Shown: piece by piece, positions 1 through 64,000 of the stretch | Layout of the letters: every line of letters starts with the position of its first letter | Numbering within the stretch: position 1 is the stretch's first letter | Assembly: GCA_965238275.1 (NCBI GenBank) | Contig: OZ250186.1 | Span: 1,248,001 to 1,312,000 of the forward strand | DNA: 64,000 nucleotides | Direction of reading: 5' to 3' | DNA from: Nitrosopumilus sp. | Lineage (GTDB): Archaea > Thermoproteota > Nitrososphaeria > Nitrososphaerales > Nitrosopumilaceae | Program-made: the position numbers and the translations under genes | Notes under the pieces: generated by a model | Database searches by the model: none | What the model saw: only the letters and a program-made list of their open reading frames with translations | What the model was told of the DNA's origin: nothing

Positions 1-3
1 GCC

Positions 4-3000
4 GTGCGGGATGCTGCCGGAAATACCAACGCCGCGCCCACGTCATCTGCCATCAGGTTTGACCACGTCGCGCCGACAGTGACATCCCTCTCCCTGACCG
101 ATTCGTCCCCAGACGGCTCAAGCGCTACTTTTACTGCCGTCTTTAACGAGCCGGTCACGTTCGTGGGAGACATCGATGTAACCGGCGGCACGGCCGACCC
201 CCGGCGTCCGGAGGGTAAGACAGAATTATTCACCTTTACGGTAACTCCCACGGGCAGATCCATAGTTACCGTACAGATCCCCCAAGACGCCGTGCAGGAT
301 GATGTCGGAAACTACAACGACCTGGCATCCGAGGAGGCCACGTTTGACCCGAACGGGTTTCAAACCCGAATCACGACTGAGCCTAAATCCCCCACCACTG
401 AACGATCCGTGGACTTTACGGTGATCTTTGAGGATGCCCCCGATGACGACAACTATTCCCCCTTCGAAACAGACGATATATTGGTCAATTTCCAACCGCC
501 CACATCACCCGCATCATTCACAAGCGACCCCGCCCAATCCAACGCCACCACCTACACGTTCGGCCTGGGCGGGCTCAACGGCACCTACAAAGTGGCAGTC
601 AAAGGCGGCGCCGTGTTCAACGCCGATGGAACCCCCAACGCGGCCGCAAGCGCCGACGTGCTCGTGGACCTCGTGCCCCCCGACATCACGTACTCTGGCA
701 TGACGACTATCCCGATCGGGAACCCGGTCCCGACGGCCACGTGCACAGACGCACTTGACCCTGACCCCGCCCTGAGTCGCACCGACCCTGACCCTAACCC
801 CCACCTGGATCCACCCGACCCCAAAACATTTGAAAATGAGGGAGGCTCCGCCGTGACGTACACGTGCACGGATTGGGTCGGCCACTCCTCTACCCTGCAA
901 GCCCAGTTTACCGTCACAAACGACCCCCCGGAACTCCGTTCGGCACTGCTCAAAAAGGGCTCCATGGAGCTGGTTCTCCGGTTCGACGAATCAGTCACGC
1001 CCCAAGATCCCATTGGAAAAATGTGGGTGCACGACACGGGCAACACTACCCGCGTGGTGGTAATGGGAGACGTTTTACTACGTCAGGGAGAATACCCCCT
1101 CAGCACCGTCACGATAGGCCTTAACGTTGCAACCCTTGACGCCATCGGGGACATGGGCAGGCCCCAGATTGACATTGGGCGGGACGCGTTTGTAGACAAG
1201 TACGGAAAGCAGATGAAGGAGGGCGGCGTCTCAAACCACACGATCAGGTTCCCGTCCTCGGGCGGCGGCGGTGACAGGGATCAGACGCCCCCGGTGATCG
1301 ACCTTGGCACCCTGCGTTCCCTGAACGTGATCCCGCTGCCAGAACGCGTGGAGCAGCTGCTCGAGTCGTACGACCGCAACGTCCCCCTCTCCCCGGTGGC
1401 AAATCCCGGGCCGTTTGGCTTTCCGCTGACCATTAACGGGGACGCGTACGCGCTAGGATCCCCGCACAGCACGCTGATCCCCAAAAACGTCGCAGCGGGC
1501 CTCCCCGCGACGATCGAGTTTGTCGTCTACGAGGAGTCCTACCTGTCCCACTTTACGCTGTACATGAACCTGCACGGCGGCAACGCGCTGTACCACAAAA
1601 GCGACACCCACGTACGGTACACCGCCGCCGCCGCCGCCGAGACCAGGATCACAGACCCGCACGGGTACATCCAAGACGCGTCCGTGGAAATAACGAAAGA
1701 CTCCTCCCCGATGACAGTCACGATCGTCGCGGAGTTTGCCGAGGCGATGGGAATGACCAACATGGCCGTCCGGACGTGGGATTCCGGGGGGAACGTGGCG
1801 GATCTGCGCGTGCTTGACGCCATTCGGGTAGTGGCCGCAGGAAGCGACGCCCTGGTGGACCCGGAGCCGTGCGGCGAGGACTTCGGCACGGTGGCGGCTG
1901 GCGCGGCAGGATCAGGCGCGCCGTATGTGGATCCCGAGCCGGACGTGGATCAGGAACCTGGGGTGGATCAGGAACCTGGGGTGGACCCCGAGCCGGTCAT
2001 GGATCTGGAGCCTAGGGTGGATCCTGAGCCCTGCGCTGAACCCGAAGCCGCACCCGATCCAGAACCCGAAGCCGCACCCGATCCAGAACCCGAAGCCGCA
2101 CCCGATCCAGAACCCGAAGCCGCACCCGAGTCCGCCATGGATCCGGGATCCGCACCGGACTACTCCGGGCTGTTAGAATCCCTGGGCCACTCCGAGACAG
2201 ACGTTCCGGACTGGGTGCTGGAGCAGCTGGGGCCGCTTGTGGTGCGGGGGCAGATCGGCATGGACGAGTTTGAGGCGGCAGTACAGTTCGTGCTGGGACC
2301 CGCACCTGGACCCGAGGCCGCACCTGGACCCGAGGCCGCACCTGGACCCGAGGCCGCACCTGGACCCGAGGCCGCACCTGGACCCAAGCCCGCGCCGGAA
2401 CCCGTGGTCACACAGGAGCCCGCCATGGATCCGGGATCCGCACCGGACTACTCCGGGCTGCTCGAATCCCTGGGCCACTCCGAGACAGACGTTCCGGACT
2501 GGGTGCTGGAGCAGCTGGGGCCGCTGGTGGCCCATGGGCAGGTCGGCATGGACGAGTTCAAGGCGGCGATACAGTACGTGTTGGGGCACGGGCCGGAGCA
2601 CGGGCCGGTGTACGGGCCGGAACACGCCCCCCCTGAATCCGCGGCAGCCGCGGCCCCTCCACCGGAGACCGGCTCGCCCGGGCAGAACCTGGGAATGTGG
2701 TACGTGGTCCCGGCCGACACCGAGTACGACCTCGGCGAGGCGTCCCTCAACGTCACGACGATATCTGCGCAGAACGCGTTCCTTGACGGGCACGACCCGG
2801 ACTACGGCATCGGCGACGGCGGCGACTCGCGCCTCTTCAACATGACCGGCAGCACCCTGATGTTCAAAGAGGAGCCTGCCTCTAACGGCACCTACGAGGT
2901 CAACGTGACGGCTTCAGGCGGCTACCTCGGCTCCGGCAACCACCGCGTGCTGGCAATAGAGGTCACCGGATTCGACTTGACGTCGTTTGTGACCACGTGG

Positions 3001-3753
3001 GAGGTTTCTGTCCCCGGCGGCACCGTGACGATCCCGACAGGCGGCGCCGGCGGCACATACTCTGTGGACTGGGGCGACGGCCTGGCCAGCGAGAACGTCA
3101 CGGGCGACTCAAAGCACGCGTACGGCTCGGCCGGCACGTACACCGTCTACATCTCCGGGAACTTTTCGAGGATACACCTGGGCGACGCGGCGCTTGCAGA
3201 CGCGCAGGCCAACGCGGCAAAGCTGCGATCCGTGGAGCAGTGGGGCGACGCGGAATGGGCCTCGATGGCCGGCGCCTTTGCCGGCGTCTCCAACATGGCA
3301 TACAACGCGCATGACGCGCCCGACCTGTCCGGCGTGGCCGACATGTCCCACATGTTCCACGGCGCCTCCTCGTTTGCAGGCGACCTGTCTGGCTGGGACG
3401 TCTCGGCCGTCCAAGACATGTCCCACATGTTCCACGGCGCCTCCTCGTTTGCAGGCGACCTGTCCGGCTGGGACGTCTCGGGGGTCGATGACATGTCCCA
3501 CATGTTCCACGGCGCCTCCTCGTTTGCAGGCGACCTGTCCGGCTGGGACGTCTCGGGGGTCGATGACATGTCCCACATGTTCCACGACGCCTCCTCGTTT
3601 GCAGGCGACCTGTCCGGCTGGGACGTCTCGGCCGTCCAAGACATGTCCCACATGTTCCACGACGCCTCCTCGTTTGCAGGCGACCTGTCCGGCTGGGACG
3701 TCTCGGGGGTCGATGACATGTCCCGCATGCTGGACGGTACTAGCTATGGGTAA
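4..3753 (+). CDS. Large modular surface protein, probably 5'-truncated by the window edge (Ig-like domains, DUF5011-like module, conserved ~200-aa domain, DPEP/PGPEAA repeats, two helical 'VPDWV' domains, terminal DUF285 cassette)
   Basis: The ORF is open from the window start. It contains the DUF285 motif MSHMFHGASSFAGDLSGWDVS five times and a PKD-like YSVDWGDG. Its PPVIDLGTL...HFTLYMNL...SDTHV block is shared with the next gene. Confidence 0.85.
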   Translation: MRDAAGNTNAAPTSSAIRFDHVAPTVTSLSLTDSSPDGSSATFTAVFNEPVTFVGDIDVTGGTADPRRPEGKTELFTFTVTPTGRSIVTVQIPQDAVQDDVGNYNDLASEEATFDPNGFQTRITTEPKSPTTERSVDFTVIFEDAPDDDNYSPFETDDILVNFQPPTSPASFTSDPAQSNATTYTFGLGGLNGTYKVAVKGGAVFNADGTPNAAASADVLVDLVPPDITYSGMTTIPIGNPVPTATCTDALDPDPALSRTDPDPNPHLDPPDPKTFENEGGSAVTYTCTDWVGHSSTLQAQFTVTNDPPELRSALLKKGSMELVLRFDESVTPQDPIGKMWVHDTGNTTRVVVMGDVLLRQGEYPLSTVTIGLNVATLDAIGDMGRPQIDIGRDAFVDKYGKQMKEGGVSNHTIRFPSSGGGGDRDQTPPVIDLGTLRSLNVIPLPERVEQLLESYDRNVPLSPVANPGPFGFPLTINGDAYALGSPHSTLIPKNVAAGLPATIEFVVYEESYLSHFTLYMNLHGGNALYHKSDTHVRYTAAAAAETRITDPHGYIQDASVEITKDSSPMTVTIVAEFAEAMGMTNMAVRTWDSGGNVADLRVLDAIRVVAAGSDALVDPEPCGEDFGTVAAGAAGSGAPYVDPEPDVDQEPGVDQEPGVDPEPVMDLEPRVDPEPCAEPEAAPDPEPEAAPDPEPEAAPDPEPEAAPESAMDPGSAPDYSGLLESLGHSETDVPDWVLEQLGPLVVRGQIGMDEFEAAVQFVLGPAPGPEAAPGPEAAPGPEAAPGPEAAPGPKPAPEPVVTQEPAMDPGSAPDYSGLLESLGHSETDVPDWVLEQLGPLVAHGQVGMDEFKAAIQYVLGHGPEHGPVYGPEHAPPESAAAAAPPPETGSPGQNLGMWYVVPADTEYDLGEASLNVTTISAQNAFLDGHDPDYGIGDGGDSRLFNMTGSTLMFKEEPASNGTYEVNVTASGGYLGSGNHRVLAIEVTGFDLTSFVTTWEVSVPGGTVTIPTGGAGGTYSVDWGDGLASENVTGDSKHAYGSAGTYTVYISGNFSRIHLGDAALADAQANAAKLRSVEQWGDAEWASMAGAFAGVSNMAYNAHDAPDLSGVADMSHMFHGASSFAGDLSGWDVSAVQDMSHMFHGASSFAGDLSGWDVSGVDDMSHMFHGASSFAGDLSGWDVSGVDDMSHMFHDASSFAGDLSGWDVSAVQDMSHMFHDASSFAGDLSGWDVSGVDDMSRMLDGTSYG
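2038..2585 (+). repeat. Coding repeats: 24-bp EPEAAPDP units, 18-bp PGPEAA units and a ~165-bp duplication at 2133 and 2421
   Basis: Directly visible tandem and dispersed repeats. Confidence 0.9.
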
Positions 3754-3855
3754 AACACGATGCTTGACGGTGACTCCTCCCTTGATTGCAACCCTGGCAG
3801 CTGGCGTGTTGTGCAGGATCATGGGCAAAAAGGCACCCGGCATGATGGGAACGAT

Positions 3856-3865
3856 GGGGGGGGGG
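3856..3865 (+). repeat. G10 homopolymer immediately upstream of the giant ORF
   Basis: Sequence acgatGGGGGGGGGGagatgacaaggtg. Confidence 0.9.
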
Positions 3866-3875
3866 AGATGACAAG

Positions 3876-6800
3876 GTGCGCGACATAATGCTGAATCGGC
3901 ATGATCCCGATCCCCGCCCCAGCCCGACCTGGTTTCGCGGCAGGCGCCGGGTTTGGCTGCTTGCAGTGTCCGTGCTGGTAGCAGCAACTGGCGCCGTGAT
4001 CCATGTGCCAGAACACGCCTTTGAGCAGGACGTCTTGGATCCGGGCGCGATGCCGGCGCCGGACGGCGCGGAGCCCGCATGGTACCAGCAACAGCAGCAG
4101 CAGCCCGGCCACGCATTTGCGCAGACGGCCAGCCCGGAAGAGATTGGGGTGCCTGAAAAGTTTGAGGGGCAGTTTTACGAACAGATACTTGCACTCGCAG
4201 GGGCGGGCGCGCAGCAGCAGCGGCCCGGCACCGACGCCGGCACGAAAACGCCCCCGGCGGGAGGCGACGGCGACGCAGGGCGGGATTTTGGCATCCCTCC
4301 GTACAACTTTGACGGCGACGACGTCTTCATCACGCCTGACGACGACGTCTTGTACCATACCGTGGTGATCATAGTGGCAAAGTACGGCCCGGACGGCGCC
4401 GACATATCCGGGCAGCAAAAGGCAGGGGTGGTCGGGGAGCTGGAGCTGGCAGGCGCAAGGGACATATCGGCTGCCCAGACGCTGCCGTTTGTAACGGCAT
4501 CCGTGCCAGTCGACATGATAATCGGCCTTTCGCTGCTCGGGGAGGTACGCCTGATCGGGGACGGCCAGATCCAGATGCATTCGGATGCATCCGATCCGAT
4601 TGCAACCATAAACGCGACTGCCGCGGCGCTTGCCACGGCACGCGGCACCACCGCAAACGGCACGGGCATCACGGTGGCAGTGATTGACTCCGAACTCGTC
4701 AACCATCCGATGGTACGCGACAAGATCACCGGCTACGTGGACTGTACCAGTAGTCCGTGTAGCAACGTGGCTGCCCCGACGGCCCCGACGCACCATTCAG
4801 ACTTGACGCATGGAGGTCTCGTGGCGCATTATATCGGAACCTCCGGCCACTTACTCTACAACGGAATCGCCCCCGGTGCCGAAATAATCAGCATCGCCGC
4901 TGGCTCACACATCGCCGGGACTTACCGCTCCTTTGACTGGGTAGCCACCAACGACGTGGACGTTGTCAACCTGAGCCTTGATAGCGTTAGCCGTTGCAGC
5001 GACTTGCCCGGCCCGTCTGCATACCGCACCATACTTGATGATACCGTCCTGTTAGGGACCGTCGTCTCGATTTCTGCCGGAAACTCCGGTCCCGGGTATG
5101 GAACGCTCGGACTGAGCTGCTCGTACAACACCATTCACGTGGGCGGAATCGATGACCGCGATGCCGCCGCCATTACCATGTATGACTCCTCCAGCAGGGG
5201 GCCGTACGGCAATACTGAAGGCCCCATCAGTACCCACCAATTGCACCCCGTAATGAAGCCAGAGATCGTGGCTCCAGCAGTGCAAGTGCCGATTGCAATC
5301 AACGCCACCACCTACGGGCGTGCCAGCGGAACAAGCTTTTCAGCCCCCCAAGTGTCGGCGGCGGCCGCCGTGCTGATAGGCGAGAACGGCGATCTGGGTC
5401 CCGAGGGGGTGCGCGCGGCCCTCTTTCTCGGGGCAGACTGGCAGGGACCGAACTCGTGCACGTCGGCGCAGTTTGAACAAGACGACCCGGAAGACAACTG
5501 TTCCCACGCGCGCCAGCCGCTCGGCGACGATGCCAAATCCCTTGAAATACTCAACAACGCGGGCTTTGGCATACTCAACGTGGGACGGTCCCTGCATTAC
5601 GCCCTGCAAGGTGACGGGGGGATGGGCCGCCACATCGTCGCAGGCGACCTTTTCGGGGGTGACCAGCTGCAGTACCAATTCGACGTCGCCGCCGCCAACG
5701 CCACAGAACCCGTCAAGGTGATCCTGACCTGGCTGAACAACCCGTATGACGTAATCCACTACGACAGGGACACCGGCGCAGTTGTGGTTGAATATGCCAG
5801 CATCTACAATCTTGACTTCTCGGTGGACTGTCCGGGAATGGACACCGTCCACGCCAACTCCGTCCGCCAGAACAACGAGTTTGCAGTGTTTGTGCCAGTT
5901 CAGGCCGGGACGTGCACCGTTCAGGTGGAGCGCCTTGATGCAGGAAACGACGTAAAGGGGTTCGCGCTTGCAAGCACCGTCCATCTCCACCGATCCCCGT
6001 CGATGAGCATCGTTTCCCATACTCCGACTGCCATAGGAATAAAGGCCGACTTTGGCATGGCGATCAAGCCTGACACGTTTACAGCATCTGACATCGCGGC
6101 CTCTGTGGGGAACGTGTCTGAGCCTGTAACCGGGAACAACCAGACGTTTACGTTTGGCATAGCATACCGGGGAGACAAGGACATTACAGTGTCAATCCCG
6201 GCCGGCGCCGTGGAGTATGCAGACGGACGCGCAAACTTTGAGGCAAGCATCGTTGTGAGGAAATCGTTTACCACCGGATGGACCACTACCTCTGCAAACC
6301 AGACGGTCGGGTTCACGATGCACGTGTCCGGAACCGCCACCATAGACTGGGGCGACGGTTCCCCTGATGCCAGCGTCACAGGCAACGGCTCGCAGACGCA
6401 CACGTATGAAAATGCAGGCAACCATGCCGTCACCATCAGGGGCGACCTGAAAGCCTTTCGCTTTGCCGGCGGTACCGACACCCCCGCGCTCCTCAAGTCA
6501 GTCGACCGGTGGGGGTACGCAGAATGGTCCACCATGAATGACATGTTCCACAGCGCAACCAATGTGGTGCATAAGGCGACTGACGCGCCGAACCTCTCCG
6601 GGGTGAAAAGCATGAGATACATGTTCTACAGAGCCGCCTACTTCGACGGCAACCTCTCCGGCTGGAACACCTCGTCTGTCACCGACATGACCGGCATGTT
6701 CCACGGTGCCACCAGATTTAACGGCGACCTCTCCGGATGGAACACCTCGCAAGTCACCTCCATGCCAAGCATGTTCTACAAAGCCGACAACTTCGACGGC

Positions 6801-9800
6801 AACCTCTCCGGCTGGGACGTCTCCGATGTCAGGGACATGAACAAAATGTTCGCCCAAGCCATAGTCTTCAACGGCGACCTCTCCGGATGGAACACCTCGC
6901 AAGTCACCTACATGTCAAGCATGTTCCAAGCGGCCAAGAGATTTAACGGCGACATCTCCGGCTGGAACACCTCGTCTGTCACCGACATGCACAACATGTT
7001 CGACAGCGCCACCGTATTTAACGGCGACATCTCCGGCTGGGACGTCTCGTCTGTCACCAACATGGCCCAAATGTTCTTCCTAGACGACGACTTCAACGGC
7101 GACATCTCCGGCTGGGACACCTCGTCTGTCGGAGTCATGAGTGGGATGTTCGCCGGCGCCACCAACTTCAACCGAGACATCTCCGGCTGGGACGTCTCGA
7201 AGGTATTCGTCATGAAGGACATGTTCAAAGCCGCCACCTCATTTGATCAGAACCTGGGGCCCTGGTATGTCGTGGCCGGTGGCACCACCGTAGTCCTATG
7301 GCCGGACGTGCCGCTCGGCCCCCGCGACATAGGCAGGATCACCCTGACCAGCTCGGCTCCCGGGACCATCCACGCTTCCTGGGCGGCGCCTGCCGAGAAC
7401 CCCGCCAACTACAGGATATCCTGGGCCAAGGTGGGTGATGACTTCCTGACCTATATCGACCATACCGGCAACGCCTTCCCGACAGAACCACGTCATACCA
7501 TTACGGGCCTGGAGGGTGGCGAGGAGTACAAGGTGATGGTGCGCGCCTCCAACGGCGACTGGAGCGGCGAGGTAACCATCACCGTTGCGGAGCCGCCTGA
7601 CAGCAGCCAGTCCGTCGAGGATCCGCCGCCGTCCATCACCGTAGACCGCGCCGCCCTCCCCGGGAAAGTCGCCACCCTGTACGCCCAGAACGACGTCCTG
7701 ACCAGACACAACCCGTACTACGCGATAGAGACCGGCCACGACTCGGCCCACTTTAGGATCATCGACGGCAACGTCCTGGACATGACCACGCCCAATCCCG
7801 CCTGCACCGTCTGCGCCGTCAACGTGACTGCGTCAGGCGACGCGGTGTTTGAGGACGGCAACAACTGGAGGATCATCCGGGTGATGCTGGTCGGCGAAGC
7901 CCCCGCCTTTGTCACCACCTGGCAGGCCACCGATACCGACAGAACCATAACCATCCCCGTCGGCGACTCTGTAGCCTCCTACGACATCGACTGGGGCGAC
8001 GGAAATACCGGGGATGGCCTCACCGGCAGCCAGACCCACAATTACACCGACACCGGCAACTACACAGTCACCATTACAGGCGGCTTTGAGAGGATCCGCC
8101 TGAACGGCGGCTCGTCAGGCACCACAGCAGAGCAAGGCAACGCCCGGCAGCTCCTGTCCATAGACCGGTGGGGGACGATCTCCTGGACCGACATGGCAGA
8201 CGCGTTTGCGGGAGCCTCCAACATGGAATACCGCGCGGTAGACGCCCCCGTCCTGTCCAGAGTCACCGACATGTCCCACATGTTCGAAGGCGCCGCCTCC
8301 TTTGACGGCGACATCTCCGGATGGGACACCTCGCGCGTCACCACCATGTCAAGAATGTTCGAAGGCGCCAGAGACTTCAACGGTAACATCTCCGGCTGGA
8401 ACGTCTCGAAGGCGACTGGCATGACTGACATGTTCTCCGGCGCCACCAACTTTGATCAGAACCTGGGGCTCTGGTATGTCGTTCCCGACGGCGCCACCGT
8501 CATAGACCGCGTCGGCCTCCCCGGGAACGTCGCCACCCTGTCCGCCCAGAACGGGTTCCTTGACGGACACGACCCGTACTACGCGATAGGGACCGGCTAC
8601 GACTCGGCCCACTTTAGGATCATCGACGGCAACGTCCTGGACATGGCCGAGGCCAATCCCGCCTGCACCACCTGCACCGTCAACGTGACTGCCACGGGAC
8701 CGTACGTCTTTGAAGACGGCAACAACTGGAGGATCATCCAGGTGAATGTGGTCAGCGGAACAGACTTTGTCACCACCTGGCAGGCCACCGATACCGACAG
8801 AACCATAACCATCCCCGTCGGCGGCTCCAAGGCCTCCTACGACATCGACTGGGGCGACGGAAATACCGGGACGGGCCTCACCGGCAACCAAAACCACACG
8901 TACACTGACGCCGGCAGCTACAATGTCGCCATCTCAGGCGACTTTGAGAGGATCCGCCTGAACGGCGGCTCGTCAGGCACCACAGCAGAGCAAGACAACG
9001 CGCGACAGCTCCTGTCCATAGACCAGTGGGGGACGATTTCTTGGACCAGCATGAGCGGCGCGTTTGCGGGAGCCTCCAAAATGGAATACCGCGCGGTAGA
9101 CGCCCCCGTCCTGTCCAGAGTCACCGACATGTTCCACATGTTCGAAGGCGCCGCCTCCTTTGACGGCGACATCTCCGGATGGGACACCTCGTCTGTCACC
9201 ACCATGTACCGCATGTTCGAAGGCGCCGCTTCCTTTGACGGCGACATCTCCGGATGGGACACCTCGCGCGTCACCGACATGCGCAGCATGTTTGAAAACG
9301 CCGCCTCCTTTGACGGCTACATCTCCGGATGGAACGTCTCGAAGGCGACTAACATGACTGACATGTTCTCCGGCGCCACCAACTTTGATCAGAACCTGGG
9401 GCCCTGGTATGTCGTTCCCGACGGCGCCACCGTCATAGACCGCGTCGGCCTCCCCGGGAACGTCGCCACCCTGTCCGCCCAGAACGGGTTCCTTGACGGA
9501 CACAGCCCGACCTACGCGATAGGGACCGGCTACGACTCGGCCCACTTTAGGATCATCGACGGCAACGTCCTGGACATGGCCGAGGCCAATCCCGCCTGCA
9601 CCACCTGCACCGTCAACGTGACTGCCACGGGACCGTACGTCTTTGAAGACGGCAACAACTGGAGGATCATCCAGGTGAGGCTGGTAGGCGACTTTGTCAC
9701 CACCTGGCAGGCCACCGATACCGACAGAACCATAACCATCCCCGTCGGCGACTCTGTAGCCTCCTACGACATCGACTGGGGCGACGGAAAGAACCAGACG

Positions 9801-12800
9801 GGCGTCACCGGCAACCAAAACCACACGTACGCTAACGCCGGTGACTACACAGTCACCATCTCAGGCGACTTTGAGAGGATCCGCCTGAACGGCGCCGCCG
9901 GGTCAGGAGGCACCACAGCAGAGCAAGACAACGCGCGACAGCTCCTGTCCATAGACCAGTGGGGGACGATTTCTTGGACCAGCATGAGAGGCGCGTTTGC
10001 GGGAGCCTCCAACATGGAATACCGCGCAGTCGACGCCCCCGACCTGTCCAGAGTCCTCAGCATGTCAAGCATGTTTGTCGGCGCCGCCTCCTTTGACGGC
10101 GACCTCTCCGGCTGGAACCCCTCGTCTGTCACCACCATGACAAACATGTTCAAAAATGCCACCAACTTTGACGGCGACATCTCCGGCTGGAACCCCTCTA
10201 GCGTCACCTCCATGTCCCACATGTTCTACGGCGCCGACTCGTTCAACCGCAACCTCTCCGGCTGGGACGTCTCGTCTGTCACCTCCATGTCCCACATGTT
10301 CGAAGGCGCCACCAACTTTGACGGCGACATCTCCGGCTGGAACCCCTCGTCGGTCACCTACATGAACAACATGTTCGACGGCGCCGCCTCGTTCAACGGC
10401 AACCTCTCCGGCTGGGACGTCTCGTCGGTCCACCTCATGTTCCGCATGTTCGAAGGCGCCGCCTCCTTTGACGGCGACATCTCCGGCTGGAACCCCTCTA
10501 GAGTCACCTCCATGTCCCACATGTTCTACGGCGCCGACTCGTTCAACCGCAACCTCTCCGGCTGGGACGTCTCGTCTGTCACCGACATGCGCCACATGTT
10601 CGAAGGCGCCGCCTCCTTTGACGGCGACATCTCCGGCTGGAACCCCTCTAGAGTCACCTCCATGTCCCACATGTTCTACGGCGCCGACTCGTTCAACCGC
10701 AACCTCTCCGGCTGGGACGTCTCGTCTGTCACCAACATGACAAACATGTTCAAAAATGCCACCAACTTTGACGGCGACCTCTCAGGATGGAACCCCTCTA
10801 GCGTCACCACCATGGAAAGCATGTTCGAACAAGCCATCTCATTCAACCGCAACCTCTCCGGCTGGAACGTCTCGTCTGTCACCGACATGCACAGCATGTT
10901 CAGAGGTGCCACCTCATTCAACGGCGACCTCTCCGGATGGAACCCCTCTAGCGTCACCACCATGGAAAACATGTTCGAACAAGCCATCTCATTCAACCGC
11001 AACCTCTCCGGCTGGAACCCCTCTAGCGTCACCACCATGCTTCGCATGTTCTACGGCGCCGCCTCGTTCAACGGCACCCTCTCCGGCTGGGACGTCTCGT
11101 CTGTCACCGACATGCGCCACATGTTCGAAGGCGCCGACTCGTTCAACGGCGACATCTCCGGCTGGAACGTCTCCGGCGTCAGGGAGATGAATGACATGTT
11201 CAAAGGCGCCACCAACTTTGATCAGAACCTGGGGCTCTGGTATGTCGTGCCTGATGATGCCACCCCCACCGTAGACCGCGCCGACCTCCCAGGAAACGTC
11301 GCCACCCTGTCCGCCCAGAACGGGTTCCTTGACAGACACAACCCGCACTACGCGATAGGGACCGGCCACGACTCGGCCCACTTTGGGATCATCGACGGCA
11401 ACGTCCTGAACATGACCACGGCCAATCCCGCCTGCACCACCTGCGCCGTCAACGTGACTGCGTCAGGCGACGCGGTATTTGAGGACGGCAACAACTGGAG
11501 GATCATCCGGGTGATGCTGATCGGCGAAGCCCTCGCCTTTGTCACCACCTGGCAGGCCACCGACGCCGACAGGACCATAACCATCCCCGTCGGCGACTCT
11601 GTAGCCCCCTACGACGTCCACTGGGGCGACGGAACGACCGGGGATGGCCTCACCGGCAACCAAAACCACACGTACGCTGACGCCGGCAACTACACAGTCA
11701 CCATTACAGGCGGCTTTGAGAGGATCCGCCTGAACGGCGCCAACGGGTCAGGAGGCACCACAGCAGAGCAAGACAACGCGCAACAGCTCCTGTCCATAAA
11801 CCAGTGGGGGGGCGTCTACTGGGCAGACATGGCAGACGCGTTTGCCGGAGCCTCCAACATGCAATACCTCGCCACTGACGCCCCCGACCTGTCCAGAGTC
11901 ACCCACATGAACAACATGTTCAGAGGTGCCTCCTCATTCAACGGCGACCTCTCCGGCTGGGACGTCTCGTCTGTCACCCACATGAACAACATGTTTACAC
12001 TCGCCAAAGCCTTCAACGGCGACATCTCCGACTGGAACCCCTCTAACGTCACCGACATGTACGGCATGTTTTCAAGCGCCAGAGACTTCAACGGCGACAT
12101 CTCCGGCTGGAACACCTCGTCTGTCACCACCATGTACGGCATGTTCGATAAAGCCTCCTCATTCAACGGCAACCTCTCCGGCTGGAACGTCTCGTCGGTT
12201 ACCTCCATGCACAGCATGTTCAGAGACGCCGACTCATTCAACGGCGACCTCTCCGGATGGAACCCCTCTAGCGTCACCACCATGACAAACATGTTCGAAC
12301 AAGCCATCAAATTTGACGGCAACCTCTCCGGCTGGAACGTCTCGTCGGTCACCACCATGACAAACATGTTCAAAAAAGCCACCAACTTTGACGGCGACCT
12401 CTCCGGCTGGAACCCCTCTAGCGTCACCACCATGACAAGCATGTTCGAACAAGCCACCAACTTTGACGGCGACATCTCCGGCTGGAACTCCTCCAGCGTC
12501 ACCCACATGAACAGCATGTTCGAAGACGCCAGAGACTTTGACGGCGACATCTCCGGCTGGGACACCTCGCGCGTCACCCACATGTCAAGCATGTTTGCCG
12601 GCGCCACCAACTTCAACGGCGACATCTCCGGATGGGACACCTCGTCGGTCACCACCATGACAGGCATGTTCGCCGGCGCCACCAACTTCAACGGCGACAT
12701 CTCCGGCTGGAACCCCTTGAGCGTCACCAGCATGCGCAGCATGTTCGAAAGCGCCTCCAAATTCAACCAGGACCTCTCCGGCTGGAACGTCTCGTCTGTC

Positions 12801-15800
12801 ACCGACATGCGCAGCATGTTCAAATTCGCCTCCTCCTTTGACGGCGACCTCTCCGGCTGGAACCCCTCGAGCGTCACCAGCATGCGCAGCATGTTCGAAG
12901 GCACCACCCAATTCAACGGCAACCTCTCCGGCTGGGACACCTCAAAAGTCACCGACATGGACTTTATGTTTGACCGCGCCACCGACTTCAACGGCAACCT
13001 CTCCAGCTGGGACACCTCAAAAGTCACCAACATGAGGGGCATGTTTGACCGCGCCACCGACTTCGACGGCAACCTCTCCGGATGGGACACCTCGTCTGTC
13101 ACCAAGATTCAACGCATGTTCGAAGGTGCCACTTCCTTCAACGGCAACATCTCCGGGTGGGACACCTCGTCTGCCCGCGACATGCACAAAATGTTCTCCG
13201 GCGCCGCCGCCTTCAACCAGGACATCTCCGGCTGGAACGTCTCGTCTGCAACCGCCATGACAGACATGTTCAACGGCGCCGCCTTGTTTGATCAGAACCT
13301 GGGAAACTGGTATGTCGTGCTGGATGACGCGCAGATCGCCAGAACCGACGTCCCCGTCCCTATCGGTGACATAACCGCCCAGAACGGGTTCCTTGACGAA
13401 CACCGCCCCACGTATGCAATAGGCCAAGGTGGCGACCCGAACTTTGAGATAAGCGGCACCGAACTCCGCATGAAAAACGCGACTGCCGGTAAATACTCGT
13501 ATGTAGTCAACGTGACTGCCTCAGGCAACAGGGTATTTGAAGACGGCAACAACTGGAAGGTGGTTCGGGTGACTGTGACAGGCAACACCGCCCCGGAGGT
13601 GGAGGCCGGCCCAGACCGGAGCGTAGCCGAGAGATCGACTGTCTACCTTGACGGGACAGTCACGGAGCATGATCTCGCAGACGCCCTGACCTACAAGTGG
13701 ACGCACGCCCCGGACCTCGGCATCACGCTTGCAAACAGCACGGCCGTCTACACCACGTTTACGGCGCCCAACGTGGCCGCAAACACGACAGTCACCTTCA
13801 CCCTGACGGTAAACGACGGCACCGCGTCAGTCTCTGACTCCATGATACTCACCATCACCGACAGCGAAAATACCCCCCCGACGGGCGTGGACGCCGGGGA
13901 TCCCCAGACCGCGCCGGAGGGCTCGCCTGTCACGCTCGCGGGGACTGCCATGGATAAGGACCCCGAGGACGTCCCCAACCTGGCGTACTCTTGGTCGCAC
14001 AACTTCACCGGCACCACCATAACGCTCACTAACGGGGATACCCTGGCGCCGTCGTTTGAGGCACCCGACGTCGCATCAAACACGACAGTCCAGTTCACCC
14101 TGACGGTAAACGACGGCACCGCGTCAGTCTCTGACTCCATGATACTCACCATCACGGACAGCGAAAACAGTCCGCCGGTAGTGAATGCAGGCGACGACCA
14201 GAGGGCAGCCGAGGGCTCGACTGTCACACTCGCGGGGACGGCCACGGATGATGACCCCGAGGACGTCCCCAACCTGGCGTACTCTTGGTCGCACAACTTC
14301 ACCGGCACCACCATAACGCTCACTAACGGGGATACCCTGGCGCCGTCGTTTGAGGCACCCGACGTCGCATCAAACACGACAGTCCAGTTCACCCTGACGG
14401 TAAACGACGGCACCGCGTCAGTCTCTGACTCCATGATACTCACCATCACGGACAGCGAAAACAGTCCGCCGGTAGTGAATGCAGGCGACGACCAGAGGGC
14501 AGCCGAGGGCTCGACTGTCACACTCGCGGGGACGGCCACGGATGATGACCCCGAGGACGTCCCCAACCTGGCGTACTCTTGGTCGCACAACTTCACCGGC
14601 ACCACCATAACGCTCACTAACGGGGATACCCTGGCGCCGTCGTTTGAGGCACCCGACGTCGCATCAAACACGACGGTAAGGTTCACCCTGACCGTCTCTG
14701 ACGACACGGAGGAAGTGTCAGACGCCGTCGATGTCACCATCACCGACGTGCCGCCCCCGCCTGACGCATTCGTCACCACCTGGACCACCGACGTCCCCAA
14801 CCAGACCGTGACCATCCCGGCTTCTGGCACCTACGACATCGACTGGGGTGACGGCATGACAAATGCCAGCGCCACCAACAGCAGCGCCCACACGTACGCC
14901 GTGGAAGGCAACCACACGGTCGCCATCACCGGCGGCCTTGAGGGGATCCGCCTTACCCCTCCCCCTCTCGAATACGACGATCAGAAAGCAGGCAACGCGA
15001 TGCGGCTGGCCTCCATAGACCAGTGGGGAAACGCCACCTGGACCACCATGGAGCGCGCGTTTGCCGGAGCCACCAACATGGAATACCGCGCCACAGACGC
15101 CCCCGACCTGTCCGGGGTGGGCAGCATGTCTGACATGTTCATGAGTGCCCGGCAGTTTGACGGCAACCTCTCCGGGTGGAACGTCTCGTCTGTCACCGAC
15201 ATGGGCAACGCGTTCAACGGCGCCGCCTCATTCAACGGCGACCTCTCCGGGTGGAACGTCTCGTCTGTCACCGACATGGGCAACATGTTCAACGGCGCCG
15301 CCGCCTTCAGCCAGGATCTTGACGGTTGGAACACCTCGTCAGTCACCGACATGCGCAGCATGTTAAGCTACGCCACCGTCTTCAACGGCAACCTCTCCGG
15401 TTGGAACGTCTCGTCTGTCGAGAATATGGGCGGCATGTTCTACCACGCCGCCGCCTTTGATGGCAACCTCTCCGGATGGGACACCTCGTCAGTCACCGCC
15501 ATGTCCAGCATGTTCAACGGCGCCACCGTCTTCAACGGGAATCTCTCCGGGTGGAACACCTCGAACGTCGCCGACATGAGATTCATGTTCCTCAACGCCG
15601 CCGCCTTCAACCAGGACCTCTCCGGGTGGGACGTCTCAAGCGTGACTCGCATGATGCAAATGTTCTCCAATGCTGACGCCTTTGTTCAGAACTTGGGAAA
15701 CTGGTACGTGGTGCTTGATGACGCGAGCATCAACAGGGCCTCCGTCCCAGGGATCGTCGGCGACATATCGGCGCAGAACGACTTCCTTGGGAACCACAAC

Positions 15801-18800
15801 GCCACGTATGCAATAGGCCAAGGCGGCGACCCGAACTTTGAGGTAAGCGGCACCGGACTCCGCATGGAAAACGTGACTGCCGGCAAATACTCGTATGAAG
15901 TCAACGTGACTGCCTCAGGCGGCGCGGTGTTTGAGGACGGCAACAACTGGAAGGTGGTTCGGGTGGATGCGGCAGGCAACACCGCTCCGACGGTAAGCGC
16001 TGGGGACGACCAGAAAATAGCCGAGGGCTTGACTGTCTACCTTGACGGCACTGCAACCGATTTGGAACCCGAGTATCCACTGATGTATGACTGGATGCAC
16101 AACTCGACTTTGGCGATCCAGTTGGGGAACAGATCCGCAGTCGACACCTCGTTTACGGCCCCCAACGTGGCCGCAAACACGACGATAAAGTTCACGCTGA
16201 CAGTAGACGACGGCACCGCGCCAGTCTCTGACACCGTCGATGTCACCATCACGGACAGCGCAAACACCGTCCCTGAGGTGGACGCAGGCGACGACCAGAC
16301 CGCAGTCGAGGGCTCGACTGTCAACCTGAACGGCACCGCAACCGATTTGGATCCCGAGGACGTCCCCCTCCTGACGTACGAATGGTCGCACAACTCCACG
16401 CTGGTCATATCCCTTGACGACAACGCGATACTCGACCCCGAGTTCACCGCCCCCAACGTCGCCGAGGACACAGTGGTAAAGTTCACACTGACTGCAACTG
16501 ACGGCATGACGCCAGTTGCCGCCTCGATGCTGCTGATCATCACCGACAGCGCAAACACCGCCCCGGTAGTGGACGCAGGCGAAGACCAGAGCGTCCCAGA
16601 GGGCTCGACTGTCAACCTGGACGGGACGGCCACGGATCCTGACACCGAGGACACCCTGGAATACACTTGGTCGCACGACTCGACGCTGGCGATCCAGTTG
16701 GGGAACAGCTCCGCCGTCGACACCTCGTTTGATGCACCCAACGTGGCTGCAAACACGACAGTCACCTTCACCCTGACAGTGTATGACGGCATGGCCACGG
16801 TGCAAGACACGATGCTGCTCCACATCGCCGACAGCGCAAACACCGTCCCTGAGGTGGACGCAGGCGACGACCAGACCGCAGTCGAGGGCTCGACTGTCAA
16901 CCTGAACGGCACCGCAACCGATTTGGATCCCGAGGACGTCCCCCTCCTGACGTACGAATGGTCGCACAACTCCACGCTGGTCATATCCCTTGACGACAAC
17001 GCGATACTCGACCCCGAGTTCACCGCCCCCAACGTCGCCGAGGACACAGTGGTAAAGTTCACACTGACTGCAACTGACGGCATGACGCCAGTTGCCGCCT
17101 CGATGCTGCTGATCATCACCGACAGCGCAAACACCGCCCCGGTAGTGGACGCAGGCGAAGACCAGAGCGTCCCAGAGGGCTCGACTGTCAACCTGGACGG
17201 GACGGCCACGGATCCTGACACCGAGGACACCCTGGAATACACTTGGTCGCACGACTCGACGCTGGCGATCCAGTTGGGGAACAGCTCCGCCGTCGACACC
17301 TCGTTTGATGCACCCAACGTGGCTGCAAACACGACAGTCACCTTCACCCTGACAGTGTATGACGGCATGGCCACGGTGCAAGACACGATGCTGCTCCACA
17401 TCGCCGACAGCGCAAACACCGCCCCGGTAGTGGACGCAGGCGAAGACCAGAGCGTCCCAGAGGGCTCGACTGTCAACCTGGACGGGACGGCCACGGATCC
17501 TGACACCGAGGACACCCTGGAATACACTTGGTCGCACGACTCGACGCTGGCGATCCAGTTGGGGAACAGCTCCGCCGTCGACACCTCGTTTGATGCACCC
17601 AACGTGGCTGCAAACACGACAGTCACCTTCACCCTGACAGTGTATGACGGCATGGCCACGGTGCAAGACACGATGCTGCTCCACATCGCCGACAGCGCAA
17701 ACACCGCCCCGGTAGTGGACGCAGGCGAAGACCAGAGCGTCCCAGAGGGCTCGACTGTCAACCTGGACGGGACGGCCACGGATCCTGACACCGAGGACAC
17801 CCTGGAATACACTTGGTCGCACGACTCGACGCTGGCGATCCAGTTGGGGAACAGCTCCGCCGTCGACACCTCGTTTGATGCACCCAACGTGGCTGCAAAC
17901 ACGACAGTCACCTTCACCCTGACAGTGTATGACGGCATGGCCACGGTGCAAGACACGATGCTGCTCCACATCGCCGACAGCGCAAACACCGCCCCGGTAG
18001 TGGACGCAGGCGAAGACCAGAGCGTCCCAGAGGGCTCGACTGTCAACCTGGACGGGACGGCCACGGATCCTGACACCGAGGACACCCTGGAATACACTTG
18101 GTCGCACGACTCGACGCTGGCGATCCAGTTGGGGAACAGCTCCGCCGTCGACACCTCGTTTGATGCACCCAACGTGGCTGCAAACACGACAGTCACCTTC
18201 ACCCTGACAGTGTATGACGGCATGGCCACGGTGCAAGACACGATGCTGCTCCACATCGCCGACAGCGCAAACACCGCCCCGGTAGTGGACGCAGGCGAAG
18301 ACCAGAGCGTCCCAGAGGGCTCGACTGTCAACCTGGACGGGACGGCCACGGATCCTGACACCGAGGACACCCTGGAATACACTTGGTCGCACGACTCGAC
18401 GCTGGCGATCCAGTTGGGGAACAGCTCCGCCGTCGACACCTCGTTTGATGCACCCAACGTGGCTGCAAACACGACAGTCACCTTCACCCTGACAGTGTAT
18501 GACGGCATGGCCACGGTGCAAGACACGATGCTGCTCCACATCGCCGACAGCGCAAACACCGCCCCGGTAGTGGACGCAGGCGAAGACCAGAGCGTCCCAG
18601 AGGGCTCGACTGTCAACCTGGACGGGACGGCCACGGATCCTGACACCGAGGACACCCTGGAATACACTTGGTCGCACGACTCGACGCTGGCGATCCAGTT
18701 GGGGAACAGCTCCGCCGTCGACACCTCGTTTGATGCACCCAACGTGGCTGCAAACACGACAGTCACCTTCACCCTGACAGTGTATGACGGCATGGCCACG

Positions 18801-21800
18801 GTGCAAGACACGATGCTGCTCCACATCGCCGACAGCGCAAACACCGCCCCGGTAGTGGACGCAGGCGAAGACCAGAGCGTCCCAGAGGGCTCGACTGTCA
18901 ACCTGGACGGGACGGCCACGGATCCTGACACCGAGGACACCCTGGAATACACTTGGTCGCACGACTCGACGCTGGCGATCCAGTTGGGGAACAGCTCCGC
19001 CGTCGACACCTCGTTTGATGCACCCAACGTGGCTGCAAACACGACAGTCACCTTCACCCTGACAGTGTATGACGGCATGGCCACGGTGCAAGACACGATG
19101 CTGCTCCACATCGCCGACAGCGCAAACACCGCCCCGGTAGTGGACGCAGGCGAAGACCAGAGCGTCCCAGAGGGCTCGACTGTCAACCTGGACGGGACGG
19201 CCACGGATCCTGACACCGAGGACACCCTGGAATACACTTGGTCGCACGACTCGACGCTGGCGATCCAGTTGGGGAACAGCTCCGCCGTCGACACCTCGTT
19301 TGATGCACCCAACGTGGCTGCAAACACGACAGTCACCTTCACCCTGACAGTGTATGACGGCATGGCCACGGTGCAAGACACGATGCTGCTCCACATCGCC
19401 GACAGCGCAAACACCGCCCCGGTAGTGGACGCAGGCGAAGACCAGAGCGTCCCAGAGGGCTCGACTGTCAACCTGGACGGGACGGCCACGGATCCTGACA
19501 CCGAGGACACCCTGGAATACACTTGGTCGCACGACTCGACGCTGGCGATCCAGTTGGGGAACAGCTCCGCCGTCGACACCTCGTTTGATGCACCCAACGT
19601 GGCTGCAAACACGACAGTCACCTTCACCCTGACAGTGTATGACGGCATGGCCACGGTGCAAGACACGATGCTGCTCCACATCGCCGACAGCGCAAACACC
19701 GCCCCGGTAGTGGACGCAGGCGAAGACCAGAGCGTCCCAGAGGGCTCGACTGTCAACCTGGACGGGACGGCCACGGATCCTGACACCGAGGACACCCTGG
19801 AATACACTTGGTCGCACGACTCGACGCTGGCGATCCAGTTGGGGAACAGCTCCGCCGTCGACACCTCGTTTGATGCACCCAACGTGGCTGCAAACACGAC
19901 AGTCACCTTCACCCTGACAGTGTATGACGGCATGGCCACGGTGCAAGACACGATGCTGCTCCACATCGCCGACAGCGCAAACACCGCCCCGGTAGTGGAC
20001 GCAGGCGAAGACCAGAGCGTCCCAGAGGGCTCGACTGTCAACCTGGACGGGACGGCCACGGATCCTGACACCGAGGACACCCTGGAATACACTTGGTCGC
20101 ACGACTCGACGCTGGCGATCCAGTTGGGGAACAGCTCCGCCGTCGACACCTCGTTTGATGCACCCAACGTGGCTGCAAACACGACAGTCACCTTCACCCT
20201 GACAGTGTATGACGGCACCGCCTCCGTCTCTGACTCCATGATGCTCACCATAACGGACAGCCAAAACACCGCCCCGGTAGTGGACGCGGGCAACAACCAG
20301 ACCGCATCGGAGGGCTCGACTGTGAACTTTGCGGGTACGGCAACGGATGAGGATCCCGAGGATGTCCCCCTCCTGGCGTACTCCTGGTCGCACAATTCCA
20401 CCGCGCTGACAATAACGCTTGACGACGGCAACACCCTGACGCCGGAATTTACCGCCCCCAACGTGAATGCCGACACGACAGTAAAGTTTACCCTGACAGT
20501 AGACGACGGCACCGCGTCAGTCTCTGATTCCATGCTGCTCACCATAACGGACAGCCAAAACACCGCCCCGGTAGTGGACGCGGGCAACAACCAGACCGCA
20601 TCGGAGGACTCGACTGTGAACCTGGACGGCACCGTCACGGATCCTGACACCGAGGACATCCTGGAGTATGCCTGGTCTCACAACTCGACGCTGGCGATCC
20701 AGTTGGGGAACAGCTCCGCAGTGGACACCACGGCCACGATCCCCAACGTCGCCGAGGACACGACAGTAAAGTTCACGCTGTCAGTCTCTGACGGCACCGC
20801 CTCAGTCTCTGACTCCATGCTGCTCACCATAACGGACAGCCAAAACACCGCCCCGACTGTCAACGCCGGAGACGATCAGGAAAAGGCCGAGGGCTCGACT
20901 GTCAACCTTGACGGCACCGTCACGGACCCTGACACAGAAGACACCCTGGAGTATGCCTGGTCTCACAACTCGACGCTGGCGATCCAGTTGGGGAACAGCT
21001 CCGCAGTGGACACCTCGTTTACGGCCCCCGACGTGGAATCGGACACGGCAGTCCAGTTCACCCTGACAGTAAACGACGGCACCGATTCTGCGTCTGACGC
21101 GATGACGCTGACCATAACGGATGTCCCCCAAGGCTTTTTCACTACTGACATAACTGCGGCTTCGCCGACAAACGATTCGCCCATAACGTTTCGGGTCGTG
21201 TTTGGAAGCGAGATAGACCCGGCGACTTTTGCCGTCTCGGACCTCACAGTTACAAACGGCGCCGCCTCGGGCATCGAGGGCGCCGGGAACGGCACGACGT
21301 TTGCAGTCGGGATCGCCCCCGCCACGGACGGCGACGTCACAGTCGCAATCGGCTCAGGCGCGGTCCGAGACGCCCATGGCAGCAGTAGCCAGAACGCCCC
21401 CGCGTCCAGGACGGTCGTATCCGACAGGACGCCGCCTGTGCTGACGGTTCCGGATGACGCGGTGACCCGGATATCCCAGCACGAGGCGTACGCGATTCCC
21501 CAGGCCACCTGCGTTGACGGGCTGGATCCTGACGCCGTGCTCACCAGTTCGGGAATGGTGGATACTGCCGTACCCGGAGAATACACCATAGAATACTCTT
21601 GCGTTGACGGCGCAGGCAACGCGTCAAGCGACGACCTCACAGTCACCGTGACCCCCGCGTCCAGCGTCCCGCGCGAAGTCGTGGTGGTGGTGGATGACCA
21701 GTCCGGCGGCGGCGGTGGTGGCGGTACACCCGGGAACGTCCCCCCGGTGGTGGACCTTGGCACGCTGGATAAGATGCAGTACGTGCCGCTGCCGCAGGGA

Positions 21801-22376
21801 GCCATGGACGCCCTCCTGTCGTACAACGCGTCTGCGCCGCTTGGGCCGGTGGGTGGTTCGGTAGCGCTTGGCTACCCGTCGCCGCCCCAAACAAATAGGT
21901 GCCTGCCGGGCACCAATGCGGGCCTTGACAGCGCCGCAGATGCGTTTGACTACCCGCTCCGGATAAACTCAGCCGAGTACGCGCTTGGCGGGCTGGCCAA
22001 CACGCTCGTGCCGCACGAGATAACGTCGGGGGAGACCGCCCTGGTCGGGTTTACGGCCTACGAGTCTACGGAGATTGTCCATTTTGCGCTGTACCTTAAC
22101 CTGCGCGACGACTCGGCATCGTACGCCGAGAGCGACACGCACGTCGCGTACAACCACGGAAAAGTCACGGTATCCGATCCGCACGACTACGTCGCGCACG
22201 CCTCGATCACCGTGGAGCCCGACGGGGCGCTGCCGTACAAAAAGACGATCCGCGTTGTGGTGGAGTTCAACGGCGGCGGCGGGGACGGCCACGCCGGGGT
22301 GAGGCATGGGCGTGACCAACATGGTCGCGCGCATGTGGGACTCTCATGGCGGCCTCACGAGCATACTCGTGTTTGA
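3876..22376 (+). CDS. Giant (6166 aa) surface protein: S8 subtilisin-like protease, six DUF285/BspA-like cassettes, one FN3, ~20 PKD/REJ-like Ig repeats; frameshifted before its C-terminal domain
   Basis: N-terminal hydrophobic segment. Catalytic motifs VAVIDS (Asp codon 4686), HGGLVA (His 4809), AGN and GTSFSAP (Ser 5334). 25-aa MF..A..F.G.LSGW repeats and P.VDAG.DQ...EG.TV.L.GTA.D repeats. Confidence 0.9.
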   Translation: MRDIMLNRHDPDPRPSPTWFRGRRRVWLLAVSVLVAATGAVIHVPEHAFEQDVLDPGAMPAPDGAEPAWYQQQQQQPGHAFAQTASPEEIGVPEKFEGQFYEQILALAGAGAQQQRPGTDAGTKTPPAGGDGDAGRDFGIPPYNFDGDDVFITPDDDVLYHTVVIIVAKYGPDGADISGQQKAGVVGELELAGARDISAAQTLPFVTASVPVDMIIGLSLLGEVRLIGDGQIQMHSDASDPIATINATAAALATARGTTANGTGITVAVIDSELVNHPMVRDKITGYVDCTSSPCSNVAAPTAPTHHSDLTHGGLVAHYIGTSGHLLYNGIAPGAEIISIAAGSHIAGTYRSFDWVATNDVDVVNLSLDSVSRCSDLPGPSAYRTILDDTVLLGTVVSISAGNSGPGYGTLGLSCSYNTIHVGGIDDRDAAAITMYDSSSRGPYGNTEGPISTHQLHPVMKPEIVAPAVQVPIAINATTYGRASGTSFSAPQVSAAAAVLIGENGDLGPEGVRAALFLGADWQGPNSCTSAQFEQDDPEDNCSHARQPLGDDAKSLEILNNAGFGILNVGRSLHYALQGDGGMGRHIVAGDLFGGDQLQYQFDVAAANATEPVKVILTWLNNPYDVIHYDRDTGAVVVEYASIYNLDFSVDCPGMDTVHANSVRQNNEFAVFVPVQAGTCTVQVERLDAGNDVKGFALASTVHLHRSPSMSIVSHTPTAIGIKADFGMAIKPDTFTASDIAASVGNVSEPVTGNNQTFTFGIAYRGDKDITVSIPAGAVEYADGRANFEASIVVRKSFTTGWTTTSANQTVGFTMHVSGTATIDWGDGSPDASVTGNGSQTHTYENAGNHAVTIRGDLKAFRFAGGTDTPALLKSVDRWGYAEWSTMNDMFHSATNVVHKATDAPNLSGVKSMRYMFYRAAYFDGNLSGWNTSSVTDMTGMFHGATRFNGDLSGWNTSQVTSMPSMFYKADNFDGNLSGWDVSDVRDMNKMFAQAIVFNGDLSGWNTSQVTYMSSMFQAAKRFNGDISGWNTSSVTDMHNMFDSATVFNGDISGWDVSSVTNMAQMFFLDDDFNGDISGWDTSSVGVMSGMFAGATNFNRDISGWDVSKVFVMKDMFKAATSFDQNLGPWYVVAGGTTVVLWPDVPLGPRDIGRITLTSSAPGTIHASWAAPAENPANYRISWAKVGDDFLTYIDHTGNAFPTEPRHTITGLEGGEEYKVMVRASNGDWSGEVTITVAEPPDSSQSVEDPPPSITVDRAALPGKVATLYAQNDVLTRHNPYYAIETGHDSAHFRIIDGNVLDMTTPNPACTVCAVNVTASGDAVFEDGNNWRIIRVMLVGEAPAFVTTWQATDTDRTITIPVGDSVASYDIDWGDGNTGDGLTGSQTHNYTDTGNYTVTITGGFERIRLNGGSSGTTAEQGNARQLLSIDRWGTISWTDMADAFAGASNMEYRAVDAPVLSRVTDMSHMFEGAASFDGDISGWDTSRVTTMSRMFEGARDFNGNISGWNVSKATGMTDMFSGATNFDQNLGLWYVVPDGATVIDRVGLPGNVATLSAQNGFLDGHDPYYAIGTGYDSAHFRIIDGNVLDMAEANPACTTCTVNVTATGPYVFEDGNNWRIIQVNVVSGTDFVTTWQATDTDRTITIPVGGSKASYDIDWGDGNTGTGLTGNQNHTYTDAGSYNVAISGDFERIRLNGGSSGTTAEQDNARQLLSIDQWGTISWTSMSGAFAGASKMEYRAVDAPVLSRVTDMFHMFEGAASFDGDISGWDTSSVTTMYRMFEGAASFDGDISGWDTSRVTDMRSMFENAASFDGYISGWNVSKATNMTDMFSGATNFDQNLGPWYVVPDGATVIDRVGLPGNVATLSAQNGFLDGHSPTYAIGTGYDSAHFRIIDGNVLDMAEANPACTTCTVNVTATGPYVFEDGNNWRIIQVRLVGDFVTTWQATDTDRTITIPVGDSVASYDIDWGDGKNQTGVTGNQNHTYANAGDYTVTISGDFERIRLNGAAGSGGTTAEQDNARQLLSIDQWGTISWTSMRGAFAGASNMEYRAVDAPDLSRVLSMSSMFVGAASFDGDLSGWNPSSVTTMTNMFKNATNFDGDISGWNPSSVTSMSHMFYGADSFNRNLSGWDVSSVTSMSHMFEGATNFDGDISGWNPSSVTYMNNMFDGAASFNGNLSGWDVSSVHLMFRMFEGAASFDGDISGWNPSRVTSMSHMFYGADSFNRNLSGWDVSSVTDMRHMFEGAASFDGDISGWNPSRVTSMSHMFYGADSFNRNLSGWDVSSVTNMTNMFKNATNFDGDLSGWNPSSVTTMESMFEQAISFNRNLSGWNVSSVTDMHSMFRGATSFNGDLSGWNPSSVTTMENMFEQAISFNRNLSGWNPSSVTTMLRMFYGAASFNGTLSGWDVSSVTDMRHMFEGADSFNGDISGWNVSGVREMNDMFKGATNFDQNLGLWYVVPDDATPTVDRADLPGNVATLSAQNGFLDRHNPHYAIGTGHDSAHFGIIDGNVLNMTTANPACTTCAVNVTASGDAVFEDGNNWRIIRVMLIGEALAFVTTWQATDADRTITIPVGDSVAPYDVHWGDGTTGDGLTGNQNHTYADAGNYTVTITGGFERIRLNGANGSGGTTAEQDNAQQLLSINQWGGVYWADMADAFAGASNMQYLATDAPDLSRVTHMNNMFRGASSFNGDLSGWDVSSVTHMNNMFTLAKAFNGDISDWNPSNVTDMYGMFSSARDFNGDISGWNTSSVTTMYGMFDKASSFNGNLSGWNVSSVTSMHSMFRDADSFNGDLSGWNPSSVTTMTNMFEQAIKFDGNLSGWNVSSVTTMTNMFKKATNFDGDLSGWNPSSVTTMTSMFEQATNFDGDISGWNSSSVTHMNSMFEDARDFDGDISGWDTSRVTHMSSMFAGATNFNGDISGWDTSSVTTMTGMFAGATNFNGDISGWNPLSVTSMRSMFESASKFNQDLSGWNVSSVTDMRSMFKFASSFDGDLSGWNPSSVTSMRSMFEGTTQFNGNLSGWDTSKVTDMDFMFDRATDFNGNLSSWDTSKVTNMRGMFDRATDFDGNLSGWDTSSVTKIQRMFEGATSFNGNISGWDTSSARDMHKMFSGAAAFNQDISGWNVSSATAMTDMFNGAALFDQNLGNWYVVLDDAQIARTDVPVPIGDITAQNGFLDEHRPTYAIGQGGDPNFEISGTELRMKNATAGKYSYVVNVTASGNRVFEDGNNWKVVRVTVTGNTAPEVEAGPDRSVAERSTVYLDGTVTEHDLADALTYKWTHAPDLGITLANSTAVYTTFTAPNVAANTTVTFTLTVNDGTASVSDSMILTITDSENTPPTGVDAGDPQTAPEGSPVTLAGTAMDKDPEDVPNLAYSWSHNFTGTTITLTNGDTLAPSFEAPDVASNTTVQFTLTVNDGTASVSDSMILTITDSENSPPVVNAGDDQRAAEGSTVTLAGTATDDDPEDVPNLAYSWSHNFTGTTITLTNGDTLAPSFEAPDVASNTTVQFTLTVNDGTASVSDSMILTITDSENSPPVVNAGDDQRAAEGSTVTLAGTATDDDPEDVPNLAYSWSHNFTGTTITLTNGDTLAPSFEAPDVASNTTVRFTLTVSDDTEEVSDAVDVTITDVPPPPDAFVTTWTTDVPNQTVTIPASGTYDIDWGDGMTNASATNSSAHTYAVEGNHTVAITGGLEGIRLTPPPLEYDDQKAGNAMRLASIDQWGNATWTTMERAFAGATNMEYRATDAPDLSGVGSMSDMFMSARQFDGNLSGWNVSSVTDMGNAFNGAASFNGDLSGWNVSSVTDMGNMFNGAAAFSQDLDGWNTSSVTDMRSMLSYATVFNGNLSGWNVSSVENMGGMFYHAAAFDGNLSGWDTSSVTAMSSMFNGATVFNGNLSGWNTSNVADMRFMFLNAAAFNQDLSGWDVSSVTRMMQMFSNADAFVQNLGNWYVVLDDASINRASVPGIVGDISAQNDFLGNHNATYAIGQGGDPNFEVSGTGLRMENVTAGKYSYEVNVTASGGAVFEDGNNWKVVRVDAAGNTAPTVSAGDDQKIAEGLTVYLDGTATDLEPEYPLMYDWMHNSTLAIQLGNRSAVDTSFTAPNVAANTTIKFTLTVDDGTAPVSDTVDVTITDSANTVPEVDAGDDQTAVEGSTVNLNGTATDLDPEDVPLLTYEWSHNSTLVISLDDNAILDPEFTAPNVAEDTVVKFTLTATDGMTPVAASMLLIITDSANTAPVVDAGEDQSVPEGSTVNLDGTATDPDTEDTLEYTWSHDSTLAIQLGNSSAVDTSFDAPNVAANTTVTFTLTVYDGMATVQDTMLLHIADSANTVPEVDAGDDQTAVEGSTVNLNGTATDLDPEDVPLLTYEWSHNSTLVISLDDNAILDPEFTAPNVAEDTVVKFTLTATDGMTPVAASMLLIITDSANTAPVVDAGEDQSVPEGSTVNLDGTATDPDTEDTLEYTWSHDSTLAIQLGNSSAVDTSFDAPNVAANTTVTFTLTVYDGMATVQDTMLLHIADSANTAPVVDAGEDQSVPEGSTVNLDGTATDPDTEDTLEYTWSHDSTLAIQLGNSSAVDTSFDAPNVAANTTVTFTLTVYDGMATVQDTMLLHIADSANTAPVVDAGEDQSVPEGSTVNLDGTATDPDTEDTLEYTWSHDSTLAIQLGNSSAVDTSFDAPNVAANTTVTFTLTVYDGMATVQDTMLLHIADSANTAPVVDAGEDQSVPEGSTVNLDGTATDPDTEDTLEYTWSHDSTLAIQLGNSSAVDTSFDAPNVAANTTVTFTLTVYDGMATVQDTMLLHIADSANTAPVVDAGEDQSVPEGSTVNLDGTATDPDTEDTLEYTWSHDSTLAIQLGNSSAVDTSFDAPNVAANTTVTFTLTVYDGMATVQDTMLLHIADSANTAPVVDAGEDQSVPEGSTVNLDGTATDPDTEDTLEYTWSHDSTLAIQLGNSSAVDTSFDAPNVAANTTVTFTLTVYDGMATVQDTMLLHIADSANTAPVVDAGEDQSVPEGSTVNLDGTATDPDTEDTLEYTWSHDSTLAIQLGNSSAVDTSFDAPNVAANTTVTFTLTVYDGMATVQDTMLLHIADSANTAPVVDAGEDQSVPEGSTVNLDGTATDPDTEDTLEYTWSHDSTLAIQLGNSSAVDTSFDAPNVAANTTVTFTLTVYDGMATVQDTMLLHIADSANTAPVVDAGEDQSVPEGSTVNLDGTATDPDTEDTLEYTWSHDSTLAIQLGNSSAVDTSFDAPNVAANTTVTFTLTVYDGMATVQDTMLLHIADSANTAPVVDAGEDQSVPEGSTVNLDGTATDPDTEDTLEYTWSHDSTLAIQLGNSSAVDTSFDAPNVAANTTVTFTLTVYDGMATVQDTMLLHIADSANTAPVVDAGEDQSVPEGSTVNLDGTATDPDTEDTLEYTWSHDSTLAIQLGNSSAVDTSFDAPNVAANTTVTFTLTVYDGTASVSDSMMLTITDSQNTAPVVDAGNNQTASEGSTVNFAGTATDEDPEDVPLLAYSWSHNSTALTITLDDGNTLTPEFTAPNVNADTTVKFTLTVDDGTASVSDSMLLTITDSQNTAPVVDAGNNQTASEDSTVNLDGTVTDPDTEDILEYAWSHNSTLAIQLGNSSAVDTTATIPNVAEDTTVKFTLSVSDGTASVSDSMLLTITDSQNTAPTVNAGDDQEKAEGSTVNLDGTVTDPDTEDTLEYAWSHNSTLAIQLGNSSAVDTSFTAPDVESDTAVQFTLTVNDGTDSASDAMTLTITDVPQGFFTTDITAASPTNDSPITFRVVFGSEIDPATFAVSDLTVTNGAASGIEGAGNGTTFAVGIAPATDGDVTVAIGSGAVRDAHGSSSQNAPASRTVVSDRTPPVLTVPDDAVTRISQHEAYAIPQATCVDGLDPDAVLTSSGMVDTAVPGEYTIEYSCVDGAGNASSDDLTVTVTPASSVPREVVVVVDDQSGGGGGGGTPGNVPPVVDLGTLDKMQYVPLPQGAMDALLSYNASAPLGPVGGSVALGYPSPPQTNRCLPGTNAGLDSAADAFDYPLRINSAEYALGGLANTLVPHEITSGETALVGFTAYESTEIVHFALYLNLRDDSASYAESDTHVAYNHGKVTVSDPHDYVAHASITVEPDGALPYKKTIRVVVEFNGGGGDGHAGVRHGRDQHGRAHVGLSWRPHEHTRV
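6610..15705 (+). repeat. Six arrays of 75-bp DUF285/BspA-like repeats (9, 3, 4, 16, 19 and 8 units)
   Basis: Counted from the translation. Each array is bracketed by an F(V/T)T(T/G)W...WGDG...WG N-cap and a QNLG.WYVV...EDGNNW C-cap. Confidence 0.9.
13961..14675 (+). repeat. 294-bp tandem repeat (98-aa PKD-like unit), about 2.4 copies
   Basis: gaggacgtccccaacctgg recurs at 13965, 14259 and 14553. Confidence 0.9.
16254..20216 (+). repeat. 576-bp duplication followed by 11 contiguous, apparently identical 285-bp units (95-aa PKD-like domain)
   Basis: Unit starts at 17121, 17406, 17691 ... 19971, with one further copy at 16545. Confidence 0.95.
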
Positions 22377-22818
22377 CGCGCTTGACGTGGTTGGCAGGAC
22401 CGTGTTGGACCCCGAGCCGGGAGCCCCGACCGGTACGCTGCCGCCCTGGATGGACCCGGAGCCTGGCCAGACCGGCGCGCTGCCGCCCTGGATGGACCCG
22501 GAGCCTGGCCAGACCGGCGCGCTGCCGCCCTGCGTGGACCCCGAGCCCGTGCTGGAACTCGAGCCCGGCGTGGATCCCGAGCCCGGCGTCGCCGCGGGGG
22601 GCTTTAGCGCGTCCGAACTGCAGACGCTCCGGGACTGGGGCGGCTACTCGTCTGTGTACCTCGACGATGCGGGGTTCCTGGAGGCGTTCGGATTCCAGGG
22701 TGCGTCAGTCCCCGGCTACTTCAAGGGAATGGCAAAGTGGTTCCTAGACGGCACGCTGGACAGGCAGGACCTGATTAATGCGCTGTCATACCTGGAAGGA
22801 CGGGGGGTGCTGGGATAG
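22306..22818 (+). pseudogene. Out-of-frame C-terminal part of the giant protein (DPEP repeats plus helical terminal domain)
   Basis: MGVTNMVARMWDSHGG matches MGMTNMAVRTWDSGG of gene 1, where it is continuous with the preceding domain. The frame break is at about 22300-22306. Confidence 0.85.
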
Positions 22819-22819
22819 C

Positions 22820-23005
22820 ATGGTGGCCAAACATGCCACGATCCTGATGGACGACGAACTGATACGCAAAATAAGGAAGCACCAGGCCAGGATGATGCTG
22901 GAACGCAACGCAGCGTACAGCTTCTCTGATGCCGTAAACGACCTGCTGGCAAGGGGATTGGCGACTTGTACCAAACGCGACAGCGGGGGAAGTGAATGCC
23001 AATGA
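22820..23005 (+). CDS. Small ribbon-helix-helix-like DNA-binding protein
   Basis: MVAKHATILMDDELIRKIRKHQARMMLERNAAYSFSDAVNDLL has a beta-strand followed by two helices, as in CopG/RHH proteins. The ATG directly follows the previous stop codon. Confidence 0.6.
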   Translation: MVAKHATILMDDELIRKIRKHQARMMLERNAAYSFSDAVNDLLARGLATCTKRDSGGSECQ

Positions 23006-23014
23006 ATCGGAGGT

Positions 23015-23395
23015 TCGTGTTTGATGCGCTTGACGTGGTTGGAAGGACTGCGGTGGATCCAGAGCCCGGCGCCCCTGACGGGCTGCCGCCATGGATGGAT
23101 CCCGAGCCCGGCGCGCTGCCGCCCCGGGTGGACCCGGAGCCCGGCGCTACTACTACTGCTGCTGCTGCGGAGGGGGGGCTTTAGCGCGTCCGAACTGCAG
23201 ACGCTCCGGGACTGGGGCGGCTACTCCCCAGTGTATGTAGACGACGAGAAATTCCTAGACGCGTTCGGGTTCGGGAGGACGACTGTCCCCGGCTACTTCA
23301 AGGGAATAGCAAAGTGGTTCATCAACGGGGATTTGGGCAGGCAGGACCTGATTAACGCGCTGTCATACCTGGAAGGGCGGGGGGTGCTGGGATAG
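23015..23395 (+). pseudogene. Duplicated copy of the giant protein's C-terminal domain, frameshifted at a G7 run
   Basis: Paralogous to 22367-22818. G7 at 23172-23178 versus G6 at 22596-22601. Confidence 0.85.
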
Positions 23396-23396
23396 C

Positions 23397-25703
23397 GTGG
23401 TGGCCAAACCCGCCACGATCACGATGGACGGCGAGCCGGCACGCAAAGTAAGGGAGCGCCCGGCACGGCAAAGATCCAGCACCATTCGCCTAAAAGGGCG
23501 GCCGGGCCTTTGGGTCGTGTATGCAGCAGCGATTGCCGCCGGGATTCTGCTGTTGGCCGGAGTGAGTATGGCCGGGGGAGGAGAGGGGGAACTGATCCAA
23601 TTCTCCCAGAATGATCACTGGCTGTCAGTTTTTACCTACTATGCCTTTGCACAAGTGCCTGGCGTCCTGGGACTGACAGCGGCAGGCAGCATCGGCGACT
23701 CGGGCTCCCGCGAGCTTGACGGCGCCACCGGCATTGCCACCTTCAAGTCAGGCGGCAAAACCTATGCCGCTGTCGCCTCGTTTTCTGACGACGGCGTCCA
23801 GGTAATCCGCCTGAACATCTCGCCGACAGTCCACGCCGGCTCCGACCAGGCAGTCGACGAAGGCGAACCCGTCACGCTGTCGGGGACGGCCGTCGACTAC
23901 GAAGGCGACGCGCTGACCTACCTGTGGACCCACGACTCTGACCTGCCAATCAGCCTTACAGACGATACGGCCCTCTCAGCTGACTTTACCGCCCCCCAAG
24001 TCACCGACGAGGACTCCACCGTCACCTTCACGCTTACCGTCTCAGACGGCGCCGCCACCACGAAAGACACCGTAAAAGTCACCATCACCAACATCCTGGG
24101 CGTCGGCCCGACCCTGAGAGTGGGTGATGCAGGCAGCATCGACAGATCAGACGCCCGTGGCCTTAACGCTGCCACCGGCATAGCCACCTTCGAGTCAGGT
24201 AACGCCACCTATGCCACAGTCACCTCGTTTATTGAAGGCAGCGTCCAGATAATCGACCTGTCAGACCCGGACAACCCGGCGGCGGCAGGCAGCATCGGAG
24301 ACTCGGACACCCTCAATCTTGGCGGCGCCGACGGCATAGCCACCTTCGAGTCCGGCACCACCACGTACGCAGCCATCGCCTCGTTTGCTGACAACGGCGT
24401 CCAGATAATCGACCTGTCAGACCCCGACAACCAGAGGGCGGCAGGCAGCATCGGAGACTCGTCCTCCCTTGAGCTTTACGGCGCCGACGGCATCACCACC
24501 TTCGAGTCCGGCGGGACCACGTACGCAGCAGTCGCCTCGTCCTCTGACCACGGCGTCCAGATAATCGACCTGTCAGACCCGGACAACCCGGCGGCGGCAG
24601 GCAGCATCGGAGACTCGTCCTCCCTCGAGCTTTACGGCGCCCGCGGCATCGTCACCTTCGAGTCCGGCACCACCACGTACGCCGCAGTCGCCTCGTTTGA
24701 TGACAACGGCGTCCAGATAATCGACCTGTCAGACCCGGACAACCCGAGGGCGGCAGGCAGCATCGGCGACTCGGACACCCTCAATCTTGGCGGCGCCATC
24801 GACATCGCCACCTTCGAGTCAGGCACCACCACGTACGCCGCCGTCGCATCGTTTTTTGACCACGGCGTCCAGGTGATTGACCTGTCAGACCCCGACGACC
24901 CGACGGCGGCAGGCAGCATCGGCGACACGCCATTCCGTAATCTTGGCGGCGCCATCGACATCGCCACCTTCGAGTCAGGCAACGCCACGTACGCAGCCGT
25001 CGCATCGTCAGTTGACGACGGCGTCCAGGTGATTGACCTGTCAGACCCCTACAGCCCGGCAGCGGCAGGCGGCATCGGCGACACGCCATTCCGTAATCTT
25101 GAAGGCGCCAACGGCATCGCCACCTTCGAGTCCGGCACCACCACGTACGCCGCCGTCACATCGTATTTTGACGACGGCATCCAAGTAATCAAACTGAACA
25201 CCTCGCCGGCAGCCTACGCCGGCTCCGACCAGACAGTCAACGAAAACACCACCGTCACGCTATCGGGGACGGCCGTCGACGACGACGGCAACACGCTGAC
25301 CTACCTGTGGGCCCAATACTCGAACCTGCCAATCAGCATTACAAACGATACGGCCCTCTCGACTGACTTTACCGTCCCCCTGGTCAACGCCAACACCACC
25401 GTCACCTTCACGCTTGCAGTCTTTGACGGCATCACCACCGCAACAGACACTGCAGCAGTCACCATCATCGACGTCGTCCCCAACACCACGCCTGCCATCA
25501 CCATTACCGGCTTCAACCCGGCCAGCATCAACGTGGGCCGCTACTACGCCGACGAGGGTGCCACCTGCACGGATCCAGAGGACGGCGACCTGGACGCCAC
25601 GGTCGTCTCCAACACCGTCAACACCCATTCGACTGGCAGCTACAGGATCATCTATTCATGCACCGACTCGGCGGGCCATACAGTCAATAGACATAATCCG
25701 TAA
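23397..25703 (+). CDS. Surface protein with LVIVD-like beta-propeller repeats and PKD-like domains, 3'-truncated by an IS5-family element
   Basis: TM segment plus YAFAQ; 52-aa repeats ending GVQIIDLSDP. The ORF ends inside the IS terminal repeat, in the middle of a DUF5011-like module. Confidence 0.85.
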   Translation: MVAKPATITMDGEPARKVRERPARQRSSTIRLKGRPGLWVVYAAAIAAGILLLAGVSMAGGGEGELIQFSQNDHWLSVFTYYAFAQVPGVLGLTAAGSIGDSGSRELDGATGIATFKSGGKTYAAVASFSDDGVQVIRLNISPTVHAGSDQAVDEGEPVTLSGTAVDYEGDALTYLWTHDSDLPISLTDDTALSADFTAPQVTDEDSTVTFTLTVSDGAATTKDTVKVTITNILGVGPTLRVGDAGSIDRSDARGLNAATGIATFESGNATYATVTSFIEGSVQIIDLSDPDNPAAAGSIGDSDTLNLGGADGIATFESGTTTYAAIASFADNGVQIIDLSDPDNQRAAGSIGDSSSLELYGADGITTFESGGTTYAAVASSSDHGVQIIDLSDPDNPAAAGSIGDSSSLELYGARGIVTFESGTTTYAAVASFDDNGVQIIDLSDPDNPRAAGSIGDSDTLNLGGAIDIATFESGTTTYAAVASFFDHGVQVIDLSDPDDPTAAGSIGDTPFRNLGGAIDIATFESGNATYAAVASSVDDGVQVIDLSDPYSPAAAGGIGDTPFRNLEGANGIATFESGTTTYAAVTSYFDDGIQVIKLNTSPAAYAGSDQTVNENTTVTLSGTAVDDDGNTLTYLWAQYSNLPISITNDTALSTDFTVPLVNANTTVTFTLAVFDGITTATDTAAVTIIDVVPNTTPAITITGFNPASINVGRYYADEGATCTDPEDGDLDATVVSNTVNTHSTGSYRIIYSCTDSAGHTVNRHNP

Positions 25704-26847
25704 TTAGAAATTGTACATGTCATCCTATATTGTGTAGGTTGTTTGCCGCCTATCCGGTTGCTTCCCGGACCAATAGAACCCTGAGGTTGGCAAATCCGCA
25801 GACGATGTCATTGACGGTGTCGTATTTTTTCAGGCGATTTCGGTAGACGCCACTCATGATGCGAAACCGTTTGACCCTGCGGATGGCGTGCTCTACATAC
25901 ACCCGCATCTTTGAGTGTTTTTTGTTGAATTCCTTCTGTTCTGGGGACAGTTCCGTGCCCCGTGTCCTCTTGTATGGCACCACGGCATCCCTGTCTGGAA
26001 ACTCCTTGTTGATTCCCTGGTATCCGCTGTCTAGAAGCTCCCTTACTTTGGTCCTTTTCTTGTCCTTGCCCCCGTCCTTGCATGGAAGATTCTCAGGGAA
26101 CGTCGGGTGTTTCTTTTTGAATACTGTAAAGTCGTGGATTCTGCCTGGTCTTGTGGAGGATGAGGCCGTCCGTGGCCGATGTGTACTGGACCTTGGATGT
26201 GTGCCTGTGTGCCTTGCCCGAGTAGTGGGACCGTTCCATGTCCTTGCGTCCGGGCCGCTGTATCTGCTGCTCGGATGCATCAATCAGGGCAGTCAGGCCC
26301 GGAATGATCTCCTCAAGATCGTCAAGCGTTCTGGTGGCCTTGATGTCAGAGTATATCTTTGACGGAAGCGGAAGGCACTGCCGGATCGACGGCTCTAGTG
26401 CCCCCATGCTGCGGGACACACTGGCCTGACCCACATGGAACGTCAGGGCAAGAAGATCCTGCGTGGTGTACGTCCTGTAATAGAACAGGACCAGAAGAAA
26501 CCTGTTTTTCAGATCCAGTTTCCACCTGCGTCCGGCGCCCATGCCGCGCACCCTGTCTCTTCTGGAGAGTAGCCTTTGCTCTGCCTTGGGGTATTTTTCT
26601 GTCAGCCGATCTGCCATCAAATCAAATTCGGAGACTCAGTCCAGTGCACCTGATGAACAGATTGGGCTTTTTTGCCAGTTTGTCGTACAATGACATGCTT
26701 TGACATTGGAAATCAGAATAAAACACGACTGACGTATCGTTTTGTTCATTGGGTGAGCCCGAATTGACCTGTAATCCCTGCAACCGACCGGATTTGGTTC
26801 GACAATGTGCCCAATCGCATGGTTATGCCCAATTACGGATGATGTCT
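25689..26847 (-). mobile_element. IS5-family (ISL2 group/DDE_Tnp_4-like) element, decayed
   Basis: 17-bp TIR AGACAT(A/C)ATCCGTAATT at 25689-25705 and 26831-26847. No target-site duplication visible. Confidence 0.85.
25750..26696 (-). pseudogene. IS5-family transposase with two frameshifts (about 26630 and 26150)
   Basis: Segments MSLYDKL..., ...LIDASEQQIQRP...YSGK... and ...GRIHDF...DSGYQG...RVYVEHAI lie in different frames. Confidence 0.85.
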
Positions 26848-26946
26848 CTTGTACCTCTTCCACAGCTTTTGGACCCATCTGACCGAGACGCCCATGCTTG
26901 CTGCAATCTCCTTGTTGCGGGCATTCTTGTGTTTTTGTTGGATGAT

Positions 26947-28798
26947 CAGTTAGCACAGAAGTAAAAGATCCTGCCTGACATGCAGGACACGCCCGCGCCA
27001 TCTCGTACACATCCGCACTGAATCTGCAGGCGTTGCCAAAAATAGTTGCCGGCAGGTGCAAATTACATGTCATTGCAGCTTAAAAGAATGGAGTGAGAGT
27101 ACCCGTCAATGAACGACCATAAACGGGCTCACACACCATATCGGATTCACGGAATTGGAATTTAAGGTTTGCACGGCTGCTGCCGGAAACGGCGCCGCAT
27201 CAGGCAGGAGGCAAAACCCGAAGTGACTGCCATGCCCGGCCCGCAGAACCGCATGCAACGTTCCCTGAAAAACAATCCGGCCATGATGGGCGGGCCGGTC
27301 ATGGACGGGGTATCGGAGACATTTGATCCCGGAATTCCGTCCCCCAAAAGGCACAACACCACGTACGGGCCGGCCGATTTTCACAGGGTCATGGTGGCAG
27401 CTGCGCTGCTTGGCGTCTCGGCCTTTGGATACGCGTCTGCCATGCGCAATGCCACGACCTTCCTGTCGGGGCTGAAAAAATCCCACCGCCGGGCCGTCAG
27501 CGGCGAGTGGATCCGGGACACGATATCCAGGATCAAAAGGGATCAGCTGATCAAGGCGTTTAACGAAAAGATAGGCGTCCAGCTGGACAGGTTGCAGGAG
27601 CTGGGCATGCTTGCAGGCAGGAAGATGGACGTGGCCATAGACATGCACCTGATACCCCGCTGGGACTCCAACCACAATGAAGACGTGGTGCGCTCAAAGA
27701 GCAAGGGCAAGACGGGCAGTTTTGAGCGCTACGTCACGGCGCAGTGCGTCAACAGGAGGATGAACCTTGCGCTTGGCGTGATTCACATGCCCGCCCTTGA
27801 AGACGCCTCTGATTTTGTACGGCGGATCATCAAAACGTGCAGGGACAACAGGGTCAGAATCGGGGTTGCCATGCTCGACCGCGAATTCTTTTCCACCGAC
27901 GTCATCCGGACACTGCATGAGACGGGCGTGGACTTTCTCATGCCGTGCGTCAACACGACCAACGTGATCCGGGCCATCGCGCAGTTTGATCGCGGGGAGC
28001 GCATGGCAGTGTCCAGGTTCCGCATAGCAAAGACCAAGAACGACTACGAGGAATACACCATGATAATAACAAAACGCAAAAGAAAAAGCAGGAAATCAGG
28101 CGGCAAAAAGCCCGAGGAGGAATACATCGCGTTTGCCACAAGCGTGCCCGGAATCAAGCCAGACCTGTACTCCAAGAGGTGGGTCATAGAGACCGGATAC
28201 CGAATGGTGGAGAGCCAAAGGGTAAGGACGCGCAGTACCTCCAGTACCGCGCGGCTGTTCTGTTTTCTCTACTCGATGATCCTGTACAACGTGTGGGTTC
28301 TGGCAAATGCCGAGCTGACACGCAATCCGGGCATGTCAGGCGGCAGCGGGGTGTATTTGACAATGAGGCAGATTGACATGAAGGCGATCCTTTTGCTGAT
28401 GACCATTCCCCGGGATCTTGCCAGGCACAAGCCGCCGGATCCGTGCTGCATCTGCCACGCTGCCGGCCGCCGCATCCAAGGCACCCTGCCATCCCTGAAG
28501 TAGATTCCGCAGGGCCGTCTCTTGCAGGAATGAATGAATGAATGGACGGTGCGTAGCCATTCCGAAGAACCGGACGCAGTACTGCGTTTTGCCTTCAAAC
28601 GTATCCAGCGTGCCACCAAATGTTCGTCTTTTGTCCATGGGCACTGCCACCGACACCAGGTACCGCCATGCCCACGCCATACATCCGGATCATGCAGGCA
28701 GGACAAGACATTGGCATGTTTGAGGCTTTCAACATGGGTATTGGAATAGGCATTCTATCCAATCATGCACTAAATTGTTGTTACTTCTGCGTTAACTG
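26947..28798 (+). mobile_element. ISH3-family (IS4-like) insertion sequence, apparently intact
   Basis: TIRs CAGTTAGCACAGAAGTAA and CAGTTAACGCAGAAGTAA. 6-bp TSD GATGAT at 26941-26946 and 28799-28804. Confidence 0.9.
27169..28503 (+). CDS. ISH3-family DDE transposase (real start probably ATG at about 27232)
   Basis: Motifs VAIDMHLIP, MLDREFFS and YSKRWVIETGYR (YREK signature). Confidence 0.9.
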   Translation: MHGCCRKRRRIRQEAKPEVTAMPGPQNRMQRSLKNNPAMMGGPVMDGVSETFDPGIPSPKRHNTTYGPADFHRVMVAAALLGVSAFGYASAMRNATTFLSGLKKSHRRAVSGEWIRDTISRIKRDQLIKAFNEKIGVQLDRLQELGMLAGRKMDVAIDMHLIPRWDSNHNEDVVRSKSKGKTGSFERYVTAQCVNRRMNLALGVIHMPALEDASDFVRRIIKTCRDNRVRIGVAMLDREFFSTDVIRTLHETGVDFLMPCVNTTNVIRAIAQFDRGERMAVSRFRIAKTKNDYEEYTMIITKRKRKSRKSGGKKPEEEYIAFATSVPGIKPDLYSKRWVIETGYRMVESQRVRTRSTSSTARLFCFLYSMILYNVWVLANAELTRNPGMSGGSGVYLTMRQIDMKAILLLMTIPRDLARHKPPDPCCICHAAGRRIQGTLPSLK

Positions 28799-29201
28799 GA
28801 TGATCCATTCGACTTTGGCCTGGTCCAGTTTTTTCATTACTCGCACTCTCCGTCTTCCTATATGACGCCACGCGGCCGTGCGTCTCCACCGACGGACCCA
28901 CACACCGCCGTTTCCAGTAAGGGACAGGCTGACTGCATTTCCCAGGGATTTGGCACGCGATGCCATGCCACCGATGATGTCTGTCATGGGGCGTGTCCAC
29001 CCAGGGCCGGAACCTCAGATGGGGGGTGAACAACTTTCGGGACTATACATGTCCGTCTTCAACCATGTGTCTTAATCCTCATGATCTTTAGCTTTTTCGG
29101 TCTGGATGATGGTGTATGGTGGTGCTCACTGTAACATGGTAGGCAGGATTATGCAATAAGCTACCATATACATAAGTTCTAATAGTCATATTGATCTGTA
29201 T

Positions 29202-32200
29202 GTGGTAATGCTTGACCACACTAAACCCAGCAGGATGGCGCTGTTTGCAGTGGTGCTAATCGTTGCGGCCGTAGCCGCCAACCTCGTGTGGTATGGCGGG
29301 ACGAACCAGTTTGTGGTTGATGGCGGGAAACCTGGGCCGGGACTGCTGCCGGATGGCACCGCCTGGCCGGGGTTGGAGGCTGCGGTATCGGCAGGCATGC
29401 CGGGCCACGCCCACGCCGAACAGAACCAACAGGTTACTGGTGGGTTGGATCTGGTGGCGTCCATCCATGATGGCACCGACGGCTTTACGGGTCTTCACCA
29501 TCCGCGCAGCGTAGCTACCTTTCAGATGGGCAGGAACACATACGCGGCAATCGCCGCATCAGATGACGGCGTCCAGATAGTCGACGTCACCAACCCATCC
29601 AATCCTTCAGCGATCGCACACCTTAGGGACAGCGACACACGCGAACTCGATGGCGCGCGTGACATAAAGATATTCGAGATCAGCGGCAAGACATACGCTA
29701 TTGTTGGGGGATCCAGAGACAACGGCGTCCAGATAGTCGACGTCACCGACCCGCGCCAGCCGGTTGCGGCAGGACGCATTACCGACGAATACCTGAAAGA
29801 ATCTTACCGCCAGCATTACCGCACTCAGATCACGCCGGACTTTCACAATCCGCTTGGCGTTGCAATCTTCGAGAGGGGAGGGGATCTCTACGCGATCGTC
29901 ACGGCAACAGACGAGATTGCCGTCCAGATCTTCAACATCACAGACCCGCTCAACCCAACCCCGGCGGGGCACATGCAGGACGACGACAATCTCGAGCTTA
30001 GAGGTGCGCTTGGTGTCGACACGTTTGAGATAGACGGTGGCACGTACGCGATTGTCGTTGGACACAGGGACGACGGTGTGCAGATAGTCAACGTGACCGA
30101 CCCGCATGCCCCTGTTGCCGCAGGTTCCGTGGCAGACAACGCCAATTTGGAGCTATACCACGCCACCGGCGTCACTATATTCAAGTCCGGGAACAGCACG
30201 TACGCGGCGGTCGCGGGATACGAAGACTATGGAATGCAGATAATCGACGTCACGGATCCGCTCAACCCCGCTCCTGCCGGGAGCGTCACCAAAGTGAGTG
30301 ATACACTCGGGTATAGCACCGCGTCTCAGGTTGACATCTTTTATGCCGGAGGCGGCACGTACGCGGTCGTCACGTCATTTAACGGCGGATACATCTATCT
30401 GGTGGATCTTACCGATCCCTACAACCCGGCCAACCTAGCATACATCCAAACTCCTTACCGCATGGGCAACGGAGGGTACGGCGTCGACGTCTTTGAGACC
30501 GGCGGCGGCCTGTACGCGATCACTACGGCATACAAATCGAACTACGCCCATATCCTGCAGATCAGCATGACAGTCGACCGGCCACCCTGGGTAGCCGTCA
30601 ACTTGCAGCCGTTCGTATCGATACCGGCCGGCAGCGCCTATGAGGACGCAGGCGCCACCTGTACCGACGAGGCCGAAGGTGACCTCACGGGGCAGGTACT
30701 GACCGCCTCTAACGTCGACACCGCCGTACCCGGCACGTATGCCGTCACGTACACGTGCGCCGACACGGCGGGCAACGAGGCGACTGCCACGCGGACGGTG
30801 GTCGTGACGACGCCCCCTGCCCCGCTTCCTGTTGGCGCCCCGGTCATTGACGTTATCGGAGCCACTCCGGCCGAGGTGGCCGTCGGGGACGCCTACGCCG
30901 ACGCGGGAGCCACCTGCACAGACGAGGACTATGGAGACCTGACCGACAAGATAAGGATCGCATCCGACGTCAACGTATATGCGCACGGCAACTACACAGT
31001 CACCTACAGGTGCGCTGACTCGGAGGACAACGAGGCGACTGCCACGCGGACGGTGACCGTGACGGATGCAGACGCCCCCAGCATCTCCCGCACCGGCCAC
31101 TCCCCTGCCAAGATATACGTTGGGGACGCCTACGCCGACGCGGGAGCCACCTGCATGGACAGGGTGGAGGGCGACCTCACCGACAGCATGACGATCACCG
31201 GCAGCGTAGACACCTCTGCTGCTGGATCGTACACGATAACCTATTCGTGTGCCGACTCGGTGGGCAACGCGGCCGCCGACGCTTCCCGAACCGTGATCGT
31301 GCTTGATCCCGTTTCTGTAATTGCCGACGGGGTGGGAAACTTTACCGAGCTTGAAGGCGCGTACGGCGTCGAGATCTTTGAGAGTGGCAACAGCACGTAC
31401 GCGATTGTCACCGGATCCCACGACGACGGCGTGCAGATAATTGATGTCACCGACCCGAACCGCCCCGCGGCGGCCGGAAGCATCTCGGACAGTGCCGTTC
31501 TGGAGCTTGAAGGCGCGTACGGCGTCGAGATCTTTGAGAGTGGCAACAGCACGTACGCGATAGTCACCGGGTTCTACGACGACGGCGTGCAGATAATCGA
31601 CGTCACAGACCCGTTCAACCTCGCGGCGGCCGGGAGCATCTCTGACGGCGCCGGCCTGAAGCTTGACGGCGCATCCGACGTAGAGGTTTTTGAGAGAGGT
31701 GGCAGCACCTACGCGATAGTCGCGTCATACACCGACGACGGCGTGCAGATAATCGACGTCACAGACCCGTTCAACCCCGCGGCGGCCGGAAGCATCTCGG
31801 ACAGTGCCGTTCTGGAGCTTGACGGCGCGTACGGCGTCGAGATCTTTGAGAGAGGTGGCAGCACCTACGCGATAGTCGTCGGACACGAGGACAACGGCAT
31901 CCAGATAATCGACGTCACCGACCCTGCCAATCCGACCGCGATGGGCCACCTCTCCGACAGCCGCCGCCATCACCTTAATGGCCCGACAGATGTGGCCGTC
32001 TTTGAGAGGGACGGCAGCACCTACGCGATCGTCACGGCGCTCTACGACGACGGCGTCCATGTGATAAACGTCACCGACCCTGCCAACCCGACCGCAGAGG
32101 GGCGCAAGACCTACGACCCCAGTTACCTTGACGGCCTATATGGCGTTACCGTCTTCTGGGACGGCGACAGCACCTACGCGATCATCATGCAAGGCTTGCT

Positions 32201-33869
32201 CGACGGTGTTCGAATAGTGGACATCACCGATCCATCCAAGCTGGTTAACAAGAAGGTCATCTACGACAACGCAATTCTCAGGCTTGACGGCGCGAATGAC
32301 GCTGCCACCTTCAAGATAGACGGCATCACCTACGCGATAGTCACGGCCAGGGATGATGACGGGGCCCTGATAATGCCCGTGGCCGCGTCTGCCGCCGCGC
32401 GCGCACCGCCGGTCATAGCGCTCAACGGGACGTCTCCCGTCCAGGTACCTGCGGGCTCCGCCTACGTCGACGCGGGTGCCACCTGCACCGACGAGACAGA
32501 AGGCGACCTCACCGACCTGATGCAGGTCATCCCAACTGTCGACACAGCTGTTTCTGGCAACTACGCCGTTACGTACATGTGCACCGACTCGATGGGCAAC
32601 GAGGCGACCGCCGTCCGGGAGGTTCGTGTAGTGGATGCCCAACAGCCTGCCTTCACCGCCCCCGCCTTGAACGTCCCCGTCGAGGATTCGCCGCCCCCGC
32701 CGCCGCCCAACACCGTAGTCTTGGAGCCGCGCGGCTCCCGCGACATAGGCAGGATCACCCTGACCAGCTCGGTGCCCGGGACCATCCACGCTTCCTGGGA
32801 GGAACCCAGCGAGGATCCCGCCAACTACAGGATATCATGGGCCAAGGTGGGTGATGACTTCCTGGCCTGGATCGACCAGACCGGCAACGCCTTCCCGACA
32901 GAACCACGTCATACCATTACGGGCCTGGAGGGTGGCGAGGAGTACAAGGTGATGGTGCGCGCCTCCTACGACGGCACCGCCGGCGACTGGAGCGGCGAGG
33001 TAACCATCACCGTTGCGGAGCCGCCTGGCAACAGCCAGTCCGTCGAGGATCCGCCGCCCCCGCCGCCGCCCAACACCGTAGTCTTGGAGCCGACCGGGCC
33101 GCTCGGCCCCCGCGACATAGGCAGGATCACCCTGACCAGCTCGGTGCCCGGGACCATCCACGCTTCCTGGGAGGAACCCAGCGAGGATCCCGCCAACTAC
33201 AGGATATCATGGGCCAAGGTGGGTGATGACTTCCTGGCCTGGATCGACCAGACCGGCAACGCCTTCCCGACAGAACCACGTCATACCATTACGGGCCTGG
33301 AGGGTGGCGAGGAGTACAAGGTGATGGTGCGCGCCTCCTACGACGGCACCGCCGGCGACTGGAGCGGCGAGGTAACCATCACCGTTGCGGAGCCGCCTGG
33401 CAACAGCCAGTCCGTCGAGGATCCGCCGCCCCCGCCGCCGTCCAACACCGTAGTCTTGGAGCCGACCGGGCCGCTCGGCCCCCGCGACATAGGCAGGATC
33501 ACCCTGACCAGCTCGGTGCCCGGGACCATCCACGCTTCCTGGGAGGAACCCAGCGAGGATCCCGCCAACTACAGGATATCATGGGCCAAGGTGGGTGATG
33601 ACTTCCTGACCTGGATCGACCAGACCGGCAACGCCTTCCCGACAGAACCACGTCATACCATTACGGGCCTGGAGGGTGGCGAGGAGTACAAGGTGATGGT
33701 GCGCGCCTCCTACGACGGCACCGCCGGCGACTGGAGCGGCGAGGTAACCATCACCGTTGCGGAGCCGCCTGGCAACAGCCAGTCCGTCGAGGATCCGCCG
33801 CCCCCGCCGCCGCCCAACACCGTAGTCTTGGAGCCGACCGGGCCGCTCGGCCCCCGCGACATATACTGA
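29202..33869 (+). CDS. Surface protein with two 7-repeat LVIVD-like propellers, four DUF5011-like modules and FN3 repeats; interrupted by IS630
   Basis: TM leader plus HAHAE; DGVQIIDVTDP repeats; YxDAGATCxD...GDLT modules. The stop codon lies within the IS630 end. Confidence 0.88.
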   Translation: MVMLDHTKPSRMALFAVVLIVAAVAANLVWYGGTNQFVVDGGKPGPGLLPDGTAWPGLEAAVSAGMPGHAHAEQNQQVTGGLDLVASIHDGTDGFTGLHHPRSVATFQMGRNTYAAIAASDDGVQIVDVTNPSNPSAIAHLRDSDTRELDGARDIKIFEISGKTYAIVGGSRDNGVQIVDVTDPRQPVAAGRITDEYLKESYRQHYRTQITPDFHNPLGVAIFERGGDLYAIVTATDEIAVQIFNITDPLNPTPAGHMQDDDNLELRGALGVDTFEIDGGTYAIVVGHRDDGVQIVNVTDPHAPVAAGSVADNANLELYHATGVTIFKSGNSTYAAVAGYEDYGMQIIDVTDPLNPAPAGSVTKVSDTLGYSTASQVDIFYAGGGTYAVVTSFNGGYIYLVDLTDPYNPANLAYIQTPYRMGNGGYGVDVFETGGGLYAITTAYKSNYAHILQISMTVDRPPWVAVNLQPFVSIPAGSAYEDAGATCTDEAEGDLTGQVLTASNVDTAVPGTYAVTYTCADTAGNEATATRTVVVTTPPAPLPVGAPVIDVIGATPAEVAVGDAYADAGATCTDEDYGDLTDKIRIASDVNVYAHGNYTVTYRCADSEDNEATATRTVTVTDADAPSISRTGHSPAKIYVGDAYADAGATCMDRVEGDLTDSMTITGSVDTSAAGSYTITYSCADSVGNAAADASRTVIVLDPVSVIADGVGNFTELEGAYGVEIFESGNSTYAIVTGSHDDGVQIIDVTDPNRPAAAGSISDSAVLELEGAYGVEIFESGNSTYAIVTGFYDDGVQIIDVTDPFNLAAAGSISDGAGLKLDGASDVEVFERGGSTYAIVASYTDDGVQIIDVTDPFNPAAAGSISDSAVLELDGAYGVEIFERGGSTYAIVVGHEDNGIQIIDVTDPANPTAMGHLSDSRRHHLNGPTDVAVFERDGSTYAIVTALYDDGVHVINVTDPANPTAEGRKTYDPSYLDGLYGVTVFWDGDSTYAIIMQGLLDGVRIVDITDPSKLVNKKVIYDNAILRLDGANDAATFKIDGITYAIVTARDDDGALIMPVAASAAARAPPVIALNGTSPVQVPAGSAYVDAGATCTDETEGDLTDLMQVIPTVDTAVSGNYAVTYMCTDSMGNEATAVREVRVVDAQQPAFTAPALNVPVEDSPPPPPPNTVVLEPRGSRDIGRITLTSSVPGTIHASWEEPSEDPANYRISWAKVGDDFLAWIDQTGNAFPTEPRHTITGLEGGEEYKVMVRASYDGTAGDWSGEVTITVAEPPGNSQSVEDPPPPPPPNTVVLEPTGPLGPRDIGRITLTSSVPGTIHASWEEPSEDPANYRISWAKVGDDFLAWIDQTGNAFPTEPRHTITGLEGGEEYKVMVRASYDGTAGDWSGEVTITVAEPPGNSQSVEDPPPPPPSNTVVLEPTGPLGPRDIGRITLTSSVPGTIHASWEEPSEDPANYRISWAKVGDDFLTWIDQTGNAFPTEPRHTITGLEGGEEYKVMVRASYDGTAGDWSGEVTITVAEPPGNSQSVEDPPPPPPPNTVVLEPTGPLGPRDIY

Positions 33870-34963
33870 CGCGCAAAAGTCTTTGAACAAATGCCCTAGC
33901 CAACCGCAAAGTTTCTAGATCAGACCCATTTCAGGGAATACATGGACAACACCAAACTGGAAGAACTCGAAAAGGCGTACAAAAAGGAAAAGGACCACAA
34001 GGTCCGAACCAGAATGGTTGTGGTGCGCATGGTGCGCGTGCGCAACATGACCGTGGAGGATACTGCCGACATCCAAGGACGTAGTCCAAACTGGGTCCGT
34101 AACTAGTTGCGCCGCTTCGACGACGGGGGCCTGCAAGGCCTCCGTGATCTTCCACGATGCGGACGGCCCAGAAAGATTTCACGAGACGTCATGGACAGAA
34201 TAATCGTAAGGGCATCCTGCTGTAGAATCACGCCCTCGGAGTTGCAGCAGAAGATACGCAAGGACGCGGGCGTAAAACTTCACATCACGTACGTCAGGAA
34301 AATCATGCACCAGCACAACCTGTCCCAAAGGCACCGCGAAAGGTCCACGTCAATAGGGCCAACAAGAAGGCCGTGCAGAACTGGAAATATCGCTTCAACA
34401 AGCGCGTTTCACGCCTAGAAAAGGATGGTTTCACCGTATTAATGGAGGACGAGGCAATTTTCATACACGACGTGATAGTCGGCCGCAAATACTGGTCCCC
34501 GGTGGGCCGTTCCATAAGCGTGCCGTATACTGGCAGCCACAAGAGGATCGCAGCGTACGGCTCAATTACCCGGGACGGCAGGCAGTTCTTCCGGACGTAT
34601 GAGAAATTCGACGGGCCCACGTTTGTCAAATACCTCAAGGATCTGCACAGGCACTTTGGCAAGGTGGCAGTGACCGCAGACAGGGCACCGCAGCACCGCT
34701 CAAAACTGGTAAAGGAATTTCTGCGAAATAACAAGGACGTCAAGATGATCTATTTGCCAAAGGGCTCGCCGTATCTCAACGCGATGGAAGAGTGCTGGCA
34801 CCAGGGAAAGCGCGTCCTGCTTGTCTCTGAATATTACAGGACATTCCAAGACATGCACCGGGCAGTTTCGCTGTATTATCGAACTGTCAGATTCAAGCTT
34901 GACCTTCTCAAATTTACCAGCCGAAAATATGAGATGCTGTGCAAGGACTTTTGATCGTCAGTA
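33864..34963 (+). mobile_element. IS630-family insertion sequence
   Basis: TA duplication at 33862-33863 and 34964-34965. 26-bp imperfect TIR TACTGACG..CAAAAGTC.TTG.ACA. Removal restores cgcgacataggcagg. Confidence 0.95.
33942..34954 (+). pseudogene. IS630 transposase with an in-frame TAG (34104-34106) and a frameshift at about 34325
   Basis: HTH segment ...SPNWVRN*LRRF; DDE motifs MEDEA, ADRAPQH and SPYLNAMEECW. Confidence 0.9.
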
Positions 34964-35529
34964 TAGGCAGGATCACCCTGACCAGCTCGGTGCCCGGGAC
35001 CATCCACGCTTCCTGGGAGGAACCCAGCGAGGATCCCGCCAACTACAGGATATCATGGGCCAAGGTGGGTGATGACTTCCTGGCCTGGATCGACCAGACC
35101 GGCAACGCCTTCCCGACAGAACCACGTCATACCATTACGGGCCTGGAGGGTGGCGAGGAGTACAAGGTGATGGTGCGCGCCTCCTACGACGGCACCGCCG
35201 GCGACTGGAGCGGCGAGGTAACCATCACCGTTGCGGAGCCGCCTGGCAACAGCCAGTCCGTCGAGGATCCGCCGCCCCCGCCGCCGTCCAACACCGTAGT
35301 CTTGGAGCCGACCGGGCCGCTCGGCCCCCGCGACATAGGCAGGATCACCCTGACCAGCTCGGTGCCCGGGACCATCCACGCTTCCTGGGAGGAACCCAGC
35401 GAGGATCCCGCCAACTACAGGATATCATGGGCCAAGGTGGGTGATGACTTCCTGGCCTGGATCGACCAGACCGGCAACGCCTTCCCGACAGAACCACGTC
35501 ATACCATTACGGGCTTGGAGGGTGGCGAG
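34964..35529 (+). pseudogene. Orphaned 3' continuation of the 29202 gene, cut off mid-FN3
   Basis: FN3 repeat identity stops abruptly after ggtggcgag at 35529. Confidence 0.88.
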
Positions 35530-35961
35530 ATGCTGTCCGATGCGGGCCGATCAGGGTGGAAAGCCGGCATGCGGGACTTCTCTGGATTGGGGGCTGTCAA
35601 TCTGGGATTTTGCATGACGAATCTGGAAAGCTGCCCACCAGCGTCCCGATCCTAGCTGATGAGTCCCCTTGCCTTGAGTTTAGCCATTGTTCCGGCTACC
35701 TCATGCAACACAGATTACCTGGAGCGTAGAATTTTTCTAGCGATCAGTTTCTTCTTGGGATTGACCTTGACCTTACACACTATCGTATAGTTGGTGCTTG
35801 GCACATCGTTTCGCAAAATCATTTCATGAACAGAAATGCCAGCTTTTTCCAAATACGTATACCGACAATGAAAAATTCATATCAAAATTTTCCATAAATG
35901 CCTGATACGGCAACTGCATCTGGAAATCATGACACATGATAACCCCTTCCGGCTCGACGTG

Positions 35962-36356
35962 GGCCCTCTCCAGGGCCTCCTCCCTTGATATGCGAAGCTT
36001 GTCCTTGAGATGGACGTCTGAGATTCCAAGATATGCAGCGCACCACTTTGCATCGCACCCCAGCGAGGCGTCGATATCGCCCCTCCGTGGGATACGATGT
36101 CTGCCTTGAGTCCCTGTTTTATGATGGTCCTTGTAGCCTCCCTGTGATCCTCTGAGACGACAGGCGATATCTCAATCTGGTTCACCCCGAAATAATCCAG
36201 CATCCGGGCAATCTGGATCCTGTGCTTGTTTGTAAAGGAGACCCCCGGATGCTGCTCTCCCTCCCTGAGGGTGCTGTCAAGTATCCTGATCTTCTTCTGG
36301 TTCTTGTCGTATGCGTTGTACATGTCTGCATAGTGGTTCGGTTCCACCATCATCAT
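35962..36356 (-). pseudogene. Homocitrate synthase/LeuA-family (DRE-TIM) gene, frameshifted and truncated
   Basis: Motif ILDSTLREGEQHPG. After SHG the homology continues in another frame (DIDASLGCDAKWCAAYLGISDVHLKDKLRISREEALERA) and then stops. Confidence 0.85.
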
Positions 36357-36473
36357 CACCGAAATCGTTGGGGTTTACTGTCGATATAAACATATTCGTA
36401 CCAAAATCGTTGAAAACAGCCTGAATTGATCCTGAATCCGTCTTAAACCGTTGTCATGTTGCGAAAATCGTCC

Positions 36474-36893
36474 TCATGCAATCTTCCGCAGGATGATCAC
36501 CGTGTTTGTATCCATGACGCCGCTTATCTTTCGCAGCGCGTCAATGGTGGCATTTATCCCTGCAATGCTTGAGGAGCTGATTATTGTGGCAATGTCGTAC
36601 TGCCCGGTAATCTCGTAGACTGTCCTGACCCCCTCCAGCCCTGCAAGGTTCACAGATACCTTGGACGTGTCTGTTGCAGATTCCACTGAGACCAGAACTA
36701 TTGCGCTTGTGGCCTCCTCGTGGCCCATCTCCAGCGTGAACCTTTTGATGATCCCGCCGTCGACCATCCTCTTTACGCGTCTTCTGACTGCGGACTCGGA
36801 AAGCCCTATGCTCCTGCCGATCTCCCCCGATGACGTCCTGGAGTCGACTTTGAGGCGCTCTATGATCCTGTCGTCTGTGCTATCCCTGTACAC
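36474..36893 (-). CDS. lysM: Lrp/AsnC-family regulator LysM
   Basis: HTH LSESAVRRRVKRM and RAM domain YEITGQYDI; position within the lys/arg cluster; GTG start at 36893. Confidence 0.85.
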   Translation of the reverse strand: MYRDSTDDRIIERLKVDSRTSSGEIGRSIGLSESAVRRRVKRMVDGGIIKRFTLEMGHEEATSAIVLVSVESATDTSKVSVNLAGLEGVRTVYEITGQYDIATIISSSSIAGINATIDALRKISGVMDTNTVIILRKIA

Positions 36894-38067
36894 TGCGCCT
36901 CTTCTCCTCCTCCTCCTGGCCAAGTACGACATCAAGTGCGTTCAGGGTATGCGCCACGTCCCGTTCTGATATCACCAACGGGGGAAGCATCCTCAGCACG
37001 TTTCTTCCCGAGTACAGCATCAGTACGCCCTCTCTTATCAGACCCATCAGGATCTCCCTGACATCGAACCTCAACTCGACTCCTATCATGAGACCCTTTC
37101 CGCGAATCTCCCTAATAATGGGATGCCTCCTTTTGAGCTCCTCCAGTCCGTCCCTGAACATGGCGCCCATCCTCTCGGAGTTTTTTACAAGTCCGTCCTG
37201 CGTTATTGCCTCGAGGGCGGCGGTTCCTGCCGCACACGACAGGGGGTTTCCGCCAAATGTGGAAGAGTGCTCGCCTCTGCTCATGGATGCAAGAATGTCC
37301 GGCCTTGTCAGCGTCGCCCCCATGGGAACCCCCCCTGCAATACCCTTTGCCAGGCACAGTATGTCCGGGGCAGTGTCCCAGTGCTGGCATGCCCACAGCC
37401 GTCCCGTCCTTCCAAGGCCGGCCTGTATCTCGTCAAATATCAGCAGGATTCCCTTCTCGTCGCAGAGCCTCCTTGCATCCTGCAGGAATCCGTCCGGGGC
37501 CACATTGATTCCGCTCTCGCCCTGAATCGGCTCCATGATGATGCATGCCGTGTCCTCGTCAACTACCGAGCGCAGGGACTCGGCATCGCCAAACGGCGTA
37601 AACGAGACCCTTTCGACAAGCGGCGCAAACGCCTTTCTGTACTTTGGATGGAATGTAAGCGAGAGGGCGCCAAACGACTTGCCGTGGTATGATCCCTTCA
37701 TTGCGACCATTCCCTTCTTTTTGGTAAACTTTCTTGCAAACTTCATGGCCGCCTCGACTGATTCGGCCCCGCTGTTGTTCAGGTGCACCTGCGTCAGGCC
37801 GTCGGGGGCAAGGCCCGTGAGCGTTTCCAGAAATTTTTCCCTTGTCTTGTTGTACAGGGAGCTGTGCACCGTGATTATCCTGTCCAACTGCTCCCTTATT
37901 GCGCCGTTGACCCTTGGATTCTGGTGTCCGACCAGCGCCACTCCGTACCCGCCCATGCAGTCAACGTACTCCTTTCCGTCAGTATCCCACACCCGGGCTC
38001 CGATCCCCCTCTCTACTGTTACTGGAAACCTCTGGTACAGGTTTCCCATGAATGTGTCTTCACCCAC
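36880..38067 (-). CDS. lysJ: [LysW]-aminoadipate semialdehyde/glutamate semialdehyde transaminase (ArgD/LysJ)
   Basis: Class III aminotransferase motifs FDEIQAGLGRTG, LAKGIAGG and STFGGNP. Confidence 0.93.
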   Translation of the reverse strand: MGEDTFMGNLYQRFPVTVERGIGARVWDTDGKEYVDCMGGYGVALVGHQNPRVNGAIREQLDRIITVHSSLYNKTREKFLETLTGLAPDGLTQVHLNNSGAESVEAAMKFARKFTKKKGMVAMKGSYHGKSFGALSLTFHPKYRKAFAPLVERVSFTPFGDAESLRSVVDEDTACIIMEPIQGESGINVAPDGFLQDARRLCDEKGILLIFDEIQAGLGRTGRLWACQHWDTAPDILCLAKGIAGGVPMGATLTRPDILASMSRGEHSSTFGGNPLSCAAGTAALEAITQDGLVKNSERMGAMFRDGLEELKRRHPIIREIRGKGLMIGVELRFDVREILMGLIREGVLMLYSGRNVLRMLPPLVISERDVAHTLNALDVVLGQEEEEKRRSVQG

Positions 38068-38863
38068 GCTCGATCACCGTACAGCCGCTCCGTGAAATGG
38101 CAGATGATATGGGGTTCTCCCTCTGGCCGTTTGCAATCAGTGCGGTGCCGACTCCCATGTCTAGCGCCTCAGTCGATGCCAAAATCTTCTTCTCCATACC
38201 AGGTCCTATCTTGGGTCTTATCTTTTTTGCCTCTTCCAGCGTCAGCTTTGGCACCAATGTGTCATCCATTAGCAGTCCGTCCACGTTTGTAATGAACAGT
38301 ACCATCCTGCTGCCTACGCTGCCTGCGACAAATGCTGCAGCCCTGTCCCCGTCGACGTTGAGAAACTCCGACTCCTCGCTGATCGCTATGGGTGATATGA
38401 CCGGCGTCATGCCCATCTCCAAAAGGCTTCTGATGAACTTGGAGTTTACCTTGCTTATCTTTCCCGTGTATCCGCCGTCGATTGCCTGCTTTCTGCCCTT
38501 CTCGTTGACTATTATCAGCCTCTTCTTTCTGTCTGCCTGTATGACCCTGGCATCAACGCCTGATATGCCTACTGCATTGATGCCGTTCTCTTGAAGCATT
38601 CTGACTATGGCCTTGTTTATCCTGCCTGACATTACCATGGTAAATATCTCTGCAGTCCTGGCATCCGTATACCTGCTCCTGATTCCGCTTGGCGATGTAA
38701 CGAATCTTGGCTCCACCCCAAGCTGGCTGCAGACCTTTGTTACCTCCTTTCCGCCGCCGTGAACTAGAATCACGCCCTCTGACTCTGCAACCCTCTTTAT
38801 GTCCGAGATTGCCGACGGATGCAGATCGTCTACGACGCTTCCGCCGATCTTGATTGTAATCAT
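38060..38863 (-). CDS. lysZ: [LysW]-aminoadipate/glutamate kinase (ArgB/LysZ)
   Basis: Motifs IKIGGS, VHGGG and NVDGDRAA. Confidence 0.93.
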   Translation of the reverse strand: MITIKIGGSVVDDLHPSAISDIKRVAESEGVILVHGGGKEVTKVCSQLGVEPRFVTSPSGIRSRYTDARTAEIFTMVMSGRINKAIVRMLQENGINAVGISGVDARVIQADRKKRLIIVNEKGRKQAIDGGYTGKISKVNSKFIRSLLEMGMTPVISPIAISEESEFLNVDGDRAAAFVAGSVGSRMVLFITNVDGLLMDDTLVPKLTLEEAKKIRPKIGPGMEKKILASTEALDMGVGTALIANGQRENPISSAISRSGCTVIERG

Positions 38864-38882
38864 GCCGCCGCCGCCGCCGTCC

Positions 38883-39929
38883 CTAAACCGGGGTCAGCGG
38901 GGTGTATCTGAGCCCATCCATCTCGTCAAAGCCGCACATTACGTTCATGTTCTGGATGGCCGAGCCTGCGGCACCCTTCATCAGATTGTCCGATGCAGAA
39001 AGTGCTATCAGCCTGTTGTTGTCCTCGTCTATGTCAAACCCGACATCGCAAAAGTTCGAGCCCACCACAAACTTGGGATCCGGAAACTTGTACGCCCCCT
39101 TCTTGTCCCGTATCAGCCTGACAAACCTTTCCTCGCCATAGGCCTTGCGGTATATCCTCCACAACTCCTTTTCGCTAATCTCCCTGTTCAGGAATGTGTG
39201 GTTTGTACACAGGATTCCGCGTACCACGTCGACTGCGTGCGGACTCATCGATACGTTGATCTTTCTTCCTGCAATCTCGCTTAGTTCCTGTTCAATCTCG
39301 CCTGTATGCCTGTGCCTTGCCGGTTTGTACGGCCTGATTACGCCTGCCCTCATTGCGTGATCCGTTCCTATGCCGGAGCCGGCACCCGACGATCCGATCT
39401 TAGAGTCCACGATGATGTGATCCGTATTTATTACATCTTCCCTGATAAGCGGGGCTAGCGCAAGTATGGATGTGACTGCCATGCATCCAGGACATGAGAC
39501 CAGCTGTGCGTTTCGAATCTCCTCCCTGTGAAGCTCTGGTATGCCAAAGACTGACTTGGGGAGGTAGTCCGGATGCGGATGGGTCCAGCCATACCACTTG
39601 TCATAACCGTCCTTGTCATGCAGCCTGTAGTCTGCGCTCAAATCAATTATCTTCAGTCCCCTGTCGTACAGGGATGTTACCATCTCGCTTGCCGTTCCGT
39701 GAGGGACTGCAGTGAATACGAGATCACACTTGTCGGCAAGCCTTTCATAGTCCTGTTCTGAAAAGACGAGATCCGTGAATCCCTTCAGGCTTGGCTGAAC
39801 CCTGTGGAGGTACTCCCCCACATGCTTTCTTGATGTAATCTGGGTGATCTCTATCTTTGGATGGTTTATGAGAAGACGGACCGTCTCGCCTCCGACATAG
39901 CCTGATGCGCCTACGATTCCCACCCTCAT
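38883..39929 (-). CDS. argC: [LysW]-aminoadipate/glutamate phosphate reductase (ArgC/LysY)
   Basis: Motifs GASGYVG, DLSADYRL, PGC and DNLMKGAAG. Confidence 0.95.
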   Translation of the reverse strand: MRVGIVGASGYVGGETVRLLINHPKIEITQITSRKHVGEYLHRVQPSLKGFTDLVFSEQDYERLADKCDLVFTAVPHGTASEMVTSLYDRGLKIIDLSADYRLHDKDGYDKWYGWTHPHPDYLPKSVFGIPELHREEIRNAQLVSCPGCMAVTSILALAPLIREDVINTDHIIVDSKIGSSGAGSGIGTDHAMRAGVIRPYKPARHRHTGEIEQELSEIAGRKINVSMSPHAVDVVRGILCTNHTFLNREISEKELWRIYRKAYGEERFVRLIRDKKGAYKFPDPKFVVGSNFCDVGFDIDEDNNRLIALSASDNLMKGAAGSAIQNMNVMCGFDEMDGLRYTPLTPV

Positions 39930-40440
39930 GATTATCTAACAGATTGTGGAGCATATTTAGAGTTTGTCAAAACCGATCAGTTGGATGCCGTGTATTGTAA
40001 TCGTACATGTCTGCTGCGAGCCTTCGGTTCCCTCATGTCAAAGCCCCTGCCGGTTCTGGCAATCTGAGCACCCGGCTGCTGCCAGAAGCCATAACACCAG
40101 CGGCCTGCAGTCTCTCTTTCATTCAAAACCGGAATATTTTTGGACGCATCGGCACGTTTGCGCTCCTAGACGGAATGGACAGGGACGCACATTTTATGCG
40201 GCATGTAATGCTGCCTGTGCCTTTCCCGGTTAATCATCGACTGCCGGCATCGGTCTGCAAATTGATGAAGACGTGATGCGTCAATATTGGCGCCTTTTAT
40301 TGCGGTTCCGGGAGAATCCGAAAGCATCCGATAATTAACGGCGTCCCAGTTTTTTTCGAATACCTTGTGGTCCTTCCTCAAGACATTATGGATAAAATGA
40401 CGGTAAATCCTGACATGAACAGCGGCGGTAGTAATAATCC

Positions 40441-40686
40441 CTACAAATGTTTCTTGGAATATGTTTTGGAACGTATTTTGGAATATATTTTGAAACCTAT
40501 GGATAGTAATATTACGATGCCCGTCACAAATAAAATCAACGTAATTGGGTTTTCCATGACGTGAGAGGGCCCAAACGATGTTAAATCCAAACGGATTTGT
40601 TGTGCCAGCAGTATCGAGCCGGCTCCAAGTATTGCCATTCCACAAAAACCCAACAATAACCTGGGATAAGCAAACCTGGACGGCAT
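40441..40686 (-). CDS. Possible small two-TM membrane protein or gene fragment in an AT-rich segment
   Basis: Two hydrophobic stretches and a basic tail; no recognisable family. Confidence 0.3.
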   Translation of the reverse strand: MPSRFAYPRLLLGFCGMAILGAGSILLAQQIRLDLTSFGPSHVMENPITLILFVTGIVILLSIGFKIYSKIRSKTYSKKHL

Positions 40687-41020
40687 GGATTGTAATATCC
40701 GGCATATCCAATAAATCTTTTCTCGTACGTAGTTTGTTGCATAATCGTGCCTAGATCGTGTTTTATTGGTGAGAATTTACGCACGAGATTGGAGTTATGC
40801 AACAAACTACTCGTACGCGTCATTTAATTAATTTAATCCGTATCAAATCCATTGATGCTTATTTCATGATTTTTTAGGCAATAAATCAGGGACTGGATTT
40901 TAGCTTCAAGGCACCGTCCAGTTACCGTTTTTATCCACTGCTGTACTGTGCCATACTGTGCCATGCTATAGATCCAATGCAGAATGTGCCTTTGCTGACG
41001 ATCAAAAGACTCCATGTGTT

Positions 41021-41180
41021 GCCGTTATGGCGGTGATCATGGCATTTACCCTGTTGGACCTGAGAGTCGGCACGAACTTGCCACTTGTGATGGCGTTCAA
41101 AAGGGTGACTCAAGGTATGCGGATGGTCAAATGCCGCTTTGACGGTGAATGGGAGTTTTCCGCTGGTCGGGCCCGACATG
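41021..41180 (+). ncRNA. Putative bridge/seek RNA of the IS110 element (ends approximate)
   Basis: Nested stems GGCATTTACC/GGTCAAATGCC, GAGTC/GACTC and GCCA/TGGC. Internal-loop segments 41070-41078 and 41097-41103 match the insertion site. Confidence 0.72.
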
Positions 41181-41194
41181 CTGCAAAGGAGGTG

Positions 41195-41765
41195 ATGACA
41201 CGTATTACATTGGAATGGACGTTCACAAAAAAATGCGTTTCAACCATCAAGGGCAAAACCAACAAGATGCTAAGGCAGGCCGAATCTGGCAACAATGTCC
41301 GGGGAATAACCGGATTCGTCAAGATGATCCGCAAGGAAGGATGCGTGCCGGCCACGGCCGTCTGCGAATCCACCGCCAACTACTGGATAGCCGTGCACGA
41401 TATTCTCGAGGATGCAGGTATCAACGCCCTGCTGGCCCACCCGCACAACACGAGGATCATAACCGAAACCGTCTACAAAGACGACAAGGCGGACTCGGCA
41501 AGGCTGGCAGACCTGTGCAGGCTGGGCATGATCCCCGAATCGTTCGTGGCCGACAAGCCCGCGCGGGACATGCGCGAACTGACCCGCACCCGCCTGGGCA
41601 TGAAGATGCACGCCGCCGGCCCCGAGAACCGCATCCACGCGATCCTGGCCAAATACCCGGCACGGGCAGCCCAAGGGAGGACTGTTTACGGGACCGGGAC
41701 TCGAGTGGTTGCAGGCAGTGCCCCTGAGGGAGGTTGGCCGCATGGCGCCGGATCAGGCGCATTGC
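41195..41765 (+). pseudogene. IS110 DEDD recombinase, N-terminal RuvC-like domain only
   Basis: YYIGMDVHK, VCESTANYW, KDDKADSARLA and RELTRTR, with frameshifts near the start and at the A7 run (41227-41233). The C-terminal Tnp domain is absent. Confidence 0.88.
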
Positions 41766-42038
41766 CAACACACAACATCAACGGGTTTGGATGCCCGTAA
41801 CACATGGGGATTCGTGCACAGCGCCTCATATTTTCGGCTGGTAAATTTGAGAAGGTCAAGCTTGAACCGGGCGGTTCGATAATACAACGAAACGGCCCGG
41901 TGCATGTCTTGGAATGTCTTATAGTATTCTGAAACCAGCAGGATGCGCTTTCCCTTATGCTTTTGGCTATGGGTCTCGAGGATTACACAGAGCCCCCGAT
42001 CGCGTAACTTAAGTAATGCTTAGAATTTATCCAAAAAT

Positions 42039-43364
42039 ATGAAAGCGACGGCTTCTGTGATGTTGGCAGCAGTACTCTTGTTTTCTGTCGTTCCACCATA
42101 CAATGCCAGCGCCCAAGAAGATTCTGTAAGGATTGATGGGGCAGGTGCATCGTTTGCATTCCCGCTGATGGATTTATGGGGGGTAGAATATGCCAAGATA
42201 CACCCAGACGTCCAGCTGAACTACCAGTCAATCGGCAGCGGCGGCGGCATCAAGCAACACATAGAAAAGGCGATAAACTTTGCAGCATCTGACGCACCGC
42301 TCCGGGAATCCGAGTACGAACATGCGCCTGGAACTATCACCATTCCCGGAATGATCGGCGCCATATCCATGGTGTACAACATCCCGGGCGTGGATTCTGG
42401 AATTAAGATCACATCCGAGGCACTGTGCCAGATGCACTTGGGAAATATCGAATCTTGGAACGATCCCCTGATTGTCGATGCCAACCCCGATCTGGAAATA
42501 CCCGATCAGGATATCGTCATAGTGCACAGGTCCGACGGCTCGGGCACGACGTTTGCCTTTACCAGTTATCTTGCCAAGGTGTGTCCGGAATGGAACGAGA
42601 GAGTGGGCGCAGGCAAGAGCGTCCCATGGCCGGTAGGACTCGGGGCAGCAGGCAACGGGGGCGTCGCAGGAGTCGTATCCACAACACCTAGCTCAATAGG
42701 ATATGTCACGCTTGCCTATGCATTCCAGAACGATCTTACCGTCGCGGCGATAGAGAACGGCGACGGCACAAACTTTGTGCTGCCGACATTGGAGAGCGCG
42801 TCTGATGCATCCCGGGGAACCGCATGTAGCCATACCTCTGGAGATCTGCTAGTCGAGTGCTTGGAGGACATGTCTGATCCATGGAATATAGTCCACGACC
42901 ACTTTTCACACGCAGGCCTGCCTCACGCATCAGACAGCTGGACAGGCGTTGACCTGCTGGCAGCATCTGGAGAAAACTCGTACCCGATCACCAGCTTCTC
43001 ATACATCCTGCTGCATCCCGATCTGAAGGGTTCAGTGGACGACTATGACCATGCCGTGGAGATTGTCAATCTCATCGCTTGGATAATCACAGACGGACAG
43101 GAGTACAACGATGATCTGCTTTATGTGCCAATCCCTGCACCCGTAGTCAATCTCGGGCTGGAAGGACTGGCGTCTATTACCTATGACGGGCAGCCTGTCT
43201 TTATGATTTCAGACGATCATGAAGACGATCATGACGATAAAATTCCTGCATGGGTGCAGAGCGTGTTCAAATTTTATGGGGACGGGTTGATATCCGAAGA
43301 CGAACTGATCAACGCAATCAAGTTTCTGGTAGAACAGGGCGTCATCAAACTGGACCCGCACTAA
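42039..43364 (+). CDS. pstS: Phosphate ABC transporter substrate-binding protein with C-terminal helical domain
   Basis: Motifs GAGASF, YQSIGSGGG, FAASDAPL and HRSDGSGTT; signal peptide. Confidence 0.95.
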   Translation: MKATASVMLAAVLLFSVVPPYNASAQEDSVRIDGAGASFAFPLMDLWGVEYAKIHPDVQLNYQSIGSGGGIKQHIEKAINFAASDAPLRESEYEHAPGTITIPGMIGAISMVYNIPGVDSGIKITSEALCQMHLGNIESWNDPLIVDANPDLEIPDQDIVIVHRSDGSGTTFAFTSYLAKVCPEWNERVGAGKSVPWPVGLGAAGNGGVAGVVSTTPSSIGYVTLAYAFQNDLTVAAIENGDGTNFVLPTLESASDASRGTACSHTSGDLLVECLEDMSDPWNIVHDHFSHAGLPHASDSWTGVDLLAASGENSYPITSFSYILLHPDLKGSVDDYDHAVEIVNLIAWIITDGQEYNDDLLYVPIPAPVVNLGLEGLASITYDGQPVFMISDDHEDDHDDKIPAWVQSVFKFYGDGLISEDELINAIKFLVEQGVIKLDPH

Positions 43365-43835
43365 GATCCTATCAATGCATACCTGCATGTGGCAAACCCA
43401 AAAGCATGGTCTCAAAAAGCAAAACACTTACAATTAAATGGGCATTTACTGCCGAAAACGTAGCTCGGTTGGTAATTAATCGGGGTAAATCAGGCATGGA
43501 ATCGCTTCGCAAAGGCGACCTCTTACGCGTACAGTCGGATCTAGCCTGAGTTTGTTTTACCATGTGCCTGCCTGCAACAAAACCGCTCGTACAGATGCAG
43601 GTACTGCAGAACAGGGCAGTTGCGTAGTATGTGCCGGAATGTTCTGAGCGTTTCCCCCTGGCCAGGGCTCCCTGATCCGCGACATGGCAGATGGCGCCTG
43701 AATGCAAAGACGCGTTACGGGGTCGAATAATATTCTGTATCAGTGACTCTGGCCACTACGGCGTGTGGGTTGGCTGGCCTTTACAAGGGCATGCTGCATG
43801 CGATGGGACACCTGCAGTGTCCTGATAATGGCATC

Positions 43836-44693
43836 CTACCTCTTGGCGTACTCGAGGGCAAATTTTACCATCTCCCTTGGTATGTTCTTTTGTGCAACAG
43901 TTGCCAGCCCCTTGAACTCTACTGTGTTGTTTACCTCGTGTACCACCAGGCCCCTCTCCTCGTCTTCCATCATGTCAATTCCAAGTATTCCGCCGCCCAT
44001 GGCCTCAGAAGCTGCCGCTGCCAGCTCCCCAATCTGGCCTGTCGTCTCGCAGGGTTCGGGATGCGACGCCTCGAGGGCAAGGTTTGTCTTGAACCCCCCG
44101 GACTTTCTGTACATGGCTGCAACCGGGGCGTGGTTTACGGTGATCACCCTGATGTCCCTTGGCGGCCTCTTGACGAGTTCCTGCAGGTAGTAAATCCTGT
44201 CATGCGGGCTGTCTGTAATGTCCCTTATCTCAAAGATGGCATCCTTGGTATCCCTGTCCTTTACCTGCATCACTCCTCTTCCCCAGCTTCCAATGACTGG
44301 CTTGATTACAAGCGGGTATCCGACCTTCTCGATGTTCTCTGATGCGCTCTGGCTTGAGAATGAAAAGTACGTCTTTGGCGTCGGAATGCTGCCTTTTTTG
44401 AGGCGCAGGGTCATGAACATCTTGTTGCCGCAGGTGTTTGCCACTTCAAACCTGTTGATTACTGGAATTCCCAGAAACTCCAGACCTGCCGTAAAGTGAA
44501 GTCCCCTAAAATAACTGACGCATCTCTCCAGGACCACATCTCCCAGGTCCATATCGTCCCTTCTGCTGTCAGTATCGAGCTGGGCCGTCTTTGCATCCAG
44601 CATGGTAACATCACATCCAAGCCCAGATGCCTCCTTTTGGAGCATCTTCTCTTCGGCTCTCAGGCGGTCAAACACAATACATACTTTTGACAT
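43836..44693 (-). CDS. lysX: LysX/ArgX ATP-grasp LysW ligase
   Basis: Motifs VIKPVIGSWGRG, RDIRV and HEVNNTVEFKG; adjacent to lysW. Confidence 0.93.
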   Translation of the reverse strand: MSKVCIVFDRLRAEEKMLQKEASGLGCDVTMLDAKTAQLDTDSRRDDMDLGDVVLERCVSYFRGLHFTAGLEFLGIPVINRFEVANTCGNKMFMTLRLKKGSIPTPKTYFSFSSQSASENIEKVGYPLVIKPVIGSWGRGVMQVKDRDTKDAIFEIRDITDSPHDRIYYLQELVKRPPRDIRVITVNHAPVAAMYRKSGGFKTNLALEASHPEPCETTGQIGELAAAASEAMGGGILGIDMMEDEERGLVVHEVNNTVEFKGLATVAQKNIPREMVKFALEYAKR

Positions 44694-44860
44694 TACTCTC
44701 CCCAGTCTTCACCAATACTCTCTGCCTGCTTGAGCTCGACATTTGATCCATCATTCTTTGATATCTCAAAGTCGGCGCCGCAATCAGGACATGAGACTAT
44801 CTCTCCGACTGAGGCATCATCGGGGATGTTTAACGTAGCGTCGCATTCGTGGCAGTTCAT
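44693..44860 (-). CDS. lysW: Amino-group carrier protein LysW (55 aa, not in the ORF track)
   Basis: MNCHECDATL...SCPDCGADF...EDWGE*, with two CxxC motifs and the EDWGE terminus. Confidence 0.97.
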   Translation of the reverse strand: MNCHECDATLNIPDDASVGEIVSCPDCGADFEISKNDGSNVELKQAESIGEDWGE

Positions 44861-46056
44861 GTTTTTGTTGACCTTTTCCTTTGTAATTTATTAGCTTCTG
44901 TTGACTGCATCCCCCACAGCTCTGCAAACCCTGTGGCAAGCCTTTGGTCGAATGTGGATTCGGTCCCATACGTGGCAACCTCCTGGCTGTACAGCGAGTT
45001 TTTGGACTTTCTTCCCACCACCTTGAGGCTACCCTTGTACATCTTGAGCCTGACTGTCCCCGAGACCGGCATCTGGGACGCCTCTATGAATCCGTCCAGA
45101 TCCGTCCTGAGCGGATCCTGCCAGAGTCCCGAATACGCCAGATACGTCCACTGCTCATCAACAATTCCCTTGAACCTGTTCTGGTGCTTGGTGTGGACCA
45201 TCTTCTCCAGATCCGTGTGTGCCTCAATAAGGCATATTGCCGCCGGCGTCTCGTAGACCTCCCGCGACTTGATTCCGACCACCCTGTCCTCGATATGGTC
45301 CGTTATCCCTACGCCTGCCTCCCCGGCTGCCGCATTGATGTGACTGATAAGTTTCTGGCCCCCCATTCTGGTCCCGTCCACTGCAATCGGGACTCCCTTC
45401 TCAAACCTGATCTCCATGTACCTTGGCTCGTCTGGCAGGTCCTTTGTCCTGACCCAGATGAAGGCATCATCAGGCGGCTCTGCATACGGGTCTTCAAGCA
45501 CGCCCCCCTCGATTGCACGCCCCCACAGGTTCTGGTCGATACTGAATTTTTTGGCAACCGAGTCTATCTGGATTCCGTGCCGCCTGGCAAAGTCCAGTTC
45601 TGTCACCCTGTCCAGATTCTTGTCCCTGATGGGCGCAATTATTGGAAGATTCGAGCCTGAACGAAGCGTAATGTCAAACCGTACCTGGTCGTTTCCCTTG
45701 CCGGAGCATCCGTGGGCAAGCGCAGAGACCTTCTCCTTTTGTGCCACCTCCAGCACCTTCTGTGCAATCAGCGGCCGTGCAAGGGCCGTTGCAAGGCAGT
45801 ACTTTCCCTGGTATAGCGCATTTGCCTTGATGGACGGGAATATGTAGTCCCTGACAAACTCCCTCCTCGCATCGATGTTGTAGTGTTTTATCACCCCGAG
45901 CCTCTTTGCCTTGGCTGCAATCTCCCTGCCACTCTCGCCATGTCCCACGTTTACCGTGACTGTGATGACATCCAAGTCGTGCTCCTCCTGCAGGTATTTT
46001 ACAACAACTGACGTGTCAAGTCCGCCGGAGAATGCAAGTATTCCTTTCTTGGCCAT
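44857..46056 (-). CDS. argG: Argininosuccinate synthase
   Basis: Motifs LAFSGGLDTS, HGCSGKGNDQVRF and GIKSREVYE; start MAKKG at 46056. Confidence 0.97.
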   Translation of the reverse strand: MAKKGILAFSGGLDTSVVVKYLQEEHDLDVITVTVNVGHGESGREIAAKAKRLGVIKHYNIDARREFVRDYIFPSIKANALYQGKYCLATALARPLIAQKVLEVAQKEKVSALAHGCSGKGNDQVRFDITLRSGSNLPIIAPIRDKNLDRVTELDFARRHGIQIDSVAKKFSIDQNLWGRAIEGGVLEDPYAEPPDDAFIWVRTKDLPDEPRYMEIRFEKGVPIAVDGTRMGGQKLISHINAAAGEAGVGITDHIEDRVVGIKSREVYETPAAICLIEAHTDLEKMVHTKHQNRFKGIVDEQWTYLAYSGLWQDPLRTDLDGFIEASQMPVSGTVRLKMYKGSLKVVGRKSKNSLYSQEVATYGTESTFDQRLATGFAELWGMQSTEANKLQRKRSTKT

Positions 46057-46189
46057 AAAACACCTTTTTAGATTCGGGCTTGAAATATTATCTTTTTGAT
46101 GGGAATCTGCCTGATCTGCGGTACCGTGGTGCCATATAGCTTGAGCTAAAATCCGATGATTATTTAACCGCCGAACATAACGCTGTTTT

Positions 46190-47203
46190 ATGAAAACCCG
46201 TCTTCTTGCAGGAGCGGCCGGGGTGACAGCCCTGATTGCGTTGGGGATTGGACTCGGCTCCGGCAATACCGTACACGAGGAGAGAATTCGAATTGCATAC
46301 TTTCCCAATATTGGGCATGCCGTTCCAATAGTGGGGGTGGAGAACGGACTCTTTGAGGGTGCAATAGGAAATATGACTAAGATCGAGACACGCGTCTTTG
46401 ACAGCGGCCCGCAGGCAGTAGAATCTCTGTTTGCCGGCTCAGTCGATGTGGCGTATGTGGGACCGGGCCCTGCCATCAACGGGTTCCTCAACTCTGAGAA
46501 CGGGAACGTAAAGATTCTTGCCGGTGCTGCAAGCGGCGGGGCAAGCTTTGTCGTACACCCGGACTCCGAGATTGGCCTGGCATCAGACTTTGCAGGAAAA
46601 AGGATTGCAGCGCCGCCCATCGGAAACACGCAGGACGTGTCCCTGCGCCATTATCTGTCTGAGAACGGTCTGAAGCCGGCAGATAAGGGGGGCTCTGTGA
46701 TCGTCTACAACATTCCCAATCCTGACATCTATACGCTGTTTGTAAAGGGCGACGTGGACGGTGCCTGGGTGGCAGAACCATGGGCCACAATACTGGAGAC
46801 TGAGCTTGGCGGCAAGAGACTCTTCCAAGAGGAGACACTCTGGCCCGGAAACGAGTTTGCATCCGTCCTCCTTATAGGAAACACGGATTACATTGCACAG
46901 AATCCAGAGACTGCGGCAGGACTTTTGCAGGCGCACCATGAGGCGGTGGAATGGATCAATGCAAACCCCGTCCAGACCAGAACCACATTCAACGGATTTC
47001 TTGACTCGTATCTGGGAGAGCCGCTGCCTGACGACGTAGTCGATACTGCACTCTCCAACCTTCTGATTACCTCCGATCCGAAACGGGACTCCGTGCTATC
47101 CTTTGCCCAGAAGGCAGACTCCCTGGGATATCTGGGAAGGAGCGGATACGACCTGTCTGGAATCTTTTACGGCGACGGACAATTTGTGGAGGATGATACA
47201 TAG
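46190..47203 (+). CDS. Sulfonate/nitrate/taurine-type ABC transporter substrate-binding protein (SsuA-like)
   Basis: Motifs VAYVGPGPA, GNTQD and AWVAEPW; operon with ATPase and permease. Confidence 0.88.
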   Translation: MKTRLLAGAAGVTALIALGIGLGSGNTVHEERIRIAYFPNIGHAVPIVGVENGLFEGAIGNMTKIETRVFDSGPQAVESLFAGSVDVAYVGPGPAINGFLNSENGNVKILAGAASGGASFVVHPDSEIGLASDFAGKRIAAPPIGNTQDVSLRHYLSENGLKPADKGGSVIVYNIPNPDIYTLFVKGDVDGAWVAEPWATILETELGGKRLFQEETLWPGNEFASVLLIGNTDYIAQNPETAAGLLQAHHEAVEWINANPVQTRTTFNGFLDSYLGEPLPDDVVDTALSNLLITSDPKRDSVLSFAQKADSLGYLGRSGYDLSGIFYGDGQFVEDDT

Positions 47204-47968
47204 TTGGCCAAGCTTGAAGCACGGGAAATTGTCAAGTATTTCAGCCACGACTCCCACAGGCTCAAGGCCCTTGGCGGAATCAACCTGAGTGTCGATGCCG
47301 GCGACTTTGTATGTCTGGTGGGGCCGTCCGGATGCGGCAAGTCCACATTCCTGCGAATAGTAGCCGGACTTGAGGATCCTGACGGCGGACAGATAATCTT
47401 TGACGGCCGTCCCGTCACCGGCACCGGGCCTGAAAGGATCATAGTGTTCCAGGAGGGCGCGCTGTTTCCATGGCTCAAGGTTCAAGACAACGTGGAGTTC
47501 GGACTGAAGATGGCAGGAATTCCCTCCGAAGAGAGGGCAAAGATATCCCACAGGTACCTGGACATGATGCAGCTGACCAAATTTGCAGACTCGTACACGT
47601 ACCAGCTCTCGACTGGAATGAAGCAGCGTGTCGCAATTGCCAGGGCGCTTGTAATGGATCCGGACGTGTTGCTGATGGACGAGCCGTTTGCCGCCCTTGA
47701 TGCGCAGACGCGCGACCTTCTGCTAGTCGAGATGCAGCTAATCTGGGAGAAGACAAAGAAGACAATTCTGTTTGTCACGCACAATGTGGCAGAGGCCACA
47801 GTCCTTGGTACAAAAGTGGCCGTATTCAGCAACCGTCCGTCTGTAATCAAAAAGGAGTTCCGCAACGACTTTCCACGGCCGCGTGTCACAGAGGACGAGT
47901 CGCTGCTCCAGTTCCAGCAGGACATCCTGGCAGAACTCCGGCCGGAGGTCAAGAAGAGCATCAGGTGA
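47204..47968 (+). CDS. ABC transporter ATP-binding protein (SsuB/TauB-like)
   Basis: Motifs GPSGCGKST, LSTGMKQRVAIARAL and MDEPFAALD. Confidence 0.93.
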   Translation: MAKLEAREIVKYFSHDSHRLKALGGINLSVDAGDFVCLVGPSGCGKSTFLRIVAGLEDPDGGQIIFDGRPVTGTGPERIIVFQEGALFPWLKVQDNVEFGLKMAGIPSEERAKISHRYLDMMQLTKFADSYTYQLSTGMKQRVAIARALVMDPDVLLMDEPFAALDAQTRDLLLVEMQLIWEKTKKTILFVTHNVAEATVLGTKVAVFSNRPSVIKKEFRNDFPRPRVTEDESLLQFQQDILAELRPEVKKSIR

Positions 47969-47975
47969 GTGTGTG

Positions 47976-48734
47976 GTGGGCAAAAACTTTGTACCTCACA
48001 GGGTGGCATTCTATGTCGGAATCATTGTGGTGTGGCAGGTCACTGCAATGGCAGGCGTCTGGCCCGAGAACATCTTTCCGTCTCCGTATCAGGTGGCCGA
48101 GGATCTTGCGTATGGTGCAGCCGACGGCAGCCTGTTTTACGGAATCGCGACCAGCATGTGGCGGCTGATGGTGGGACTTGGACTTGCAATCGCCGGCGGT
48201 ATCATCCTGGGAGTATTCATGGCACGTGTCGAGGCAGTCAATCAGACCATAGGATCCTTGGTCCTGGGACTTCAGTCGATCCCGTCAGTTGCCTGGGTTC
48301 CTCTTGCAATACTGTGGTTCGGGCTAAACGATGCGGGGATCATATTTGTCACTGCAATCGGGGCAGTCTTTGCCGTAACCATCAACACATACACCGGCGT
48401 CAAGAACATAGATCCGCACTTTATCGAGGCTGCAAGAAACATGGGCGCAAAGGGAAGCCAGCTGATTACTGCCGTCCTGATCCCGGCCGCATTCCCCTAC
48501 ATGATATCCGGATTCAAGCAGGGATGGGCCTTTGCGTGGAGGGGGGTGATTGGCGCAGAGCTGCTGTTCTCGTACCTGGGACTGGGATTCCTGCTCAATG
48601 CGGGCCGTTCCCTCAACGACGTATCCCAGGTGATTGCAATAATGCTGGTGATAATGGGAATCGGCCTTGCAGTGGACGGCGTCGTCTTCAAGAGGCTTGA
48701 ACACAAGGTCATGTCAAGGTGGGGCCTGCGCTGA
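47976..48734 (+). CDS. ABC transporter permease (SsuC/TauC-like)
   Basis: Multi-TM protein with IPSVAWVPLAILWFG and an EAA loop (IEAARNMGA). Confidence 0.92.
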   Translation: MGKNFVPHRVAFYVGIIVVWQVTAMAGVWPENIFPSPYQVAEDLAYGAADGSLFYGIATSMWRLMVGLGLAIAGGIILGVFMARVEAVNQTIGSLVLGLQSIPSVAWVPLAILWFGLNDAGIIFVTAIGAVFAVTINTYTGVKNIDPHFIEAARNMGAKGSQLITAVLIPAAFPYMISGFKQGWAFAWRGVIGAELLFSYLGLGFLLNAGRSLNDVSQVIAIMLVIMGIGLAVDGVVFKRLEHKVMSRWGLR

Positions 48735-48935
48735 TTCGGACTCTGAATCATGCCATGCCGGATCCAATGACGCAGCAGGCGTCAAACTCTGGCGGAGCAG
48801 TGTGGCCAGTCGATGCCTGCTCAATGCAGAAAGATGCGTGCCTGCGCATCAATTTAGCACATTGCGCATGTTGTCCTGAATTAAGAAGCCATTCTTGAAA
48901 AGAGTTAAACCGTACAGGGGAATCCTGAGATCAGA

Positions 48936-49898
48936 TTGACACAGAAGGAACCATTCCTGGACGCACTGCGTGACAGGATACTGCTCTTTGACGGCGCGAT
49001 GGGAACCGAGATCCAGGGGTATGATCCAAAACCCGAGGACTTTCCGGACTGCAAGGACGGCTTCAACGACGGCCTGATACTGACGCATCCTGAATGGATA
49101 CGGCAGATTCACAAAAGCTACCTGGATGCCGGCGCCGACTGCATCGAGACAAACTCCTTTGGCTCAAACAGGATAAAGCTTGACGAGTACGGGTTCGGCG
49201 ATCAGACGGTGGAATTTAACAAAAGGATCGCACGGCTGGCATCTGACGTGTGCCTGGAGTACCGTGACCGGCCGCGGTATGTGATAGGCTCCATGGGACC
49301 GTCCGGATTTCTTCCAAGCTCAAATGATCCCGATCTGGGATGCAGGCCGCTTGACGAGATAGAGGAGGCGTTCTCCTCCCAGGCAGAGGGGCTGATCCTC
49401 GGGGGCGCAGACGCGCTGTTAATTGAGACCAGCCAGGACATTTTGGAGGTAAAGCTTGCAATTGACGGATGCCACGGGGCAATGAAACGCATTGGCGGCA
49501 GCAGGGTTCCAATCATCGCAAACGTCACCCTGGACCAGTATGGAAAGATGCTGCTTGGCACAACCATACAGGCCGCATACACGACTGTCTCTGACATGGG
49601 AATCGACGTGTTTGGGATGAACTGCTCCACGGGACCCGTCGAGATGACTCCGAGCGTGCGGTGGCTTGACGAGCAGGAGGGCGGGCATGATCTCCTGGTG
49701 GTGCCAAACGCCGGAATGCCCGAAAACGAGGGGGGAATGGCAGTATACAAGATGACTCCTGAGGGAATGGGCCGTGCACTGGGCGACATTCTTGGCAGAA
49801 ACAAAAGGGTGCGAATCATCGGCGGCTGCTGCGGGACAAACCCCGAGCACATCAGGATCCTCCGAGGGGTAATCGATCAAGGCGCCTTCAAGGGTTAA
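48936..49898 (+). CDS. metH: B12-dependent methionine synthase, homocysteine S-methyltransferase domain
   Basis: Motifs FDGAMGT, GMNCSTGP, PNAGMP and IIGGCCGT. Confidence 0.92.
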   Translation: MTQKEPFLDALRDRILLFDGAMGTEIQGYDPKPEDFPDCKDGFNDGLILTHPEWIRQIHKSYLDAGADCIETNSFGSNRIKLDEYGFGDQTVEFNKRIARLASDVCLEYRDRPRYVIGSMGPSGFLPSSNDPDLGCRPLDEIEEAFSSQAEGLILGGADALLIETSQDILEVKLAIDGCHGAMKRIGGSRVPIIANVTLDQYGKMLLGTTIQAAYTTVSDMGIDVFGMNCSTGPVEMTPSVRWLDEQEGGHDLLVVPNAGMPENEGGMAVYKMTPEGMGRALGDILGRNKRVRIIGGCCGTNPEHIRILRGVIDQGAFKG

Positions 49899-49932
49899 GT
49901 ATTTAGAAAAACCCCGATGACATAATACCGTA

Positions 49933-52437
49933 TTGACCGTTCCAAGAGTAAGCTCCGCACTGAAGGCAGTAGACCTGAGACAGGTTCCGCCCCCCATGAT
50001 AATCGGGGAGCGAATCAACACGCAGGGTTCGCGCAAGGCAAAACGCCTCGTACTTGAAGACGACTATGACGGGCTGGTTGACCTGGGCAGGATCCAGGCC
50101 GAGGATGGCGCCCACTGCCTTGACGTGTGCGTTGCAACGACTGAGCGGGCCGACGAACGCCAGTTCATGCTTAACCTTGTCAAGCGGCTGAGCCTGGAGG
50201 TAGACGCCCCGCTCGTGATTGACTCCACCGATCCCGACGTAATCGAGGCATCTGTCCGACAGGTTCCCGGACGGCCGATAATCAATTCAATAAACCTAGA
50301 GGGGGACGGCAGCCGGTTTGCAAGGCTGGCGCCAATAATGGCAAGATACGGGCTGCCTGCAATCGCCCTGTGCATAGGGCCCGAGGGAATGGCAAAGACC
50401 CCGCAGCAGAAGGTGGACACTGCAGGGCTCCTCTACGAGACTGGAAAGGAATACGGACTGGAAATAGGGCAGTTTATCTTTGACGTGCTGACATTCACCC
50501 TGGCCACCGGGCAGGACGAGTTTCTTGACGCGGGGAAAAACACGCTGGAGGGCATACGTCTTGTAAAGGAGAGGTTCCCGGGCTCCTTTACCACGCTTGG
50601 CCTTAGCAATATCAGCTTCGGCCTGTCACCGAATGCCAGAAGGATTCTCAACTCCGTGTTCCTGTACCATGCGGTACGGGCAGGACTTGACAGTGCCATT
50701 GTCAATGCAAGGGAGATACTGCCGTATGCCGAGATTGGCATGAAGGAAAGGGAGATTGCCGAGAACCTCATCTACAACACCCACCCAAACGCCCTCTCTG
50801 ATCTCATATCCCACTTTGAGAATAGGGGGGAGGATGCGCAGAACCGGCAGGGCACGGGAGTGAAAGTCGATCCGTCGTGGCCCCCGGGAAAGCGGGTCAA
50901 CTTCCGGGTAGTCAACAGGCTCAAGGACGGAATCCAAAACGACGTGGTGTCTGCCATTGCCGCAAGAATAGGGCAGGATGCGACGGTGCAGGATGACGGC
51001 CGGACGCTGTCCCTGGATGCGCCGCCTGCAGTCACGCATGAAGGCGCGCTCGGGACGCTCAACGAGGATCTCCTCCCCGCAATGAAGGAGGTCGGGGACA
51101 AATTCGGCGCAGGCGAACTGATCCTGCCGTTTGTCCTCAAGTCTGCCGAATGCATGAAGGCAGCCGTAGGCGAGCTTGAAAAATACCTGGTAAGAAAGGA
51201 GGGGGCAAGCAAGGGCAAGCTGGTCCTGGGGACAGTCTATGGGGACGTTCATGACATTGGAAAGAACCTCGTCAAGACTATATTTCAAAACAACGGCTAT
51301 ACCGTGTATGACCTGGGAAAACAGGTTCCACTGCAAAGATTCCTCGAAGAGATTGACAGGGTCAAGCCTGATGCGATAGGGCTCTCCGCCCTGCTGGTAT
51401 CCACATCAAAGCAGATGAGCCTGTTTGTAGAGCATGCAAGGAATACTGCCATGGCCATTCCCGTCCTGTGCGGGGGCGCTGCAATCAACAGCAACTACAT
51501 CAACAGGATAGCAAAACAGGACGGCATATACGAGCCCGGGGTATTCTACTGCAACACCATGTTTGAGGGGCTCAAGACAATGGACATGCTGGTATCTGAG
51601 AAGAGGCCGGGACTCATGGCAGACTGGAGGGCAAGGCTGGATGCGTGGAGGGAGAGGCCCGTCAAAACAGTCGATCCTGCAAGCATTCCAAGAAGCACCG
51701 TCAGGCCCGTGCCGGCACCTGCCCCAAACAGCATCGGAGAACCGTTCCGGCTCAAGCCCGGCGATATTCCAATGGACGAGGTCTGGAACCTGCTCAACAA
51801 AAAATCCCTCTTCAAGATGTCGTGGGGACTCAGGGGAAAGAAAGGCGCCCTCTCTGAGGTGGACCCGGAACAGCTGCTGGAGCAGTGGAAGGCTAGGATA
51901 TCCGGAGAGAACCTGTTTGAGCCTGAGGCAGTCTATGGATACTTTAGGTGCCACAGCAAGGGAGAGACCCTTACAGTCGACGGCCCGTCAGGAGAAGTGG
52001 AGTTTGTATTTCCACGATCCACGCAGCCCCAGCACCTGTGCCTGGCCGACTATTTTGGGGATGACGACGACGTGGTCGCATTCCAGTCTGTGACTGTCGG
52101 AAACAGGGTATCTGAGGTGATTGACTTGTGGAACAGGCAGGACATGTACACTGATGCATACTATCTGCACGGACTGGCAGTGGAGACTGCAGAGGCGCTT
52201 GCCGACTGGATCAACCAGAAGATAATATCCGAACTCGGCCTGCAGCAGGGCGGCGGCCTCAGATACAGCTGGGGATATCCCAGCTGCCCTGACGTGTCAC
52301 AGCACAATCTGGTGTGGAGTCTGCTGCATCCAGAAGAGTCCGGCATGACGCTCACCGAGTCCGGACAGATAGTCCCGGAGCAGTCCACTGCCGCGATAGT
52401 GGTTTATCATCCCCAGGCACAGTACTTTGTGCTCTAG
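49933..52437 (+). CDS. metH: B12-dependent methionine synthase, pterin-binding, cobalamin-binding and reactivation domains
   Basis: Motifs IIGERIN, GDVHDIGKNLV and RYSWGYPSCPD. Confidence 0.93.
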   Translation: MTVPRVSSALKAVDLRQVPPPMIIGERINTQGSRKAKRLVLEDDYDGLVDLGRIQAEDGAHCLDVCVATTERADERQFMLNLVKRLSLEVDAPLVIDSTDPDVIEASVRQVPGRPIINSINLEGDGSRFARLAPIMARYGLPAIALCIGPEGMAKTPQQKVDTAGLLYETGKEYGLEIGQFIFDVLTFTLATGQDEFLDAGKNTLEGIRLVKERFPGSFTTLGLSNISFGLSPNARRILNSVFLYHAVRAGLDSAIVNAREILPYAEIGMKEREIAENLIYNTHPNALSDLISHFENRGEDAQNRQGTGVKVDPSWPPGKRVNFRVVNRLKDGIQNDVVSAIAARIGQDATVQDDGRTLSLDAPPAVTHEGALGTLNEDLLPAMKEVGDKFGAGELILPFVLKSAECMKAAVGELEKYLVRKEGASKGKLVLGTVYGDVHDIGKNLVKTIFQNNGYTVYDLGKQVPLQRFLEEIDRVKPDAIGLSALLVSTSKQMSLFVEHARNTAMAIPVLCGGAAINSNYINRIAKQDGIYEPGVFYCNTMFEGLKTMDMLVSEKRPGLMADWRARLDAWRERPVKTVDPASIPRSTVRPVPAPAPNSIGEPFRLKPGDIPMDEVWNLLNKKSLFKMSWGLRGKKGALSEVDPEQLLEQWKARISGENLFEPEAVYGYFRCHSKGETLTVDGPSGEVEFVFPRSTQPQHLCLADYFGDDDDVVAFQSVTVGNRVSEVIDLWNRQDMYTDAYYLHGLAVETAEALADWINQKIISELGLQQGGGLRYSWGYPSCPDVSQHNLVWSLLHPEESGMTLTESGQIVPEQSTAAIVVYHPQAQYFVL

Positions 52438-53171
52438 ATCTGGAATTCTTTTAGAAATCCATTGAGGCCTGCAAAATCGTTTGGTGATGTAATCAGGACG
52501 TCCCCTGTAATGTCATGCACCTTGCTTACAAACTCCTCAAACCTTCTGCCGTATGACTCCAGATCCAGATTCAAAAATTCTGCAGACTTTGCATTCTTGG
52601 ATGACGGGTACAGCACTATCGGTATGACCGAGAACCCGTCGAGTATCTTGACAAGATCTTGAACCTGCCCTAGATTATGAACCACCTGCGTCATGAATCC
52701 TTTTGGACGTGCCTTGATCTTCTTGCCAATCTTTGAGGGATCAGGCCTGTTTGGAACCGAAAGATACAGGTCAATCTTATCATCAATACCCTGCTCCCCG
52801 AGTCTCCTTACAGTGTCACTTGGAATCTGTCCCGAGTCGCCTACGCCTGTCTGTGAAGGATCCCCCATCAGAACCAGCACTCCTGTAAATCCCACCGAGA
52901 CATACTCGCCTACGCACTCTGAAATCCTGTCCTGGCTCTTGTCCCTGACCCTCAGGCTGGCAGTTATGGGCATATCCGGAACATCCCTCCTGATCATCCT
53001 CCCTGCATCTATTGGAGGTACCCTGTGATGGCCAAGAACGTCCTCGGTAAGATGTATCGCATCACATCTCTGCGAGATCTCCCTCATCCTGTCCAAAAAT
53101 ACTGCAATCGTATCATCCATGCGGGTCCCGGGAATTATCTTGGGCGGGTTGGCCTCGTATCTGATAGTCAT
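52434..53171 (-). CDS. Methylenetetrahydrofolate reductase-like protein
   Basis: MTHFR-like motifs LRVRDK, LVLMGDP and FMTQ; adjacent to metH. Confidence 0.7.
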   Translation of the reverse strand: MTIRYEANPPKIIPGTRMDDTIAVFLDRMREISQRCDAIHLTEDVLGHHRVPPIDAGRMIRRDVPDMPITASLRVRDKSQDRISECVGEYVSVGFTGVLVLMGDPSQTGVGDSGQIPSDTVRRLGEQGIDDKIDLYLSVPNRPDPSKIGKKIKARPKGFMTQVVHNLGQVQDLVKILDGFSVIPIVLYPSSKNAKSAEFLNLDLESYGRRFEEFVSKVHDITGDVLITSPNDFAGLNGFLKEFQI

Positions 53172-53356
53172 GTTGTCCCTCCTTTCAATCTTGATTAAAA
53201 CCTTTGAGAGGAATCATGTCAAGGTACCGAACCGGGTGCAAACGATGCAATGATGCCTGACTCCGTTTTTGAGTCGGCCGGCTAGCCGATGTCTGTCCAA
53301 TGCCGGATGGAGAGAATACATTCACCCTATTAAGCAGAGTCTTCTGAAGATGAGAT

Positions 53357-53920
53357 ATGATGTTGGATGACATACGATCTGCCCTTTCCAGTCCGATCAC
53401 TCCGAACATAAAGGATGCTGCGGGATGCCGGCTGGCGTCGGTGCTTGTTGTGGTGTATGGACAAGACCCCTCCATAATAATGACCAAAAAGTCCAAACAC
53501 ATGAGGATTCATGCAGGCGAAGTCTCGTTTCCGGGCGGAAAGATGGATGGCGACTCTGATCTTCTGCAGACTGCGCTTCGTGAAACCGGCGAGGAGATCG
53601 GCCTGACCCTTTCAAAGGCTCAGGTGACTGGCCAGCTGGAACCCGTCGTCACCCTAAACTCCGGCTTTTTGATTCTGCCATTCGTATCCGTGGTTGATAA
53701 TATTCCCGCACTCTTGGCAAACTGCGAGGTGGAAGAAATCTTTCACATACCATTGGAGCCATTACTGCAGACTGTCGCAGTCGACCCGGATCCGTCCCAC
53801 AACATCACTGAGACGATGTACACGTTTCAGTATCAAGACCATGTCGTGTGGGGCGCCTCGGCCCGAATACTCAAACAGATTCAAACCCAAATCTTAGCTT
53901 CATTTAAAAAGAGCTCATAG
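53357..53920 (+). CDS. NUDIX hydrolase (CoA pyrophosphatase-like)
   Basis: HAGEVSFPGG...ALRETGEEIG and VWGASA. Confidence 0.9.
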   Translation: MMLDDIRSALSSPITPNIKDAAGCRLASVLVVVYGQDPSIIMTKKSKHMRIHAGEVSFPGGKMDGDSDLLQTALRETGEEIGLTLSKAQVTGQLEPVVTLNSGFLILPFVSVVDNIPALLANCEVEEIFHIPLEPLLQTVAVDPDPSHNITETMYTFQYQDHVVWGASARILKQIQTQILASFKKSS

Positions 53921-53932
53921 TGGTAATTTTTC

Positions 53933-54091
53933 ATGGCTGCACGCAAGTCTTCCCCAAGAAAGATACGTCTTTTAAAAAAGACCAAGCAGACATCTCCTGT
54001 GCCGGCTTGGATAATCCTCAAGACAAAAAGAGGCGTCAGAACAAACCCAAAGCGCAGGGCTTGGAGATCGACTGATGTCGAGGTGGGATAG
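53933..54091 (+). CDS. rpl39e: 50S ribosomal protein L39e (not in the ORF track)
   Basis: MAARKSSPRKIRLLKKTKQTSPVPAWIILKTKRGVRTNPKRRAWR. Confidence 0.95.
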   Translation: MAARKSSPRKIRLLKKTKQTSPVPAWIILKTKRGVRTNPKRRAWRSTDVEVG

Positions 54092-54535
54092 ATGTCCGAG
54101 GAGTCAGAAAGAGTATACACAATTAACCTAGGCAAGGTACTGCTCTCACAGTCACAACACAGGGCCGTCAGGGCAATCAACATGATCAGGGAGTTTGCAC
54201 GTCACCACATGAAAGTGCAGGAGATTAAAATCGAGGAGGAACTGGCCCAATTGATCTGGGCGAGGGGTGTTCGAAGACCGCCAAGAAAGGTAAGGGTCAG
54301 AATGAGTACAACTGATGATGGCTACATACTTGTCTCTGCATATGATGAGGAACTTGAAGCCAGGCTGTCCCCGGAAAAGCAGGATTCAAAGAAATCGCCA
54401 GAACCTGCAGACGAGCCACCTGCCACCACGGAACCTGCCAACACCGAGCCGTCTGATGCAACAAATCCTACTACTACTACTACTACTGACAAGTCCGAGA
54501 CCCTTGATGGGCTACATACTTGTCTCTGCATATGA
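54092..54535 (+). CDS. rpl31e: 50S ribosomal protein L31e with low-complexity C-terminal tail
   Basis: ERVYTINL...RA..RA...IREFARHHMK...IWARG...PPRKVRV. Confidence 0.95.
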   Translation: MSEESERVYTINLGKVLLSQSQHRAVRAINMIREFARHHMKVQEIKIEEELAQLIWARGVRRPPRKVRVRMSTTDDGYILVSAYDEELEARLSPEKQDSKKSPEPADEPPATTEPANTEPSDATNPTTTTTTDKSETLDGLHTCLCI

Positions 54536-54552
54536 TGAGGAACTTGAAGCCA
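54320..54552 (+). repeat. 43-bp perfect direct repeat (54320-54362 and 54510-54552)
   Basis: ggctacatacttgtctctgcatatgatgaggaacttgaagcca occurs twice. Confidence 0.95.
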
Positions 54553-54745
54553 AATCGCCATGCGTGAATACCGGCCAGAACGCCGTGCAGGTGCTCAGGC
54601 AGGCCGTCCCTGATAAAAAGTCATGATAAAAAGTCATAACCTGCATCCCTACACGCGACCAATCCTGGGATGAATTTGATACAACACAGTCAGTGAGAAA
54701 TCACGCACGTTGTAAATATGGCAAAGACCTGTTGGGGGTGAAAAC

Positions 54746-55696
54746 CTACTCCAGTTGGTACAGATCCAGTTTGCAGTCTATGCTGCAATCCGGCATGTCC
54801 CAGTCAAGCGTATCCTCCTGTGGAATAACTCCCAGCGGATCATACTTGTCAAATTTTGTCATGCCCTGCACCGAGGACAGCATGACTACCCTGGATTCAT
54901 CAGTAGACGACATTACCTCTATTTGGGAGTCATCCTCGTTTACAATCCCGCCTGCCAGGCTTGTAATTGATCCCAACACGCCTACGGGGATGTTCTCCCC
55001 CCCTACGACATACAGCATGGAGCGTTTGACTGCGCTTGGTGACGTGTTTCCATAAAGCATCTTCAGCGAATCCCTGAGGGATTCCTCAATGTCCTGTCCG
55101 TGCCTGCCGGTCGTAAGGATGCTTGTCTCTGATGGCATCTCGGTGGATCTGAGTGATCTTATCACGTGCCTGATTGCCGAGTTTGCAATTTCATAGCATG
55201 ACTTGGGGCTCAGATCCGGATTGCTTTCAAGCAAGGAATCGTTGTCAAGGACAATCGTGCACTGGGAATTCTTCCTGACCCTCTTCAGGGACACCCCCGA
55301 ATCAAAAATCCTGTCCTTTTCATACTTGAACGGCATGACTGCAAAAGAGATCAGTTCCTTGCCTGACTCTTTGCATATCTGGGATACGACAGGTGCCATG
55401 GCAGCACCCGCCTTTCCAGCCATGTTGCTCATCATAACGACTGTGGAATAGCCTGCAATTTCGGATCTTATCTGGTCTGCCATCTTGTATGCCGATCCCC
55501 TGATCAGCCTGACAGACGGATTGATTACTGAATCTGTCGAAACATGAATGGACTGGCCGTCCTGGGCAAAGTCCCTGACATCGTTGCTGATTATCAGACA
55601 GTCTGAACCCAGCGTATCTCCTGCGTCCGTGGCTAGTTTTGATCCCACCCCGCCTATTCCAATGACCAGAGTCGGTTTTCTCATCTGCAGGCTCAT
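54746..55696 (-). CDS. ftsZ: Divergent FtsZ/tubulin-like protein of the thaumarchaeal type
   Basis: VIGIGGVG, degenerate signature MAGKAG, MPFKYE and IVLDNDSL. Confidence 0.8.
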   Translation of the reverse strand: MSLQMRKPTLVIGIGGVGSKLATDAGDTLGSDCLIISNDVRDFAQDGQSIHVSTDSVINPSVRLIRGSAYKMADQIRSEIAGYSTVVMMSNMAGKAGAAMAPVVSQICKESGKELISFAVMPFKYEKDRIFDSGVSLKRVRKNSQCTIVLDNDSLLESNPDLSPKSCYEIANSAIRHVIRSLRSTEMPSETSILTTGRHGQDIEESLRDSLKMLYGNTSPSAVKRSMLYVVGGENIPVGVLGSITSLAGGIVNEDDSQIEVMSSTDESRVVMLSSVQGMTKFDKYDPLGVIPQEDTLDWDMPDCSIDCKLDLYQLE

Positions 55697-55771
55697 CTGG
55701 TTTCTATTTGCAGGTTAGATAAAAAACCTTCTTACATTTTTTTGGTTAGATTTTGAATCTAAAAAATTTAG

Positions 55772-57037
55772 CTAAACGATCTTTCCTCGAAGGGATTTCG
55801 TGCCCGAGCCTGTAATCTCTACTGTGTGTGATTGGCCGATCTCCACTGCATCCCGGACAAATACGGGCTTGTATGCCATGTTTCTGCCCTTGACACCGTC
55901 GTCTGTCTTCTCATCAAACAGGACTCTCCCCCTCCAGCCTATCCACTCCCTGTTGTTCTCTGCTGATATCCTGCTGATCTGCTCGAATACTGCCTTGCTT
56001 CGTCGCTTCACCTCTGCAACATCCACCTGTTTCATCCCTGCCGCGTCCGTGCCGGGCCTTGCGCTGTATCTGGACAGGTTTACAACATCCGGCCTGGCAT
56101 CCTCAAGCAGGTTGACTGTCATCTCAAAGTCCTCTTCAGTCTCCGAGGGGAATCCCACGATGATGTCTGTGGATATGGTCATTCTTTCGAATCTCTCCCT
56201 TGCCTCCCTTGCCACCCTCCTGAACGTTTCGGCAGTATGGCCCCTCTTCATGTCGTGGAGCACCCTGTCACTCCCGCTCTGTACCGGAACGTGAAGAAAC
56301 TTGAAGACCCTGTCGCTGTCCAATGACCCCATCAGCCTCCTCCTGATTCTTGGCATGTACATGGGGTTCATCATGCCGACCCTTATCATGAATTCCTTGG
56401 GAATTGAGGACACCGCATTTACGAGTTCCGGCAGATCCGTTCCGATGTCCAAACCGTAGCATCCGTTGTCAGTCGATGTAAGCCATATCTCCCTGCATCC
56501 GTCGTCAATCTCGGCCTTTACCTGCCTTACAATGTCGCCCGTCCTGTAGCTGGAAAGGCCGCCCTTTGCCAGCTTGGTCTGGCAGAACGTGCATTCGCTC
56601 ATGCACCCGCTGGCAATCTCTACGATCCCTACAGTCTGGTTCAATCTGACCTTTGGAAGTCCCACCTTTGAGACATCCGTATCCTCAAGGGCGATCTGCT
56701 GTCTCCCTTCAAGTGTCGAATCCACCACCTGCAGCGTCCTGCCCAGGGAGTTTGGTCCAAGCATGCTTGCGTTTTCTGCAAACCTGCTGACCGTGCCCAT
56801 CTCCGCCTTTGGAAGGCACCCTGCCACAATCAGAGGCCTTGATTCCAGCGACTTTATCCTGTGAATCATCTTGTTTGCCGTGGCGTCCTTGACAGAACAT
56901 GTGACTATGACGTTCAGATCCGACTCTGAGGTATCATCCACTAGCGTGTGGCCGCCGTTCTGGATTAGCCCTGAGATCATCTCCGAGTCTGCAAAGCTTG
57001 CAGAACACCCATACGCCTCCACAAAGATTCTTGCCAT
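55772..57037 (-). CDS. tRNA t6A methylthiotransferase (archaeal MtaB/CDKAL1-type radical SAM)
   Basis: N-terminal YGC...TCSVK...GC, CxxxCxxC (CMSECTFC) and a C-terminal TRAM domain. Confidence 0.92.
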   Translation of the reverse strand: MARIFVEAYGCSASFADSEMISGLIQNGGHTLVDDTSESDLNVIVTCSVKDATANKMIHRIKSLESRPLIVAGCLPKAEMGTVSRFAENASMLGPNSLGRTLQVVDSTLEGRQQIALEDTDVSKVGLPKVRLNQTVGIVEIASGCMSECTFCQTKLAKGGLSSYRTGDIVRQVKAEIDDGCREIWLTSTDNGCYGLDIGTDLPELVNAVSSIPKEFMIRVGMMNPMYMPRIRRRLMGSLDSDRVFKFLHVPVQSGSDRVLHDMKRGHTAETFRRVAREARERFERMTISTDIIVGFPSETEEDFEMTVNLLEDARPDVVNLSRYSARPGTDAAGMKQVDVAEVKRRSKAVFEQISRISAENNREWIGWRGRVLFDEKTDDGVKGRNMAYKPVFVRDAVEIGQSHTVEITGSGTKSLRGKIV

Positions 57038-57040
57038 GTC

Positions 57041-58402
57041 CTATCCGAACAGGGCGTCTACTTCCTTGTCAGTCATCATCTTCTTTGAGACGACCAGCTC
57101 CCTGATTGTTTTTCCCGTCTTTAGCGATTCCTTGAAGAGTTCTGCGGATCTCAGGTAGCCGATCCTTGGCGTCAGCAATGTCACGATTACGGGACTCTTT
57201 TCAATGCCTGCACGGAGGCTGTCGCTGTTTGCCTCAAGCCCGTCTATCAGATTGGCAGAGAATATCGGCAGAAAGTTCTTGATCATGTCTGTCGATTCGA
57301 GCATACACTTGAGCATTCCTGGCAGCATTACATTGAGTTCGAACTGGCCGCTTTGTGCGGCACACGCGACTGCCGTGTCGTTTCCAATCATGTTAAAACA
57401 GATCATGTTCATGCATTCTGCAAGGGAGGGGTTCACCTTGCCTGGCATGATCGACGAGCCGGCATGCACCGCGGGTATTCCGAGCTCGGCCAGTCCTGCA
57501 ACGGGGCCCGAAGCCATTAGCCTGATGTCATTTGCAAGCTTGCCGATCTCCAGCGCCAGGTTTCTTAATGCCGCTGACGTGTTTGCCACTGCAAACCTGC
57601 TCTGCAGGCCGTGTTGCATGTCTCTTTCAGGCCTCAGGGAGATTCCGGAGATCCTTGCAAGTTCCCCGATTGCTATTCTTCTGTACCCCCTTGGCGTATT
57701 TGCGCCAGAGCCTACGGCGGTTCCCCCCAGGGGAATCTTCTGCAGCTCCCTTTGTGACGATACAATCTGATCTCTTGCCTTGGTGATTGATGTGGCCATT
57801 GCGGCAAACTCGCTGCCCAGCGTGACTGGCAGCGCATCCATGAGATGGGTCCTGCCAATCTTCTTGAATCCGGAAAAATATCCTGCCTTCTCTGAGAGTG
57901 ATTTTATCAGGATGTCTACTGCGGGAACCGCCTCCTCCAGGTTCATCAGGATTGAGACGTGCATTGCAGTGGGGTATGTGTCGTTGCTTGACTGTGACAT
58001 GTTTACATGATCGTTTGGATGCAGAAACTCGTACTGCCCCTTCTTTTTGTGCAGTATCTCAAGTGCCACGTTTGCTATCACCTCGTTGGCATTCATGTTG
58101 AATGCCGTGCCTGCACCGGAGTTTATCATATCAACTACAAACTGATCAGCATGTTTTCCTGCCAAGATTCTGTCACATGCCGAGACTATCGCGCCTCCGC
58201 GCTCTGCATCGATCGTCTTTGTCTCCATGTTTGCAACTGCAGCTGATCGTTTGATCATCACAAACGCCCTGATCAGGTTCCCGTGGGCCGTGTTGCCTGT
58301 GACATGGTACTGCTGGATTGCCCTGCCGGTGAATGCCCCATAGTACGCCTCGGCCGGAATCTTGATCTTTCCAAGGGAGTCCTGATCCAGCCTAAATTTC
58401 AT
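57041..58402 (-). CDS. Class II fumarate hydratase/aspartate ammonia-lyase
   Basis: Motifs GSSIMPGKVNP, HPNDHVNMSQSSND and KIGRTHLMDA. Confidence 0.92.
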   Translation of the reverse strand: MKFRLDQDSLGKIKIPAEAYYGAFTGRAIQQYHVTGNTAHGNLIRAFVMIKRSAAVANMETKTIDAERGGAIVSACDRILAGKHADQFVVDMINSGAGTAFNMNANEVIANVALEILHKKKGQYEFLHPNDHVNMSQSSNDTYPTAMHVSILMNLEEAVPAVDILIKSLSEKAGYFSGFKKIGRTHLMDALPVTLGSEFAAMATSITKARDQIVSSQRELQKIPLGGTAVGSGANTPRGYRRIAIGELARISGISLRPERDMQHGLQSRFAVANTSAALRNLALEIGKLANDIRLMASGPVAGLAELGIPAVHAGSSIMPGKVNPSLAECMNMICFNMIGNDTAVACAAQSGQFELNVMLPGMLKCMLESTDMIKNFLPIFSANLIDGLEANSDSLRAGIEKSPVIVTLLTPRIGYLRSAELFKESLKTGKTIRELVVSKKMMTDKEVDALFG

Positions 58403-58660
58403 ATCTGCCCTATATGATCATGACCTATTATTCATTCCTTTTTTTAAATTGCAACCAGACACGCATCCTGACAAATCCCAAACCGGCAGGTATGTCGGTT
58501 CACGAGAGTTGGAACCACTCTTCCAGGAAAGCAGCCGTGTCGGCACTGACATTCATGACCATGCTGTATCGCCCATGCGTTGGGGTGCCTGGGAGTGAAG
58601 AGGAAGGGAGGAGGAGGGAGGGGACGTGGACGCTTATCTACAGATACTGGTACTTGATAG

Positions 58661-58674
58661 GAATTATTATATAG
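58661..58674 (+). promoter_or_regulatory. Likely TATA box of nirK
   Basis: gaattaTTATATAG lies about 22-30 bp upstream of the ATG, consistent with a leaderless archaeal transcript. Confidence 0.55.
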
Positions 58675-58695
58675 TGACTGCACATCAACATTCCC

Positions 58696-60105
58696 ATGAA
58701 TAAGCGTGTAAGTATGCTCTTTACAGTCGCAGCAGTGACTATAATGGGCGCAACCTTATTCGGAAGCACATACACACAAACCCAGATTTCTGGCCAAACA
58801 ATCGACATCAGTCAAATGAATGCCGATGCACTTGACCAGATTCATCAGATGGGCGGCTTGCAGCTTGTAATGCCTGAGGCATTTGCAGAAACCGATTGTT
58901 CCGTACTGGAATCAACCGGGCGTAACATGGTCGAGTTCGATCTGACTGCTGAGAGCGTCGAACTTCCAATCATGGGAGGAAAGACATTCAACGCCATGAC
59001 CTTTGATGGCCAGGTCCCCGGACCAACCCTGAGGGTAACCCAAGGCGACGTAGTCAAGATGACTCTGACCATTCCTGCAGATGAGCCTGTAGCACACGGC
59101 AACGACATGCACGCATCACAGATCTCATCTAGCGCGTTTGAGTCTGTCCTCCCCGGCGAAGTATCCCAGTACTGTTACATTGCTGAGGCTGCTGGTACCT
59201 TCAAGTACCACTGCTCTGGCATCAAACTGGTTGCCATGGATGAACACGTCTTTTCCGGCATGTACGGAATCGCAATAGTTGATCCTGCCAACGGATACAA
59301 GAAGCTGATGGTTGAGAAGACAAGCGGTAGCGGTGAGATAGACAGGGTGTTCTATGACGCTGATGCACTAGAGTTCCAACTCCAGTACAATCAGCTGTAC
59401 CTGACTGACGAGGGCGGATACGACGTAGCAGCAATGCACAAGCATCACAACACTGGAACAGTCGTTAACGGAATGCAGTTTGGATATGTTCCAAACATGG
59501 CACACAACCTGCTTGTCAAGGGAGATGTAAACTCTAACATCTTCGTTGCACAGCCATGGAACGGCCTAGAACATAAGCAGTACCAGTCACAGCTCCTGTT
59601 TGTGGAACTCGATCAGCACGTGAGACTCTTTATAGAGAATCAAGGCAACGAGCCAGTATTCTTCCACATAGTGGGAGAGATTCTGGATCGAGTCGTACAG
59701 GGCAACCGTGTACAATCTGCAGCAACCGAGACATGGCTACTTGGTGGCTCACAGGGAATGACTGTTGATCTCGTATTTGACGAGCCAGGCGCATATGCAG
59801 CCGTCAACCACGATTACGCAGCACTCTACAGCGGAGCAGCAACAGTCTTTGTCGCAGGTGACCCATTCGGCCTGAACCCACTTCTGGTTGAAAAGGGAGT
59901 CATCCCAGAGCCTGTACCATCGTATGCGTATGCACTTGGTAACCCAAGCGATGCAGTTCCACCAATGGGCATGAACAGTATTGCACATCCTGCAATAAAC
60001 ATTCACGGCCTCTACACTGACGAAGTAGCTTCTGAAATGCAAGAAAGCGGTAAGATTGCACTGTGGGAAGTAATTCCTGTAGTTGCAGAAATTCTGACTT
60101 CTTAA
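58696..60105 (+). CDS. nirK: Copper-containing nitrite reductase, archaeal AOA type
   Basis: GQVPGPTLRVTQGD, HGNDMH, YHC...H....M, FHIVGE and VNHD copper ligands. Confidence 0.92.
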   Translation: MNKRVSMLFTVAAVTIMGATLFGSTYTQTQISGQTIDISQMNADALDQIHQMGGLQLVMPEAFAETDCSVLESTGRNMVEFDLTAESVELPIMGGKTFNAMTFDGQVPGPTLRVTQGDVVKMTLTIPADEPVAHGNDMHASQISSSAFESVLPGEVSQYCYIAEAAGTFKYHCSGIKLVAMDEHVFSGMYGIAIVDPANGYKKLMVEKTSGSGEIDRVFYDADALEFQLQYNQLYLTDEGGYDVAAMHKHHNTGTVVNGMQFGYVPNMAHNLLVKGDVNSNIFVAQPWNGLEHKQYQSQLLFVELDQHVRLFIENQGNEPVFFHIVGEILDRVVQGNRVQSAATETWLLGGSQGMTVDLVFDEPGAYAAVNHDYAALYSGAATVFVAGDPFGLNPLLVEKGVIPEPVPSYAYALGNPSDAVPPMGMNSIAHPAINIHGLYTDEVASEMQESGKIALWEVIPVVAEILTS

Positions 60106-60112
60106 TAATCAC

Positions 60113-60129
60113 ACTTTTTACTTTTTTTG
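60113..60129 (+). terminator. T-rich archaeal terminator downstream of nirK
   Basis: cttttta-ctttttttg directly after the stop codon. Confidence 0.6.
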
Positions 60130-60273
60130 TCCTTCAGCCCCGCCTTATGCACAGATCGTTCTGGCAGGTGCCCCTGCCTTGAATTGAACCGCAATCCGAT
60201 TTCCCTGTCTCTGCCTGGCTGTTCCGGTTATCCCAAACACATACTTATATTCAGTATCTTATTTGGCTAGTCC

Positions 60274-61206
60274 ATGGGATTTGATGAGTCCGTACTGATA
60301 TGCGACGAGGTGGACCCGATTCTTAAAAAGATTCTTGAGGATAACGGTCTGAAGGTCACATACAATCCTGAGATCACTCCTGAGGAGATTCTAAAAACTA
60401 TTGCCGGTTTCCATATAGTCATCGTCAGAAGCAGAACCTCCATCACAAAGGAGATGATCCAAAAGGCCGAGTGTTGCAGGATTATTGCCAGGGTCGGTGT
60501 CGGTCTTGACAATGTGGATCAGGCCGCTGCCAAGGAGAGAAACATACGTGTAATCAATGCCGTAGAGGGTGCAATGAATGCAGTTGCAGAACTGGTCTTG
60601 GGACTGATGCTGGCCCTTGCAAGGCAGACTGTCCGGGGCGACAGGGGAATTCGAAACGGCCGGTGGCTCAAAAAAGAGCTAAAGGGGACGGAACTGAGGG
60701 GAAAGTATCTTGGAATAATCGGACTGGGCAACATTGGAAAGAGGCTGGGAAGGCTTGCACGCGCGCTTAACATGAACATCATCGGGTACGATGTAATTCC
60801 GATTGATCCCGAATTTTCCAAGGAGGTGGGCCTGATGAAGGCCGATCTGGATACCCTGTTGCAGAGCTCCGACTATGTATCAATCCATGTCCCGTTACTG
60901 GATTCGACATACCATCTTTTGAATGCACAAAAGATCTCCATCATGAAGAATACTGCCAAGGTCATCAACACCTCGAGAGGCGGCGTGGTTGATGAGGATG
61001 CGCTGTACGACGCACTCAGGAATGGCACTCTGGGCGGGGCCGCACTGGATGTATTTGAGACAGAACCCGCCCTTGGAACCAGACTGGCCGAGCTTGACAA
61101 TGTAATACTTACCCCGCACATAGGCGCACAGACAAAGGAGGCCCAGTCGCTTGCAGCCAATGTGATTGGCGAGAAGATCATACAGATACTGCGTGGCGTG
61201 ATCTGA
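60274..61206 (+). CDS. D-2-hydroxyacid/3-phosphoglycerate dehydrogenase (SerA-like)
   Basis: Motifs ARVGVGLDNVD, GLGNIG, INTSRG and TPHIGAQT. Confidence 0.9.
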   Translation: MGFDESVLICDEVDPILKKILEDNGLKVTYNPEITPEEILKTIAGFHIVIVRSRTSITKEMIQKAECCRIIARVGVGLDNVDQAAAKERNIRVINAVEGAMNAVAELVLGLMLALARQTVRGDRGIRNGRWLKKELKGTELRGKYLGIIGLGNIGKRLGRLARALNMNIIGYDVIPIDPEFSKEVGLMKADLDTLLQSSDYVSIHVPLLDSTYHLLNAQKISIMKNTAKVINTSRGGVVDEDALYDALRNGTLGGAALDVFETEPALGTRLAELDNVILTPHIGAQTKEAQSLAANVIGEKIIQILRGVI

Positions 61207-61333
61207 TCTACCTGCAGGGGATTCTCTGCATGGAATGTGCGGTTTGGGTTATGGCTCTGAGTAAAAAACCTTGACTTTTTCGTGATTAATTATCTGCTCA
61301 CTCTTTTTAACATCCGCCTGCGAGCTAACAATC

Positions 61334-62146
61334 GTGTCAAGCAGAAATAACGTATTCGGGTCTGAAAGGATGCCGGGAGCAGGCATGCTGTCCGGCATTG
61401 TCATCGGCATGGTTCTGTTTACGATGACATTTTCCGCCCTGGCACACGCAGAGACCATACCCGTAGAGATTGATGGTGAATCATACGATGTTGTTTACGA
61501 TGCAGCAGGCATGACCGTATCTGGCGTGGCCGCTGATCTGGATTTGATCTCGCTGATACTGGCTGTTGATGTTCCAGAACCCCAAGCTACTCTGGACATT
61601 ACCTTTGATCGCATGTTCTTTGACTCTGTTATTGACGGCCAGGATTATGGATTCCTTGTTCTTTCTGACGGCGATAATGCAAATTTTGTTGAATCCCAGG
61701 CCGATTCTACAAGTCGGACTCTCAGCATCAGTCTGCCAATAGGAACCGAGGAGGTAGAGATTGTCGGTTCCATGTTTGGTCCATCGCCTGTGGATGTTGC
61801 TGTACCTGATCCTGTATCCGGCCAGACACCGGTTCAGACTATTGAACCCGATCCGACATCAGAATTGCCAGAAGATCCGGATCCGGCATTGGAGACTCCC
61901 GTCGTACCTGACACATCCATGGTAAAATGCGGAGACGGCACCGTTCTGGAGGACGGCATATGTGTTCTGGATGAGAGGTGCGGAGACGGCACCGTTCTGG
62001 AGGACGGCATATGTGTTCTGGCACCGCCTGCCCAACGCGGACTAGGCGGGGATCTGGCTGCCGGATCCGTTGGGGGCTTTATAGCTGCCGGAATCATTGC
62101 AGTACTTGCCATAATCGTAGTAAAGATGAGCAGGCGCAAGAACTAG
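61334..62146 (+). CDS. Secreted, C-terminally membrane-anchored hypothetical protein with two CGDGTVLEDGICVL repeats (start probably 61370)
   Basis: Signal peptide ending AHA-E, Pro-rich linker, 43-bp duplication at 61928 and 61979, C-terminal TM plus RRK. Confidence 0.8.
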   Translation: MSSRNNVFGSERMPGAGMLSGIVIGMVLFTMTFSALAHAETIPVEIDGESYDVVYDAAGMTVSGVAADLDLISLILAVDVPEPQATLDITFDRMFFDSVIDGQDYGFLVLSDGDNANFVESQADSTSRTLSISLPIGTEEVEIVGSMFGPSPVDVAVPDPVSGQTPVQTIEPDPTSELPEDPDPALETPVVPDTSMVKCGDGTVLEDGICVLDERCGDGTVLEDGICVLAPPAQRGLGGDLAAGSVGGFIAAGIIAVLAIIVVKMSRRKN

Positions 62147-62658
62147 GAGCAGGACAGCTCGTCCTGGCTCATGTATTGTTCAAACTCGAATCCTGGAATA
62201 AATGTTGTAGTCGAGTATGGTATAAACCCCATGATGGGCGTGCTTATCTGGACTGCCACTACAAACTGATTGGGATCCAGCCTCGCCTCCCCACCATTAA
62301 ACTGAAAATCAAAAGTCAGAAAGACCTGCTGGGTCGCTGAGTAGTTCTCGGTTCTGAACGTTCCCTGCTGTACTTCTGAGGATGACGGGTTCAGGGTCAT
62401 CTGTTCGACAGTATACGTGCCCATGTGGCTTTCTGCATAGAATGGCGCAATCTCAAATTTTTGAAGACTGATCCAAAACGGTATTGTGTTGCAAAATTCC
62501 ACCTCTCCGTGGTTTGAGAGCGCAAAGAATGAAAATTCGCCAGGCGAATTCCACCTGTACTCCAGCTGCTGTGCTCCCAGAATACTCAGTCCGGAGAATG
62601 CAAACGGACTGACAATAACCACAATTGCCACTGCCGTAATCACCGAGTACCTGTTCAT
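62143..62658 (-). CDS. Hypothetical protein with N-terminal TM segment
   Basis: Clean ORF overlapping the upstream gene's stop by 4 nt. Confidence 0.75.
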   Translation of the reverse strand: MNRYSVITAVAIVVIVSPFAFSGLSILGAQQLEYRWNSPGEFSFFALSNHGEVEFCNTIPFWISLQKFEIAPFYAESHMGTYTVEQMTLNPSSSEVQQGTFRTENYSATQQVFLTFDFQFNGGEARLDPNQFVVAVQISTPIMGFIPYSTTTFIPGFEFEQYMSQDELSCS

Positions 62659-63302
62659 GTTCCGGTTCGTGGTCCTATGATGCCGTTACTTACCAGATAA
62701 TTGATTGCCTGGGCAAACTCTTCGTCTGACACGGCATCACTAATCCACCAGTACCCGAGACTCTTTACCCATTCTGGAATGCCAATGTCATGTATGCTGT
62801 CCCCGTTGATCTCAAACGGGATGTTGATTATGTCACTGTCAACATATCTCTGAAACGCATCCACCAGAAATCCATCAGAGATGATTCCTGTCAGCCAGTT
62901 GGCCATGAATTCCCTGGCTACCTGTGGAATGCAGTCGACGTCAGTATCAATCAGAACAAACTCTGCAGTGGCTTGCGTACCAGAATACGCTACATCAATC
63001 GAGTATGTTCCGGGAGAAAATATCTCCCTTTCAAAGGCAAACGGGGCAGGAACCGGGGTCTGAAGGCCTGTTACCGGAATGGGGATTGCGCTGCTACTTT
63101 TTCCATTCCCGTCTATGATGTGGATTATTGCAAGATCATCTTCTGTAACCTCTGAGACTGTAATTGTATAGAACAACTTTTCACAGTACGTGTACGTGTC
63201 CTTTTCCATTACTATGGATACTGATGGCTCTGCGTGTGCAGGCAGAATGAAGACTGCCCCGATTAGCAGGAGCATGACTGGCAATGCCCTCATTGCATTC
63301 AT
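62655..63302 (-). CDS. Secreted hypothetical protein with C-terminal IPEWVK...WW...EF..AINYL domain
   Basis: Signal peptide ending AHA-E; terminal motif shared with PstS. Confidence 0.8.
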   Translation of the reverse strand: MNAMRALPVMLLLIGAVFILPAHAEPSVSIVMEKDTYTYCEKLFYTITVSEVTEDDLAIIHIIDGNGKSSSAIPIPVTGLQTPVPAPFAFEREIFSPGTYSIDVAYSGTQATAEFVLIDTDVDCIPQVAREFMANWLTGIISDGFLVDAFQRYVDSDIINIPFEINGDSIHDIGIPEWVKSLGYWWISDAVSDEEFAQAINYLVSNGIIGPRTGT

Positions 63303-63533
63303 CCCTTCATTGCACTCCCGCTGCCTTAATAATTGCTGTTCTGTAGAACGAATCCTGGTGATTGGAATGCCGGGTGTCTGTCGGCGTGACCACGTTTGGG
63401 CATCGCCCTGTATTGTTGATTGCAGAAACTTTTGACTTTTGCTTGGCTATGGGCACGATTCGTGTCTGGGCGGATCCGGGATCCGGCAATGCCATGGAGA
63501 TCAATTATTAAAGGGTGTTTCATCATGCACTCT

Positions 63534-63989
63534 ATGCCCAGTTATCAGGATCAGACGTGGATAAGACTCTGGAAGGAGAATGCCCCGGAGCTGCGTGAGC
63601 GCATAGTCAAATGGCGTAAGCAAAACGCAATTATCCGCATTGAAAAACCAAGCAGGATTCAAAGGGCCAGACGACTGGGATACAAGGCAAAGCAGGGCAT
63701 AATCGTTGTCCGCATGAGGGTGGGAACCGGCGGTATGAGAAAGCAGAGACCCACCGGAGGCAGGAGACCGAAACATCTTGGAGTTAACCGAATCAAGGCA
63801 GACGACAACATGAAGACTGTTGCAGAGAGAAGGGCCATGGAGAGGTACCCAAACATGACTATGCTAGGCTCCTACTTTATCTACAAGGACGGAAAGCACT
63901 ACTGGTTTGAAGTCATCATGGCAGATCCCAGCCATCCCAGGATTGCCCGGGATAAGGAATTAAACAAGCGGGTACCGCAAACCGCATAG
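63534..63989 (+). CDS. rpl15e: 50S ribosomal protein L15e
   Basis: RARRLGYKAKQG, RRPKHLG and HYWFEVIMADP; start MPSYQD. Confidence 0.96.
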   Translation: MPSYQDQTWIRLWKENAPELRERIVKWRKQNAIIRIEKPSRIQRARRLGYKAKQGIIVVRMRVGTGGMRKQRPTGGRRPKHLGVNRIKADDNMKTVAERRAMERYPNMTMLGSYFIYKDGKHYWFEVIMADPSHPRIARDKELNKRVPQTA

Positions 63990-64000
63990 GGGTTCATACT

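Follow-up and report, generated by a model that had tools for sequence, protein, structure and literature searches.

Element W, an IS110/IS1111-type insertion sequence in the window (the whole 64,000-nt stretch of Nitrosopumilus sp. DNA that was analysed, in which all plain positions are numbered), is best read as the fossil of an RNA-guided DEDD-recombinase element (IS110 in the wide sense), with an RNA programmed against IS630-type terminal inverted repeats (TIRs), which later decayed; we put the probability of this reading at about 85%. That the element was RNA-guided and programmed against IS630-type TIRs is concluded from its siblings, as the guides of the sibling copies each match their own TIR variant. 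The archaeal setting, proposed in an earlier sequence-only reading of this DNA, is borne out by SSU and LSU rRNA, both of which are archaeal.

Element W and its decay

The features of the locus are as follows.

40995-41008, plus strand: outer part of the IS630-type TIR, CTGACGATCAAAAG, by comparison with an uninterrupted paralogue; an intact IS630 copy has the same TIR type
41009-41808, plus strand: element W, IS110/IS1111-type, 802 bp with the 2-nt core copy counted
41011-41043, plus strand: predicted 5' hairpin of the left end, helices 1-2 (alignment columns 6-41; compensatory change in 10 of 11 pairs)
41012-41020 and 41799-41807, plus strand: 9-bp subterminal inverted repeat, left arm CCATGTGTT and right arm AACACATGG, read from the sequence
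41064-41111, plus strand: predicted target-binding module, helices 3-4, with base stem GAGUCG/UGACUC and loop strands around an inner hairpin (41079-41095)
41070-41078, plus strand: putative 5' target guide GCACGAACT, reverse complement of the core together with the right flank (AG-TTCGTGC)
41097-41103, plus strand: putative 3' target guide TCAAAAG, identical to left flank plus core AG
41119-41163, plus strand: predicted donor-binding module, helices 5-6, with invariant base stem GCGGA/UCCGC and inner hairpin 41132-41147
41188-41202, plus strand: ribosome-binding-like box GGAGGTGA and start-codon position (ACG in W, ATG in the G012 orthologue)
41203-41747, plus strand: remnant of the N-terminal DEDD domain of the recombinase (PF01548, 5.5e-11, 42.9 bits, cut-off 29)
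41750-41808, plus strand: right end of W, 59 nt left, terminating in ...GTAACACATGGG
41809-41810, plus strand: right-hand core copy, GA in W and AG in its siblings
41810-41959, minus strand: inner part of the TIR, TTCGTGCACAG..., over the final 50 codons of a truncated gene for IS630 transposase (tblastn)

W is an internally deleted and frameshifted derivative that has kept both ends. It begins at 41009 with ACTCCATGTG, and extends beyond its repeats by ACG (3 nt) on the left and by G (1 nt) plus the 2-nt core on the right. A genome search with W returned 15 matches. In the alignment with sibling copy A, W 1-739 corresponds to copy A 1-738 and W 742-800 to copy A 1553-1611; 814 bp are thus gone from W. 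The recombinase has lost its C-terminal domain, and what remains of its frame is interrupted twice, at 41230 by a 2-nt gap and at 41659 by an extra base. The assignment to the IS110 family made in the sequence-only reading is upheld by the PF01548 match of the W remnant and by the matches of copy A to PF01548 (4.8e-19) and PF02371 (2.4e-28), and its verdict of a dead copy by the two frame breaks together with the internal deletion. Its claim that the right junction had lost one core base does not stand: the junction reads CATGGG-GA-TTCGTGC in W and CATGGG-AG-TTCGTGC in the siblings, i.e. the dinucleotide has changed from AG to GA at equal length.

The interrupted TIR

By direct reading, positions 41000-41008 are GATCAAAAG, with the left target half TCAAA and the core AG at 41002-41008, and TTCGTGCACA begins at 41811. 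W thus splits a TIR that adjoins the 50 final codons of an IS630 transposase gene; the translation of 41810-41959 (minus strand) is identical in 37 of 50 positions to residues 304-353 of a DDE_3/HTH IS630 transposase encoded elsewhere in the genome (E 3e-24). Both the TIR type and the transposase C-terminus beside W agree with the proposed position inside an IS630 end. Since the same sequence, TATACTGACGATCAAAAGTTCGTGCACAGTG, occurs uninterrupted at G000:1873001, the empty site that had been reconstructed by removing W is confirmed.

The unsplit motif AAAGTTYGTGCA occurs 33 times in the genome, for the most part in inverted pairs with a spacing of about 1.5 kb. These 1.5-kb host elements were considered as plain IS630 copies and rejected as such, for they encode TnpB (PF07282 and PF01385). 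Empty sites in this genome number 22 for the guide type of copy A, one for that of W and four for that of copies C and D. The TIRs that the W lineage would target include those around about 24 TnpB-carrying elements.

Sibling copies, orthologues and present mobility

All eight left ends found in the genome adjoin the outer part of a TIR-like sequence, and in each guide type the guide equals the copy's own left flank (TCAAAAG in W, GCGAAAG in A and B, GCAAAAG in C and D). For most sibling copies, the interrupted TIR is of this type but belongs to a TnpB-carrying element; one right-end fragment that stands alone (G000:1754009-1754069) is flanked by sequence without resemblance to a TIR. Outside this genome, the intact G012 orthologue consists of one 357-aa gene, which matches NF033542, 'IS110 family RNA-guided transposase', with 8.1e-74 and 248.8 bits (cut-off 140), and G117 gave at least seven matches, with intact, identical copies among them. 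A tblastn search of plasmids found matches that share 23-36% identity with the query along most of its length; their labels were mostly the generic 'IS110 family transposase', and the few element-specific ones were IS5708, ISEc45, ISShdy1 and ISBth13.

A second lineage, P2, holds the only intact IS110-type gene of this genome, and has its own ends, its own guides and the core TG. Its intact copy lies inside the TIR of a DDE_Tnp_1 insertion sequence, and one P2 fragment lies inside the same IS630-type TIR as the W lineage, 7 nt further in.

As all four long copies of the W lineage in this genome are broken, its activity here is historical at best. The likeliest of the rival readings, though we consider it improbable, is that W is more than a fossil and is still mobilised in trans, in a MITE-like manner, by a recombinase made elsewhere. 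W does retain a complete left end, both RNA modules and the 59 nt of the right end, and copies A and B carry a common 2-nt frameshift at two loci that differ in the DNA beyond the TIR, so that a broken copy either was mobilised in trans or was copied along with the element that hosts it. Against this, the C-terminal domain (PF02371) is found in copies A, B and C, all of them frameshifted, and is missing from W; the intact P2 gene belongs to a lineage with different ends, core and guides; and the right core of W is altered to GA. Short contigs from four DNA runs of four studies, aligned to the window, carry at most weak weight here and are uninformative about mobility itself. The left junction of W is bridged by contigs in 4/4 runs (40780-41059/60 or 40762-41060) and the right junction in 2/4 (41142-41851 in run X4, record 21; 41634-41851 in run X1, record 6), with the X4 contig also crossing the deletion joint of W, and neither an empty W site nor a joint skipping W was seen among these contigs. 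Loose ends at 41815 were examined as a possible empty W site and rejected, as the TIR they show is unsplit but has another flank on its outer side, which assigns them to another locus.

A predicted, conserved two-module RNA upstream of the recombinase gene

The non-coding region upstream of the recombinase holds two stem/internal-loop/hairpin modules with compensatory changes, and is predicted to encode a bridge/seek RNA of about 110-130 nt. For the comparative analysis, alignment A1 was used, with 20 sequences from 13 archaeal genomes. RNAalifold folds A1 into the two modules with 33 pairs, 18 of them with compensatory change; 93.3% of the cells are paired, against 32-47% when the partners are slid, and the covariation score of 0.362 (at most 0.113 slid) was reached by 0/500 shuffles. 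In helices 3-4, 97.5-100% of the cells are paired, with five compensatory pairs and with invariant G.U pairs. The structured upstream region that had been claimed from W alone is therefore a conserved fold. In W itself, the stem, segments and hairpin of the target module lie throughout where they had been placed, with GAGTC at 41064-41068, GCCA-CTTGTGA-TGGC at 41080-41094 and GACTC at 41107-41111. The loop strands of the donor module are AUGGUC (5', 41123-41128) and AUGGGAG (3', 41149-41155). Folded as a single sequence, W scores no better than its shuffles (z -0.60). Rfam 15 gave no match to positions 40700-42100 of the window at E up to 10, and only chance-level matches to copy A (best E 3.4), all far below the gathering scores.

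Copy A has about 210 nt of non-coding sequence upstream and about 350 nt downstream. The downstream region, where a second guide RNA was sought, contains no target-like 7-mers; the two such words that copy A has outside the first module both lie inside the coding region.

The putative target guides follow the flanks

The two loop segments of the target module had been proposed to correspond to the two flanks of the insertion, and this holds in the other copies and in the orthologues. The 3' guide agrees with the left flank at all five non-core bases in 16 of 23 unique pairs, and at 106 of 138 positions in total, compared with 42.5 +/- 5.9 after shuffling (reached by 0/20000 shuffles). From position -8 to -1, the matches are 4, 20, 19, 20, 21, 22, 23 and 23 of 23; position -8 is at chance, so the 3' guide is taken to be 7 nt long. 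The 5' guide agrees with the right flank at 70 of 119 non-core positions (shuffled 34.4 +/- 5.5, reached by 0/20000 shuffles) and at 7/7 in W. The core AG is present at the left junction in 23/23 pairs and at the right junction in 15/17. Poor fits of the 5' guide are seen in the orthologues G012 (0/7 in register), G280c (1/7) and G152b (2/7), and of the 3' guide in G335b (2/5), G012, G213 and fragment F (3/5 each). The two target guides of W can also pair with each other; the GAAC/GUUC pairing that had been raised as an alternative holds for W alone, and orthologues whose targets are not palindromic do not conserve it.

These data also bear on the suggestion that protein-DNA contacts recognise the TIR, with the upstream structure serving as a translation-control leader and the flank-like words being by-products. 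The structure does stand directly 5' of the GGAGGTGA box and the start codon, the second module contains an in-frame AUG, and the target resembles many protein sites in being quasi-palindromic. We nevertheless judge this very unlikely: across 13 genomes the loop strands change with unrelated flanks while the stems stay paired, three guide variants within one genome each fit their own TIR variant, and RNA guidance is documented for the family (PMC11208160, PMC11187229). Least probable of all is that the functional RNA comes from the antisense strand of the recombinase gene. This is favoured by the fold of the W minus strand (z -2.06, against -0.60 for the plus strand), but would turn the G.U pairs that are invariant at alignment columns 67/161, 77/150 and 190/213, and other G.U variants, into C-A mismatches, from which we take the RNA to be the sense strand, on which alone the core lies at the 3' ends of both target guides, as described for IS621 (PMC11208160).

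Putative donor guides and element ends

The 5' strand of the donor module agrees with nucleotides 2-7 of the left end at 61 of 72 positions (shuffled 44.7 +/- 3.1, reached by 0/20000 shuffles), and stops short of the core. The 3' strand, AAUGGGAG, equals the right end ATGGG plus the core AG in 20/20 rows of A1; being invariant, it carries no covariation. Lineage P2 keeps a related motif, GAAUGGGG, though it is mismatched to the P2 right end, and for this reason the 3' donor strand may serve in protein binding and not as a guide.

Proposed course of events

In the RNA-guided reading, the 5' strand of the first module would pair with the core and right flank on their sense strand (CT core and about 6 nt), and its 3' strand with the left flank and core on their antisense strand (5 nt and AG). 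Of the loop strands of the second module, the 5' one would pair with left-end nucleotides 2-7, and the 3' one would match the right end plus core. From the pairing of both modules it would follow that an excised circle, with a junction expected to read ...CACATGGG-AG-ACGCCATG..., was matched to the target and recombined at the AG/CT core. The W RNA appears to be directed at GATCAAA-AG-TTCGTGC. This box, conserved in the inner part of IS630-type TIRs, would also include the final codons of the IS630 transposase along with its stop codon; under such a guide code, the W, A or C variants of the guides would address targets such as GATCAAAAGTTCGTGC and GCGAAAGTTCGTGC.

W would have inserted in the single orientation allowed by the core, cutting the outer 14 bp of the TIR off from the rest, and TIR function was presumably lost thereby, as implied by the earlier proposal that the element disables IS630 ends. 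The guides of the siblings are rewritten to other TIR variants, of IS630 itself or of TnpB-carrying elements with IS630-type ends. Afterwards, W lost the 814 bp and gained its frameshifts, and the genome retains no intact recombinase of its lineage.

Relation to known systems

Elements IS4321 and IS5075 are reportedly IS1111-family members that have subterminal repeats and insert into the TIRs of transposons from the Tn21 family. They are bacterial and their hosts are of the Tn3/Tn21 type, whereas the W lineage is archaeal and its hosts are IS630-type (DDE_3) elements and TnpB-carrying derivatives.

The further comparison draws on two published accounts. With IS621 (Durrant et al. 2024, PMC11208160), the W lineage shares the order of two internal loops, target first and putative donor second, the CT/AG core within the guides at their 3' ends, and loops that each read both DNA strands in a staggered manner; with the IS621/IS110 group it shares an RNA in the left end, upstream of the recombinase (PMC11208160). 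It departs from IS621 in the 5' donor strand, which falls short of the core, and in the guide order, its 5' strand pairing to the right flank (sense strand) and its 3' strand to the left flank (antisense strand) (PMC11208160). This reversal, which the sequence-only reading had pointed out, is borne out and explained by the same order in IS1111-type seekRNAs: in ISEc11, ISKpn4 and ISPa11, the RNA segment that is complementary to the top strand precedes, on the 5' side, the one complementary to the bottom strand (Siddiquee et al. 2024, PMC11187229).

Besides the guide order, the DEDD transposase, the subterminal inverted repeats, the overlap of the two matches at the insertion point and the natural reprogramming among relatives are common to the W lineage and IS1111-type elements (PMC11187229). 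The subterminal repeats of 9 bp compare with usually 11-13 bp (PMC11187229) or 7-17 bp (PMC11208160) in IS1111 and with 2-3 bp in the IS110 group (PMC11208160). The terminal extensions are 3 and 1 nt, against 7 (or 6) on the left and 3 on the right in IS1111-type elements (PMC11187229). The RNA gene of the latter usually lies downstream of tnp and that of the W lineage upstream; described exceptions are ISMtsp17, whose RNA is upstream, and the pair ISHvo10 and ISAcp5, which have long non-coding stretches on either side (PMC11187229). ISEc21, an RNA-guided element of the IS110 type, has as its natural target a conserved stretch of IS3-family transposase genes, and so resembles the W lineage in having its target inside another IS family; that target is coding and the guide order is opposite, whereas the W lineage targets a TIR (PMC11187229).

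Implications

The mechanism is of a known kind, of which this lineage of archaeal elements, with the target it has chosen, is a new example, and the arrangement may already figure in the supplementary binding patterns or the ISfinder-wide classification of PMC11187229 and PMC11208160. Bridge/seek RNA-guided recombination, so far worked out for bacterial elements, would reach a well-sampled archaeal lineage, and natural guide reprogramming is visible within one genome and across 13 genomes, in a guide/target series with a 7-nt 3' guide and a 5' guide of about 8 nt. IS630-type TIRs, including those that frame TnpB genes, join the short list of transposon ends that serve as safe-haven targets. 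The intact orthologues in G012 and G117 are candidate compact archaeal recombinases, and the mix of IS110-group and IS1111-group traits bears on how the RNA gene shifted between element ends.

More tentatively, and with more doubt than confidence, two IS110/IS1111-type lineages could be specialised on the TIRs of other transposons, with guides that track TIR variants, as 'transposons of transposons' that immobilise their hosts, the W lineage being an IS110/IS1111 intermediate. If true, its upstream RNA, combined with the guide order and repeats of IS1111, would place it between the IS110 and IS1111 groups, and an RNA-guided layer may curb the expansion of IS630 and TnpB-carrying elements.

Insertion site and state of the element

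By direct reading, the left flank GATCAAAAG ends at window position 41008, and the element (W) begins at 41009 with ACTCCATGTG and finishes with ...AACACATGGG at 41808, followed by the dinucleotide GA and, from 41811, by TTCGTGCACA; sequence, position and flanks agree with the sequence-only reading. Two features were annotated at the site:

window 41234-41746, + strand: DEDD_Tnp_IS110 domain (PF01548), 5.5e-11
window 41810-41959, - strand: IS630 transposase remnant, with 37/50 identities to the C-terminal 50 residues of a 354-aa protein encoded at another locus

Since this 354-aa homologue carries the DDE_3 and HTH domains typical of IS630, a truncated IS630 copy adjoins the insertion on the right, and the outermost 14 bp of that copy's terminal repeat lie to the left. 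The proposal of an IS110 remnant splitting an IS630 end is thereby borne out, and the split repeat is presumably disabled. The host is an archaeon, as had been assumed, with the Rfam archaeal SSU (1469.9 bits) and LSU models winning their clans at the rRNA locus. W, whose recombinase had already been described as dead, lacks 814 bp (positions 739-1552 of sibling copy A); in addition, 2 nt are missing at 41230 and one base is added at 41659.

An inverted repeat, CGTACGTAGTTTGTTGCATAA ... TTATGCAACAAACTACTCGTACG, occupies window 40722-40815, some 200 bp to the left of W; because contig depth goes up there in all four DNA runs, a further small repeat or MITE is likely. A further IS630-like gene lies in two frames at window 33942-34951 (+), 55-69% identical in tblastn to the transposase of L017, an intact IS630 copy of the genome.

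Sibling copies

A DNA search of the 2.2-Mb genome (G000) gave 15 matches to the W lineage, which resolve into four long copies, four left-end fragments and one solitary right end:

W, 802 bp
A, 1611 bp, G000:2148253-2149863
B, 1290 bp, G000:827315-828604
C, 1703 bp
D, E, F and G, left-end fragments

Intact copies, which the sequence-only reading had proposed to look for, were not recovered in this genome: an intact recombinase frame was found in none of the four long copies. Copies A and B have a 2-nt gap in common, C carries an insertion and a frameshift, and A matches both PF01548 and PF02371. A genome-wide PF02371 scan yielded only two further IS110-type genes, both of a separate lineage (P2). 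W is dead, and its lineage is without an intact recombinase in this genome. The right flanks of A and B are near-identical and their left flanks differ outside the terminal inverted repeat (TIR); together with the common frameshift, this suggests that the broken copy behind them either moved in trans or was copied along with its TnpB host element. The solitary right end (G000:1754009-1754069, - strand) ends in ...CACATGGG, followed by AGTTAACAG, a flank that is not TIR-like.

Downstream of its gene, copy A has a non-coding region of about 350 nt (nt 1261-1611; L002 628-978, minus strand), with a conserved G+C-rich word pair, GGGGCGTTTCGCCGCCCC ... GGGGCGGCTCAACGCCCC, directly past the stop codon. 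Orthologues L020, L021, L023 and L024 are alike, the region is missing from a short-ended sublineage (G275, G239, G303), and it is deleted in W. An Rfam search of the region of copy A gave no match.

Predicted RNA structure

Orthologues were collected by protein search over 401 genomes of the class, of which 66 had a match at E <= 1e-20, and further copies were added. The alignment comprised 20 left ends from 13 genomes, with the locus of the unpublished genome G282 left out. RNAalifold predicted the following parts:

5' hairpin
first (target-binding) module: base stem 62-67/161-166, 9-nt 5' strand, inner hairpin, 10-nt 3' strand
second (donor-binding) module: invariant base stem GCGGA/UCCGC, 8-nt 5' strand, covarying inner hairpin, 11-nt 3' strand

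Compensatory changes occur in 18 of the 33 predicted pairs. By pair counting, 93.3% of cells are paired (32-47% after sliding the partners), double changes affect 59 cells (3-11 after sliding) and the covariation score is 0.362 (0.113 at most after sliding). None of 500 shuffles reached the observed values for paired share, for pairs or cells showing double changes, or for covariation score; the count of further pair types was reached by 6/500. Folded alone, the W sequence was not distinguishable from shuffles (z -0.60), so the structural support comes from comparison. The invariant G.U pairs establish that the predicted RNA is read from the sense strand, and the RNA of the W lineage is presumably made.

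A GGAGGTGA box is followed by ACG at window 41200-41202 and at the corresponding site of copies A and C and of the copies in genome G280; in the G012 orthologue this codon is ATG. Upstream of it, within the second module, there is an in-frame AUG (MGVFRWSGP...), whose frame is open in several orthologues.

Target guides follow the flanks

Left flank, left end and both loop strands were read in 26 element copies, giving 23 unique guide/flank pairs. The 3' strand of the first module equals the left flank at -7 to -1, with 4, 20, 19, 20, 21, 22, 23 and 23 matches of 23 at positions -8 to -1 and all five non-core bases exact in 16 pairs. The total of 106/138 compares with 42.5 +/- 5.9 in shuffled pairings (0/20000), and reducing the set to a single row for each distinct guide (19 in all) gives 89/114 against 35.8 +/- 5.3. 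Misses are G335b (2/5), G012, G213 and fragment F (3/5 each), fragment E and G152b (4/5 each), and G117a1 (3/5), where the guide word is displaced by 3 nt in its flank.

For the 5' strand, right ends were located for 17 copies; D, E, F, G, both G117a copies, G213 and G335b were dropped for want of a recognisable right end, and B, G117b2 and G117b3 as duplicates. In reverse complement, the 5' strand agrees with the right flank at 70/119 non-core positions, shuffled pairings giving 34.4 +/- 5.5 (0/20000). Counts at +1 to +9 were 15, 15, 11, 13, 12, 11, 11, 8 and 4 of 17, so that this guide comprises the core (AG/CT) plus about six bases. W fits at 7/7 and A at 6/7; poor fits are G012 (0/7 in register, fitting with a 2-nt bulge), G280c (1/7) and G152b (2/7).

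Within G000 the 3' guide is TCAAAAG in W, GCGAAAG in A, B and E, and GCAAAAG in C, D, F and G; the match to the adjoining flank is perfect in W, A, B, C and D, whereas E has one mismatch and F and G have two. The two segments singled out in the sequence-only reading thus do match both flanks, and the covariation it had suggested checking is present, the loop strands following the flanks over 23 and 17 pairs. Its main interpretation, an RNA-guided element programmed against an IS630 end, holds.

The left flank of a copy in genome G202 (L056, G202:C3) shows full identity with a portion of the first module of the element itself (...GAACTATTCTTACCCCGCATGAGGGTGACCGGCAG, at the junction); there, a guide word within another copy's RNA gene acted as target.

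Putative donor guides

In the second module, the 5' strand plus the final base of the stem reads as left-end nt 2-7 in reverse complement. Over 12 distinct rows, after removal of duplicates and the irregular G335b, 61/72 positions matched against 44.7 +/- 3.1 shuffled (0/20000); G012, G117a, G270 and G152a are exact. In each of the 20 rows the 3' strand AAUGGGAG includes AUGGGAG, equal to ATGGG of the right end followed by the core AG. As AUGGGAG never varies, we only infer that this strand is a donor guide, and the assignment is weakened by P2, which keeps GAAUGGGG and yet has the right end ...ACATAGA.

The targeted repeats

The uninterrupted target word AAAGTTYGTGCA occurs 33 times in the genome, mostly as inverted pairs about 1.5 kb apart with TA in front. 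One such unit of about 1.5 kb (L016 109-1626; G000:1779808-1781325) has 27-nt inverted ends, TATAGTGAAAAGCGAAAGTTCGTGCAA and TATAGCGGCGAGCGAAAGTTCGTGCAA, and encodes a 503-aa TnpB (PF07282, PF01385) rather than an IS630 transposase; tblastn found about two dozen such TnpB genes. The ends of the intact IS630 copy L017 are of this type too (TATAGTGGCGATCAAAAGTTCTTGCAAA, and TATAGTGACGCGCAAAAGTTTTGACAAA in reverse complement), and a solo end, TATACTGACGATCAAAAGTTCGTGCACAG, matches the target of W. TnpB units with IS630-type ends are far more numerous here than intact IS630 copies.

All eight left ends of the W lineage adjoin the outer part of such a repeat, in constant orientation, and the four known right flanks run on with TTCGTGCA or TTTGTGCA, beyond which lies a TnpB gene in A, B and C and the IS630 remnant in W. 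Empty sites fitting the A, W and C/D guide types number 22, 1 and 4. As the repeat of IS630 copies also includes the last codons and stop codon of the transposase, the insertion point lies inside both the repeat and the end of the gene.

A second lineage, P2, is represented by an intact copy:

G000:1923354-1924897 (L070): 371-aa gene, PF01548 and PF02371

Its left end is AATACATGATAACCC and its right end ...GGGTTAACATAGA, with core TG on both sides. Two words in the upstream region fit its flanks: ATTACGCA is TG plus the right flank CGTAAT in reverse complement, and GTTGGTG is identical to the left flank. The target GTTGGTG/CGTAAT is the TIR of an IS of about 1.17 kb with a DDE_Tnp_1 transposase (target copy L069, G000:387080-388242). 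A P2-type left-end fragment at G000:1974617 (+), with guides AATTGCA and GTTCGTG, directly follows TATAGTGAAAAGTGAAAGTTCGTG, which is the IS630/TnpB-type repeat used by the W lineage, 7 nt further in; the two lineages have thus converged on one repeat.

Comparison with known systems

Relative to IS621 (Durrant et al., PMC11208160), the W lineage has its guide sides exchanged. Reading the DNA antisense to the recombinase brings all four guides into line with the IS621 rules, a CT core included. SeekRNAs of the IS1111 type place the top-strand complement 5' of the bottom-strand one, and the IS110-type ISEc21 has the opposite order (Siddiquee et al., PMC11187229), which is exactly the difference between the W lineage and IS621. 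IS1111-type elements have subterminal repeats, with exceptions in layout such as ISMtsp17, which has an upstream non-coding region, and ISHvo10 and ISAcp5, whose non-coding regions are long on both sides (PMC11187229). With a 9-bp subterminal repeat, IS1111 guide order, a predicted upstream RNA gene and, in copy A, long non-coding regions at both ends (about 210 and 350 nt), the W lineage combines traits of the IS110 and IS1111 groups. We file it in the wide-sense IS110 family (NF033542, 8e-74), nearest to atypical IS1111-like forms.

IS4321 and IS5075 are known to insert into the terminal repeats of another transposon family. ISEc21 inserts into another IS (PMC11187229). The L016-type units resemble the arrangement in PMC10691335, where TnpB genes lie within symmetrical IS630-type ends. 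Archaeal IS110 recombinases number 662 in 2,835 genomes (bioRxiv 10.1101/2024.06.21.599552); among the 15 listed of 65 papers matched in full text, none describes, judging by title and abstract opening, IS110-type elements aimed at IS630 repeats. The W lineage is a new, well-supported archaeal example of a known RNA-guided system, and the class of its target is new too.
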